Shown here: positions 1 to 64,000 of the stretch, one piece after another
Position numbering within the stretch: position 1 is the stretch's first letter
Layout of the letters: each line of letters starts with the position of its first letter
Source: Adineta vaga
Taxonomy: Eukaryota > Animalia > Rotifera
Direction of reading: 5' to 3'
DNA: 64,000 nucleotides
Assembly (NCBI GenBank): GCA_021613535.1
Contig: CP075495.1
Location: 10,850,001 to 10,914,000 of the forward strand
The notes under the pieces: generated by a model
Database searches by the model: none
What the model was told of the DNA's origin: nothing
What the model saw: the letters and a program-made list of their open reading frames with translations, nothing else
Translations under genes and position numbers: made by a program

Positions 1-1981
1 CGACTTCCTTCTTCAAGTACTAATTAAAGGAAAGAAGAATTGCCTATATGTGTATATGACTCAGGCGGAGAATCCTTCAAGATGGAATGCCGGTTGACGG
101 AAACAACGCCTAGAGAATAAATAATTGAAGATGTTGCTAACAACCATCATCGCTATCATTGCGGTTGTTTGCTTCAATGCTTATCAACAAATGAATAAAA
201 CGTATATTTAGAAGAGTAGTTCTATTCTTTTTCAATAAATATAATTGAACAACTACTTTCTATTTCAATACCAATGAAGAAACAAGACGTTTTAAATTTC
301 TACTCTCATTCTCTCGTGTTTTTTTCACTATACTTATTTAATTTCAACACAATCAAATCACTGTTGCATATTTCTAAAACAAAGATATGTATTTAATTTC
401 ACTTACGAGACAATCTCATTTCATTTTTGTTTTGTTAAATATTCGTCTCATATTACATTAATCATTTGTCAAAGAATGATGAAATAATCAAGAAGATTGA
501 TTTAATATTCTCAACTAGATTTCGTGATAGATATAATTTGAATTAATTTATTCCAAGGAAATGTTCTTTTATTAATCAGATTAAGTCTTTTCTAACGTAA
601 AATATTTTCCTGTTATTAAACGGAAGTTTATAAAGAAAAGTCCTTCTCTGATTATTCCAAGCAAATAAGGAAGTTATTCATCAAGAAAATAAAGTACTTC
701 AGATGTCACTCATCGTTCGTTTTTTGTTCTATTGATGAAATTATGACAAAAAATGTATGTTGAAGTATATTATGATTAACTTGTTCAGTTTAAAATAGGA
801 GACAAAAGTAATTCAGAATGTGTCACTCGTTTAATTAAATAGTTTAACATAAAAATGGTGAGAATATGCTAAGAAAATTCTTGAATAGAATATTTGATTT
901 ATTATTATGGTAGATAGCGATTGATTATATTAGGTTTTAATATAACTTCCTCGAGGAAACTATCACATGAAAAACATAAATTGCATTGAAATCTCTTCAT
1001 CTATATCGACAAGACGGATCTGAATGATTTTGTACTTGAAAATTGTTTACATTAGATTCATCGATAGCTATTCTATATAACATTGAACTTATCTGATGTC
1101 TGGTTATAGATTTTCATGGTTTATCATAAGTAAAATCAATTTTATAATTATACTACTTTAAACTTCCATACTGTATTATCGATGTAAACTATTGAAATAT
1201 GTCAATAACTTCAGAAAGTTCTAAATAAGATGTAACACTTAACTTAGTTTCGAAATATTAGTCGTGTCAAATACACTAACAATGTTCTTAACCGTTTATT
1301 ATGGTTTTAACTTTGACAAGCAATTAAATCATTGTGTTTACATATTGTAACTTTGCTTCTGAAATCATATTACTGATTACAATGATGTATGCAATTCTAT
1401 TCAAATAGAATAGATGTTTATTTAACCTAGTAAATATACAATACCTTTGATATTTCATTGAAAATGCTTTACATCTATAATAATAAATTACTTATTCTTG
1501 ACAACGGTTGAAAAGATAAAAAAAAACAACAGTAATAATATTGGTTTCATTTTTCCATAGAAAATTGGTTGATAACAACAACATATGTATACAGTTGCAT
1601 TGAATGGTCGAAAGATATTTGAATATTTAGTTTGTAATTGTTGAATTGAAAAAATTTATTTTATATTCGTAGATTGAAATGAGACATCTGACAGTAAAGA
1701 AAACCAACAAAGTTGTTGATCATCATATGTTAACATTTTATCAAAAGTCTTATATATCGAAATGATAGTTTCTTCAAATCATCTTCATATGATGTATTAT
1801 TAGCTTAGAATAAATGAATGATATGTAGATTCTCTAAAATTAGTATTCATGAAAAATTGAGATTTTCGTTGACTGCGAAATTTATTGAAAAGTGTTACAC
1901 AAGAAAAAGTTTTTTTTCATAAATGAACGAAACATTTTTTTTTTGAAAAAATACTGTCATTTGGAAAACGATTGTCTTTAT

Positions 1982-2277
1982 TTATTTACCACATTTACAT
2001 GAACCAGCTGGACATTGGCAGTTATCACATGCACAACCTTCTTTGCCACATCCTTTGCCTATAATGACAGAAAAAAAATATTTAATTCCGTAGGAAGAAA
2101 TTACATGGATACACTTACTAGTTTTATTGCAATCACAGCTTGAATCACATGTACATTTGCCTGTTTTCGTGCAATCTTCTTTGCATCCGCATTTTCCATC
2201 TGAGATAAGAAAAAGAAAAGAAATAACTCGAGATATCAGAAAGTATTTGCTCACTTACTTTCACAACGGCAAGGCAT
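1982..2277 (-). CDS. Metallothionein type A, copy 1 (58 aa, 16 Cys)
   Basis: Exons 2277-2259, 2199-2119 and 2058-1982 with GT-AG introns give MPCRCENGKCGCKEDCTKTGKCTCDSSCDCNKTSKGCGKEGCACDNCQCPAGSCKCGK. CxC motifs, no aromatic residues. TATA-like CTATAAATAC upstream (~2353-2362). Confidence 0.92.
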
Positions 2278-2381
2278 TATAATTGGTATTAGTTGATATA
2301 AAGGTTTGATGAGATGAGAAAATTTATGTGATCTATTCCCAAATACAATGCAGTATTTATAGGGCTAGTCGTGGTGATTAT

Positions 2382-2467
2382 TTACGTAAAAGAAAAGGGG
2401 GTGCCGATAGTTACGTGAAAAAGAGAAAGGGGGTGTGGATGTATTAACCAAATAGAGAAGGGGGTGC
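2382..2467. promoter_or_regulatory. MT-A1 promoter module: three GGGGGTG(C/T) sites, two preceded by TTACGT(A/G)A
   Basis: GGGGGTGC at 2397, GGGGGTGT at 2429, GGGGGTGC at 2460; TTACGTAA at 2382 and TTACGTGA at 2411. Lies just upstream of the TATA-like box. Confidence 0.6.
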
Positions 2468-2917
2468 GGCTAGAGAAAGAGGAGTGTAACAGGGGAGTAC
2501 AATCCAGGTGTACCAAACAACGTTTATCATGTTATGTGAATGGCTATGTTTTTCTTTGAAAACCAAATGAAACCAATTGAAAATCAACGAACATTCGTTA
2601 GTAAAACAAGCATATCCAATTTATTGCTTTTCATTTTCTCTATTAACACATATGTTTGTGTACATATGAAGTTCACAAACAGAAAATAACTCATTTAAAA
2701 GATTATCTTTATACTATTTGCCAATCATACCAGACAGATTTGTTTTCTCTCACAAAAATTATTTGATGGTTTTCAATAAAATAAATCATTTTCTCATCAT
2801 CTAAACATACTTTTCTAGTAAACGAGTAGAACGTCTAACTCTATTTATTGAACGAAATCTTAGAACGATACAAACAGTGAAAAAAAGAATGACAGTTTGA
2901 CATGGTGCATATTGATT

Positions 2918-3223
2918 TCAAACAGCACATTTGCAAGCTGAGCAGTTGCAATCTGTGCAAGAACATGCCGATCCACAACTTGTATTTTCATCTATGAAGA
3001 GAAAAGAGAACGAAATGAAAAGAGAGAATAATGTGGATATTGAAGTACATACGAGAACATGATTTGCAGTCACATTTGCATGAACAGGTATCATCGCATT
3101 TGCAAGAACCATTTAGGCATCCAGCACCACATCCACATCCGGCAGCTAGAAATCAAAACTTAGAAATGTGAAGACAAGGAAAGAATGAATGAGTTTACTT
3201 TTGCATTGGCATGGTTTTGGCAT
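2918..3223 (-). CDS. Metallothionein type B, copy 1 (63 aa, 19 Cys)
   Basis: Three exons with phase-1 introns give MPKPCQCKTAGCGCGAGCLNGSCKCDDTCSCKCDCKSCSHENTSCGSACSCTDCNCSACKCAV. Confidence 0.92.
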
Positions 3224-3340
3224 ATTGATCGTTTGTTTTGTTTGTTAGTGATGAGACAAGAAACAATTGAGCGAATAAATGAATGAAAGAAGAAGTATAT
3301 CTGTGTATATATATATATATAGATGTCTGTGACTGTGTAT

Positions 3341-3931
3341 AACGTAACGGGGGTGCATTGGAACGATGAACAGCACCCCTGTTCAAGATAGATATATTAT
3401 GTACTTATCTGCATTCATCAGTTGAGCACCCCCTTTTTTCCTCATGTTGAATTCACATGATGCGTTTCATCGATGATGATGATGATGCTGCTATATTGAT
3501 CTTTAACGAGATACGAGAGCAAGACTTAAGAAAAGGATGACATGTACCTAACTGGTCTGATTGCGATAAGTGATGGCAGAAAGAAACACAAAAACGTTTA
3601 AGTGAAATCATATATCATAGCGGTAATAGAACGAATAATACGAATCAACATGTATTCTACCTGGAATCATCAATACAACTACAGTGGCGAAAAATATTGA
3701 ATTCTTTGGAATATCTGAACGCATAAGACTTTCATATTTTCTAATATAAATTCATTTTAATTCATACATTATTGTGGACTTCCGACTTTATTCAAAATTT
3801 CACGTGTAATATAACCCACAGAACGGATAAATCAAAGAAAACGGGGGTGCGCAGTTAATCATTAGCGATAAATATAATATATCTATCTTGAACAGGGGTG
3901 CTATTCATCGTTCCAATGCACCCCCGTTACG
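3341..3931. promoter_or_regulatory. Shared divergent promoter of the MT-B pair, with six GCACCCC/GGGGTGC sites
   Basis: Sites at 3349, 3373, 3426, 3843, 3895 and 3918. TGCACCC and TGCGCAC match the MRE core TGCRCNC. ACGTAA/TTACGT lies next to the proximal site in each arm. Confidence 0.65.
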
Positions 3932-4042
3932 TTATACACAGTCGCAGACATCTATATATATACAGATATGCTTCTTCTTGCATTCATTTATTCGCTCAAT
4001 TGTTTCTTGTCTCATCACTAACAAACAAAACAAACGATCAAT

Positions 4043-4349
4043 ATGCCAAAACCATGCCAATGCAAAAGTAAACTCATTCATTCTTTCCTTGTCTTCACAT
4101 TTCTAAGTTTTGATTTCTAGCTGCCGGATGTGGATGTGGTGCTGGATGCCTAAATGGTTCTTGCAAATGCGATGATACCTGTTCATGCAAATGTGACTGC
4201 AAATCATGTTCTCGTATGTACTTCAATATCCACATTATTCTCTCTTTTCATTTCGTTCTCTTTTCTCTTCAATAGATGAAAATACAAGTTGTGGATCGGC
4301 ATGTTCTTGCACAGATTGCAACTGCTCAGCTTGCAAATGTGCTGTTTGA
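4043..4349 (+). CDS. Metallothionein type B, copy 2 (protein identical to copy 1)
   Basis: Mirror image of 2918-3223. ATG at 4043, TGA at 4347-4349, GT-AG introns. Confidence 0.92.
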
Positions 4350-4615
4350 AATCAATATGCACCATGTCAAACTGTCATTCTTTTTTTCACTGTTTGTATT
4401 GTTCTAAGATTTCGTTCAATAAATAGAGTTAGACGTTCTACTCGTTTACTAGAAAAGTATGTTTAGATGATGTGGAAGTGAAAATAAACGATGTTTTAAT
4501 CGAAACGTAAAATTTATTGATTACATTTTTCAAGTATTGGTTGTATTCAATACAAATAAAAAGAAATATTAGAAGAGTTTAAGTGAAATGTTCTTTGGTT
4601 AGCTTATATTCATGT

Positions 4616-4913
4616 TCATTTGCCACATTTACATGAACCAGAAGCACATTGACAGTTTTCACATTTACAGTCTGCATTGCCACATCCTTTACCTAGAAAG
4701 ATACAAATCAATATTCGAGAATTAAAGAGAAAATTCAATTGCTAAACTTACTGGTATTATTACACATACAACTTGAGTCACATGTACATTTGCCTGATTT
4801 AGTGCAATCTTCTTTGCATGAACATTTTCCAGCTAAAAATATAAGAATATTTATGTATTTACGTTTGATGGCCTCTGGTTTTTGAATTTCATACCTTCGC
4901 ATTGACACGGCAT
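4616..4913 (-). CDS. Metallothionein type A, copy 2 (58 aa, 16 Cys); absent from the ORF track
   Basis: Exons 4913-4895, 4832-4752 and 4692-4616 have the same 19/81/77-nt sizes as MT-A1. Product MPCQCEAGKCSCKEDCTKSGKCTCDSSCVCNNTSKGCGNADCKCENCQCASGSCKCGK is 45/58 identical to MT-A1 with all Cys conserved. Confidence 0.92.
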
Positions 4914-5512
4914 TGTATTTAATATAAGATAGAGTAATATTTCAATAATCGAGAAAAATAATAATGAAATATTTGTGTCAATGCATCTGTATTTATAGTA
5001 CTACCGAGAGAAAAAAAAAAGCGGCGCCATTCGTTCCATAGAAATAGTGCGAGTTCATATTTATGCATGAATCATCTTCCTTTCTATTGGCTTGTTCTCG
5101 TCAAAAAAGCAATTCTGCGTAGTACTAAAGAAATAGAACAATATTTCGTAGTTCTAATCACCTAGAACTTACTAGAATAATTCACTTTTTATTCATTTAT
5201 TTGCTCTATTTCCGAGATGAATTCGGTTCCCGATGGATAGAATATACATTTATTATCTTATTTCTTTTTATCCTAGCATCATTCAGCACGGTAATACACA
5301 TTGACTAATAATAACACATCAATCATATCAAAATCTAGAATTTGAAAACAACAAATAACCCTTGAACTTATCCATGCACCATCATTTAATAGTAACAAAA
5401 AAACAAAACATTCAAAAATGTTAGATTCATATATACATGAATAAACACATAGAAAAAAGACGATCGTTGAAAAAAATATCGTTTATGAAACGAAAGTAAT
5501 AATATTAGAGTA

Positions 5513-6647
5513 TCATGCAGCAGATGAAGTTGAAGGTGACGATGATGGTAACGGTAATGACTTCTGTTGTTGTTGAGAACGAACAGGTAGATCATATTTA
5601 AAATCAATCCATGGTTTATTGATGGCATGAATTTTATTTTTATGAATTTTATCTGTTATTATTAGAAAACCAGCATTTTGTTCAATAAGTTCAGGTGCAA
5701 CAAGAAATTCATCAAGAGATAGAGTCTTATCAATTGGCTCATTTGGTAAGAGATATGAATAAATATCTAATTGTCCACTCTTTTGTTGAGCAATAAGAAT
5801 TTTGAAAAAATGCGTCGGAACAGCAACTTGATTTGGACCTATAACTTGATATTTTACATAAAGTTTATTATCGATTGGATCGAGTCTAATGAAGAATAAT
5901 ATGAAATAGAATAGAATTTAACTATTTAGTAATAGAAAGCAAGCATACCTTGGAAGATACAGTGGTCCAGTAAGAATCCATAAACCACCTGGATAATGTT
6001 TAACAAGTGCACGAACATATGTTTCTAATTGTGCCCATTTATCTCGATTAAATCCTTTTCCTACCTAACAGCAAATATGATTTTAAAAAAAAGAATATTC
6101 ATTCATTTAGAAAACATTTGAATATTACCTGCGGAGCAATGTTTGAAAGTAGAAATGTTCGATTCATACTTTCTTGTGAATGACGATGATTTGCACTTGG
6201 AATCATATGTCCTCGATCAAAACCCGAACCTCAAAAAACAAAAATTAGAATTTCAAGTTAAAAAATAAGCAATTTATTATCTATTTTACCACGATAATCT
6301 TGAAGTGTTGCACGAAAAAATGGATGTATTTGTTCATCTTCACGAAATAATGCTTTTCCTCGATCAACATTATTTCCCATTGTAATTGTATCACGTGTCA
6401 AATGTTCGATTGTCCATAATGGTATTCGTGTTCGACGATCATAACTTACAGCAAAATTTGGATCAAGTTGACGAATACTTTGTGTTGATAAATCAGGTGT
6501 AAAACGAAATAATGCACTTTCATTCTTTGATATTCCTCCTTCCCATAAACGAAAGTATGTACTAGTAGCAAGAACACCAAGTGCTACACCAGCAGCAAGC
6601 GTACCGATGCCTTGAGCATAAGCCATTCGACGTGTTCCTCCTGTCAT
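5513..6647 (-). CDS. ENDOG: Mitochondrial endonuclease G (DNA/RNA non-specific nuclease)
   Basis: Spliced product contains SYDRRTRIPLWTIEHL, GSGFDRGHMIP (DRGH catalytic motif), TFLLSNIAPQ and VAVPTHFFKI. Confidence 0.9.
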
Positions 6648-6910
6648 TAAACATCATGAAGATTCGAGTAAAAACGAATCAATGAAATGACATGCTCGTC
6701 TTTTACTGGTTGAAATATCAATCTATGATCATTTTTTTGAAAGAAAAAATTCGATACAAATTACCAGTTAACTGTGAAAACTTATTAAGATTTATGATGA
6801 AAAAATAAAATTTCTAATGCGAAAAATGATGTCGCCACTATCGATATTACTGGGAATAATCCTCATGATTCAATTCAATCTAAATTAATATTTTGCGATT
6901 TGATTTTTTC

Positions 6911-7319
6911 ATGTCTGAAAAAACTCAAATTCCACGTGTTCTTTGAGCTCAATAATGTGCAACTGTACTTTTGACGATTGTTATGCTGAATATTGACAAA
7001 GTTGATGTTAAATTTGAAGAAAATGCTGTCAGTTTTCATGACCAATCATCAACTATGTTGTTAAAATTGATTTATATGAAAAGATCGATCCCGATTCATG
7101 TAAATATGACCGTAATAAATTGAGAAAGAAAGATGAAAAATGAAAAGTCGATAGGAATTATCAAGATATATTTTCTGGAGGTAAGATAAAATGAAAAAAT
7201 TAGTTGTAAACAATTATAATTCGAATTCTATTGTAGGTATGGAGCTAATGAATGATATATCAGATAAGACTGGTATTTCTGATGACGATGAGATAAAATC
7301 AATGTCTACTAGAAAATGA
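6911..7319 (+). pseudogene. Decayed p23/Sba1 (PTGES3-like Hsp90 co-chaperone) pseudogene
   Basis: Reads MSEKTQIPRVL*AQ*CATVLLTI (cf. the Sba1/p23 P-x-V-x-WAQR motif), then a frameshift, then YVVKIDLYEKIDPDSCKY..LRKKDEK*KVD and an acidic tail. Stops at 6944, 6953 and 7141. Retains a GT-AG intron at 7181-7236. Confidence 0.75.
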
Positions 7320-7756
7320 GAGCAAAACTACAAACTCCAGTGTATAAGGATCAATCACTAAGAAATAATCTAAATAAGTTAATCTTTAATTGATTTTTTT
7401 TTCCATAAAATGTTTATTATTATTATCTCTGAACTGACTGAATTCAAGATATATTCATATGGGAAGGCGATTTATTAGTAGCTCGTTAAAATCTTGTGAA
7501 AATATCGGCCATTTTAATTTAAGAAAAAAAATCTTGATTTCATATATCCAATTCTTTCTAGATCGGTCTCGCTTTTTCAGTCAACCAAAACAAGTTAATG
7601 AATATTGAAAATATTTCTTGAACCTTCAAACGATGTAACTACTAAATGGTGACAGAATCGAAAGAATGAATCAGAATATAAACAAAAAACTCGATTGAAT
7701 TAAATCTATTATGATACAAAAAGGTAATTTTATTTTCAAACAACTTAATCTTAATA

Positions 7757-8134
7757 ATGTCTTCGAACAATTCGTCATTTGTCCTTGAAAGTCCACCTAA
7801 TATACACAAGATTGCAGACTTAACTACAAACACATCTCCTACTATTGATATAACCTCACCTTCAAGCGATGATTTCTCATCAGTTATTAATGAATTTACA
7901 ACCGAACGAGTTTGTCGTTTATTAAGCAAGAATCCAGAAAATTATAATGTGATTAGAAATACAAAGAATAATTTAACGTCTATATGTTGGAATCTCTTTG
8001 GTATTCCGGCTAGAAAAATTCCTGGAACAGAAGAATTTGTTCTTAATACGATATATGTAATCTGTATGCAAAGTCATAGGATGGGATGGGACGAAAAACT
8101 TTTTTGATCCCATCCTATCCCACGTCGAACCCTA
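7757..8134 (+). mobile_element. Internally deleted hAT-like DNA transposon remnant
   Basis: The ORF ends in S-I-C-W-N-L-F-G-I-P, resembling the first half of a BED finger, and breaks off before the CxxC. It is followed by GGATGGGATGGGAC...CCCATCCTATCCCAC...CCCTA, a TAGGG-type terminus. No left TIR was found. Confidence 0.55.
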
Positions 8135-8748
8135 ATACATTCCTTATATCTCATGGACGTGTATCGAAATACATTCGATTGCAGTCTTCAAGTACTTGCA
8201 GCAGCTGATGTGCTCAATGGCAGAAAAGTCATTTGTTAAAAAACAATTGATCCTGAGTTGCAATAACTTGACCCAAAAATTAATTTTTAAAACATCTATT
8301 CTCATTCTATACTCTTTTGAATTAACAATATGGTTTTACTCTCAATGTATATTTTTATGTTTAGATAGAAATTATTTTTCGATTTCAACAGACTATGCAT
8401 CGTACAAAATGATTGTAGATACAAGAAAGGTTTTTTTTACAGTAGTATAGTATACAGATACATTGTAATTATGCTCTTTTGCTAGAAAATTTTCAGAAAA
8501 TTAACTATTTCATGAGAATGAGTAAAAGTCTATTTATAGTTTTTCTATGAGTAATACATGACGCCATTTTTGCGATAAAAAGACAGAGAGCATTTGACTG
8601 AGTCAATATAAAAAGAAATAAAAAATAGAGTAAATGAGAAAATGTGCTTTAATCTCACCTGGTAATATAACGCAGATATACGCATAGTCATTACAAAACC
8701 CATATTGTTTATTCTGATTTCTTTGTCTTAGATAAATAATAAAAGAAT

Positions 8749-10344
8749 ATGACTGAAAATTCTCCTCTATTAGGAGGTCCAGCACCTTTATATCCTACCA
8801 TAACACCTTCTAACGATCCAAATTCGTCACCACCACCACCATATTCATCAGAATCGGCACAAGCAACCTCACCAAAACAGAATGCACTTCCACCTGCTAA
8901 TCAATTTCCACAGATTGATATAAATTTTGGTTGGGCTGTATGGCAAGATCGTGGTTTTGCTATTGCATTTTGGATTCATTTTCTTGTCGTAACTATACTT
9001 GCATTTTCCTTGGGTATACCAGCTCTTCGTGCAGATGCGAAAAGACCATTTGATGATCCAAGTCGAACAACATTCGATTATAATGCAGATTTATTTATTC
9101 GTGTTTTTGTTGGAGGTGCAGCTTTAAGTGGTCTAGTAGCATTTGTATCATTTTTTGTTCTCCAACGATGTGCTGGTCGAATTATTAAATGTTCACTTTA
9201 TATGGGTGTAGCAATACAAATTCTATTTTGTGTAATTTTATTTATTGTTGCTTGGCCTATGGGTATTATAACACTTATAATTGTTCTTATTTCGCTTTGG
9301 TATATCTATATTGTTCGAAATCGTATTGCTTTTGCTGAAGCTCATATACAAGTGGGTTGTGCTGCTTTACGTAGTCATCCATCTGTTTTAGGTGTTGCTA
9401 TAATTATGTTAATTGTACAATTTTTATGGGTATTTCTTTGGGGTTTAATGGCTTTAGGTTTTGAATATGTTATGAATGGAGAAAATAAGTCAAATTCGAA
9501 TGGAGCTGTTGGTGGCATATTTGTTATTGTTTTGTTAACATCATTATTTTGGGGAGCATTAACATTTCGAAATATAACACATTTTGTTACAGCATGTGTT
9601 GTTGGCCAATGGTGGTTTACAGCTGATGCACATCGACAATATGCTGTTGAAACAAGTGTTCAACGTGCATTTACCACGAATTTCGGTACAATTTCATTTG
9701 GTTCATTAATCTTAGCTTTTATTAAAGCATTACGTGTTGTTGCACAAGTCAATGAAAGTAATGCTCGTCGAGATGGAAATATTGTTGTTTTACTTCTTAG
9801 TTGTGTTGCTGTATGTATCCTTCGAGTCTTTGAAGGACTTGTACGATATCTTAATGAATGGGCATTTGTTTACGCTGCTTTAACTGGGCAATCATTTCGT
9901 GCTGCGAGTCAAAGTTTTCTTAATCTATTTCAACAACGCGGTTGGACCATGATTATCAATGATGATCTTGCTGGACATGCTCTAACAATTGTTACTGTTG
10001 CTATTGGATTAATCTCTGCATCACTTGGTGGTATCGGTGTTTATGCTGCTATGCCAAATTCACCTTCACGTGCTTCCATTGCAGGCATGGCAGCATTTTT
10101 CTGTTTTATTATTGGTACTACAATGGGCACAGTCATGTCATCTATTCTTAGTTCAGGTGTTCGAACAGCATTTGTCTGTTTTGCAATGAATCCTGCTGCA
10201 CTAGGTACCACACATCCTGAACATTTACAAAATTTACTTCTTGCTTGGTATAAATTTCATCCACAAGAATTTGCTCAGAGTGGTTTCGCAATGCATTTAC
10301 CTAAACCTGCCGCTTCGTCTAGTGATATTTATCGAAATGTATAA
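8749..10344 (+). CDS. Choline transporter-like (CTL/SLC44, PNS1-type) membrane protein, single coding exon
   Basis: 531 aa with ~10 hydrophobic segments. Family motifs RNRIAFA, AFTTNFGTISFGSLI, YLNEWAFVYAALTGQSF..AS and IINDDL. Confidence 0.88.
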   Translation: MTENSPLLGGPAPLYPTITPSNDPNSSPPPPYSSESAQATSPKQNALPPANQFPQIDINFGWAVWQDRGFAIAFWIHFLVVTILAFSLGIPALRADAKRPFDDPSRTTFDYNADLFIRVFVGGAALSGLVAFVSFFVLQRCAGRIIKCSLYMGVAIQILFCVILFIVAWPMGIITLIIVLISLWYIYIVRNRIAFAEAHIQVGCAALRSHPSVLGVAIIMLIVQFLWVFLWGLMALGFEYVMNGENKSNSNGAVGGIFVIVLLTSLFWGALTFRNITHFVTACVVGQWWFTADAHRQYAVETSVQRAFTTNFGTISFGSLILAFIKALRVVAQVNESNARRDGNIVVLLLSCVAVCILRVFEGLVRYLNEWAFVYAALTGQSFRAASQSFLNLFQQRGWTMIINDDLAGHALTIVTVAIGLISASLGGIGVYAAMPNSPSRASIAGMAAFFCFIIGTTMGTVMSSILSSGVRTAFVCFAMNPAALGTTHPEHLQNLLLAWYKFHPQEFAQSGFAMHLPKPAASSSDIYRNV

Positions 10345-11860
10345 AGATTACAAAGTTGCTACTTTTTTTGTATTATTAATTTCATCGTAATCCTGAATTT
10401 TTGGAATAAATCAAAATCATTTTTCTATTTTAGTAATATATTTCTTGTTTTTTTTCTCGTTTCAACAGACATATGTCATATCTTGTTTGTCTTATTATTC
10501 GGAAAAAAAACTTGATACAAACATAGACAGAGAGAAAGAGGCGAAAGGAACGATACACACAATAGGAAAAAACGAAAGGAAAGAATATACTTGACACCGT
10601 GAAATACAAAAGACGAGAAAAAAAAGAAAGAATCAATGTATGAATCAGAATAATACCGATGTTGGAGTTGGAAAATAGACAAATTAGTCAATAGGAAAAG
10701 ACATAGACATACACAGATATAAAGAAATTTATGTTCAAAAGTCGAAATAAAAACGTACTCGTTCATACATGAATTTGTTAAACGAGTAAACTACAGAAGA
10801 TGATACTGTTCTTAGAAGAAGATATACAAGATGCACACACATACATAAATTTTGGATAGATATAATTCGACTTCACACGTTGTATGTTAAGGGTAAGAAC
10901 ATGAATAGATCTAAACACTGCTCGATAGGTTGACTAAAAGAAGACAAATAAACATACAGACAAATATTTTGTACAAAAAAAAGAAAACAAAGGTTGATAC
11001 GGATATGATCATCATCATAATTCAAATCGGACTGTTTGCTATGAATAACAAAAGATTACGAAGCAAGAAAAACAAACGCGATAGAGTCGATTTCTTTTTG
11101 AAAAGAAATAAAGTTTGACAATAAAATCCCTGAGGAATCAAAACAAACAAACAGTTTTTGAGGTAATTAGGAGAGAAGAAAATGCGCATGAAAACATCGA
11201 AGAATTTATAGAGAAAAAGAAATTAAAAGATGAAATAAAATAATAACAAAACAAAGAAAAAAGAAGAAGAAAAAAACTGAACAATCATGGCAAGTCAAAT
11301 CGTTCATTCGAAATGATGCAATTTGTTTTTCTGTACGAAACACTTTTCTTTTTATTTTTCGTTCAATTTCTCAAAGTAAAACAAAAAAAAATAAAGAATA
11401 TGATACCTGAAAGTTCCATTTAGGTATATAATTGATTTGTTTATTATCACTAATATGAAGGGATCGTTTTGTTTTTCTTCTTATTTGAACACAAAAGAAA
11501 GAAGGAGAGATTCAATAGACAAAAGAAAGTAGATGAGGTCTCTGCGAGGATAATCCTGTATGTACATAAAAATAGGAGTGTATAGGAAAAACTGCTAAGC
11601 AGATGAATCTTATATTTTCATTTTAGATAGTTGTTGATTTGGTTTTCAGTCTTCTATAAAGACATTCTGAGCAAATGTATAACACAACGATGATAATTCG
11701 TTTGTTTCGTGCTTTTTTTGACGTTTAAAACACCAGAAAGAGAAATAAAAAGAAATGTAGTTGCACTGTGAGCAGTAGATAAGAAAAGAAATTCCTGAAG
11801 AAAGTATGAGCGGTAAGACAGGAAAATATGACCTGTTCTTTGAAATGAAGATCATGATCA

Positions 11861-14800
11861 TTAAAATGAACAACCAGAAGAAATAAGAGTAGCAGGTGTA
11901 CTTGATGGTCGACTCATTGAATTTGGACTTGAATGATGATTAACATCAGTTTCATCAGGAGATGATGATGTTGATGTCGGTGGTGATAAAGATGATATAT
12001 CATTAGGATTAAGTGTTACAGTACCTGGATTATGACTATTAGAACGAACACCATTTCGATGACATGGTGTAGCAATTGATGATTGATGTTCATCTTCATC
12101 ATCTTCAATTGGACCACCTTCTTCATCACTTGTATAATCCATAGATTCTACTAATGTTTTATTATTTCCTCCATGTTGTTGCTGCTGTTGTTGTTGTTCT
12201 TTTTGATGATGTTGTAAAATTCTTCGAAGTATTGTTCGTGCATTTAGTAAGCTTTTTGTATCTGCAGAGGAATTTGTAGTTGATAATGGATGTTTGCTTG
12301 TTAAAAAATTTGTTAATTGATTATTCAATGAACTATGTGATTGAGTTTGTTGATGTTGTTGAAAAGCAATTGCTTTAAGCACAGCTAATGGTACACCCAT
12401 TGTTCGAAGTTCTTCATAACTTTTTTCATTCAATCCAATAAATTGTTCTTGTTGTTTAAATTTATTTTTTATTTCTTCATGATCATCATCTTCGTCTAAA
12501 TTAATACGTTCACCATTTGGTGGTAATTCAATTAATGTTCGCTCATCATCATCTTCATCTTCATCTTCACTATGCACCTCAGAAACAACAAGTGGCATGG
12601 AAACATCCATAGACATCTGATGTTCATTTTCATCCTCATCACCTTCATCATTTTTCGATTTAGTAGGAACATCTGGATTATTATTATTCACATCTTTTAA
12701 ACGTTCTTCATCTAACATTTGATAGAATTTCGAACGTTTTTTCGGTGGCATCTTACGTATACGTTCCATAAGATCATCAACATAACCACCAACTGAACTT
12801 AATGATAATTGTTGACGATCATCAATTTCAATATCATGATCATTTGCATTAATTTTATGTAAACGTTTTGCTGAAAATTTTGTACTATTTGCATTATAAC
12901 ACGATGATGTAGACATTTCCGATGTTATCGATGAACCTGATCCTGTTCGAATCGATGATGGTATCGATGGTGATAGACGATTATGTGGCAAACCTGATTC
13001 ATAACCACTTGATGCATTTGATGTTGACTAGAAATGAAAAGTTCAAGTTTCGATTAAAATAAATTTCACATAGAAACAAAGAAGCTTCTTATTCATACCG
13101 AATCTTTTCTTGGTGGAGCATATTCATCACTTTCATCATCACTTGGTCCACCATGACTTGTTGTTGACGAAAAACCACTTGAACGTCTTCGATAATTATG
13201 ATATGCAGCTGTAACCATATCAATTTGTTGTTGTGCAGTTAATGTTGTTGAATTATTTGGATTAATTCTTTGCCTTATCATACATGTAGGCGGTAGTGAA
13301 CCGGTTGCAGTATTCGGATATGAAGCACGCATCAATTTATAACGTGGATCATTTCTGTAACTATGTGGTTCATCATGAGAATTAGTTCCTGATGTTATTG
13401 TAGCTGGTATTGATGATGAAGGTAAAGATGATGTTGATGATAAGAGTTTTAATGTTTCAGGATTAAGATATGTTGGTATTTTATTATGATTTCCATTCGG
13501 TGATGAATTGGAACGATTGATATAATTTTGAAGTTCATTCATAGCATTGACTCCTGGTTGTGGTGGTGGTAGCGGTGGAGGAGGAGGAGGTGGTGGTGGC
13601 GGTGGCGGGGGTTGTTGTTGATGATGATACTGTTGTTGAGCATGAGCAGCAGCTTGTACAGCAGCATGCCATAGTTTCGTTTGAGCTAATAGTTTATTTT
13701 GAGCAGCTACAGCAGCTGCTGAAGAATAGGCTGGTGGTGAACTAACACGACGTTGTAATGATGGTGATAAAGAATTGATATCAGCATTAACACGTGTAGA
13801 TGATGAAGATGAAGGATGTGGTATATAAGGTAAACGTTGTTGTTGCTGTTGTTGATTAATCATCATTTTATTTGCAACAGATGAATGTGGATGGCGACCA
13901 TTATATTGTGATTGTTGTTGTTGTTGTCGATATGAAGATAAAAGCCATTCAGCATGCTGCTGCTGCTGTTGTTGTTGTTGCTGTTGCTGCTGCTGTTGCT
14001 GTTGTTTATATCTATCTGCACCTAATGCAACTTTTTTTGGAATCGGAAGTCCTGTATCATGAGCAAATGCTGATGAAGATTGTGTTGGTCGATGTGAAAT
14101 TGGTGATGATTGTGAAGGTGTTGCGGTCGTCGATGATAATGTTTGTTGTTTATGTTTGTTTATCATTGCTGCTGCTTGAGAATTTAAAAATGCACGATAA
14201 GCTGCTGGATCTGTAACACCAGCTGACATCATAGCAGCAGCGACAGATAATTGATTAAGTGTAGACGAATTATTTCCTTGGTTATGTTCATTGAGACGAG
14301 CTGATTTTGGTAAAGATGTTGCTATTATTGATGACTGTCGATGGTAATTGTTTGACATACTAACAAGTGGTTGTGATGATGTTGATGTCGGAGAATTTCG
14401 CTCTTGAGATAAAGATAATGTCGATGGTGATGATGTTGAATTAACATTTGAAACAGCCGCAACGGCTGCTGCAGCTTGAGATGCAAGTGCTGCGGCCGCT
14501 GCTGCTCGTTTGCGTTTGAGACTATATTTCTTATAGGGTGAATTATTTTTAAATGATGGATTTATTGTCCATACATATTTAACAGGACCTTTCGATATTG
14601 ATGATATAATAGGTACTCGAATAAATTGATTGTGTAATGATAAATTATGTCGAATAGAATTCTATTTTGCAAATAAGGAAGAAAAACAAAACAAATTAAT
14701 TTAAAAATATAATCTTATAGATTAACTCCTGACTTAATTAAGTTAATACTATGGAATATCACGGAAAAAATCTTCATAAAGTATTATCCAGGGGCATGCA

Positions 14801-15572
14801 TTTTTTTTATAACTGAAAAACTATATAATTAGTCGTTCGAATGAGTTCTTTTCCTCGAGAAAAATCTTCATCAATTTTTGTTTGTTTACGTTTTTCTTTC
14901 GCAGAAAATATGATATCATCAATTATTTACCTTCCAACCCCAACTTGTTTTTGCATCAATTTTATCTTTGAAATACGGTACAAATTTTATAATCCATTCA
15001 TAAACTTCATTTAATGTTAATCGCTTCCATGGACTACTATCGATAGCACGTGTAATCAATTGAGCATAAGATAGATTACCCCATGGATTACGATAGGTTT
15101 TATTGATACCAATACCTAATTCTTGTATAACAGATTTCGCTAGACGTTTATCATATTCAACAAGTATATCACGTTTTTCTTTTCGATGGCGTGGCCATGT
15201 ATTGAAACGTAAACGATCACGGTGAACATTATTAGTACCAGTTGAATCAAGAAATGAACTACTATGTGATAAACGACGATGAGTTTTACGAAGTGATGTG
15301 TTTGTTGCTGTTATTGTTGACGACGACGATGATGATGATGAAGATGATGTTGTTGGTTGTGGTCCTTGAAGATGATTATTCAATGAAATTGATGATGTTG
15401 GTGAAGGCGAGGGTGAACGAGTTCGATGATACATTGTATCTGATGGCGATTCAACAATTAATGAGGAATAATCGTCAGTTCTTGACGGAATAAAATGATG
15501 AGGAGAGACATCATCTTCGTTGTCATCATCAACAACGAGTGAAATGTCAATTGGATGACGAGAACGATGCAT
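11861..15572 (-). CDS. FOXO: Forkhead box O transcription factor (~1123 aa)
   Basis: Exons 15572-14931, 14661-13099 and 13027-11861. Forkhead domain RNPWGNLSYAQLI..KRLTLNEVYEW..WGWK/NSIRHNLSLH; N-terminal Akt/14-3-3 site RLRFNTWP; polyQ, polyP and polyS tracts. Confidence 0.9.
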
Positions 15573-18500
15573 GGTCGGCACTGCTTACTATCTGACCATT
15601 TGGCCGTCAATGACTACTAACTTACAAAGCATCTGGAAAAAAAATCAAGAAGAAAGTCAACAAAGAAAGAAAGAATTCTTTTCTCATGAGAACCATCTGT
15701 TCAATATATATATATATATATTTGTATGACAATGCATTGGTAATATGTGTTGCTTGAAAAATAGAACTCAGTTCTTATTACGTAAGAACCATTTTTTTTT
15801 CAAAACGGAGAGTTCAACATCGGTGGGTATCTTAAAATGAATATAATATAAAAATGTCATTTTTAACTGTACTATTGGCACAGAAGAGAAAAAGAAGAAA
15901 CGAGGAAAAAAATGCTGACCCTTTTACCTTCTCTCGCTCTCTTACGCGGGCGCGCAGTTTTTTCTTTTTTTTTTCTTCTTTTATATCATATACATGGAAA
16001 CGATGAGAGAAGCAAAAACACTACTATATTGAGCATCGACCGATGATGCATTCCTCGAACCAGTGTGCTCATGCATACGTCACTAAAGATTCTTTTCTCG
16101 TATTTTTTTGCACGCGTCGTTCATACAATGCGGCCAAAACAAAGGAAAGCGCGACCTCCTTCTCGTACTCTCTTTCTCTTTCTCTCTGTCTATATATATG
16201 TATATATACGCAACAAAAGTCATCTCGATTTTTTTTACTAGAGCGATAAGCCTGACCGCAAAAGTTTATAACAAAGTATTACATGGCGTCAGAGCAACAA
16301 GAAAAGAGAAGGAATTGATTTTACCTATAACATAATAAACGTTGCAAAAATACCTCGATGAATGAATGCATGAGGAAAAAGAGAAGTACAAAAAAAAAGG
16401 TTAAAGATAAAGTAAAACGATGATAAATTCATGGAATGCACAACGTATGGGATACGTATGTGAACGAAATAGGAGACATCAGAAGTATCTACACATTCTT
16501 TGAGTTGTACGTTTGAAATGAATGAAAAAAATCCTATACAATACATTCTTTCTGTTATTCTAACATTCAAAGCACGTCTCTCTTTCTCCCTTCCCACCCT
16601 CTCTCTCTCTCTTTCTGTCTCTCTTCATCTCCCTCTTCATTCAGCAGCAGCAGCAGCAACAGCCTAGAGAAGAAATAAACAAATATAACTGCATTACGTA
16701 GACAAACGTACAATATCTGTTTTCGAGTCCATTTGCACATGAAATGATGAAAAAAACTAATAACAATTCAATGTTATATCTTTACGAGATCTAATACAAA
16801 ACAAAACGATTTTAAATCTCATTTTAACTTATCTCAAGGTCTTGTAATTACATACCTGTGCATATCTAATTAATGAAATAAAATTATGCAAACGAAAACG
16901 GAAAAATGCAATCTCGGACAGCACAACACCTTATCATTCATTGCATGATATTTGTTTATTTTGCTCGTATATGTACATATATGGATATGTATGTGATGCT
17001 TTGTCGAAAGGGCATAGTATGTGCGCAAGAGCGAAGAGAAACCATCACCATCATACATCCTATCCCAGTGGCCACAAGTACAAGGCTCTTTTTTTCTTTT
17101 TCTTTGCGCAATTTTGTCACATTATCGTTGTCGTTTCTCGACCAAACGCATGCACTCTTTTTCTCTTCCACACATATACATACATACATTCATACATCAG
17201 ATGCGTACAAGAAGGCTCTTTGAGCAGAACAGAAATCTTTTTCTTTTTTTCTCTTACACCGTATATATATATATATATATGTATATGTATACGTATTGAA
17301 GATGGAGAAAAAATAGCTGCTGGGCGCAAAAGGCGAACAAGGTTGTCAATATTACGTAACAACGACGTGTGGGCGCGTGTATATACGCAAGCGAGCGTTC
17401 TGTTTTTATTATTGACATAATATGTTGCGATGCGGGATGTATACACGTTCTTCTATTTTCTTGTTTCTATCGTAAAATACATACGCTGACTTTCTACTAT
17501 AACGTACTATCAACTACCAATTGAGAATAGAAATAACTAACTTATTAGGATATGAAAGAGAAAAGAAAAGGCGCATAAATGGAATTTTGATGACACGTCA
17601 TTAATGTATTCCTAAGTAATCAGTTGATCGTAAAAAGAAAAGAAAAAAAATTGTTTGTAATGAGTTAATTTCATTCATTTATTCATTTTTCTTTTTTAGA
17701 AAAAGGAATAACAATTATTATATGGCTATGAGAAAAAATTTATAAAGATTAAATTGTAGCTATTTTCAATTAATAACACCGATGAAAATATAGATAGATC
17801 AATATCGTACAGAGTAAAAAAAGACAGAGAAGTTCGTTATTTCGAATCATGAATACTTACCTATGAGTAGTAATAAATAATTGCTGAAAAAAGAAAATGA
17901 ATCAATGACAATAATTGCATATTAATAACTAATTTAATCGAAACAAAGAGAAAAACAACTTTTCATTTGGAGCGTAACTAAGTAAATAATATTAATAATG
18001 TGTCATGTTTTTCTTTATGTTGAATTCTAAACAGCGAAAGACAAAGAGAAAAAGAAAAGGAAGCGTTATTACAAAAGAATGTCACTGATGAAAATGTCAT
18101 GAAAAATCTCTTCGTAATTGAACATGTTTAAGTAAGCGTTGAGAAAAAAAGATTATTATTTTTCTGACAACAGTTGTCAGTGACAAAGAAAAGTAATTCA
18201 AGTGTACAAACTCTTACCTCTTGCGTTTTTTTCCTACTTATTATCATTACACAACAGGTGAACTATATGCAAGTAAAAGAAAAAAAAGCCCAGATCCAAG
18301 GTGAACAACAAAATCAAAAGAGAAAAAAATCTTTTCTATTCTCTACCCTCTCTTACTTGCCCTTTTTTTCCTCCATGTGTATGTGTATGTTTTACCAATA
18401 GATCAATCTTCAATTAGTATTACATCATCTCCAACGGCTTCGCAATTGAATTTAATATACATAAAATTAAATTCAAATAAAAAGAAAAAAAGTAAAAAAA

Positions 18501-21012
18501 GAAAGTCAATGTCATCCCGATATATGTTCGAGATATGAATCGTATCTTATAAATGTTCGTTGATCGATATATGTGTGTACGTAAAGAATGTATATGAACG
18601 ATAAACAAGTAGGAAAAAAAATCTAACTGATGTTGTTTATGTTCATGTACACGTACATACATGCCTTCATTAAGTCAACCTTCGAACTTGATGTAATGCC
18701 TTTTTTCTCTCTCCCTTCTCTCTCTCTTCCTCTCGTGCGCGCGCTTTCTTCTATCTTTCTCGCGTCCCGTCCTATATGCAAGGTCATCAACTATGAAAAA
18801 AGATGATAAACATATTCTAAGATAACTTGTTGATGTTACATAATAATGTATGGATGAAATGCAAAACTGTTCTCTTTCATTGCGTGTCCTTTTGATTCCT
18901 CATTTTCCTAAGAAAATAGTCTTTTTACATCACGCATCTACAGAACGAAGAATAACTATAATCCTTTTTCTTTATCGACACTCTATGTGGATATATGTTT
19001 TTATCTATAAACAATTTTCGAACTAAGATTATTTACTTCCGGTTTCCCTCTTTCTTTTTCTACTAAGTAGGAAAACTTTCATTTTAACAGATTATTCGAT
19101 TATGAATAAATAGAAATTGATATTGTACTTCATTCATTTCTTTTTCTCCTAACAGAAAAATACATGAAAATTAATTATACTTATGACTGATACTACAAAA
19201 TAATCAGCAAAAAAATTCGATACATTCATGTACTTTTAAGTCAACAGATTGAATCAATATTATATTAAAAGTTAATAGAAGAGGTGCATATTGCACAAAA
19301 CGAACAATGATAAAACAAGTCACTCTATCTCTCATCCAAAACATGTGCGACCTTCATCAATTGCCTTGAATTTCTTTACATAGACAAGAAAAACGAGAGG
19401 AAAAGAGAGAGAGAACTTCGCATTTCGGTCAAGGTCGCTTCAACTTGTTGAATTTCGGGAATCTCATTGTTCTTCATCGTTTTCACAAGGTTAAACTCTC
19501 TTTAGACGTATACATACATACATACAACATAACGACGATCAATCAACCTTCAATGTAGCAGTAACATCAACAACGTCGACGATAACGAAGCTTTCAAGGC
19601 TCGATTATACTCTTACTATTATTCATTGTTGATGCTGGTATTTTCTTCTTTTCTTGCTTTTCCGCCATAGCGTAATGATGTGTGTTCAAGAACAAATATT
19701 GCCTTCTTCTGTATTCTTTATCGTTTTTCTCGTCAGTTTTTTTCTTTTTCTCTCTTTCTCTTTCCTTCATTCTTTCTTTTTCTTGCTCAAAAATATACAA
19801 ATGCAATCAACAACGAAAGATGACAATGACTATGAGAAATGACGCAATCGAATGTTCTTTCTTTTCTTCTTCTTATGATTGAATCAGTGAACGAATATAT
19901 AAAAAGAAAAAAAAAGAGAAAAGAACTTATCGATCGAGTGCGACTCAAGGTTGTACTATATGTGCCTATGTATGTAAGAACCTTGAACATCTGTTCGAAC
20001 TGGTCGTTGTCGTTTTTAATAGGATATTACTTCCATTTGCAAAACAGTATATTCTTTTTTACATTCTCTCTCTCTCTTTCATTCGTTTTACTGGAGATAC
20101 GTTTACTTTGATTATAGAGAAGTAATTTTTTGCTTTTTTCTCTTTTTTCTCTCTCATTCAAGCTACTATTCAAACACACATTTACGCATATATACAAATG
20201 CAGAAATAACCCTGAACGGACCTTGAACTGTAATGTTGGTGGAAGGGACACCAGATAACTAAGTAAAGAGCGAAGGAGAAAAGGAAAGAAAAAGGTGCTT
20301 GACATACTCTTTACTTCTTCTTCTTCATCTTGATTCAATGCAAAAACAGAAGAAAGAGAAGAAGAAGCCTGTTGTAAACAAGAAAAGAAATTAAAATACG
20401 TGTAAATGTAATAATAAAAAAAGAACTCTTGCAAATGATAACATCATCAATCATATACATATGTTCAAAAAAAATGAACAAGGAAGGTTAATAAAACGAC
20501 TTACCTAACATTCAATCATTTTCCTTTGATTTTTTCGTTGAATTGATGAACATGAAATGTTGAACGTTCATCAACGATCGAATTGCTTGCAATTTTTCCT
20601 TATCTTGTTATGTTCATTATATAAGATGATCATATCAGAAGAAAACATACATACATCTACGAAATATTCATAGTTCACAGTTCAAGGGTATATTTTTGAT
20701 GAGAGATAGATTTCTTTCTAGAAAAATAATTAATTTCATTAAAAAATATTCTAAAAAAAACGGAAGCAAACAATTTCTAAAGTGCGTATAAATAAAATGC
20801 ACCCTTACTTCTTGACATTTTTTTTTGTTTGATAATAAAACAAAAGTTCAGGAAGTTGCTTTAGAGTTGATCGATAAAAATATTTATTCTCAAACAAAAT
20901 TCATTAATCTGTTGTCTTTTATCGAAATCTGATAGAACAAGATAAAAGAATGATTTGAAAAGTTTTCGTCGAGATTTTATTAAAACTTCGATAATCTTGA
21001 TTAATAATCTTT

Positions 21013-21516
21013 TCAATTTGATCTGTTTTTTTGTAAATTTTTACAATTATCTTTCGGACATTTAAACCAAATTTCACGAGTAAGCAATGTTCTATTATTC
21101 ATTGGAAGTTTTGTAGCCATAATGATTACATTTGGCGAGACTTTTTCGAACTCAAATGAAGATAAATCGTATGTTTTTGATGATTGACCACTTTTAACAT
21201 CTAAGAGTTGATTTCGTTCACTTAAACATGTTCCATTACATTGAACAGATTCACTAGCTTTCTTACAAGTTATCAAAGATGAATCGGAGGACATGAGAAG
21301 TTCCATTAATCGTTGTTGCATTTTAGTATAATCGTGTATCAATATTTGTTTGATTGATTGTCGTTGTTTCCTGAATATAATCATATTTCTCGATCAATGA
21401 TCGTTTTCGATCATCATAGTATTCTGATCCAAATGACAATTGTCTAAACAATTAAGAGGACTGTGTGTTCCACTGATTATCGTAAACAAAAATAGTGAAA
21501 TGAAAATTGCAGTCAT
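21013..21516 (-). CDS. Putative secreted Cys-containing protein with an in-frame TGA at codon 41 (nonsense allele, pseudogene or recoding)
   Basis: Signal-peptide-like MTAIFISLFLFTIISG is in frame with ORF 21013-21384. A single TGA lies at 21394-21396. Confidence 0.5.
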
Positions 21517-22325
21517 TGCATATGACAACAAACTAGAAGCGATTTTGAGATTATACATATACATGTATGTTATCTTTTGAAATGATGATGTGAATTAGAA
21601 CAGCTAATTCTATATTCATGATTCATTTTGACTACATGGACAAAAGATTTTTGAAAAAAAACACGAACAGTAGACATTAGTTTAGTTGTTCTCTCTTAGT
21701 AAACAAATTTCGCAGCATAGATTATTGCGTACTTGAAGATTAAAATAGATATTCAAGTAATAATCCAGCTGTTTAATACTAAAGATAGATACACTCAGAA
21801 ATACGTCTCTTCAGATAAATATAAATTAGGATTGTTGAATATCAGTATTTATACTCAACAGATGTTTAAAGAAGAAAATAATGGATTTAATTAGATTTAG
21901 AAATAGTCATCATTACTGTGCCTTTTCTCGTTATGATAATTGAAATATGAGAAAGTATAAATCTATTTTGGAAATAGTTTTGAAGAGACAAACAGAGAAT
22001 ACATAATAGGAGTAAAAGATCATCGAAATCGAATAGGAAATTTCACGGATATTCTTGTAATTGAATTATATCGTCTTCTGTTTTATTCTAATGCTGATGA
22101 AACTATAATAAAATATGATTGAACACAGGAAAACTAACAATTCGTTTTCTCTATACGAAAGACATGAAAAATGCAATACTACTAGAAAAAGTTAACAGCA
22201 TATGAATGATCGACAGAGAATAGTAGATAAAATGCGAGATTAAAAAACAAACAAAATATATGTTATTCAAACTCATCGAAATGATAAATTTGGTCTATTT
22301 GATAGCCATATGAATATGCACGAAG

Positions 22326-25038
22326 TTAATTTACATCACCACTTAATGCAAGTACAAGAACAGTACGGCATGGTGTATAAATTTTAAATGAAAATGGTCT
22401 TTCATCCCATTTTTCATCTTCCGTTAAAAAGACTTGTTTATCACTGATTCGACCTAAACCATCAAATGATTTGGAATCTGAGTTGAGAACAACTTTATAT
22501 CTAAAGAGAAAAAAAATGGCACAAATCAGATGTGGTCAATTTGAAAGAAGGATAAGAAAAAACGTCGAACATACTTTCCACATCGATTACAACCAATACG
22601 ATAATCAGCAAAACTTTTGTTTGTATGAAAATTAAATATAAATAATAAACCTTGATTACCACGTTCAAATACTAAAACTTTATCACCTTCATGTCGTCGA
22701 CTAAGAAACTAAAAGTATCAAAAAATAGAATAAAATAATGCTCTTTTTCAATTCATAAGTTTATTCTTACAGTATTTGTCGCTGAAAGCCATTTATATTG
22801 TTCTTCACAAGCATTCATAGCTTGATCCCAAGCATTTAGATATTTATAACGTAATGTTTCATCATCACTTAAATAGAATAATCGACGAGCATAATGATAA
22901 CTATCATTATTTCCAGCTCGAGGAAAATCTAACCATTCAGGATGACCAAATTCATTACCTAAAATAACTAGATGGATTTCAATTGATAAAATTTCGAAAG
23001 CTTACCTTCAAAATTAAGCCAACCTTCTCCACCGAGAGCATAAGTCAATAAACGAATCATTTTATGTAATGCTAAACCACGTTCAATAGATGGTGTACGT
23101 TCAGAAAAGACCGACATATGTGAATAGATTTGAGTATCGAATAACCAATGTGCTATAGTTTTATCTCCGACAAGTGCTTGATCATGACTTTCAGCATAGG
23201 CAATATTTTTTTCTGACCATCGACGATTAATTAACGTCCACGAGATATCTCCAACTTGCCATTCTTCATCTTGTTTTTCTTTTAATAACTTGAAAGAAAA
23301 GACGATATTGATGCAATGTAATTGATTCAAAATGCTATACAAACTTTAATCCAAACATCAGGAATAGCCATTGCTAAACGATAATCAAATCCAGCTCCAC
23401 CTTCAGCAATTGGACGGCATAATGTTGGCATTCCCGATACTTCCTAAAAGAAAATTGATAATTATTAAGGAGAAAAATAAACTGAAAGAATTACTTCAGC
23501 AATTGTTATCGATTCAGGATATAATGTTTGTGAAACATAATTAGCTAATTGAAGGTAATTAAATGATTCAGTATCCGTAGCTAATCCGAAATACTCATTG
23601 TATGAAGAGAAGCTATGTCCTAAAGTAAAAGAAAAATGGATAGATCTATGAGTTGTTCATTGAAATCACTTTACCTATGCCATGTGAATGATAGAGCATT
23701 GATGAAACACCATCGAATCGAAAACCATCAAATTTAAATTCTTCTAACCAATATCGAATATTTGATAGAAGAAATCGCATGACTTCACGTCTAGATAGGA
23801 ACAGAAGAAAAGAAAATTTCGAAACCTTTCAATTCAAATCAATTTACTCCATATAATTAAAACATCGACTATCCCAAAGATCATGATAACCACGTGGACC
23901 ATCATGAAAGAAACAACCATTCGTTCCATCAAACATATTAATGCCATCATATGTATTTTTACATCCATGACTATGCACAAGATCTAATAGAACAGTTAAA
24001 CCGAGACTATGTGCTTCATCAATTAATGCTTTTAATTCTTCCGGTGTGCCAAATCGACTAGAAGAGAAAAAGTAAATAGATATGAATGAACTTCTTCTTC
24101 CCTCTAACAAACCTTGAAGCTGCAAAGAAACTTGTTACTTGATAACCAAAACTTGCATAATAAGCATGTTCCATAACAGCCATTAATTGAATAGTATTAT
24201 AACCTTGTCTAACAACTCGTGGAAGAACATTGACACGAAAGTTTTCATAAGTAGCAACTTCTCCTTTCCATGAACTGATTCCAACATGTGCTTCATAGAT
24301 TTTCAAACGTTCTTTCTTTTTTGGTTGTGGGTGTTTGAATTTATATATTTGATCTTCTGGTGGATTATAAAAGACACCATGATATGTATTCGCTTTTTCA
24401 CCTCGTTGAACATAACGTGACCATGGACAGAGACGATCTTCTAATTTACCATCGGGTGTTTCAATAAGTAACTAGAAGATGGAGATGAAAATACAATAAA
24501 TAGTTAATGAAAATGTTATATTTTACTTTAATGATTTGACCATGTTTAATTGCTGGTGTTCCATCTGATAATGGTGGAATTGTTAATTTCCATATGCCCC
24601 ATTGATCACGTGTAAATGGATATTGTCTTTCTTGCCAATTGTCTAGAGAAGGAAAATGAAAAGCGATTTGATTGAAGATATATTTCAGTTTTCAAATACA
24701 TACTGAAATCTCCTCGAATGTACATTGCACGCGCTCCGGGTGCCCATTCTTTGATTCTGATTTCATTTGTTCGACAATCAACATGAATACCATAATGTGT
24801 ATAAGCTGATGTAAATGTATTAATACCATTTTCTTCAGTTTCTAATTGCTTAAGAATGCTTTTGAATACATTATAACTAAGAGAAAAACAAGATAATTCA
24901 TATATATCTATATATTATTGATAAATTATCGTACCGGCGTTTGATTTCACCTTGAAATGGTTCAAGATAAGAATCAAGTTTAAGTAAATTATCTAGTTGA
25001 GGTGGTATAACTTCTTTTACACCGTTTGTTGTCGTCAT
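22326..25038 (-). CDS. GBE1: 1,4-alpha-glucan (glycogen) branching enzyme
   Basis: Multi-exon gene with [70 protein letters not shown] and [14 protein letters not shown]. Confidence 0.96.
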
Positions 25039-26273
25039 TATGTTATTCTAAAAAGTGAATTATAAATTTTAACAAAAAATTAGCTATCAATAAACTGAAT
25101 AACACCATCAAAAATTCAAAGTCTATGTCTATTCCAAGTTCGACTTTTTTATATTGCGTACTGGACCACCACGCATTCAGAGGCTGATGTTTTTCTATGT
25201 AAACACGTTTCAACCGCGTTGTTATTTCTCGTCGATTCTATCCTAAGAGCACGCAATGACTTATGGTTTTCGCGAGAGAGAGAGAGAAGAAGAACGGAAA
25301 AAAGATTTACTATAGTATAGATTGGTTATAAGTTTTCAAGGCAATACAGTAAAAAGACGAAAGAGGTCGGCTCCAGCTGATTTCACATGTTTTTTTTTTG
25401 AAGAAAAGAAATCGAATAAAAATATGGAAAATGTTTATAAAATGAACGACAAATTTAAAAAATTTATAGAATAAAAATTCTCATACAACATCTGTGATGA
25501 ATGTGTTCTTCAAATGTCATAAATGTTTATACTAATGTATATTGTTTATGGTGACAATCTATACGGTAAATTTCATTTTAATTATCTAAAAAAGAAATTT
25601 GTTCGATGAAGGAAAATCAGTTTCATACTTCGGTCTGAAGATGAATAGGCGGTAAATCAATACAGTCATAATACATGATAATTATATTTGAAGTTATAGT
25701 GAGGTATAATACATTTGTCAAGTACGTAGAACTTTGTTTTTTTCTATCAATTAGAAATCTATTTTTTAGTTTAAAAGAACATAATTAGATTTATTCTCTG
25801 TAAGAATAAATTTTGTCCCTCAAAACGTTACTATTAGTTTTTCAATATCTGTATTATATATTTAAGTTCTCTTGTTCTTGAATTGTTTTGACTTTTACAT
25901 ATCAATCATATGTAACGATATCATCAGGTCCTTTTCTTTTTTGTTGATCACGACAAACACTATAGCTACTAGCGTCGATGCATGACATGTTTTAAGCAAT
26001 GATAAATGTTTTAGAAATACGTTTGCTATTTAAAATCTAATGCTTATTCTACTGATGCAAACATTTTCAAGTTAATATATATTTTTCTTTCATTTAACAG
26101 ATGGTCTATATTGAAGTATTCATTGTAGCGAATATCTTTTCTTTCTTTTTTTCTTCTCTTATTACTATGCAAAAAATGATTAATTATTAAATGAATAACT
26201 TCAAGTTAGAAAGAAGTTAGTTTGTCATTTTTCAATTTCATCAGTAGTTGTTCAACGCTTTGAAATACAACAA

Positions 26274-28246
26274 ATGTGGAGATTTCTTGTGGAATTATTA
26301 TCCTATCTAAGTTTCATTATTATCGTTTGTCTTGTGAGTTTTCTAAACCGAAATTCCGAAGAATATCTTCAAACAAAACATTTACGTCATTTATTTTTAA
26401 ATCCAAATCGAATATCAAATAATTTTGCTGAAGTAAATATCTTAGCATTTAATTATATGTTTATTTGAATATTTGATTTTATTCAAAGATTTCGACAATA
26501 ACTCAATATTGGAAATGGTTACAAGAAAGTTTTATTGAAAATATTGCTGTCGAACAATGGTATAATGAAAAGCCAGATAATACATCCTACGGAACTCTTA
26601 AAGATCGAACAAACCATTTAATTGGATGGGCAACAATGAGACAATTACGAGTTAAATCAGGTAGAACTTTTCTAACTTTAGATATAGTTTTCTTTAAAAT
26701 GATTATTGATTTTTAGATACTTGTCGAATTAAAAGTTCAATACAAAATCTGATTTCTGAATGTCATGATGAGTATGGTTTATCTGTCGAAGAGAAACATT
26801 CATTTCAACCTGGTTGGAAAGTGAATGCAACAAAAAATTATAGTTCATCCGTCACTGCAGCATTTCAATATCAAACAAGTGATCAACTTGATACTTACAT
26901 ATATCTCGGTGAGCTTGCAACTTATAGTAGTGGTGGTTATGTATATGAATTTCGTGGTTCATTATCAAAACTTCGATATGATCTTGCTCAACTGCATCAA
27001 TTACAATGGATTGATGCTCAAACACGAGCTGTTCTTATTCAAATGAATTTATATAATCCAAATATACCAATCTTTACATCGGTAGTTATCATAATTGAAA
27101 TTTTACCAAGTAGTGGTGTTTTTCCCAGTGCTCGATTTGAACCATTAGATTTATATGGTAATCATTTTCTCTTTATTTTTGTCTTGAATAATTCTGTTTT
27201 TGTTTTTTTTAGTTTTTGATACTGTGGCACAGATTATATGTGTTGTTATTTATTTTCTTTTTATTATTTATTTTATGATTATGGAAATTCGTTCATTTCT
27301 TCGTTTAAAGAAACGATATTTTCGTCAAATATGGTCTTATATGGAATTGGGAATAATTATTTGTTCATGGACTGGTGTTGGTATACATATATGGCGTACA
27401 AGAGAGTCATCACGTATTTCACGTATATTTCGTGAAACAAATGGTGATACTTATTTAAATTTTCAATTTCTAGCTTATATTAATGATACATTTTCATTTC
27501 TACTTGCATTTTGTTGTTTTTTCGGTACATTAAGACTTCTACGTTTATGTCGTTATAATGAACGTTTAAATCTTCTATCGAATACATTAAAACGTGCAGC
27601 TCGAGAATTAATGTCATTTTCCATGATGTTTTCCGTTATATTTATGGCATTTTTAACTTTATTTTATTTACAATTTGTTCCATATATTTGGGAATGTTCA
27701 AGTTTATTACATACAGCACAAATGTTATTTGAAATGCTTTTATTAAAATTTGATGCAACAGAAATAAAAAATGCAGCACCCTTTTTGGGCCCATTATATT
27801 TTACATTATTTATTTTATTCGTCGTTTTTGTTTGTATTAATATGTTTGTATCGATTATTAATGATAATTTTCGACGCGTTCGAGCTGATGTATATAAAGT
27901 TCATTCGGATTATCAAGGCGTTCTGATCAATTTAACCAAAAAATTTCGACGTTGGTTTGGTAAAGAACTTGTTTCTTTTTTGCTCTTATTTTTGTTTGAA
28001 TATGTATCATTTCATTCCAGGACTTCCGGCAACAAACGTAGTTTCAATCAATGAAAAGGCAACTGTTATTAATGTGACTGAATTCAGTGATCCATTGAAA
28101 CGTTTATCAAGTCGACTTGATCGTCTTTCCGTTCTTGTAAATAAGGTAAGTTATTAATCATATTTTGTATATTTATGTGGTTTATTCAGCGTTATGGAAT
28201 TTCACAAGTTCAACCAAAATGGAAACGAACGATCTACATCAATTGA
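26274..28246 (+). CDS. Polycystin (PKD1-like/PKD2 TOP + 6TM channel module) protein
   Basis: Spliced product contains LIGWATMRQLRVK, YSSGGY, LHQLQWIDAQTRAVLIQMNLYNPN and LGPLYFTLFILFVVFVCINMFVSIINDNF. The start codon is uncertain. Confidence 0.85.
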
Positions 28247-28679
28247 ATGATCGAAACATTACACTCTTAAAACAAATTTTTCCTTTTGCTTTTTATTTAA
28301 ATTTTCTTATACGATTTCCAAAATAAACTAACAATCAACTAACTTATCCAATTATGTTTATGAGTAAATCAACGATTCTGTTTTACAATAATTTTCAGGT
28401 CAGTTTGACGTCAGAAAAAAAAAGAAATTTTTCTCTTTTGATTATAAGTACAAAGAAACACAAGAGAACTCAATTTGTAAGAAAGCATCTAGCAATGAAC
28501 GACAAGTTTATTTGAGTACCATTACTGGTTATTAACATGAAATTTATGCACCTGGAGAGAAGAGAAATGTTCACAAACATTAGAAGAAAGAAAAGATGAC
28601 ATAGAAAAAGAATGGTAGAGATTCATAAAATGTGAATAATTTCATTTTTCTTTCAACAATTCATTAGTTATTATATGTC

Positions 28680-31485
28680 TTAAAGTACGACAAAAATGCG
28701 TTTTTTGTAGAAAATATACGCAATAATGATCCAAAATACACAACCCCATAAAGCCATAGCAAGATGTGCTGCATGTGTATTAACCACAGTCCATTGTACA
28801 GGAAAATATGTTGCAAAAATCAAATGTGTGATATAGATAAGTATAGAATTTGCTCCCGGATATTGAAATGGTGTTGCATTCCACCATTTAAGCATATCAA
28901 TAAGAATATACATGATAGAAAAACCAGCAAATGCTAAACCAGCTGAATAATAATAAAAAATTTAAATCAAATCTTTCGAAAACAAAAACTGTTCTTACCA
29001 GTAAAGAATGAAAAAGATAGTGTCCAAAGATTTTTATTTAATGGCATCGGTCCACCAGTTAATGTTCCAGCAGTTAAACCAACACCGATAGCTGTTGTTA
29101 AAATACTCCAAGAAAAAAGACGAATAAGACGTTCGGCATCTGTTTGATAGATAACTAAAATGAATAAAATTTCAATAAATAAAAATATTCAAAAGAAATC
29201 TTTCAACTAACTGAGAATTCGGCCAGCTTGAACACCTAAAAAGGCTAGAAATATCGTCGGAAGAGCACCAAATAAATTTTCTGGATCAAACGGTGGTTTA
29301 CAACCTAAATATCAAATGTTTCGAACGAATGCTACATAACAATTCAATTCTTACCATAAACAACTTGACATGTTGGATGTTGATAAAGATGTTTGTCAGT
29401 AAAAATCATTCGATCTATATAACCTGTTATACCACCAGTACAATTTTCATATTTACCATTTTCATGTAATCCACCTAAAAGATACTTTCATATAGATATA
29501 TTTCATTCGATAATCGAAATTCGAACTAACCAGGTCCTAAATAGCCCGCTGGACAATTTTCAAAGGGTATCAAATACACAACTAATAACCAAATCGTCAC
29601 TAAACTAATATTAATCAACCATTGAAATGGAAAATGAAGTATGTCACGAAATAATAGAATGAATCTTTTTGTTTTAATTGTTGCTGTTGATGATGATGGT
29701 ATATCAGATGAACATAGATATTGTTCTGGTTGTGTACAAAGGACTTCAATGCTTGCAATGATTCCATAAACAATACCAAATCGTTGTAAAACACCAAGAA
29801 ATCGTACGACTGCAAAGTCAACTTTAAAACGTGTATTAAGAATGAAACCAATTAACTAAATATACAAGATCATTATTTTTCTCAATTGATTTATTCAACG
29901 ATTCAACTTACTAATAATTTCAATGTACGTATAACAATTTTTTTGAATAAAATCTTTTTCGACACATTTTTATCAATAGCATTTTTCAATGAAAATACTA
30001 ATGATGTTCCTAACATCCAAACAAAAAATGGAAAGACAATATCCGCAATAGTAATACCATGCCATGGCGCATGTTCGAATTGAGCATAACCACCACCACC
30101 ATAATTGACAAAAATCATTGCTATTAAAGCTAAAACAATAAAGAACATTTATATCTCAATGATCAATCGCTTCTGTTTTTATCTTACTAAAACCACGGAA
30201 TGCATCTAAACTTAATAAACGTTTAGATCGAGGAACAAGAACATTCGAAACCTTATGTATCGGTGGTAATTTAGTTGTTGATGCATTTGTATTTATTTCA
30301 TCATTTGTTACAACGGGTGTTCGTGTTTGTAAATCATATGAATGTGTTGATTCTTGTGATGGCACATGTTTTGACAAACGGTTTTTAAGATTTAATAAAT
30401 ATTCACGAAGTTTATATCGTTGTGCAATGATACAAACGAGAAATAATACTAATAATATAATACCACCAATAATTAATGGGATATAAATATTATTAGGTGA
30501 ACGTTGTGTTGTTAACGTACATTGTAGAGAAGAATTTGTTGTTGATGAGGAAGATAGTTTAACATTGAAAATATAATAACCATGTTCGTAAAGAATTAAT
30601 GTTTCTTGACACGATAATATTTCATTTAATTCAATACGAATACGATAATTAAATTGTGTATTTAATGTTATATCAACTGCTTTGGTTGATGATAAATTTC
30701 CTGTGATGACTTCATAAGGACAATCAATGCATTCAATAACTTGTACATAGATTGTTAAATTATCCGTAATCTAAATGAATAAAATCATAGTTGTCAATAG
30801 AACTATTAATTAATTGATTGATTGATGATGACTATCGAGTTCTTGAACCTTTAGTTTTCACTTGATCACATACATCTGACAAGAAAATACTAAAGGTTCT
30901 AATCTTTTGGTTTAGATAGATTAATCCAATGGATTTACTTCATGTAGGAAAGGTTGAAATGAAAACGTCCCCCTCCCCTCCCCCTACATCTGGCTATATC
31001 TAACAGTCAAAATGTCAATTCAAATCAGGACAAATCTAATTTATAGTAACTATACTTGGAATAAACTATCCTGTCGTTCTATTTTAATGATTAATAATCA
31101 TCATTCTTACTTGTTGATCAACAGTTATATTAATAGAAGCTTGATCAATACCCAATGGTCGTTCATTATTAAGATCAATCGCTCCCGAAGAAACCCTTGT
31201 CACCAATCGATCATATTCATTATTAAAAATCAATTGTCTTCGAAATCCTATAGAATTATTTGTTATATCATTACTACTATTATTATTCATAGACAATGCT
31301 GGTAATGATCTAACAGTAATCCAATAATTTGATTGATATGGTTCGTTTACTTGATTATGTTTCAAACAATGTTGTTGTAACAATCGTCGATCATAATGTG
31401 TTGAATCCATCGATGTGCCACCGATTTCATAATCAGCATAAATTGATACTGATAATTGAAGTAGATAAAAGAACAAGAGTTTCAT
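28680..31485 (-). CDS. HGSNAT: Heparan-alpha-glucosaminide N-acetyltransferase
   Basis: Signal peptide, lumenal ECIDCPY, then [64 protein letters not shown] and KNLWTLSF. Confidence 0.93.
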
Positions 31486-32542
31486 TGAAATTGATATCGA
31501 ATTTGCAAAAGAAAAAAGAAGATGGTTTATTCGAAACTTTTTCTTCTTGCCAAAGATTTAATCTGCTATCTTCATTGTCGTTAGAAGTATGTATAAATGT
31601 ATGTGTATGTTTGTCATCGTTGTTTTTTTCTGTTGTTCTCATTAGATAACGAAAAGTTCGTTCGCATAAGGCGAACAGAACAAAGCTTTAAATAAATATC
31701 TTACTCGACTATCGTTTGATAGATACTAGTGAACAATGAAAAATTGAAGATGAAAGTAAAATGATATATTCGAAATTGTTCTTTGGTAGGAAAAGGTTTT
31801 TTCTTTTTTTTTCAATTGAAAAACAAAGTCTTTGTATTTTTTTTTGGAGAAAAAAACTCCTTTGAGTTATTCATTGATCAAAAGATATGATCTCTGCTGT
31901 TTTACAACCAAACATAGACTTATGTTGACAAGTGATTTGATCGTTTGTAATTGGGAGAGATGATGCATTAACAAAATGTCTATGTCAAGCTAGATAAATA
32001 TTCGTATTTGTCTAATCATACCATTTTTCAAGTCTGATTTTTATCATTAAGATCATGATTGATAAGAAAACATATATAATTTCTTTCTTTCATTTAGCAT
32101 AGTATAAATTTCATTAAATCCACAATGCGAACATCACACTTCTTTTACATATATGTACAGACTATAAAACTACTTCAGTAAATCAATAAATATTGTATGT
32201 AAGAGACTCTTAATTCTTCTTTTCTTCAAGGTATTTTGTCAACGAAATAAAAGATATAAACGTGTCCTTGATTGACAATAAAACTTTCGTTTTCATTTTC
32301 ATGATTTCTTCAATTGTTACAATCGACATTTGAATATAATCTTTTTAACAAGAATGAACACACGCATTTGTTGCTAACAATAAAACAAAAGCAAACATTC
32401 ATCTCTGAACATAGTTTTTTTTTGTCATCTGAGATGTTTCTTTATCAAATCGAATTTCATTGTTAATGTATCATTAATTATATTCTTAAAAATTTAAACA
32501 AAAATACTTTGTAGAAAAAAAGAACTGAAAAAAATTCGATGT

Positions 32543-33378
32543 TTAATATAAAATAGCAGTATCATCTCTTAATTGACCTAAACGAGCTTTTCGTGCTAAT
32601 GTTGTATTCGGATAGTTTTTTGTACAGTTATATATTGGTTCAAGAGAATTATTATAACTTGAATTTGTTCCTGTTATTGTCGATGGTGAAGTATTTGAAC
32701 GATAATAATCAAATGGTAAGAAATCAGTTGTTTGCCGGCAACTTTGAGAATATTTTAATGAATGTTTGGGACGTTCATCTTGCTTTAATCGTAAAACATG
32801 ATCAAGTTCACTTAAGAAATGTATATTAAGATTCGATGGTTGCATAGGAGTATTTGCAAGATTAGATACTGATGTTAAGACAGTGGAAGATGAAGCATAA
32901 ACAGGTTCATTGGAAGCATTTTTATGAAAACTAAAAAAGAAAATTTGATTATTAAAAAAAAACTTTCATTTTCTTACCAATTTCTCGTTGGAAATGTTTC
33001 TTCATAATGCCATGAATTTGCTGTTAATGTTGATTCATTATTAAGTAATTTTTCTAAATTTCTAACATTTTGATTGATTAAATGCGGCGGATCGAACGAT
33101 AATGTTATTGTTGATTCATTTGTATTAAATCTTCGTTTCTTCTTAGATCTTATATTAATATTATTGATATTATTTGTTCGAGGAATTTTTTGTGTTCGAT
33201 GATAGGTTGGTATTGGCGATGAAGGTTGAATATCGATTGAATTCTTATCTTTTGTTTTCGAACGATATTGACGAATAATCAACCAAATAATAAAACAAAT
33301 AATAATTATAATAAATATAAAACTAATAATACTACATATTATTGTGATGATTATTTTATCTCGTTCATCAAAAGACAT
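32543..33378 (-). CDS. Uncharacterised single-pass membrane protein with Tyr motifs in the tail (~262 aa)
   Basis: Exons 33378-32978 and 32930-32543. An 8-aa N-terminus, an Ile-rich TM segment, a basic juxtamembrane stretch, and a tail with YEET, EPVYA and EPIYN. Confidence 0.7.
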
Positions 33379-34615
33379 TGTCTAGAAAGGTAAAGAAAAA
33401 GGATAATGAGCACTTCTCTTTCAAGAGTTACATCTTAATGCTCAATGCACTTTCTTTCCTACTGTGAACACTTTTACTAAAGTTAATCGACAATAAGTTG
33501 CTCATACATATGCTGGCATCTTATCACCTCATGCGGACAATCTCGTTTTTTTCCTGAACTATCGTACACGTATATAAAATCTCTTTTTTTTTTCTTTCTT
33601 TCTTTCGTTCTTTATTCTCGCTGAACAACAGTACAACACATTAGAGAGAAAAAGAAAAAGAGAAGAACAAACGAGAAAATGATTTGAACTCAACTTGTGC
33701 GACAGCATTTCGACGCGACAATTTCTCTCTCTCTCTCTCTGTCTCGCTTTAGGTTTGCAATTGCAGACACACTCCAATGTATGCACGTATGTTGTTTGTT
33801 GAATCAACCTGTACAATGTGAGTGATAATCTGTTCATGTACAAAGAAGAGAGAAAAGAAAATAGCGAACACATTAATAATGCAATGAATGAAAATGACTT
33901 TTTATGAATGTATTCGATTGAACGAGACGTATATTTTTATTAAAATAATCTTGAAATAAATTTGTCACCTTCAGTTTTATCCTTTCGATCGAATGCAAAT
34001 AATCGAAAAAGAAAATTACTACTATAACGTCATGACCAACGAATTTTTGTCAAGGTTGATTATTTTGAACGATGCAAGGATAAATAAAATTTTTTATTCA
34101 ATTCGATTTCATGAATACAAAAAATGTGTTATGATTATTTCGATTGACGGGAAAATGTCAACAAAAATGATTCTAATGCAATTAGCTTTTACATATATTA
34201 AAATGTCTAATAGTGAACGAAATTTTATTAATTTTTTCTTTTCTATTATTTCGTGATATAAGTACATCCATGAATTGATTCAATCTATAGGAATATCCTT
34301 GATTATAATAGTAATAGTCATATTACCATATATGATTACGTATAAATCGTACTTTCATAGTTAGAATTTATTCGGATTATAATGATCAATATCTTGTCAA
34401 TAGTGTCTGATTTTGAAGGATCTTTTCGACTATGAAATTGCTTAAATTTTTTTTTCAATAAAACTAGTCGTATCCGTATAACTTCAATATTTTCAAGTAG
34501 TCTAATCAGTTCAATGAATCGATCATATCAATACTTCATACATATATATATCCTCGTGAATAAATATGAATCGTATTCTTTTTTTTTATTAGACGATTAA
34601 TAGAAATACATATAT

Positions 34616-35123
34616 TCATTTCTTATCATTATCACACATTTTCTTTACACCTTTAGCCAATAATAAACCACCAAGTATTCCAAGTAATGCAGCTGCAGCT
34701 GGTTTAACATATTTTTCGAGATCAAATCCATTATCTTCTTCTTTCTTCATCTTTTGTAAACGATCTTGAATTTGTTGTGCATAACCTGGTGGTCGATCTG
34801 GTGTTGTTCTACCATATTGTCGTTCGATTATATCGCGTACAATATAATTTCCCGGAAGACTATCAATTGAATTATTTATAAGATTCGATCGTGAACGACA
34901 TGTTGGACCTAATTCAAAATTAAATGAATTATGAAAAATAAAAGAATGAAGTCTTACAATCAAGAACATTTGATGGTCCATTTTGACGCGAAATCGCTGC
35001 TAAATGTACTTTTAAACATTGAGCACAAAATGTATGTTGACAATCAAGAACTTTAGGATCTTGTAAAACATCCAAACAAATAGGACATTGTAAAAGATCA
35101 TCAATATTTGATGCTGTGGCCAT
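34616..35123 (-). CDS. Small C3HC4 RING protein with C-terminal TM anchor (152 aa)
   Basis: CPICLD..KVLDCQHTFCAQC../CPTCR across the 34957-34909 intron; LPGNYIV; C-terminal PAAAALLGILGGLLLAKG followed by basic residues. Confidence 0.85.
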
Positions 35124-35589
35124 AGATAAAAAGGAAAAACCACGAATTAATCCTATAAAAGAAAAAAAAATTGATTTTCCTTTCAAGTGTTTATTTTCTT
35201 TTTCTTGTTTAAAATCATCAATTGATACTTAAATCAACAATTAACAAATGACTAACGTGAAGATTTCTGTTCAAAATCTCGTCTCAAGTATCAATAAAAA
35301 TCAACGAAAAAAACGTTTGAGAATACTTGAATCTTTATTTTTCTTCTTCTGAAATTAGTAATCAAATATTCTCTAGTTGAAGTTTTTATCAAAAATTTTG
35401 TTCGATTATAAAAACTTTCTTAACCTTCTTTCAAAGGTAAATCAGCATAGTTCAACAAAAAAGAAAAATGTATTTACTTATCAAAATGTTTGAGTTAATG
35501 AAAATGATGATTATCTAAAATAAAAATACAGTGACGATTATTTAGATTTAATCTGACATTGAAAATTTAAAACAACACCAAAAAAAGGA

Positions 35590-36493
35590 TTATTCTTCAT
35601 GAGATGTCGGTGATTTTTGATTATTACTACCAAGAAATCCTTCATTTATTTTTCGTAATTCATCACGAGCATTTTTGAATAAGGTCGTTAATTCTTGTCC
35701 ACCTGATGATGATTTATCATAAACAAATCGTCGTACAGCATCGAATGAACTGGGTGATTGATCCGCAGCTGGTTGACTTATTTGTGCTAAACTATAAGTT
35801 TCACGAAGAGATGGTGACAATTGCGAACAATCGATTGTTTTCGATTTCACAAGTTGTGAATTACCCATAGATTTCTAAAATATTAAATGAATTTTATTTT
35901 AGCAAAGTATTTCATATCTAAGTGAGTACCATTGGTGGAACAAAATCATCTTCTTCATCATCAGGTGAATCCTGTTGATTGTGCATTTCAACAACTGAAA
36001 ATACAAAGGAATTTTCATTTCGAAAGAAAAACAAAACGTAGAGATTCTATTACCAGATGCATAAGCTTCCGGATACTTTTTGTTCAGTCGGGTTTTAAGT
36101 ACTCTAAAATAGATTCATATTTTTGTAGAAAATGTATGATTGGATATTACTTAATTCGTTTAAAAATCGAATCTAAATCTGATTTCATTGATAATAATAG
36201 TTGTGTGTGATTCGAGTATTCTTTTGTAGCATCTATATAACGTTTGGCTGAGATTCTGTTAATTCCGTCTAAGATTTCATTGGATTTATCCAATTGTTCC
36301 AGTCTAATGAAGAGAGAAAAAACATGACTAGAAGGTTAACAATAATCATTTGAATAATATACAAGGAATTTTGAACATGCAGTAATCCATTGACATCTTG
36401 TTTATTAACTTCATTGCGAAATAAATTTACAATTGATGATGCAGTTGTTTCAATTGAAGGAGAAGAAGGTGAAGAATCAGAATTGTTTTCCAT
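35590..36493 (-). CDS. KXD1: KxDL motif-containing protein 1 (BORC subunit) with C-terminal extension
   Basis: Spliced product LEQLDKSNEIL..HTQLLLSMKSDLDSIFKRIK/VLKTRLNKKYPEAY matches the KxDL family pattern. Confidence 0.85.
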
Positions 36494-37637
36494 TAATCAT
36501 CAATGAAAAAAGAATCTAAAAAAAATGCAATGGCGTAGAAAACAACATATGTGACAATAATTTGCGTTATTGACGTTTTTTTTGTTTTCATGATAACTTT
36601 GACCAATGATGAATGAGATGTAAAAATAACTCATATAGAATTTGATGCACAAAAGAAAGAGAATTGTAAATCTCTTCTATTGATCAATTTGAGGACTCAC
36701 TCGGTTTTTTCCCTATTTGACAGCTTATCGAAAGATGTATGACTACTTATATTAGCTTATTGATAAATATCATTGAAAAATTATTTCGATCAGAAGAAAA
36801 ATAGATGAAACAATTCTTCATATACGGTTGAGCTGTTGTTCATAAAAGTTTGAAAGAAAATGTTTACATCAGAAAAAAACATCAGCTGATTTAGTGAAGT
36901 AATCTGTATACTAATGACATCTGTTGATGCTTTTAGAAATCTATTCAATAACGTTCACTATTTGTTTGTTTTTTACGTTTTGCAAAAGTGTGTTTCGATG
37001 ACTATCAACGTGTTCCATCAATAAAGTAAAAGAAAAACGTAATAAGTATATTCTCTACTCATTTTTTACAACTATTTTGAGGTGTTTATGAAATTTAGTT
37101 CACTGATCAAAACAACGATGCTTCTTACATTTTTAACATGAGAAAATGTTGTCTTTTTATTTGAAAGTGTCTCGTGAAGTGAATACTAACTGAATCTTAC
37201 TTTATATTTGATAGATATGCTTTCATTACATTACAAACTAATTCTTCTGAGTTTACCTACATACATGAATAAAACATTTCCTTTGTCATTAAAACAATAA
37301 ATAATACATATCCGTCATAGATGAATAACAAATATTGATAAAAATTACTTTTTTGTCAATGAAATCCAATAATTTCTTACTAATTTAAACTATCTGTTAA
37401 TTGGCTCCATCTACTAAATATCTCTTTTTAGTTGCTCTCCTACCATGGATTAATCAGATTGGTTAATAGTTTCCAGCTGTACAAAAAAACATATTCATCA
37501 TCTCATCTCATCTTCATCTTCATTTAAAGATCATAAAATTATGCCGAATACATTTCTCTCATTGATTTTACTCTATCTTTAGATGCTTTTGTCAATGATT
37601 CATTGCTAAGGTCTCTGGTGTTTTCTACTTCTATTCA

Positions 37638-40600
37638 ATGCCACAAAAACAAGTCAAAGACGAAAATCTCTCGACAATTAATCATAAAAACATGTTTCTT
37701 AAACGGGCACTCGAAAAATTACTAAGTGAAAAAGATATAAAAAAATCTCAATATCAACAATTAAAACGAGCTTGTGAAACAGCATTAGCTTCCGTATCGA
37801 AAGATATACAAACATCTCAGTAAGTTTAGGAACTAAAAACATCATTTGTCTTTCAAAAATGAAGACTATCTTTATATATATGTTCTTATAGAATTACTGA
37901 ATCTTCGATTTTACCTTCAACAAATCATCAATCACTTAATGCTGAACAATATTTTCTTCCATTTGAATTAGCATGTTCATCCAATCATTCACGAATGGTT
38001 GAAACATCATTAGATTGTCTTCAAGTAAATATTAATCTCTATCAAACAGAGGAATATAAATTTTTCTATTCAATTAGAAACTTCTCCTACATGGACAATT
38101 GCTTGGTAGTGTTGCTGATCCAATTGATCCATCGAAATTATTGATCGATCGAATTGTTTCAACTATCTGTATGTGTTTTCGTGGTGTGCAAACTGAAGAA
38201 CAAGTCGAATTACAAATCATTAAAGTTGATCGATCAAAATTTGACAAACAAAGAAACTTATTGGAAAGATTTCGTTTTTTGTTTATTTTCAGGCATTACT
38301 AACTATAATGACATCTCAAACGATTGAAATTCATCAACGAAGTGTTCTACAAATAATAAAGACATGTTTCAATATTTATTTAACAAGTCGCTCAAAAATC
38401 AATGAAGCAACAGCACAAGGATGTTTGTCACAAATGTTAAATGGAATTTTCTCCAAAATGGAACAAAAAATGGTTAACACTTTCTTCTTGATTCTAAAAG
38501 AATAAATTTATCTTTGGATTTTTAGGTTTTATTAAATGAACATCGAAAACAAGAACCAACGAATAATGAACAAGAAAATATTGATACAAGTAAAGATTTT
38601 CCTTTTGAATCATTTTTGTAGAATATCATACAAAAAAATTCTATTTAGTTACCAAAGAAATTCTTGATGAATTAGTAGAAAAAATATGTTATGGTAAGAA
38701 GAAGAAAAAAAACGAATTTTGTCGTATAAAATCATATCGAACTTTCTAGATGAAGCAACACAAGAACGAGAAAATACAAGTTTGTCAACAAATGATATTA
38801 TTGACGATATGAGATCAACACAAGATGAAATAAGTAATGGTTTAGGTATATTAGTAGAGATTATACGATGCTTAGACTACTATGAACATGTTTATTTTAT
38901 TATTTAGATTCTCAAACAATGGATAATCAATCAACGACGAAAACTATAATGTCAAATTCACTCTCAGCTGAAGAATTATCAGCGGATAATTATTTCAAAA
39001 ATGCTTATTATGTCTTTCGTGCTTTATGTAAATTATCCGATCGAGATATAAAAGATAAAACAAATACTGATCCCAAGTAAAACAAAAGAACTTGATGAAA
39101 TTTCAGTGAACTATTTTTGTTATTTCTTTAGGACGAATTTGGATTTGAAATCTCGAATATTTTCATTACGTTTAATTATGCAAATTCTTCAAACTTCGGG
39201 TCCAATATTTCGTTCATCAGAAGATTTTCTATATGTTATTAAAACATATCTATGTGTCTCATTGTCACGAAATGGTGTTTCATCAATACCAGAATTATTT
39301 GAAATGGCTCTATTTAATTTCGTGGAGTTATTAGATAAATTTAAAGCACATCTGAAAATACAAATTGAAGTAAGTTTGCTTATATGTATTCATTTTTCCG
39401 ATTGAGTTCTTCGATTACTGACTAACACGAAATATATATTTGAAATTTAGGTATTATTTCGTGAAATATTTTTGACAATATTGGAAACATCAACGAGTTC
39501 ATTTCGACATAAATGGCTTGTTATTCAAACATTAGCAAAAATATCTGCCGGTAAGTTGACTTCCTTTTGAGAAAACTCTATTATTTCTGTAAATATTCTA
39601 TCTTATATAGATGCTCAAATAATTGTCGATTTATTTATTAATTATGATTGTTCGATGCGTTCAGCGAATATATTTGAACGTTTAGTTATTGTTCTTTCAC
39701 GTGCAGCACAAGGAAGACAAGCAGTTGAATTAGGTTAGAATATTGATAGTCTATAACAATGTTCGAATTTATTTGATTTCTTTACAATAGGTTGTAGTTC
39801 AACAGAAGAACATAATTTGAGAATGAAAGGTCTCGAATGTCTTGTTTCCATATTGAGATGTATGGTTGAATGGAGTAAAGATTTATACATCAATCCGCAT
39901 CTACAAAGTAATTTAGGTTTGTCAATTGTATTTCTTCTGATTATCGTTTTTCGAAATTGAACTATATCTTAGGACCTGATTCTAAACCTGTACATGAAAA
40001 TAATTACGAACATGATAGTAATCGATTATCAGTAGGTTATAATGGTAATGGCATACGTCGTACAGAATCAAGTGGTTCAATAAATTCGTCTCATTCCAAT
40101 AGTGGTCTTTCATCTGATACATCAAGAAATGTCAATGATTTTGAAATCGTTCGTCAACGAAAAGAATTATTTGAAAAAGGCATTGATTTATTTAATCATA
40201 AACCGAAAAAAGGTTTAGAATTTCTCTGCGAAAAAAATCTGATCAATAGAGAACCAGAAAGTATTGCTCAATTTTTTCATTCGTATCAAGATGTCTTAGA
40301 TAAAACGTTAATTGGTGATTGTTTGGGTAATGAAGACAATTATCATAGACAAATTATGTATGCATTTGTTGATCAATTGGATTTTACTACGATGGAATTT
40401 TTAGCGGCATTAAGAAAATTTCTATCAGGTTTTCGATTACCTGGTGAAGCACAAAAAATTGATCGATTAATGGAGAAATTTGCATCGCGATTCTGTGAAT
40501 GCAATGCAAAGTAAGTGTTTTGATCCACTAGAGTTCATGTACAACATATATTTACGAAATATTGACATCCGATAAGCTAAGATATACTAATCATTTTGCT

Positions 40601-43600
40601 TTAGTTTGGACACATTCGCTAGTGCTGATACTGCTTATGTCCTTGCATATTCTGTTATTATGTTGACAACCGATTTACATAGTAAAAATGTAAGATCAAC
40701 GAAATATTTGTTCGATTATGCATTTCTTATTCATGAAAATTTAGGTGAAGAAAAAAATGACAAAAGAAGAATATATAAAAATGAATCGTGGAATCAATGA
40801 TAGTCGTGATTTGCCCGAAGAATTTCTTTCCAAAATTTATGATGAAATTGAAAATGAAGAAATTAAATTAAAAGTAACAACAGTACGTCGTGGAGCAAAT
40901 GCAGTAGGTGCAAGTGGAGCAAAAGAAAGTAAGAATTGAATTATTAGTAGAATTTTCTTTTCATATGTTTATGTAGATATTACAAGTGATAAGCAACGTG
41001 AATTATTATTTGATATGCAAATGAGAGATGTCGAGACTCTAGCACGTGATTTAATGTCAAATGCTGGAACAATTCGTGAAGAATTTACAACTGCTAAACA
41101 TCTTGAACATGTTCGACCAATGTTTCAAGTAAATAAAAGAACAAGTGTTCAAACGAAATTTCATGTATATCTTTTAGAAAGCTTGGTCACCTTGTCTAGC
41201 AGCGTTTAGTGTAGGTTTACAAGATAGTGATCATATTGATCTTGCTCATCTATGTTTAACTGGCCTTAGTTATTCGATTCGTATTGCTTGTATATTTCGT
41301 ATGGAGGTTTGTATATTTGAAAAGAAAAATTTGCATTTATCATTATTGCTTGTATATGTAGCTTGAACGTAATGCTTTCATTCAAGCATTATCAAGATTT
41401 ACATTATTAATGGCTACATCTCAAGTCATGGAAATTAAAGCTAAAAATGTCGAATGTCTTAAAACGTTAATATCAGTTGCACAAAGCGATGGAAATTATC
41501 TTGGTGAAGCTTGGTATGATGTAAGTAAACAAGAAGAAAGTAGATTGAAATAGTTCACGTGTAATTTGAGGGTAATTGTGAAGAATAGAAGAGTTTTTTT
41601 TATTATGATTTAACATCGCCGAGGATAAAAATAACGAAGACAACGAAAAAGAAGTAGAACAGTCTATATATATATATATATATATACACGCGTTAGGTAC
41701 GCTTAAAAGAAAGACGCTATAGTAAGGGTACCCAGCTGTGACCTCGATAGGAGAATTGTTGCATTACGAAAATTTCTAATTTTTAGATTTTAAAATGTAT
41801 TAGTCAATTGGAATTAGCACAATTATTTGGTATCAATGGAAATAAAGCGAGATTGAGTGTATCAAATCATCATTCTCCTTATCCAAATTTACCATTAAAC
41901 AATGCATCAAATACATTTAGTTTACCATTTGATAATCTCTTTTATTCAGACAAAGGTTTGTATAAAATGTTGATTTTTGAAAAAAATAAAGAGTTTCTTC
42001 ATTTAGTTCAATCAGCTAAACGTATGCAATCGGCACAAGATCAAATACATGAAACAAGTTCACAAAGTATTGTCGTTTCTGTTGATCGTATTTTTTCTGG
42101 TTCAGCCCGACTTGATGGTGATGCGATTGGTAAGAAATAGATTGTTTCATTCGTAATTAATTCATTCAATAAACTTATTCTTCTCTTAGTGGCATTTGTT
42201 CGTAGTTTATGTCATGTTTCTATGGATGAATTACATGCGAATCCACCACGAATGTTTAGTTTATTGAAAGTAGTAGAAATTTCTTATTATAATATGGGTC
42301 GAATTCGTCTTCAATGGTCGCGTATATGGGAAATTATTGGTGGACATTTTAATAAAGTTTGAATTTATAATTTTCGTCTTCTTCGTGGAAAAATAATGTT
42401 GTATTTACTTTGTAGGCAGCGTGTATTTCATTGCAAGATGTCGCCTTCTTTGCTGTTGATTCATTACGACAATTGTCAATGAAATTTCTTGAAAAAGGCG
42501 AATTTCCTAATTTTCGTTTTCAAAAAGATTTTCTTCGACCATTCGAAGTCATTATGAAAAAGAATTCGTATGCAAATATTTCTTCGTTTCTGTTTTGAAA
42601 TTCTGTCTGATTTAGATCATCAACTATACGTGATATGGTTGTACGTTGTGTAACACATTTTGTTCATTCTCAAGGAAAAAATATTCGATCTGGTTGGAAG
42701 AATATCTTCAGTGTTTTTCAAATGGCTGCTGCCGATACCGATCCTCAAATCGTTGAATTAGCATTTCAAACATGTACACATATTATTGGTACGAAACTAC
42801 ATCCTTTGTTACGAAAGAGATTTGTTTTCCAATTGTGAATATATATATACATATATTTAGGCACTGTATTTGATCGACAATTTCCATCTATACTTGATAG
42901 TTTTCAAGATGCTGTGAAATGTTTATCAGAATTTGCATGTAATGCAGCATTTCCTGATACATCAATGGAAGCTATTCGGTTGATTCGACAATGTGCCAAA
43001 TATGTGGCAGAAAAACCACAAGTAAAATACAAGAGAATTATAACATTTTTTCTTATTTAATATGAATAGATTTTTCGTGAACATGCGGGAGAAGATTTAA
43101 TCAATGTACCAGAAGAAGATCGAGTTTGGGTTAAAGGATGGTTTCCAGTTCTTTTTGAATTATCCTGTATTATCAATCGATGTAAACTCGATGTCAGAAC
43201 ACGGTCAATTGAAAAACAATCTATTCGAAATAGTTTCTAATGAAAATATTTTTCCTTTCTTTAGAGCATTGACCGTAATGTTTGAAATCATGAAAAATTA
43301 TGGTGAAACATTTAGTCAAAATTGGTGGAGAGAATTGTTTAATGTTGTCTTTCGTATTTTTGATAATATGAAATTACCTGATACACAAATTGAAGTATAA
43401 AATCAAAATGGATTTTTTCCTCGAAATCTTTTTCGTCTTTTTTTTTCTTGAATAGAAAATCGAATGGATGACAACTACTTGTAATCATGCTCTCTATGCT
43501 ATTGTCGATGTATTTACACAATTTTATAATGAAATATCTGAAGCACGTGTCAATGATCTCTATTGTCAATTAAAATGGTGTGTTAATCAAGATAATGAAA

Positions 43601-45384
43601 TTTTAGCTAAATCAGGAACAAATTGTTTGGAAAATTTTGTTATCACTTGTGGACAACGTTTTTCTCCACGTGTTTGGGAACAGACATGTTCTTGTATATT
43701 GGAAATATTTCGTTCAACATTACCTGAAACGTAGGCTATTTATTTTCATGAAGTTAAATCACAAAAAAAGAACAAATTTCTGAATGAATGTTTTATTTAG
43801 TCTTTTGACATGGCGAGCCGATACGGAATCAACTGGCATGATAACAATCAATGAAACAACTGTAGATATATTTCTTCTGATTTTTCTCGAAAAATATTAG
43901 TTTATCATCTTTCCTTTTAGTTACTTGATCGTACAGACAGTTCATTTGATCAAGCCGCGGTTGAATCAGCTTCAAGTCAACATCAACGTATGATACGAGC
44001 TGGTAGTGTAGCAAGTGTAAATAGTGGAACATCGGATCAACAAGAATTGAATTCGTCAAATCGACAATCACCTGCGAATAGTTTAGATCGTTCAAGTATA
44101 GATAATATTTTCTTTTTTGATTATCAATTAATTGCTTTTTCATTTTATAAAACTCAAATAGATTATCGTCTTTTTCAAATTATAACAATCAAATGTGTTG
44201 TACAATTAGAATTAATTCAAACGATTGATAATATTATATTCTATCCATCGACAAGTAAAAAAGAAGATTCACAAAATATTGCTATTGCACATGTAAGTGA
44301 TAAGAATAGAATGATTTTCTTCATATGAACTAATCATTAACGAATTAACATATTAATCTAGAAATTAACTTGGTTTCAAACTAAGGTATAATCAGAATAT
44401 TTTCCGGGGAAAAATTGGTGGTTTTACTCTATTTGTCTAGTTTTATGTGCATGTTTGCTCCTTTATATAAAAACATTTCTTCGAAAGAACAGATTTGATT
44501 TTGAAATTCTTAAGATTTCTCTTCTGTGTATTATAGGCATTAGCAAATGCATCACATGGACAACAAAACCTATCATATTTTTCTCATTCGGATGATTTAC
44601 GTGATGATCATGGAATGTATAATCAAATGAATATCGATCAATTATTACTTCTTGTTGATTGTCTTATTGAATCACATATGTTTGCACGAACATTTAATTC
44701 AAATCATGAACAAAGAAATCTCTTATGGAAAGCTGGTAATGAAAAGACGTGTTTTTCTATGAAAAATCTACATGTTTTCTTCTCAGGATATCGAGGAAAA
44801 GCTAAACCAAATTTATTAACACAAGAAACACATAGTGTTGCATGTGCATTTCGAATTCTTTTTCGATTATATACAGATATAAAACGAAATGAATCAACTG
44901 ATATAATCAAACGACGAATTCTAAAGTAAGAACATTATTTTTAAATTCGAGATGTGTAAGATAAATCTATTATGATTCGAAAAGAAATCTTGCATATAGA
45001 AATAACGTGTCAATAGTTGTGCATGAACATATTCCGTTTAGTCTTCTAGTTTGACACGTGATAGTATGGAATACTATGTTGCATTACAATCGGAAAGTCA
45101 TCGTGAAGCTTGGACAAGTGTACTTCTTTTGATCTTTACAAAACTTCTCAAATTACAAGAAGAACGAGTAAAATTCTTTCTAATAAAAAACAAAACATCA
45201 CATTCAAAATGATATTCTCTTTTGTGTTTAGTTTAAATATTTCTCATCAGAAATCTATCCATTTGCAGCTGAAACAGTTGTATTTGATTTAAAACCTGAA
45301 TTACGTTATATTTTACGAGAATTTTTACTTCGTGTTGGTCGTGTATTTAATGTGAACAATATCACAACTAATTCAAATTCATAA
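37638..45384 (+). CDS. ARFGEF: Brefeldin A-inhibited Arf GEF (BIG1/BIG2, Sec7 domain), many short introns
   Basis: YFLPFELAC (DCB), NYDC (HUS), Sec7 [44 protein letters not shown] and [10 protein letters not shown]. Confidence 0.96.
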
Positions 45385-45855
45385 GATCTTATCATTCCTT
45401 TTCTTTTCTAAAAATTTAATCTGTTAACATCAAATACATTCCGTATTCAATTATCTCACTGTGCAAATGTCATTCTTACGATTACTATTATTATTCTTGT
45501 TGTTGTTGTTGTTGTTTTTCTTCTTCTTCTTCAACACAGTGATTATTATTTCTATAGTTATTTTTTTTGCTTGTTTTATCTTTATCTTGGACATGTTTAA
45601 ACACTTTTATTCGCTCTAGGTAAAACAAAAATTTGTTCATCAAACCAAACTATCTATTTCATACGCTTGCACAGATTTAGTTCGAAATTTATTTGACTAA
45701 AAAAAAGAAAAATTAACTAAACGAGAGAGATGATAAAATAAAATAAATACTTGTGTGAGCGTGTATGTAGAAGTTGTTATTGTTAAATAAATAAGACAAC
45801 TGTATATCTGAACGTTTTTGTTTTTGCTCTATTATGTTTTCTTCAATAATAGATT

Positions 45856-48105
<2,250 letters not shown>

Positions 48106-50528
48106 TTTTACTTTTCTCTATCGAACCGTCTCGGTGTGTGTGTTCTGTAGTTTTACTTAAAAAATTATAAAAACTATATGTAGTATTTGGTGATAAAATA
48201 AACCATTTGCCGTTTTGTCCTCAACTATCGCATTCGTCATGATATACACAAGAGAATTATTAACATTTGATTCAAACAGTATACTCTGTATAAAATTGAC
48301 TCAGAATATCTATAATGAACTTCTATTGAATATAGTTCCATGTTAATCACAATAATGACAAGTTCAATTTCCACTAGTTAATAAACTATTGATGTTTTGA
48401 ATACAGAAAATTTTGTCTCATATTTACTATAGGAGAAAAAAACATGTGTATATGACAATTTTGTATTCTTTGATATTTTATGAATAAGTACACCTGTCAG
48501 AGAGCTGTAAGTTAAAACGACAATTTGATCTATGAATATGACACTGAAGACTGTCATTTGTTCGGAAACATATGTTAGTTTTGATTTAATTCTTATCATT
48601 TCTTTGATTCTATATGAATTATAAACTTTCAAAGGTTATTTATTTATCACGAAGGTAAAATCGTTACGATAAATATCATTTTAGTATAAAATTTATCTTT
48701 GAATGTCATCATTTTATATAGTTTTCCTATTCAAATCAAAACTAATATGACTTTCTTTTTTCATTATTGCAAAAAAACATTCAATTACATTCTAAACAGA
48801 TGTTCGATCTGATCAATCACAATATTAATGATGTATAACCACAATATGTACATATATATATATATCATCAGAAAACTAAATTTAGATGTTAGTCGTATGT
48901 TTATCATTGAAAAGAGGAAAAGCACTTATCTCAGATTTCATCGCTAGAAGTGGAAAGAAACCCTTCTAAAATCTTTCAAATGAATTCTATCATTCAGCCA
49001 ATCATTAAAAATATATCTTAGAGAGAAATTTGTCACCAATCGCGCATGTCACATTAGCATTCTCTTTTATTTGAACTAGTATATATTTAATGTTTCTTGT
49101 CGCATCTTGATCGAATGGAAATGCATAAATGACAACGACAAGCATTTCTAATTTTGCCATTTGTCCAACAGCTGTCGCGAATAGAAGGTAAAGAAGAAGA
49201 AAAAAGCAAATTTGCTTTTTTGAAATTTGAGAAGAGTCATGCATCTTTCAAAATCTATGTGTATATGTTGGCATGTATGAGAAAATGAGAGAAGAAAAAG
49301 AATCGACAAGAGAATGTCGTCCTTTGTACATATTGATCGTTCTTTCTTTACAGAAAACGTTGCCATGATGAACTGACTGACTAGAGCACTGACTCTTGAT
49401 GATGATGATGATGATGATAGACAAGAATATGTTCTTCATATACGTCTATCGATGTATGTGTACACACATAGAGCACAGCTGTTTACTGTCAATTATCTTC
49501 TTTCAGTACGATAGTGTATGTTGTATATATGATGATCGGTGCATATAAATATATACACATAGATATCAAGGCGAATAAAAGACAGGGAAAGAAAAAGAAA
49601 GAAATATCAATGTGATATTACCACCATTATATTTATAATGTATAGTTGTTAGATCCACTTGTTTCATGACAGGAACGTAGAATATAAGAAAAAGAAGGAG
49701 AACTCTTCTATTCCTTTTTTCTCTCTCTCTCTCTTCTGTTGTCGCAATACCGATTGGTTCACATTTGTCATTATATATGAATGTCGCCTATCGTTCAACA
49801 TTCACTGTAAATTTGTCGTTAGAGAAAGAAAGAGAAAAAATGACTCGGAGCAAATCATCTTTTTTCCTTTTACCAAATAACAATAACAATATATATATAT
49901 ATAAATAGACGAAGAGAAAAAAGAAAAATCGACAGAGAGAGAGACGAGAAAATTATTGTCGGCATCACTGCCAATATTACCGCTGAGAGAAAAAGAGAGA
50001 GGGAGAGAGAGTATCGTTCGTACACATTCTCACAGTCCGCCACTTAATCCATCAAGTCGATCGAACGACAGAGAGAGAGAGAGAGAGAAAAAAATAGGGC
50101 TGATCATTATAGCTGAATGTGTATGTTGTTATTGTAATGCGATTAAAAACTCGATCCTATTTCTCAATCGAACATGATGAGTATCAATAGAAGAAATTGA
50201 AGACGATATAGACGCGCACATCTACATATATACATTTAATTGAGTAGTACTATACCATTGACTCATCTATCTATCTATCTATATGTAGAAAATCGATTTA
50301 ATTTCTTTTTTGTGCTCCGATTCATCTGATGTAGTTGCCTTTGATTTGAAATTGAATACGTGAGAAGAGAAGAGTTAATCAGTTTTTCTCCTTTTCTCTT
50401 TCTCTATTATATTCATTTTATCGAACGATTGGTGTCTATTACTATTATAGAAAAAAAAATACAAAAGAAAGAGCGGATCCGATTATCTATTTTTCTTTTT
50501 TTTTGTTCTTTCTTTCAGTTCTTTTCTA

Positions 50529-51776
50529 ATGCTTGAAAGCAATCCGATACTAACAACGACGACCGCTGGTTTCACTAACATCAATACATCACCAACAAGC
50601 AATACAATAGGTAGTATTTTTACTCCCGAACAAGTTGCTTGCGTGTGTGAAGTACTTCAACAAAGTAATGATATTCAACGGCTCGGTTAGTTTCTTCGAA
50701 AGATTTTCGTTATTATTAAAAAAAAATCTTGATATGATTTTAGGTGAATTTTTATGGACATTACCAACGTATGAACATTTTCATAATAATGAAAGTGTTG
50801 TAAAAGCAAAAGCAGTTGTTGCATTTCGTCGAGGGAATTATCGAGAACTTTATCACATATTAGAACGTTATCAGTTTGCACCATGTAGCCATCCTCAGTT
50901 ACAACAATTATGGTTACAAGCACATTATAGTGAAGCTGAAAAACTTCGTGGAAGACCTTTAGGTGCTGTTGGTAAATATCGTGTTCGAAGAAAATTTCCT
51001 TTACCACGAACAATCTGGGATGGAGAAGAAACAAGTTATTGTTTTAAAGAAAAATCACGTAATACTTTACGTGATTGGTATATACATAATCCTTATCCAT
51101 CACCTCGAGAAAAACGTGAATTAGCCGAAGGAACTGGTTTAACAACAACTCAAGTATCAAATTGGTTTAAAAATCGACGACAACGTGATCGAGCATCAGA
51201 AACAAATGATAGGCAAGTTGTTCTATTTTCTTTTAATGAATAACAGATGTGTATGTAAACAAAAGTTTTTCTTTCTTTCGACCTGCGTGTGTGTGTATGT
51301 GTTTGATTGACATTGATTATTTTTATTATATGTATTGAGAAAAGACTTGCTAATTGAAGAGAATAACAAACAATGTCTCTTCTTTGAGAAGATCAGAGTT
51401 ACGCAGATTTCTTTTGATAATATTTCATGCTGATAAGAAGAAACGATTTCACGTAGGTGTAGAAAAGAAAAAGAAATTCATGTTTGTATTTTCTTTTAGA
51501 AAAACGATTGATATCAGTCCTTCACATAATGGTGAGAATTCATTAGATGATCTTGAATCAACCAATAGTGAACCAAGTACACGTGCACCATTGGGTTTAA
51601 CAACGAATTTAAATACAAACGAACATTTTCATCTTGATTTTCCTAATTGTTTTACACATCCATCTCAACAACAACTTTATCATCATCATCATCATCATCA
51701 TCAACCAATAAAATCTTCAACTGGACACGTTGATTCAGCATCAACAACTATTTTGAGAGATTATCATTCACTTTAA
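50529..51776 (+). CDS. SIX1/2: Six1/2 (sine oculis) homeobox protein
   Basis: SIX domain [15 protein letters not shown]..; homeodomain with the ETSY tetrapeptide and [10 protein letters not shown]. Three exons; the second intron is GC-AG. Confidence 0.95.
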
Positions 51777-54191
51777 TTTGTCCTTTTTTTTCTTCTTTAA
51801 TGATCAGATACATACAAGAAAGCAAGAGAGAGAGAGTGAAAACGGAAAAAACCGGTTCTCTTGTTTAATATTATAGAAATGAGTAAGCACGATATGTCAA
51901 TATTAAGATTAAGTAGTTTATGTATGCATAAGAGAGACAAGAACTTGAAATATGAGATGTACCTTTTGCGTGTTAAGTGTATGAATAAAAGGACTTGCGT
52001 GATGATGATCAGTTGAAATCGGATCTTTACTGATGGACGACAATGACGAGAAAGAAAGAAAGCCCACATAGTGTTTTGTTTTGTTATTCCTCGAATAGGA
52101 CTGAGAGATTTAGTGGTCGATGATCGATACAAACATCGTTAGAAATTTATCTTACTTGACGCATGCCTATGTGTATAAATATATATATGCGCTTGCGTCA
52201 TAAAAGATCAAATTACTTTTACCCCTCAATCAATAGGAATACGTTTGTCTTTTGAACAGATATCGAACATGCTGAGCGAATTGGTCACACTTTTAAACAT
52301 TGCTTTTTCATCTATGGATAACCATGTCAAATAGATAAAGATATACGTAACAATTAGATCATTTATATCTTTACTTTTCAAGATCATTTTTCAAAATGAA
52401 AATATTCGATAGGTCGTAAATAAATATGTTTAATCCGTTTGATATATATTTTCACCGCTAATGATCAAAGTTTATTGTTGTTCTACTACTTGTTGATCAT
52501 GATAATGGTTGAATAAACAAACGAAGTATGATGTCAATTGATGAGAATAAAAACGAAGAGAAAAAAATCTTATTCGAAAACAAATGTGAGCTAATCCATA
52601 TTGACTTATTTCATAGTGGAGTAAAAGTATCTTTGTTTAGTGAAATTGATCTCAGATTGTCTTTAGAAACAAAACAAAAAAAAATAAGATTTTCTTATTG
52701 ACATTTCGATCAATGACTAAAAAAAGATCATAATTGCTGTCTAATCACTAATGAATGTACGTTGATGGGATCAATTTCCTGTTCACACTTTTTTTTACAT
52801 ATTCTATAGATTGAGATTGCATTCTACACAATATTTATTTCTGACACTTTAGGCTTGTATTGACACAAAATAATCTTTTAGTAGAGTTTAAACATTGCTG
52901 TAGAGAATGATATGAAACTAGATTAAGTAATTTTGAACGTAAAATTTTATAGTTGACCGATTACAAATGTTCAAACGAGATGGTTTTAGTGTAATATATA
53001 ATTAATCGGTTTTGTAGTATTTAATTAGAGTACGCTTGAATTTTATTTTTAGAATTGAGATTATTAAATCAGCTAGCATGACATATAGGTTGTTTATCTA
53101 CAAAATTTTATTCTATAAAATATCTTATCATTTATCTGCAAGTGTAATATTAATATACAGCAGGCTAAAGAGAAACCAGCAGGACGATAAATGCAAGAAA
53201 ATGACAATGTTGAATTTTACTCCTGTAAATTAGTTTGAATGACTTATGAATCTAGAAGCATCAAAATATCCTTTTAAGAATCAGTAAATCTTCATAATAA
53301 AGCTGACATCAAAAGGTTTTCTTTTTGAAAAGTGAATCTTTTATTTATTAACAACAATCTAGATATTCTTACGAAACGAATTATAATTCGTTTTCAATAC
53401 TTCGAAATCTTTTGAATTAGTAATACATCATATAACAAGAATTCTAAAAATGAACTTAATCTAATTTAGTTTTCTAAAAATAAGAAGATTCTTTTATTTC
53501 ATAATACTTACGATGCACTTTTCTCAATGCTATTAAAAACATTTTTTCTATTTTCTCTTCATTATTCTTTTTCTTTCAAGTAATTCAAAATCTTTAATTG
53601 AATAAATACATTCTTAATAAATTTTTCTAAAAAAAAAACCGAACATCTTTCTATTTGTGATCATATGAATAGATTTTTTATAACTAAAAAAAGGTTTTCA
53701 TCGTAATCAAGTATCTTTTTAAGAATAAGAAAAGCGTTGATCCATAATACGTAAAAGAAAAATACAGATGATCTAACAATTAAAAATCATGTTTTAATCT
53801 ACATGCTTTTTCCACTTCTTGCATCTTCAAAAGATATTTTAATCAGTAGAAAAAAGAAAACCTAAATTGGATATGCCATGTACGTCATCATATAATCTCA
53901 CCAAGATAGTTTTCAGTCGATTCCTCTTTCTTTCTTGTTCTTCTCGAAAGAAGTTTTATTTGACATAATTTTTTTATCATTTTCCTTGCTAGTATATCTT
54001 TCGTCATTTTCTTTCCTATCCTAGTTCAAAGTCGTCGTTCATCAATTCTCGAGCAAACATTTCTTCGTCAAATGACATGAAGAAAGAAAACTTTTACATT
54101 TATATTTGTTCTTATCATCTAGACTTTTTCTTATCGTTAGAACATCGTTAAGATTAGTGTCTATTTTTCAATCTTTTTAGAAAATCTTACA

Positions 54192-54908
54192 ATGGCATTT
54201 AGTAATCTATTTCGTCGTTATTCCGGATCGAATGACACACATTTTCCTAGTTATACAAATACAGATAAAAATGCAATTGCAGAAACACTATTAGATGAAT
54301 TAGAAAGTCAATGTCAAAGTTGTTTTACAACAAGCTCACGAAATTCACAAATGTTAAGCAGTTCAATGAATGAAACATTTTTATCTACGTCCAATTCATC
54401 CTTAACTGTTATTCCAACACAACGAAATTCATCGGTTGATTATTCTTGGTTAACACCAAATCATAATTTATTACAAACAACAAATGAAGTTTATCATCTA
54501 ACAGATATACTTAAAATGGAATTAAGTGCATTGATACGGAATGTTTTACCTGAAGATTGTACATTAATTATCAATCAATTTCGTCGTCATATACGTATAC
54601 AAACGAAATCTTCGACACCAGAAAATATCATTGCATTATTTCGGAAGACAATTGCTGATTATATTGATCAAAAATCAAATACTCGATCGAATACAAGTAA
54701 TACGAATGATAGTAGTAATTCAGTACTGAAAAACAATCATAAAACAACATCAACAATTTATTCATTTGTACGAAATAATCGTGTCAATCCAAAACGTCAA
54801 TGTGATGATGAACAACATTGTATTGCAGAATTGACGGAAATTTCTATTACATCATCATCAAATGATGGAGGAGATACGAGTAAACTTCGTCCAAATGGTC
54901 GTACTTAA
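54192..54908 (+). CDS. RD3/RD3L-family protein
   Basis: ETLLDELE, VDYSWL and EDCTLIINQFRR..IIALFRKTI align by eye to RD3 (ETLMMEL, GVDYSWL, YCGPAILRFRQ..VSQLFRSV). Confidence 0.75.
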   Translation: MAFSNLFRRYSGSNDTHFPSYTNTDKNAIAETLLDELESQCQSCFTTSSRNSQMLSSSMNETFLSTSNSSLTVIPTQRNSSVDYSWLTPNHNLLQTTNEVYHLTDILKMELSALIRNVLPEDCTLIINQFRRHIRIQTKSSTPENIIALFRKTIADYIDQKSNTRSNTSNTNDSSNSVLKNNHKTTSTIYSFVRNNRVNPKRQCDDEQHCIAELTEISITSSSNDGGDTSKLRPNGRT

Positions 54909-55289
54909 AAAAAAATTTTTTTTATAGATATGCATATTTTGAAAATAATATCTGAATAAAATTCATGTAAATTATCATATTCCGTTAGAATACAATGTTA
55001 AATATAATCTTTATATTATATTATAATTAATGTTGTTAAGAAATCTATTTTCTACGTCATAGTTTTTCTTCTTCATGAATAATTTCATGTAGTTCGCTGG
55101 AGGTCTTCTTACCCCACATTAAATATTTCAAAAAGTATTAGGATCATCTAATTTTAATGAAGAAGACAATCTATATGACAAAATTTAGCATAAATTATTC
55201 ACTTTGATTTGTTTGAGCAAACGTATTCGCTATATTTTTTTTTTTCATTTTCTCAAAACAGAAAACAGGTTTATTTTATTGAAATTCTT

Positions 55290-56555
55290 TCATGCAGCAT
55301 TAGTATGAACACCTTCTACTTGATCTAAATCTTCAAACATAGCTACGATTTGTTTTAGCATTGCTTTATCACGTTCATTCAATGGTACAGTCACTTTCGG
55401 AATAAATTCTGAACCATCAGAAGTTACATTATAACCAAGTTGAGTTAGATTCACTTTCATTTGTCCATAAAATGCTGGTGGACCAAGGAACTAAATGAAA
55501 ATTTAAAGTACAACAGAGAGCGTGGATGTACACTAGATGTTTTGAATTTAAACATACTTTCCATACTTCTCGTACACCATCGTCATCGAATGATTCAATA
55601 ACTTCTTCGGCATTGATTTCGATTGCTAATTCAGTGGCTTTTTCTTCTGTTATAGTGCCTTTTTCGACGCATGCATAACCGCGTTGATCAAAATACTCTG
55701 CTATTTGTCCGCCTTTTGCTACTTCAGGGATTCTTTAAATAAAAGAAATCGTCTGTAATTGTTTTCGATTGTGATTAAGAATTCTCACCCAATTTTAGCA
55801 GCATTTCTATTGAGATAATTGAATGTACGTTTTGGATTATCGGTCATTGCTTCAATCAAACAAAACACACGACCAGGACCAACAAATTCAAAGAGCGCTT
55901 GTTTAGTATTATCTTTTTGAGCAATCTAAATCAAAAATTCTTTATAATTCTTCATTATCAAGTAAACAAATTCAAATCATACAGCTCGTTTGATCGATCT
56001 GTCAATCGTTTCTTTTGGCATATTGTTTCGACGACATTCTTCAAGTGTTGCACGTAATACTGCATTATATTGAGGATCTATAACGTTACCATTTTCTAAA
56101 ATTGAATAACAATGTTATTTTGTAATTATTATTTTCATTGGAAACATCTGTAACATGAACACACAAAGTATATTTTCTCATTAATTCTTTATTCTTGAAT
56201 GTCCTGAATGATTTCTGTCCACAAATATAGATCTTATTCCTCTAGGAAATACTGACTACATGAATTACAATCAACTTTATATGACATGTGTCTATATTGA
56301 AATACATACGTCGAATAGCTGTAACGATTTTTGTAGATAATTTTCCTATAACACGTCCTTTGATTTGATCATTTGCGGATTTTGTTTTCGCGATATTTTG
56401 CCAATGAGCATGACCAGCATGTCGTCGAGCATCACCTAGATGAATATAAAATAATCATTCGATTATTTGATTTGAGTATGTTTGTTTTACATACAATTGA
56501 TTGATTCTATATTTAATAAAGATCTTGTTGTTAAATAACTCAATCTTGATATCAT
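55290..56555 (-). CDS. TACO1: YebC/PmpR-family translational activator of cytochrome c oxidase 1
   Basis: Presequence followed by AGHAHWQNI, NMPKETIDRSIKR, FEFVGPGRVFCLIEAMTDN and EDLDQVEGVHTN. Confidence 0.88.
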
Positions 56556-57049
56556 CGAATGATATCGAACTAGATTTGTGACACTCATGCAGTTAGAGTT
56601 TCTAAAAAGATTCCATAGAGGATTGTTGTTATAAATTGCAAATGAAAGGAACAAAGATGGAAAATTGCAAACACATCAATTGGTTTTTTTAGTGGTTAAA
56701 AAAAGTGCTATAACAACAAACAACAACAATATAACGAACAACAATAATAGGAAATAATTGAGAAGCTACTAGAGGTGTATATAGGTGAAAAGAAGAAAAA
56801 ATCAGATCAGAAAGAAAAAGATATTTTTCTCTGAGAGTTACACATCGAAATGATGAAAGAAAAAACACGAGACAATGTCAGATAAGAAATACATCAGATC
56901 CGACCTATCCGGTTAAATTATTCTAATGGAATGAAAAAATAAAATAAGATCAAACACAGACAACGATGATGATGATGATACATGCATTAACGCCAAGATT
57001 ATATGTAAAGTATTCAATCGCATTTTAGGAAGTTGAAAAATAGAAATGA

Positions 57050-57773
57050 TTATTTGGCACTTGTTTGTTGTTGTTGTTTTAATTGAAGTAGAACACTTCG
57101 ATATCGTGTTAAATCTTTTTGTGAACGATTATTTTTGGGATTAAATTCACATAAACTTGTAATTTTATCCCAATCATTAATCTTTCCATTTGAAGTTGAA
57201 TTATTTCCATTTTGAAAAATTTCATCTTCTAATGTACGATTATTTAGACGATTTTCTCCTTTAACACGTTCCATTTGTTCGACACGTTGTTTATAGAAAT
57301 CATCTAATTCTTTTTTGGCTTGTTCACGCATTTCAAGACGTTTTGTTTCTTCTTCAGTATCTTTTTTACTTATACGGGACGAAAATTCTTCTCGCCATTT
57401 TTGAATAGTTTCAGGTTCATTCAATTGTGATAATGCTTGATATTGATCATTATTCGAATTAGTTGGAATAGGTGATTCATTACCATTGATATTCATAGCT
57501 GGTGAATGCGTACCTAACAAAGAAATAAAAGTTTTCAATTAACTATTCTATATGCAAAAGATAATAAGAAATACCGTTGGTCATTTGTTTACCATTACTA
57601 AACGGATCTTCGAATGAATTGGTATCATTATCACCTGTAATATCAGCTAATTCTCGTTTTTCTCGTTCAAGAAATTCTGCAGCAGGATCTTCATCATTCA
57701 AATTATAGAAATTATTCGATGCTTCATCATCAATTGGTACATTGTTACCGTTAAATGGATCATCAAACGCCAT
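57050..57773 (-). CDS. CLTA: Clathrin light chain
   Basis: EDPAAEFLEREKRELADI, EPETIQKWREE and WDKITSLCEFNPK..KDLTRYRSVLLQLKQ. Two exons. Confidence 0.93.
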
Positions 57774-58328
57774 TTGTTTTTGTTTTTTTTATCTTTATCG
57801 AATAAAGAAATGAATATCTTTAGTTAAGAGAACGAAAATCAAAATGAAAAGATATAGAATGAAATCAAAATAAGAAAAAAAAAAGAATTATCAAAGTTAA
57901 TCGATATTTTTGTTCGTCTCAACAATGAATGCACTTAGCGTCGCGATATATCGCTTCAGTCGGATTCGCTTCGAAAAGTTAACCAATTAGAAAACTACCA
58001 AAGTGCATTAATGCACTTCGTGGTAGAGGACATAGTAAATCTTAAATTGTAACCAGTTTTGAATAAAATTTCTGACATGATTTCTGCTCTTATTCATAAT
58101 TTCCAGTATTTATCTATAGTTGATGATCAGAAAGCATTGTCAGTCTTCTAATAATCTCAATGAAATATAGAAATCAGAAATCTACTTGCCAGTTTTGAAA
58201 ATTTTAAAATCTCTTCTATCATATTGACAGAGATTTGAGGTTGGTGAACGATGAGCACCGGAAAATTCGGCAACAAAAAGTTGAGCACAAGATATGGATA
58301 AGTCTACATTTTAAGAAAGATACTTTAC

Positions 58329-58688
58329 TGAACCTTTTCAAAAAAGTTTCTGAGATTTGCAGAGTTCAAAAGGAAGTTTTTAGATTTACAAGCATTTGAA
58401 CAGAGATACAGAATATGAATTTCTATTTTTGAAGAATCCTTCCTACGACACGATCTCCAAACCCTATCATATGAAACCTTATCTGGGCTCCATACGAAAA
58501 TATCTAAACCTTGATAAGGTTTTTTCAATAAAATCTGATTTTTTTGCGAAGTTTCAGAGTTTCATGTGGAACCACCAGGATTTTATATAAACTCTCAATG
58601 TTTTGGTTTTTTCGTACGAATCATTTTTATGTTTTACGAAGCCCCTTTTGAACTCTGCAAATCTCAGGAACTTTTTTGAAATGGTTCA
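58329..58688. mobile_element. MITE (360 bp) with ~45-bp terminal inverted repeats
   Basis: TGAACCTTTTCAAAAAAGTTTCTGAGATTTGCAGAGTTCAAAAGG matches the reverse complement of ~58644-58688 with 2 mismatches. No credible coding interior; TSD unclear. Confidence 0.85.
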
Positions 58689-59130
58689 ATGTGCCAATAA
58701 TAACGGTATACGTTGAGTATTGATCTGTATTAAAAAACAAAATCAATCTAGATATGGTTATTTCTCACTTTATACTTGACTCCATCAATAATCAATATTT
58801 CTTGTTCAGTAACATCAGTAAATGGTGGTGCAGCTGCTCGTTGTTGGCCAATATCGAAAGCATATGATGGTACAACTCCTGTTCGTTGGACTCTATGTTC
58901 CTTTTGAATTCTTTCTGAATTCAAAATCACAAGCCACAAGCATTTTTTCCATACAACCCTGGGTATACGGGTCTAAAACAAACAATTGGTTCTATTCAAT
59001 AACCGACAGTCATTGTTATATATCCAGACGGTGCAATACACAATTGTTCACATTATTTTTCACGATTCTTATCATTTCATTTGACCATGACCAGACATAA
59101 ATCCAGTACTGTGTTCATTGACTCGCCTTA
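58689..59130 (-). pseudogene. Unidentified frameshifted gene remnant, apparently interrupted by the MITE
   Basis: Coding-like segments (EQLCIAPSGYITMTV, ERIQKEHRVQRTGVVPSYAFDIGQ.., INTQRIPLLLAH) bounded by GT-AG pairs, with stops and frame changes. Confidence 0.35.
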
Positions 59131-59201
59131 ATTCACCACTAGTGACGAAAAATGTGTATACCCAGTTAGATACTTTCACCTAAATCAATTTGAAAGACTC
59201 A

Positions 59202-59305
59202 GGGTGTAAGGGTCTAGGGGTATAAGGGTCTAAAGGGTTTAAGGGTCATAAGGTATAAGACCTTTAGACCCTTAAGGCCCTTTATACTCTTACACACTTA
59301 GACCC
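59202..59305. repeat. Foldback of degenerate 8-9-nt GGGTNTAA tandem repeats
   Basis: About 7 units (GGGTGTAA, GGGTCTAG, GGGTATAA, ...) followed directly by about 6 reverse-complement units (TTAGACCC). Confidence 0.8.
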
Positions 59306-59429
59306 AAAGATATGACGACTTCCGAAGTTATGAAGGACGAAGGTATGCATGTGTATATGTACATAATTATGAAGATTCGAAGACCCATGATTTCAATCGG
59401 AAATGATATCTGTTTCTTCTTTTCTTAAT

Positions 59430-60140
59430 TCAGAAAGAATTCAAATTCCATACGAATAATCGACTATCATTTCTACCACTTGCTAATAAATGTCGATCAA
59501 GTGACCATTTTAATCGACATACTTCTTGTCGATGTCCAGCTAATTTTCGTTCTTGTTTATTTGAACGTGTATCATTTTGTAAGATAAATCGGTCGAGTGA
59601 ACTAGAATAAATACATTGATCATTCCAAGCTAATGCATCCACACGTGCTGTATGACGTGGAAATGATGCTGTCTTCCGATTTGTTGTTGCATCCCATATT
59701 TGAACAATACTTTTATGTGTTCCAACAGCAACATATTGTCCTCGATCACTCCATGCAACACTTGTAACTGTATCTGATTCTGTTTGTAAATCACATAAAC
59801 GTGTTATATTATTTGTATTCGCATTCCATAAATAAACGGATGCGTTAAGACCAACAGCGAGAATATTTGTTGACGACCAATTAACTAAATTTAAATAAAT
59901 ATCATCTTGAAGTTCAGGAGCATCGAGAACTTTCAATGGAGTTTTCGGTATCTTTCGCAATTGTTTCCGTGGTGAACGTAGAAGACGAATCGATGCAGGT
60001 GATAATGATGAAAGTGAATATGGTGAATAATGAAGATCATCTGCATTTCGGCGAGCCGAACAACGAAATATGGTATTTAGATCACGAGTTCGTACTTTTA
60101 TATTATTAGCGTTGGCAAAGCATGAAGAATTTTGTCGTAT
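59430..60140 (-). pseudogene. FZR1: Truncated Fizzy-related (Cdh1) pseudogene fragment
   Basis: SPYSLS..LLRSPRK.LRKIPKTPLKVLDAPELQDDIYLNLVNWS. No in-frame ATG, stops about halfway through the WD40 propeller, and normally invariant residues are changed (DDFY>DDIY, VGAL>VDAL, EVCGL>EVCRL, SGGND>SGRND). Confidence 0.85.
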
Positions 60141-60411
60141 TTATTTACTTTGCTTATTTGATTAAAATCTAGTTAGTGTAGTATCCAAGAACAAGCGATT
60201 TTCTATGCTAGATATCACTAGAACTCAAATATTTGCTTGACATTGAAGAAAATTTTAGATATAGTTTGTTTTTAAAACGGCAAGAGAAAAATAAACTTTA
60301 TTGAACTAGAATTCTATAAAAGAAAGAACAGAAAAATGCTTAGAACTAGATGGGATCATATCAAAAACAAGAATCTAATCTATGTGAATAATGCAACAAT
60401 AAATTACACTC

Positions 60412-61608
60412 TTATGAAACTAGAAGAGTCAATCCATGTACATCTTTTTCTAAATTATTCACATAATCAACTAATGGTTTTAGTTTATTGAGGATATTTC
60501 GTAGATTTTCATATTCAACAACTTTCGTATGAAGGATAGGATATAAATGACCATAGAGATGAGCATCAGCTTTCGTAAAACTAAAAGAAAACCATGTTAT
60601 TGAAAGGTATCTTTATTGTATCTCAATATTTACTTATCACCAAGAAGATAATTTGAATTATCCTGTTGAATTTTATTCGACAATGCTTTAACCGTTGTTT
60701 CGAATTTAATCAGTGCCTAAAACGATACATATCTTTGATTTGTTTTTCTCAATCAATAAAATACTTGTTCATATGTTAAAGACCAGATTTCTTTGACTTG
60801 TAAAGTTTTAATCATTTGTTTTCGATAGATGAAATAAAGAATCAAACCAAGTGGCCAAGGATATACGGATGTGAATGATTGGTAGACAGTCTATTAAGAA
60901 CAAGAGCATAATACAATACATGAAATGATATATATATATTCTATCTTTCTTACTGTTCCAGCTTTTTCACAAAGTAAAAAATATTTCTAAACATAAACAA
61001 ATACAAATTTACCAAGGTATTGTAACATTCTAACAAACCATCAATGCACCAAGTGTTTCAGTACATAGTATTGTATAACTATCCACACTTGAATTTTGTC
61101 TATCATTATTAGTTACAAGTAAACCCTATTCGTTGATAAGAAAATTAGAGCTTTATTTTTCTTAGAAAAATAAAACATAGTTTAACTTACTTTAAGCTCA
61201 ATTAAGTTATTAATTTCGTCGAATTCACTAAATGCTCGATTATTTAATGTCAATACAGGTGGAATACCTAGAAAGAGGAAAATACTTAATACAATAATCA
61301 ATCTGAAGAATATTTACCATAATTTGACATTTCCGCTGCATTTCGAACATGTTCAATAGTTAACGATGGAACACGTACTTTACGTAATAAACATAATGTA
61401 GCTAAACAATCAGGTGCCCAAAGAACCATTTGTTCTTTCAATGGAACATACAGATAAACATTTGCTGGCCATGGTTCTCGAGCTAAATTCAGTAGGAATA
61501 AAATTATTTGTTTACAAATAATGTCAACTCATTACCAGCTACTTCTATATTCACATTTTTTGAATTGTTATCAATAATTGAATGAATATGATCACCTATT
61601 TCAGCCAT
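60412..61608 (-). CDS. MTX2: Metaxin-2; absent from the ORF track
   Basis: MAEIEVAAREPWPANVYLY..DCLATLCLL..RNAAEMS (cf. AAEPWPENATLY, RANAEYMS), YPWPLGLIL, and YLLGD.FTKADAHLYGHL. Confidence 0.88.
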
Positions 61609-61771
61609 TGAAATCTACAAAAAAGCGACAAAAGTAAATTTTAAGATCCACGCATGCAAAATAATAATCATCTAGATTAATAATATGTATATATGTATAA
61701 ACAACTTCTTCAAAAAAAAAGGATAATCATACAACATGTACATTAATATAAAAAGAAATATAGTTCATATT

Positions 61772-62524
61772 TTATTCATCCGATGCCACAACTAGTGACC
61801 AAACTTTTTTTGTTGTTCCTATTGCAATTCTTCCAACACCATATGCCACTGTTCCAACACCACAAGCAGTAGCAATCAATGCTGTTTTTGCCATTGTTGT
61901 CGCCGCAACAGTTGTTGTACTCGTAGCAGCAATTGTACCCATATTAATCAAAGTATTTGTTATTCCAGTAGCAATCGCATTTTGAATAGGTTTAGAATTA
62001 AAAATTTTCGAAACTGTTCCTTCGTGATTTGCTGATACTGGTGTTGGTGCAGTTGCAACAACAAGAATTCGATTGCCAGATTGCATTTCATGATGATCAA
62101 TATCAACAATAACCGGTTCATCATCATCATCATCATCTCCAAGAAAAACTTCATCTTCATCGTCGTCAGGAATATGACGTTCAATACGAATCGTTCGTTC
62201 AATCCGTTGTTCGAAATGTTCAGGAATTGATTCGACAATAACAATATTCGATTTTAATAAATCCACATCATTTTTCAATTGAACAAGTATTTCTTGATCA
62301 TTTTTTTGACAATGTTTGATTTGATTTTGTTTTTCTTTAATTTCATTAGCAGTATTTGATACAATAGAATCAATTTCATGCATACGATTTGCATATGTTT
62401 TATTAATTAATGAATGCATTTTCTTTTGCCATGTTTTCAATTGTATAACAGCATCTAATTTGATACTATCAACATCGATTTGATTAAGTTCTTCGTTTAG
62501 TTCTGAAATAGACGTTTGTTCCAT
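61772..62524 (-). CDS. Uncharacterised coiled-coil protein with acidic linker and hydrophobic C-terminus (250 aa)
   Basis: Long open ORF with host-like codon use. The ATG directly follows a pyrimidine-rich TAG acceptor. Confidence 0.75.
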   Translation of the reverse strand: MEQTSISELNEELNQIDVDSIKLDAVIQLKTWQKKMHSLINKTYANRMHEIDSIVSNTANEIKEKQNQIKHCQKNDQEILVQLKNDVDLLKSNIVIVESIPEHFEQRIERTIRIERHIPDDDEDEVFLGDDDDDDEPVIVDIDHHEMQSGNRILVVATAPTPVSANHEGTVSKIFNSKPIQNAIATGITNTLINMGTIAATSTTTVAATTMAKTALIATACGVGTVAYGVGRIAIGTTKKVWSLVVASDE

Positions 62525-62603
62525 CTAGAAAAGACAAGCAAAATTAAATAAAATACTTTGTAGAAAATAAATTATTTGCTAGATTTAAATAGATTTAAAA
62601 TGA

Positions 62604-63798
62604 TTAATAGTTCTTTTCACATTTTGTCGATTTATCTTCACCAATTTCATATTTATCAGGATTTTTAGATGCTTGTCTTAGACCTTTACGACATTTATCT
62701 TCAGCATTACTATCTATTTCACATGATACAGAATAATTCTCTTCACCAACAAAACATATCTAAAACAGAAAAATATTTAAGAAAAAAAGGACAAGCATTT
62801 TATCTATTGATAGTCTTACTTCATGTTCATCAGGATCGGATAGAATTACAACGGTATTTTTATTGAAATCTAAAAACCTACCTAATTTCATTTTTGAAAT
62901 GAGAATTTTTTGACCGTCTTTTTCTATTCTATTTTGAATTATATCAATATCTTTCACTGGACAACTAAATGCTGCTCTTCCATAACCAGTACCGCGATCA
63001 ATCGGATGCTTATTTTCAATTAATTCAAGTTGACATTGATTATCAAGACGAAAATTATATTTTGATCGTTCATTGGTCGTTAGATTATTATAAGAAAGTC
63101 GAACACGGTTTTTATTCGATTCTTCTTCAATAATCGTCATATTTAGTAAACGTGTATAATAATCAGTTGATTTTTTTAAATTATAAACATTTAATGAGAG
63201 ACATTTGACGGGATCTTCATCTTTTTCAATATCTTTATCAATTAAAATAATACGATGACCGTCAGGTGAACTAATAACTAATGATTTGGAATCAGATTGC
63301 ATTTGTGATTTATCGAGAAATTTTTGTGCATTAATTATAGCTTGTCGACTATGAATTGTAATCGATGCAAAATCATTTCCATATTTATAACCTTGTACAT
63401 CATAATTATAGTTTAATTCCAAAGCAAAATAGGAATGTTCATCACCATAACTAGTTACTGTTTTCGACCATGGAGATTCAAAATTACCATTACATTGTGC
63501 TGAACAACCAGAATCCATGTCTTCGTGACGAAGAATATTCATACCTAAGATATCACAGAAAAATTTCGTTGTTTCGAAACGATCGCTTATTTTTAATGTA
63601 TAACGAAGAAAACGTCGATCTGAACATGTTGATTGTTGTTGTTGAGCTGAAGAAGAATTTGATGAGATTCGTCGAAAACTAGTAGATACATTTTTTACCT
63701 GATCAGAGAAGAAAAGAAGGAAATTCATTTTCTGTAAATGAAAAAAAAAGATTTTTGTCTACTGTTTGAAGAACATGATGGTGAATTTGTTTCGACAT
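62604..63798 (-). CDS. GLOD4: Glyoxalase domain-containing protein 4-like
   Basis: LGMNILRHED..GCSAQCNG..WSKT, FALELNYNY..YKYGNDF, GYGRAAFSCP and ILSDPDEHE/ICFVG. Three exons. Confidence 0.88.
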
Positions 63799-64000
63799 GA
63801 TATATATTGCTTCATAATATGAGCACGTGTGTGTATATATAAATATTTTTCAGAAAAATGATGATTGGTGAAAATCTAAGCCAATGAAATTTCATTACCC
63901 AACGTGATGATCATGATCGTTGTCGTTGTCGTTGAAAGCGAATGTTAATGTCAAGTCAAGTTTTATGGTAACCGTAACTCGTAAGTAATTCATTTAAACT

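Follow-up and report, generated by a model that had tools for sequence, protein, structure and literature searches.

Within the 64,000-nucleotide stretch of Adineta vaga DNA that was analysed (the window), models rebuilt from the sequence place four intact three-exon genes within 3 kb, in the order A1(-), B(-), B'(+), A2(-), as the sequence-only reading had described them. The rebuilt translations also reproduced the lengths and cysteine counts given there for the two types of product, type A and type B (Table 1). The introns of all four genes begin with GT and end with AG, are 53-62 nt long and lie in phase 1, and the first exon contributes 19 or 25 coding nucleotides; the proposed layout of two phase-1 introns behind a 19-25-nt first exon therefore holds in every model. 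Exon pieces of A1 match paralogues on contig 5, and the coding sequences of B and B' show 100% identity. Genes B and B', with their promoters, form the arms of a head-to-head palindrome around a unique spacer. Every exon is tiny, and the models are beyond the reach of any ORF caller.

Table 1. Coordinates of genes, transcript ends, promoter elements and palindrome arms in the window.
Feature	Position	Strand	Basis or remark
Gene A1 (type A, 58 aa, 16 Cys)	1982-2277	-	model from window
A1 CDS exons	2259-2277 / 2119-2199 / 1982-2058	-	rebuilt model
A1 introns	2200-2258 (59 nt), 2059-2118 (60 nt)	-	both phase 1
A1 core promoter	2329-2361	-	TATAAATA at 2355-2361 and transcript 5' end
Three phased GCACCCCC-type elements 5' of A1	2397-2467	-	~31 nt apart; 2397-2404, 2429-2436 (ACACCCCC variant), 2460-2467
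Left palindrome arm (gene B and promoter)	2795-3400		593/598 identical to reverse complement of 3874-4472
Gene B transcript (type B, 63 aa, 19 Cys, 1 His)	2811-3286	-	rebuilt model and run contigs
B poly(A) site	~2811	-	poly-T loose end
B poly(A) signal AATAAA (reverse complement)	2844-2849	-	
B CDS exons	3199-3223 / 3053-3145 / 2918-2991	-	rebuilt model
B TSS	~3286	-	mirror symmetry with B'
B promoter	3302-3433	-	(TA)n TATA box at ~3302-3321
Exact MRE core in B promoter (TGCACCCC, gene strand)	3349-3357	-	
GCACCCC in B promoter	3373-3379	-	
GCACCCCC in B promoter	3426-3433	-	
Unique spacer, 473 bp	3401-3873		no internal symmetry
Right palindrome arm (gene B' and promoter)	3874-4472		sequence comparison of arms
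B' promoter	3843-3964	+	(TA)n TATA box at 3953-3964
GGGGGTGCGCA in B' promoter	3843-3853		exact MRE core on opposite strand
GGGGTGC in B' promoter	3895-3901	+	
Exact MRE core TGCACCCC in B' promoter	3917-3924	+	
B' TSS	3981	+	SMART 5' adaptor abuts 3981
Gene B' transcript (type B)	3981-4456	+	model and run contigs
B' CDS exons	4043-4067 / 4121-4213 / 4276-4349	+	rebuilt model
B' AATAAA	4418-4423	+	
B' poly(A) sites	4440 and 4456	+	poly(A) loose ends
Gene A2 transcript (type A, 58 aa, 16 Cys)	4494-4965	-	rebuilt model and run contigs
A2 poly(A) site	4494-4500	-	poly-T loose ends at 4494/4500
A2 AATAAA (reverse complement)	4513-4518	-	
A2 CDS exons	4895-4913 / 4752-4832 / 4616-4692	-	rebuilt model
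A2 probable TSS	~4965	-	X8 contig terminates at 4965
A2 TATA box TATAAATA	4991-4997	-	

Transcripts and promoters of the array

Spliced transcripts, whose absence would have spoken against the genes according to the sequence-only reading, were found as exact joints for 8/8 introns in contigs of public runs (3-4 studies), and poly(A) tails and SMART cDNA 5' adaptors are seen in the same runs. Both introns of A1 were seen as joints in runs X5/X8, the B joints 2991>3053 and 3145>3199 in X1, X5 and X10, the B' joint 4067>4121 in run contigs, and the A2 joints 4692>4752 and 4832>4895 in X1, X5 and X8; the junction between exons 2 and 3 of B is also confirmed by contig 4 paralogues that lack intron 2. 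SMART-adaptor loose ends in X8 place the A1 transcript 5' end at 2329/2330, corresponding to a 5'UTR of ~52 nt. An arm-specific base in the 3'UTR of B', at 4400, is covered by run contigs with no listed difference. The k-mer depth of spliced, tailed and adaptor-tagged contigs amounted to 10^3-10^4; in the same runs, the intergenic segment 2420-2731 reached 1.5-28. The genes are genuine and spliced, and cDNA-derived contigs cover them in abundance.

The promoters of A1, B and B' combine a TATA box, which in A1 sits 84 nt 5' of the ATG, with 1-3 copies of GCACCCCC, some of them matching the MRE core exactly. Within ~200 bp of the TSS, the exact core TGCRCNC(S) occurs once in B and twice in B' and is absent from A1 and A2. 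The three A1 elements are near-cores without the first T of the canonical MRE; the environmental orthologue of A1 (L023) has the same three-site layout and contains two exact cores. The element is absent within 500 nt upstream of A2 and also from the copy on contig 3. In the window, 6/6 copies of GCACCCCC lie inside the promoters of this cluster. Of the 100 copies of the 8-mer genome-wide, 17 fall in promoters of family members, an enrichment beyond chance; the reversed control word has 61 copies. A phased pair of the element was found at just two places in the 100.8-Mb genome, each of them 5' of a type-A gene. Motif and TATA box keep their distances in type A and type B alike, across four contigs as well as in other bdelloid assemblies. 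At the other genomic GCACCCCC pairs no further MT genes were found, and two of these pairs are GC-rich repeats.

The gene family and its absence from databases

Types A and B belong to one family, as 16/16 Cys of type A align with Cys of type B and the intron positions are common to both. At least 13 intact genes of the family are present in the genome; an ohnologous cluster of type A lies on contig 5, and contigs 4 and 2 carry additional type-B pairs. The four-gene array proposed from sequence is confirmed here as one locus of a larger family: of the overall interpretation, real and spliced genes with MT-like composition that are absent from databases have stood, but the array is not unique to this locus. 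Relatives are present in other bdelloid assemblies and were found only in bdelloid-like contigs, in agreement with the proposed lineage specificity. No Cys column (16 or 19) varies among paralogues or species, while just 20-36 of 42 non-Cys positions are identical, and dN/dS ranges from 0.12 to 0.41 in these comparisons. Reading frames and every Cys codon have been conserved between species and between paralogues whose dS is 0.5-2.2, and the contig 4 paralogues without intron 2 retain the same frame. The Cys positions are under purifying selection. Y and F do occur in a diverged pair at 9.11 Mb on contig 2.

Searches against Pfam metallothionein families (PF00131, PF02067, PF02068, PF05522 and others) gave no match at E up to 10 when single exons, the A1 in-frame read-through, the intron-2-less type-B paralogue and ORFs P0001/P0002, but not joined spliced proteins, were used as queries. 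The same applies to all search tools (Pfam, PDB, protein collections): no query was a joined spliced protein, the spliced translations having been obtained from coordinates only. Nothing significant was found in the PDB, solved MTs included, by single-sequence or profile search. A word-based search of 5.8 billion clusters returned only three matches, intron-read-through ORF calls from metagenome contigs, and none for type B. Exhaustive phmmer against 1.84 billion representatives returned five matches, each of them an ORF from a bdelloid-like contig that is either mis-called or chimeric, and no significant match among non-rotifer proteins. The correctly spliced proteins are missing from both collections, and such read-through or chimeric ORF calls are all that the databases hold, which bears out the suggestion that the genes are unannotated and mostly invisible to ORF callers. 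No known metallothionein family was matched in Pfam, the PDB or the large protein collections. Without a Pfam, PDB or non-rotifer match, the MT assignment rests on composition and context, not on homology.

In a named-only search with language-model features, ranks 2-4 were metallothionein clusters (PF00131, 0.83; PF02068, 0.82; PF02067, 0.80) behind a cluster without family (0.83), all scores being below 0.9, the level above which the tool sees more than a lead. An alignment of exon pieces, tried as family profile for the 1.84-billion search, was dropped because pieces of exon 3 were stacked by MAFFT on those of exon 2; the two halves of the protein are thus alike.

In the literature searched there was no characterised rotifer metallothionein, and a 2025 survey listed Pfam metallothionein as absent in Adineta steineri, Rotaria socialis and Brachionus (PMC12274423, Table 4). 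The blank in that survey is explained by the invisibility of the family to HMMs and gene callers. The family is missing from the protein databases searched and undescribed for rotifers.

Comparison with metallothioneins and alternative readings

With 58 and 63 residues, both types fall in the low-molecular-weight range of MTs (< about 10 kDa). Cysteine accounts for 16/58 residues (27.6%) in type A and 19/63 (30.2%) in type B, within the ~25-33% that MTs carry as CxC, CxxC or CC. As the sequence-only reading had stated, CxC motifs abound (7 in type A, 9 in type B), CC doublets number 0 in both, and Phe, Trp and Tyr are absent; a small correction concerns the single His of type B (type A has 0), so that type B is aromatic-free but not His-free, the few or no His of MTs being found in both types. 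The N-termini begin M-P-C or M-P-K-P-C, the sequences are polar throughout and, on direct reading of the translations, no hydrophobic run or signal peptide is present, as in cytosolic MTs. By size, composition and CxC pattern, both types fit the operational definition of metallothioneins, the metal-buffering proteins, and show all of their sequence hallmarks.

In size (58-63 aa versus 58-62), Cys content (28-30%), lack of aromatics, CxC/CxxC motifs, the M-(x)-P-x-C-x-C N-terminus and an intron 1 that cuts in just behind the first CxC, the rotifer peptides and genes resemble animal MTs (vertebrate, mollusc, crustacean; PF00131 and relatives), from which they differ by having no detectable sequence homology. 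Intron 2 divides the 16 and 19 Cys of the rotifer types into 9+7 and 12+7, compared with 9+11 in vertebrate and 9+9 in crustacean MTs, and the CC doublets of the vertebrate alpha domain have no counterpart in the rotifer peptides. Apo-MTs are disordered. In mouse MT-I, the introns lie at codon positions 9 1/3 and 31 1/3, and both are therefore phase 1; no usable account of intron phase in MT genes was found in the literature searched. A typical animal MT gene has three exons and two introns, a TATA box and MREs (PMC4101491), and the rotifer genes match this layout. A parallel is provided by Daphnia pulex Mtn1-3, lineage-specific MTs that similarity searches missed, with three exons, short introns, TATA box, AATAAA and, no more than 200 bp from the TSS, exact TGCRCNCS cores (PMC2234263). 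Of the 86 bp of their first exon, ~22 nt are coding, the 5'UTR accounting for >= 64 nt, and from the 90-bp second exon both introns would be phase 1 (PMC2234263), again as in the rotifer genes. The Daphnia genes have been shown to be Cd-induced (PMC2234263), whereas metal induction of the rotifer genes is a prediction; the Daphnia genes also form no palindromic pairs and share no sequence similarity with those of the rotifer. C. elegans mtl-1/mtl-2 are likewise small invertebrate MTs of a phylum-specific family, but their promoters lack MREs (PMC4101491), in contrast to the MRE-type elements of the rotifer promoters.

It is likely, judging from these sequence features, that the genes represent a new family of metallothioneins in rotifers, which metals probably induce; what we infer are metal binding, inducibility by metals or oxidative stress, the identity of the regulating factor and any isoform specialisation, such as Zn/Cd versus Cu. 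On this reading, the products of the four genes would be cytosolic metallothioneins that represent two subtypes of a rotifer-specific family. A TATA promoter ~52-62 nt 5' of the ATG drives each gene, whose transcript is spliced at two phase-1 introns and polyadenylated. The products, without signal peptide, with 28-30% Cys as CxC/CxxC and no aromatics, are for this reason predicted to take on a fold only around thiolate clusters of Zn(II), Cd(II) or Cu(I), to take up roughly 5-7 divalent ions per chain and to buffer metals and oxidants. In A1, B and B', 1-3 GCACCCCC elements, some exact TGCRCNCS, lie 60-140 nt 5' of the TSS; an MTF-1-like zinc-sensing factor most likely binds them and would make these copies metal-inducible, and A2, without the element, may be constitutive. 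The sole hint of divergence is regulatory, because A2 lacks the element present in A1, B and B'.

Cytosolic Cys-rich proteins of mainly redox or structural function, such as thiol sinks or KAP-like disulfide cross-linkers without metal-thiolate clusters, would fit the missing homology to any known MT family, and high abundance would suit a structural protein too. We consider this improbable, as a strict CxC/CxxC pattern with no CC, a lack of both aromatic and hydrophobic residues, a length of just 58-63 aa and MRE-type elements in the promoters are what MTs, and not KAP-like proteins, typically show, and one of the few other paired GCACCCCC elements in the genome adjoins a ZIP zinc transporter gene. 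Still less probable are secreted disulfide-rich peptides (antimicrobial, toxin-like or knottin-like): designed cystine-knot peptides are the best PDB similarities of a type-B paralogue, but at E about 0.1 they are not significant, the polar N-termini offer no hydrophobic signal, and a Cys share of ~30% is far beyond that of knottins. That tiny exons which no ORF caller would report are chance combinations of ORFs and splice sites in AT-rich DNA, or belong to transcribed non-coding RNAs, has a negligible probability and is refuted by the observed splice joints, the paralogues that keep the frame after losing intron 2, the conservation of every Cys codon and the dN/dS values.

Meaning for bdelloid biology

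Beyond the metallothionein assignment, a wider reading joins a bdelloid MT family of its own, palindromic type-B pairs, a GCACCCCC regulon and a thiol buffer; as a whole it is possible but rather doubtful. According to it, the family would have retained the gene plan of ancestral animal MTs (brief first exon, two introns in phase 1, MRE/TATA promoters), type-B genes would always occur as head-to-head palindromic pairs whose identity is kept by gene conversion, and the extended MRE variant GCACCCCC is predicted to mark a very small metal-responsive regulon that would include the element pair antisense to the ZIP zinc importer.

In summary, despite the blank in the survey (PMC12274423), this family is real and transcribed, and no fewer than 13 of its members are intact. 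Its gene models are now ready for use, together with transcript ends and a candidate response element, and all of these can be employed in rotifer ecotoxicology as metal biomarkers. The common three-exon, phase-1 layout bears on a possible common origin of animal MT families. The finding also opens the study of how bdelloids shield their proteome from oxidation; if the wider reading is true, the very abundant products would constitute a major thiol buffer that aids the tolerance of bdelloids to oxidative stress, desiccation and radiation.

Gene structure and transcripts of the array

Rebuilding the models of the cysteine-rich genes A1, B, B' and A2 from the window gave the structure claimed in the sequence-only reading, namely four intact three-exon genes in the order A1(-), B(-), B'(+), A2(-), each with two phase-1 introns behind a first exon with 19 (type A) or 25 (type B) coding nt. 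All eight introns are GT..AG, phase 1 and 53-62 nt long; the introns of mouse MT-I are likewise of phase 1. Joined translations, used for counts, alignment and dN/dS, reproduced the claimed sizes, with 16 Cys in 58 aa for type A (A1, A2) and 19 Cys plus one His in 63 aa for type B (B, B'), and both types indeed lack Phe, Trp, Tyr and CC doublets. In a family alignment, 16 of 16 type-A Cys lie opposite type-B Cys and both intron positions coincide between the types; exon 2 of type B closes with an additional C-x-C-x-x-C. Exon-3 peptides align on exon-2 peptides with the common pattern C-x-C ... C-x-C-x-x-C-x-C, which suggests an internal duplication as the origin of the two protein halves.

Coordinates of genes and promoter elements (window positions unless a locus is named; L0xx, retrieved genomic loci; G000, Adineta vaga genome with contigs C1-C5)
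Feature	Position	Strand	Remark
A1 exons	2259-2277, 2119-2199, 1982-2058	-	model rebuilt from window
B exons	3199-3223, 3053-3145, 2918-2991	-	model rebuilt from window
B' exons	4043-4067, 4121-4213, 4276-4349	+	model rebuilt from window
A2 exons	4895-4913, 4752-4832, 4616-4692	-	model rebuilt from window
Contig 4 type-B pairs	L020:4921-6158 and L022:4232-5477 (G000:C4 ~232.9-234.2 kb and ~241.2-242.5 kb)		
Diverged contig 2 pair	L021:5860-7278 (G000:C2:9109859-9111277)		
Contig 5 type-A relic	L019:8760-8920 (G000:C5 ~9432760-9432920)	-	
GCACCCCC pair at ZIP gene	L029:3970-4075 (G000:C3:2620069-2620175)		ZIP gene L029:4292-5278(-); Pfam Zip E 1.5e-49
TGCACCCCC pair	L028:3990-4050 (G000:C1:9474289-9474350)		upstream of arrestin-domain (ARRDC/TXNIP-like) gene starting M-G

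One look-up showed that 20 public runs contain parts of the window stretch, and four of them, from four studies, were compared with window 1900-5000. All eight introns were recovered as exact contig joints with the predicted ends, at 2058/2059>2118/2119 and 2199>2259 for A1, 2991>3053 and 3145>3199 for B, 4067>4121 for the first intron of B', and 4692>4752 and 4832>4895 for A2, the second B' intron being visible as a joint between two identical palindrome arms. The RNA type of the runs is only a tool's guess and cDNA origin was argued from contig content: the runs are taken as cDNA-derived because they contain spliced contigs, loose poly(A)/poly(T) ends at 2811, 4440, 4456 and 4494-4500, 15-35 nt beyond AATAAA signals, SMART cDNA adaptor sequence adjoining 3981 (B') and 2329/2330 (A1), and k-mer depths of 10^3-10^4 on exon contigs versus 1.5-28 on intergenic 2420-2731. 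Transcription starts deduced from the adaptor positions lie 26-32 nt 3' of TATA boxes. Since contigs cover an arm-specific 3'UTR base (2867 versus 4400) on both arms with no difference listed, B and B' both appear to be expressed, contigs being weak evidence on this point.

Two contigs depart from this pattern. One is a 674-nt contig of run X1 that has both B introns removed and extends upstream through the B promoter into unique spacer to 3669; it differs from the window (3199-3669) by four substitutions and a deletion of 6 nt, and 3669 is a contig end in two runs. Its extension could reflect transcription from an upstream start, read-through or an artefact of the assembly graph. The other comes from run X10, whose label names a different organism: in this spliced contig, a perfect match to the B CDS and to part of the B 3'UTR (window 2883-3224) lies between unrelated flanks. 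The contig could stem from a close relative or from cross-contamination, or it could be chimeric.

Family copies, probable gene conversion and relatives

Exon-by-exon searches of the 100.8-Mb, six-contig assembly, combined with a splice-model enumerator, detected further copies on four contigs; the window itself is 10,850,001-10,914,000 of contig 2. Contig 5 carries three type-A copies, two of them intact and the third a relic (ATG changed to AGG, exon 2 truncated, exon 3 absent), upstream of which a TATA box and an MRE core remain. Because this cluster is collinear with window 6900-17500, it is the ohnologous locus of the window array, and the A-type tandem is therefore older than that duplication; the B/B' pair either arrived on contig 2 by insertion or disappeared from contig 5. 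Contig 3 has a single type-A-like gene (62 aa, 17 Cys). Four type-B genes on contig 4 form two head-to-head pairs, 8 kb apart and with CDS 98-99.5% identical across both pairs, and the precise absence of intron 2 from these genes, with intron 1 kept, independently confirms the exon 2/3 junction.

B and B' form a head-to-head palindrome with arms 2795-3400 and 3874-4472 (593/598 identical) around a 473-bp spacer, and their CDS are the same. The arms differ most in their (TA)n TATA boxes, that of B being 8 nt longer (3304-3311 versus 3962-3963), and they also differ at the base immediately 5' of the mapped transcription start (3286 versus 3980). Such palindromes occur at all four type-B loci, with aligned arms of 473-598 bp and spacers of 373-473 bp; arms are 97-99% identical within pairs versus about 82% CDS identity between loci, which points to gene conversion within pairs. 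A diverged head-to-head pair on contig 2 at 9.11 Mb (58 aa, 15 Cys) has two N-terminal Cys changed to Gly and Ser, has lost two more with a five-residue deletion and has gained one Tyr and one Phe, and only 1 nt of the CDS differs between its arms; conversion could be keeping uniform a copy that is neofunctionalised or decaying.

Relatives were found in metagenome contigs L023-L025, in assemblies GCA_905332015.1 and GCA_905332155.1 and in one Logan run, all on AT-rich contigs with the same short introns. In L035, from GCA_905332155.1, a type-B gene is followed 700 bp on by a type-A gene (L035:3996-4299), and the A+B neighbourhood is therefore older than Adineta vaga. In the annotated protein P0005 of that assembly (140 aa, L035:506-3324), the final two exons of the type-B gene are joined to unrelated exons from further upstream, an example of mis-annotation of the family in another bdelloid. 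Pairwise dN/dS of spliced CDS from paralogues and relatives was 0.12-0.41 at dS 0.5-2.2; in these comparisons Cys columns are 100% kept, with only 20-36 of 42 non-Cys positions identical.

An MRE-type promoter element

The 64-kb window contains the 8-mer GCACCCCC, counted with its complement, six times against an estimated 0.08 or so from base composition, and each of the six sites belongs to the promoter of A1, B or B'. The whole genome has 100 copies, compared with 61 for the reversed control word, and family promoters contain 17 of the 100; pairs at a spacing of 20-26 nt were seen at two places only, 5' of A1 and 5' of one contig 5 gene. The elements lie 125-200 nt 5' of the ATG with a TATA box at -80 to -98, a spacing common to both subtypes, four contigs and other species. 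The metal response element (MRE) core TGCRCNCS, which PMC2234263 cites for Daphnia and vertebrates, is matched exactly by one element of B, two of B' and two of an environmental A1 orthologue; the three copies of A1 itself are without the first T of the core, and no element was found upstream of A2 and the contig 3 gene.

Few further pairs of the element exist in the genome. One, an inverted GCACCCCC pair with a (TA)n TATA box, lies about 340 nt beyond the stop codon of a gene for a ZIP zinc transporter, and this TATA box is directed antisense into the gene, so that the arrangement could be a metal-responsive antisense promoter. Another, at an arrestin-domain gene, consists of two inverted exact MRE cores, both TGCACCCCC, directly 5' of a TATAAA box.

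Relation to known metallothioneins

Single exons, an in-frame read-through of A1 introns (window:1985-2197:-) and a naturally intron-2-less type-B paralogue (L020:5994-6155:+) served as queries. No Pfam metallothionein model matched them at E up to 10, no PDB chain matched (the intron-2-less paralogue being among the queries), and no protein outside rotifer-like contigs matched in either large protein collection, in line with the proposed lineage specificity. The matches obtained come from ORF calling that ran on through introns, translated TGA as Trp or joined MT exons to unrelated ones. Correctly spliced type A or B proteins are absent from both collections, in agreement with the suspected invisibility of the genes to ORF callers. 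In a language-model feature search, metallothionein clusters ranked 2-4 among named clusters (scores 0.80-0.83) behind a cluster without family, which serves as a lead only. The literature searched yielded no characterised rotifer metallothionein, and three rotifer proteomes are listed with zero Pfam metallothioneins (PMC12274423). A three-exon layout and MREs are typical for animal MT genes (PMC4101491), and the exon sizes of Daphnia Mtn1 imply, as in the rotifer genes, that the first coding exon is short and that both introns are of phase 1 (PMC2234263).

Because the test for membership in known MT sequence families came out negative, the genes appear to constitute a new MT family, of a known kind of protein. 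Most likely they encode bdelloid metallothioneins: cytosolic, signal-less peptides that would fold around Zn, Cd or Cu thiolate clusters, with types A and B possibly specialised, transcribed from TATA promoters and in most copies presumably controlled and induced by metal via MRE-type elements through an MTF-1-like factor.
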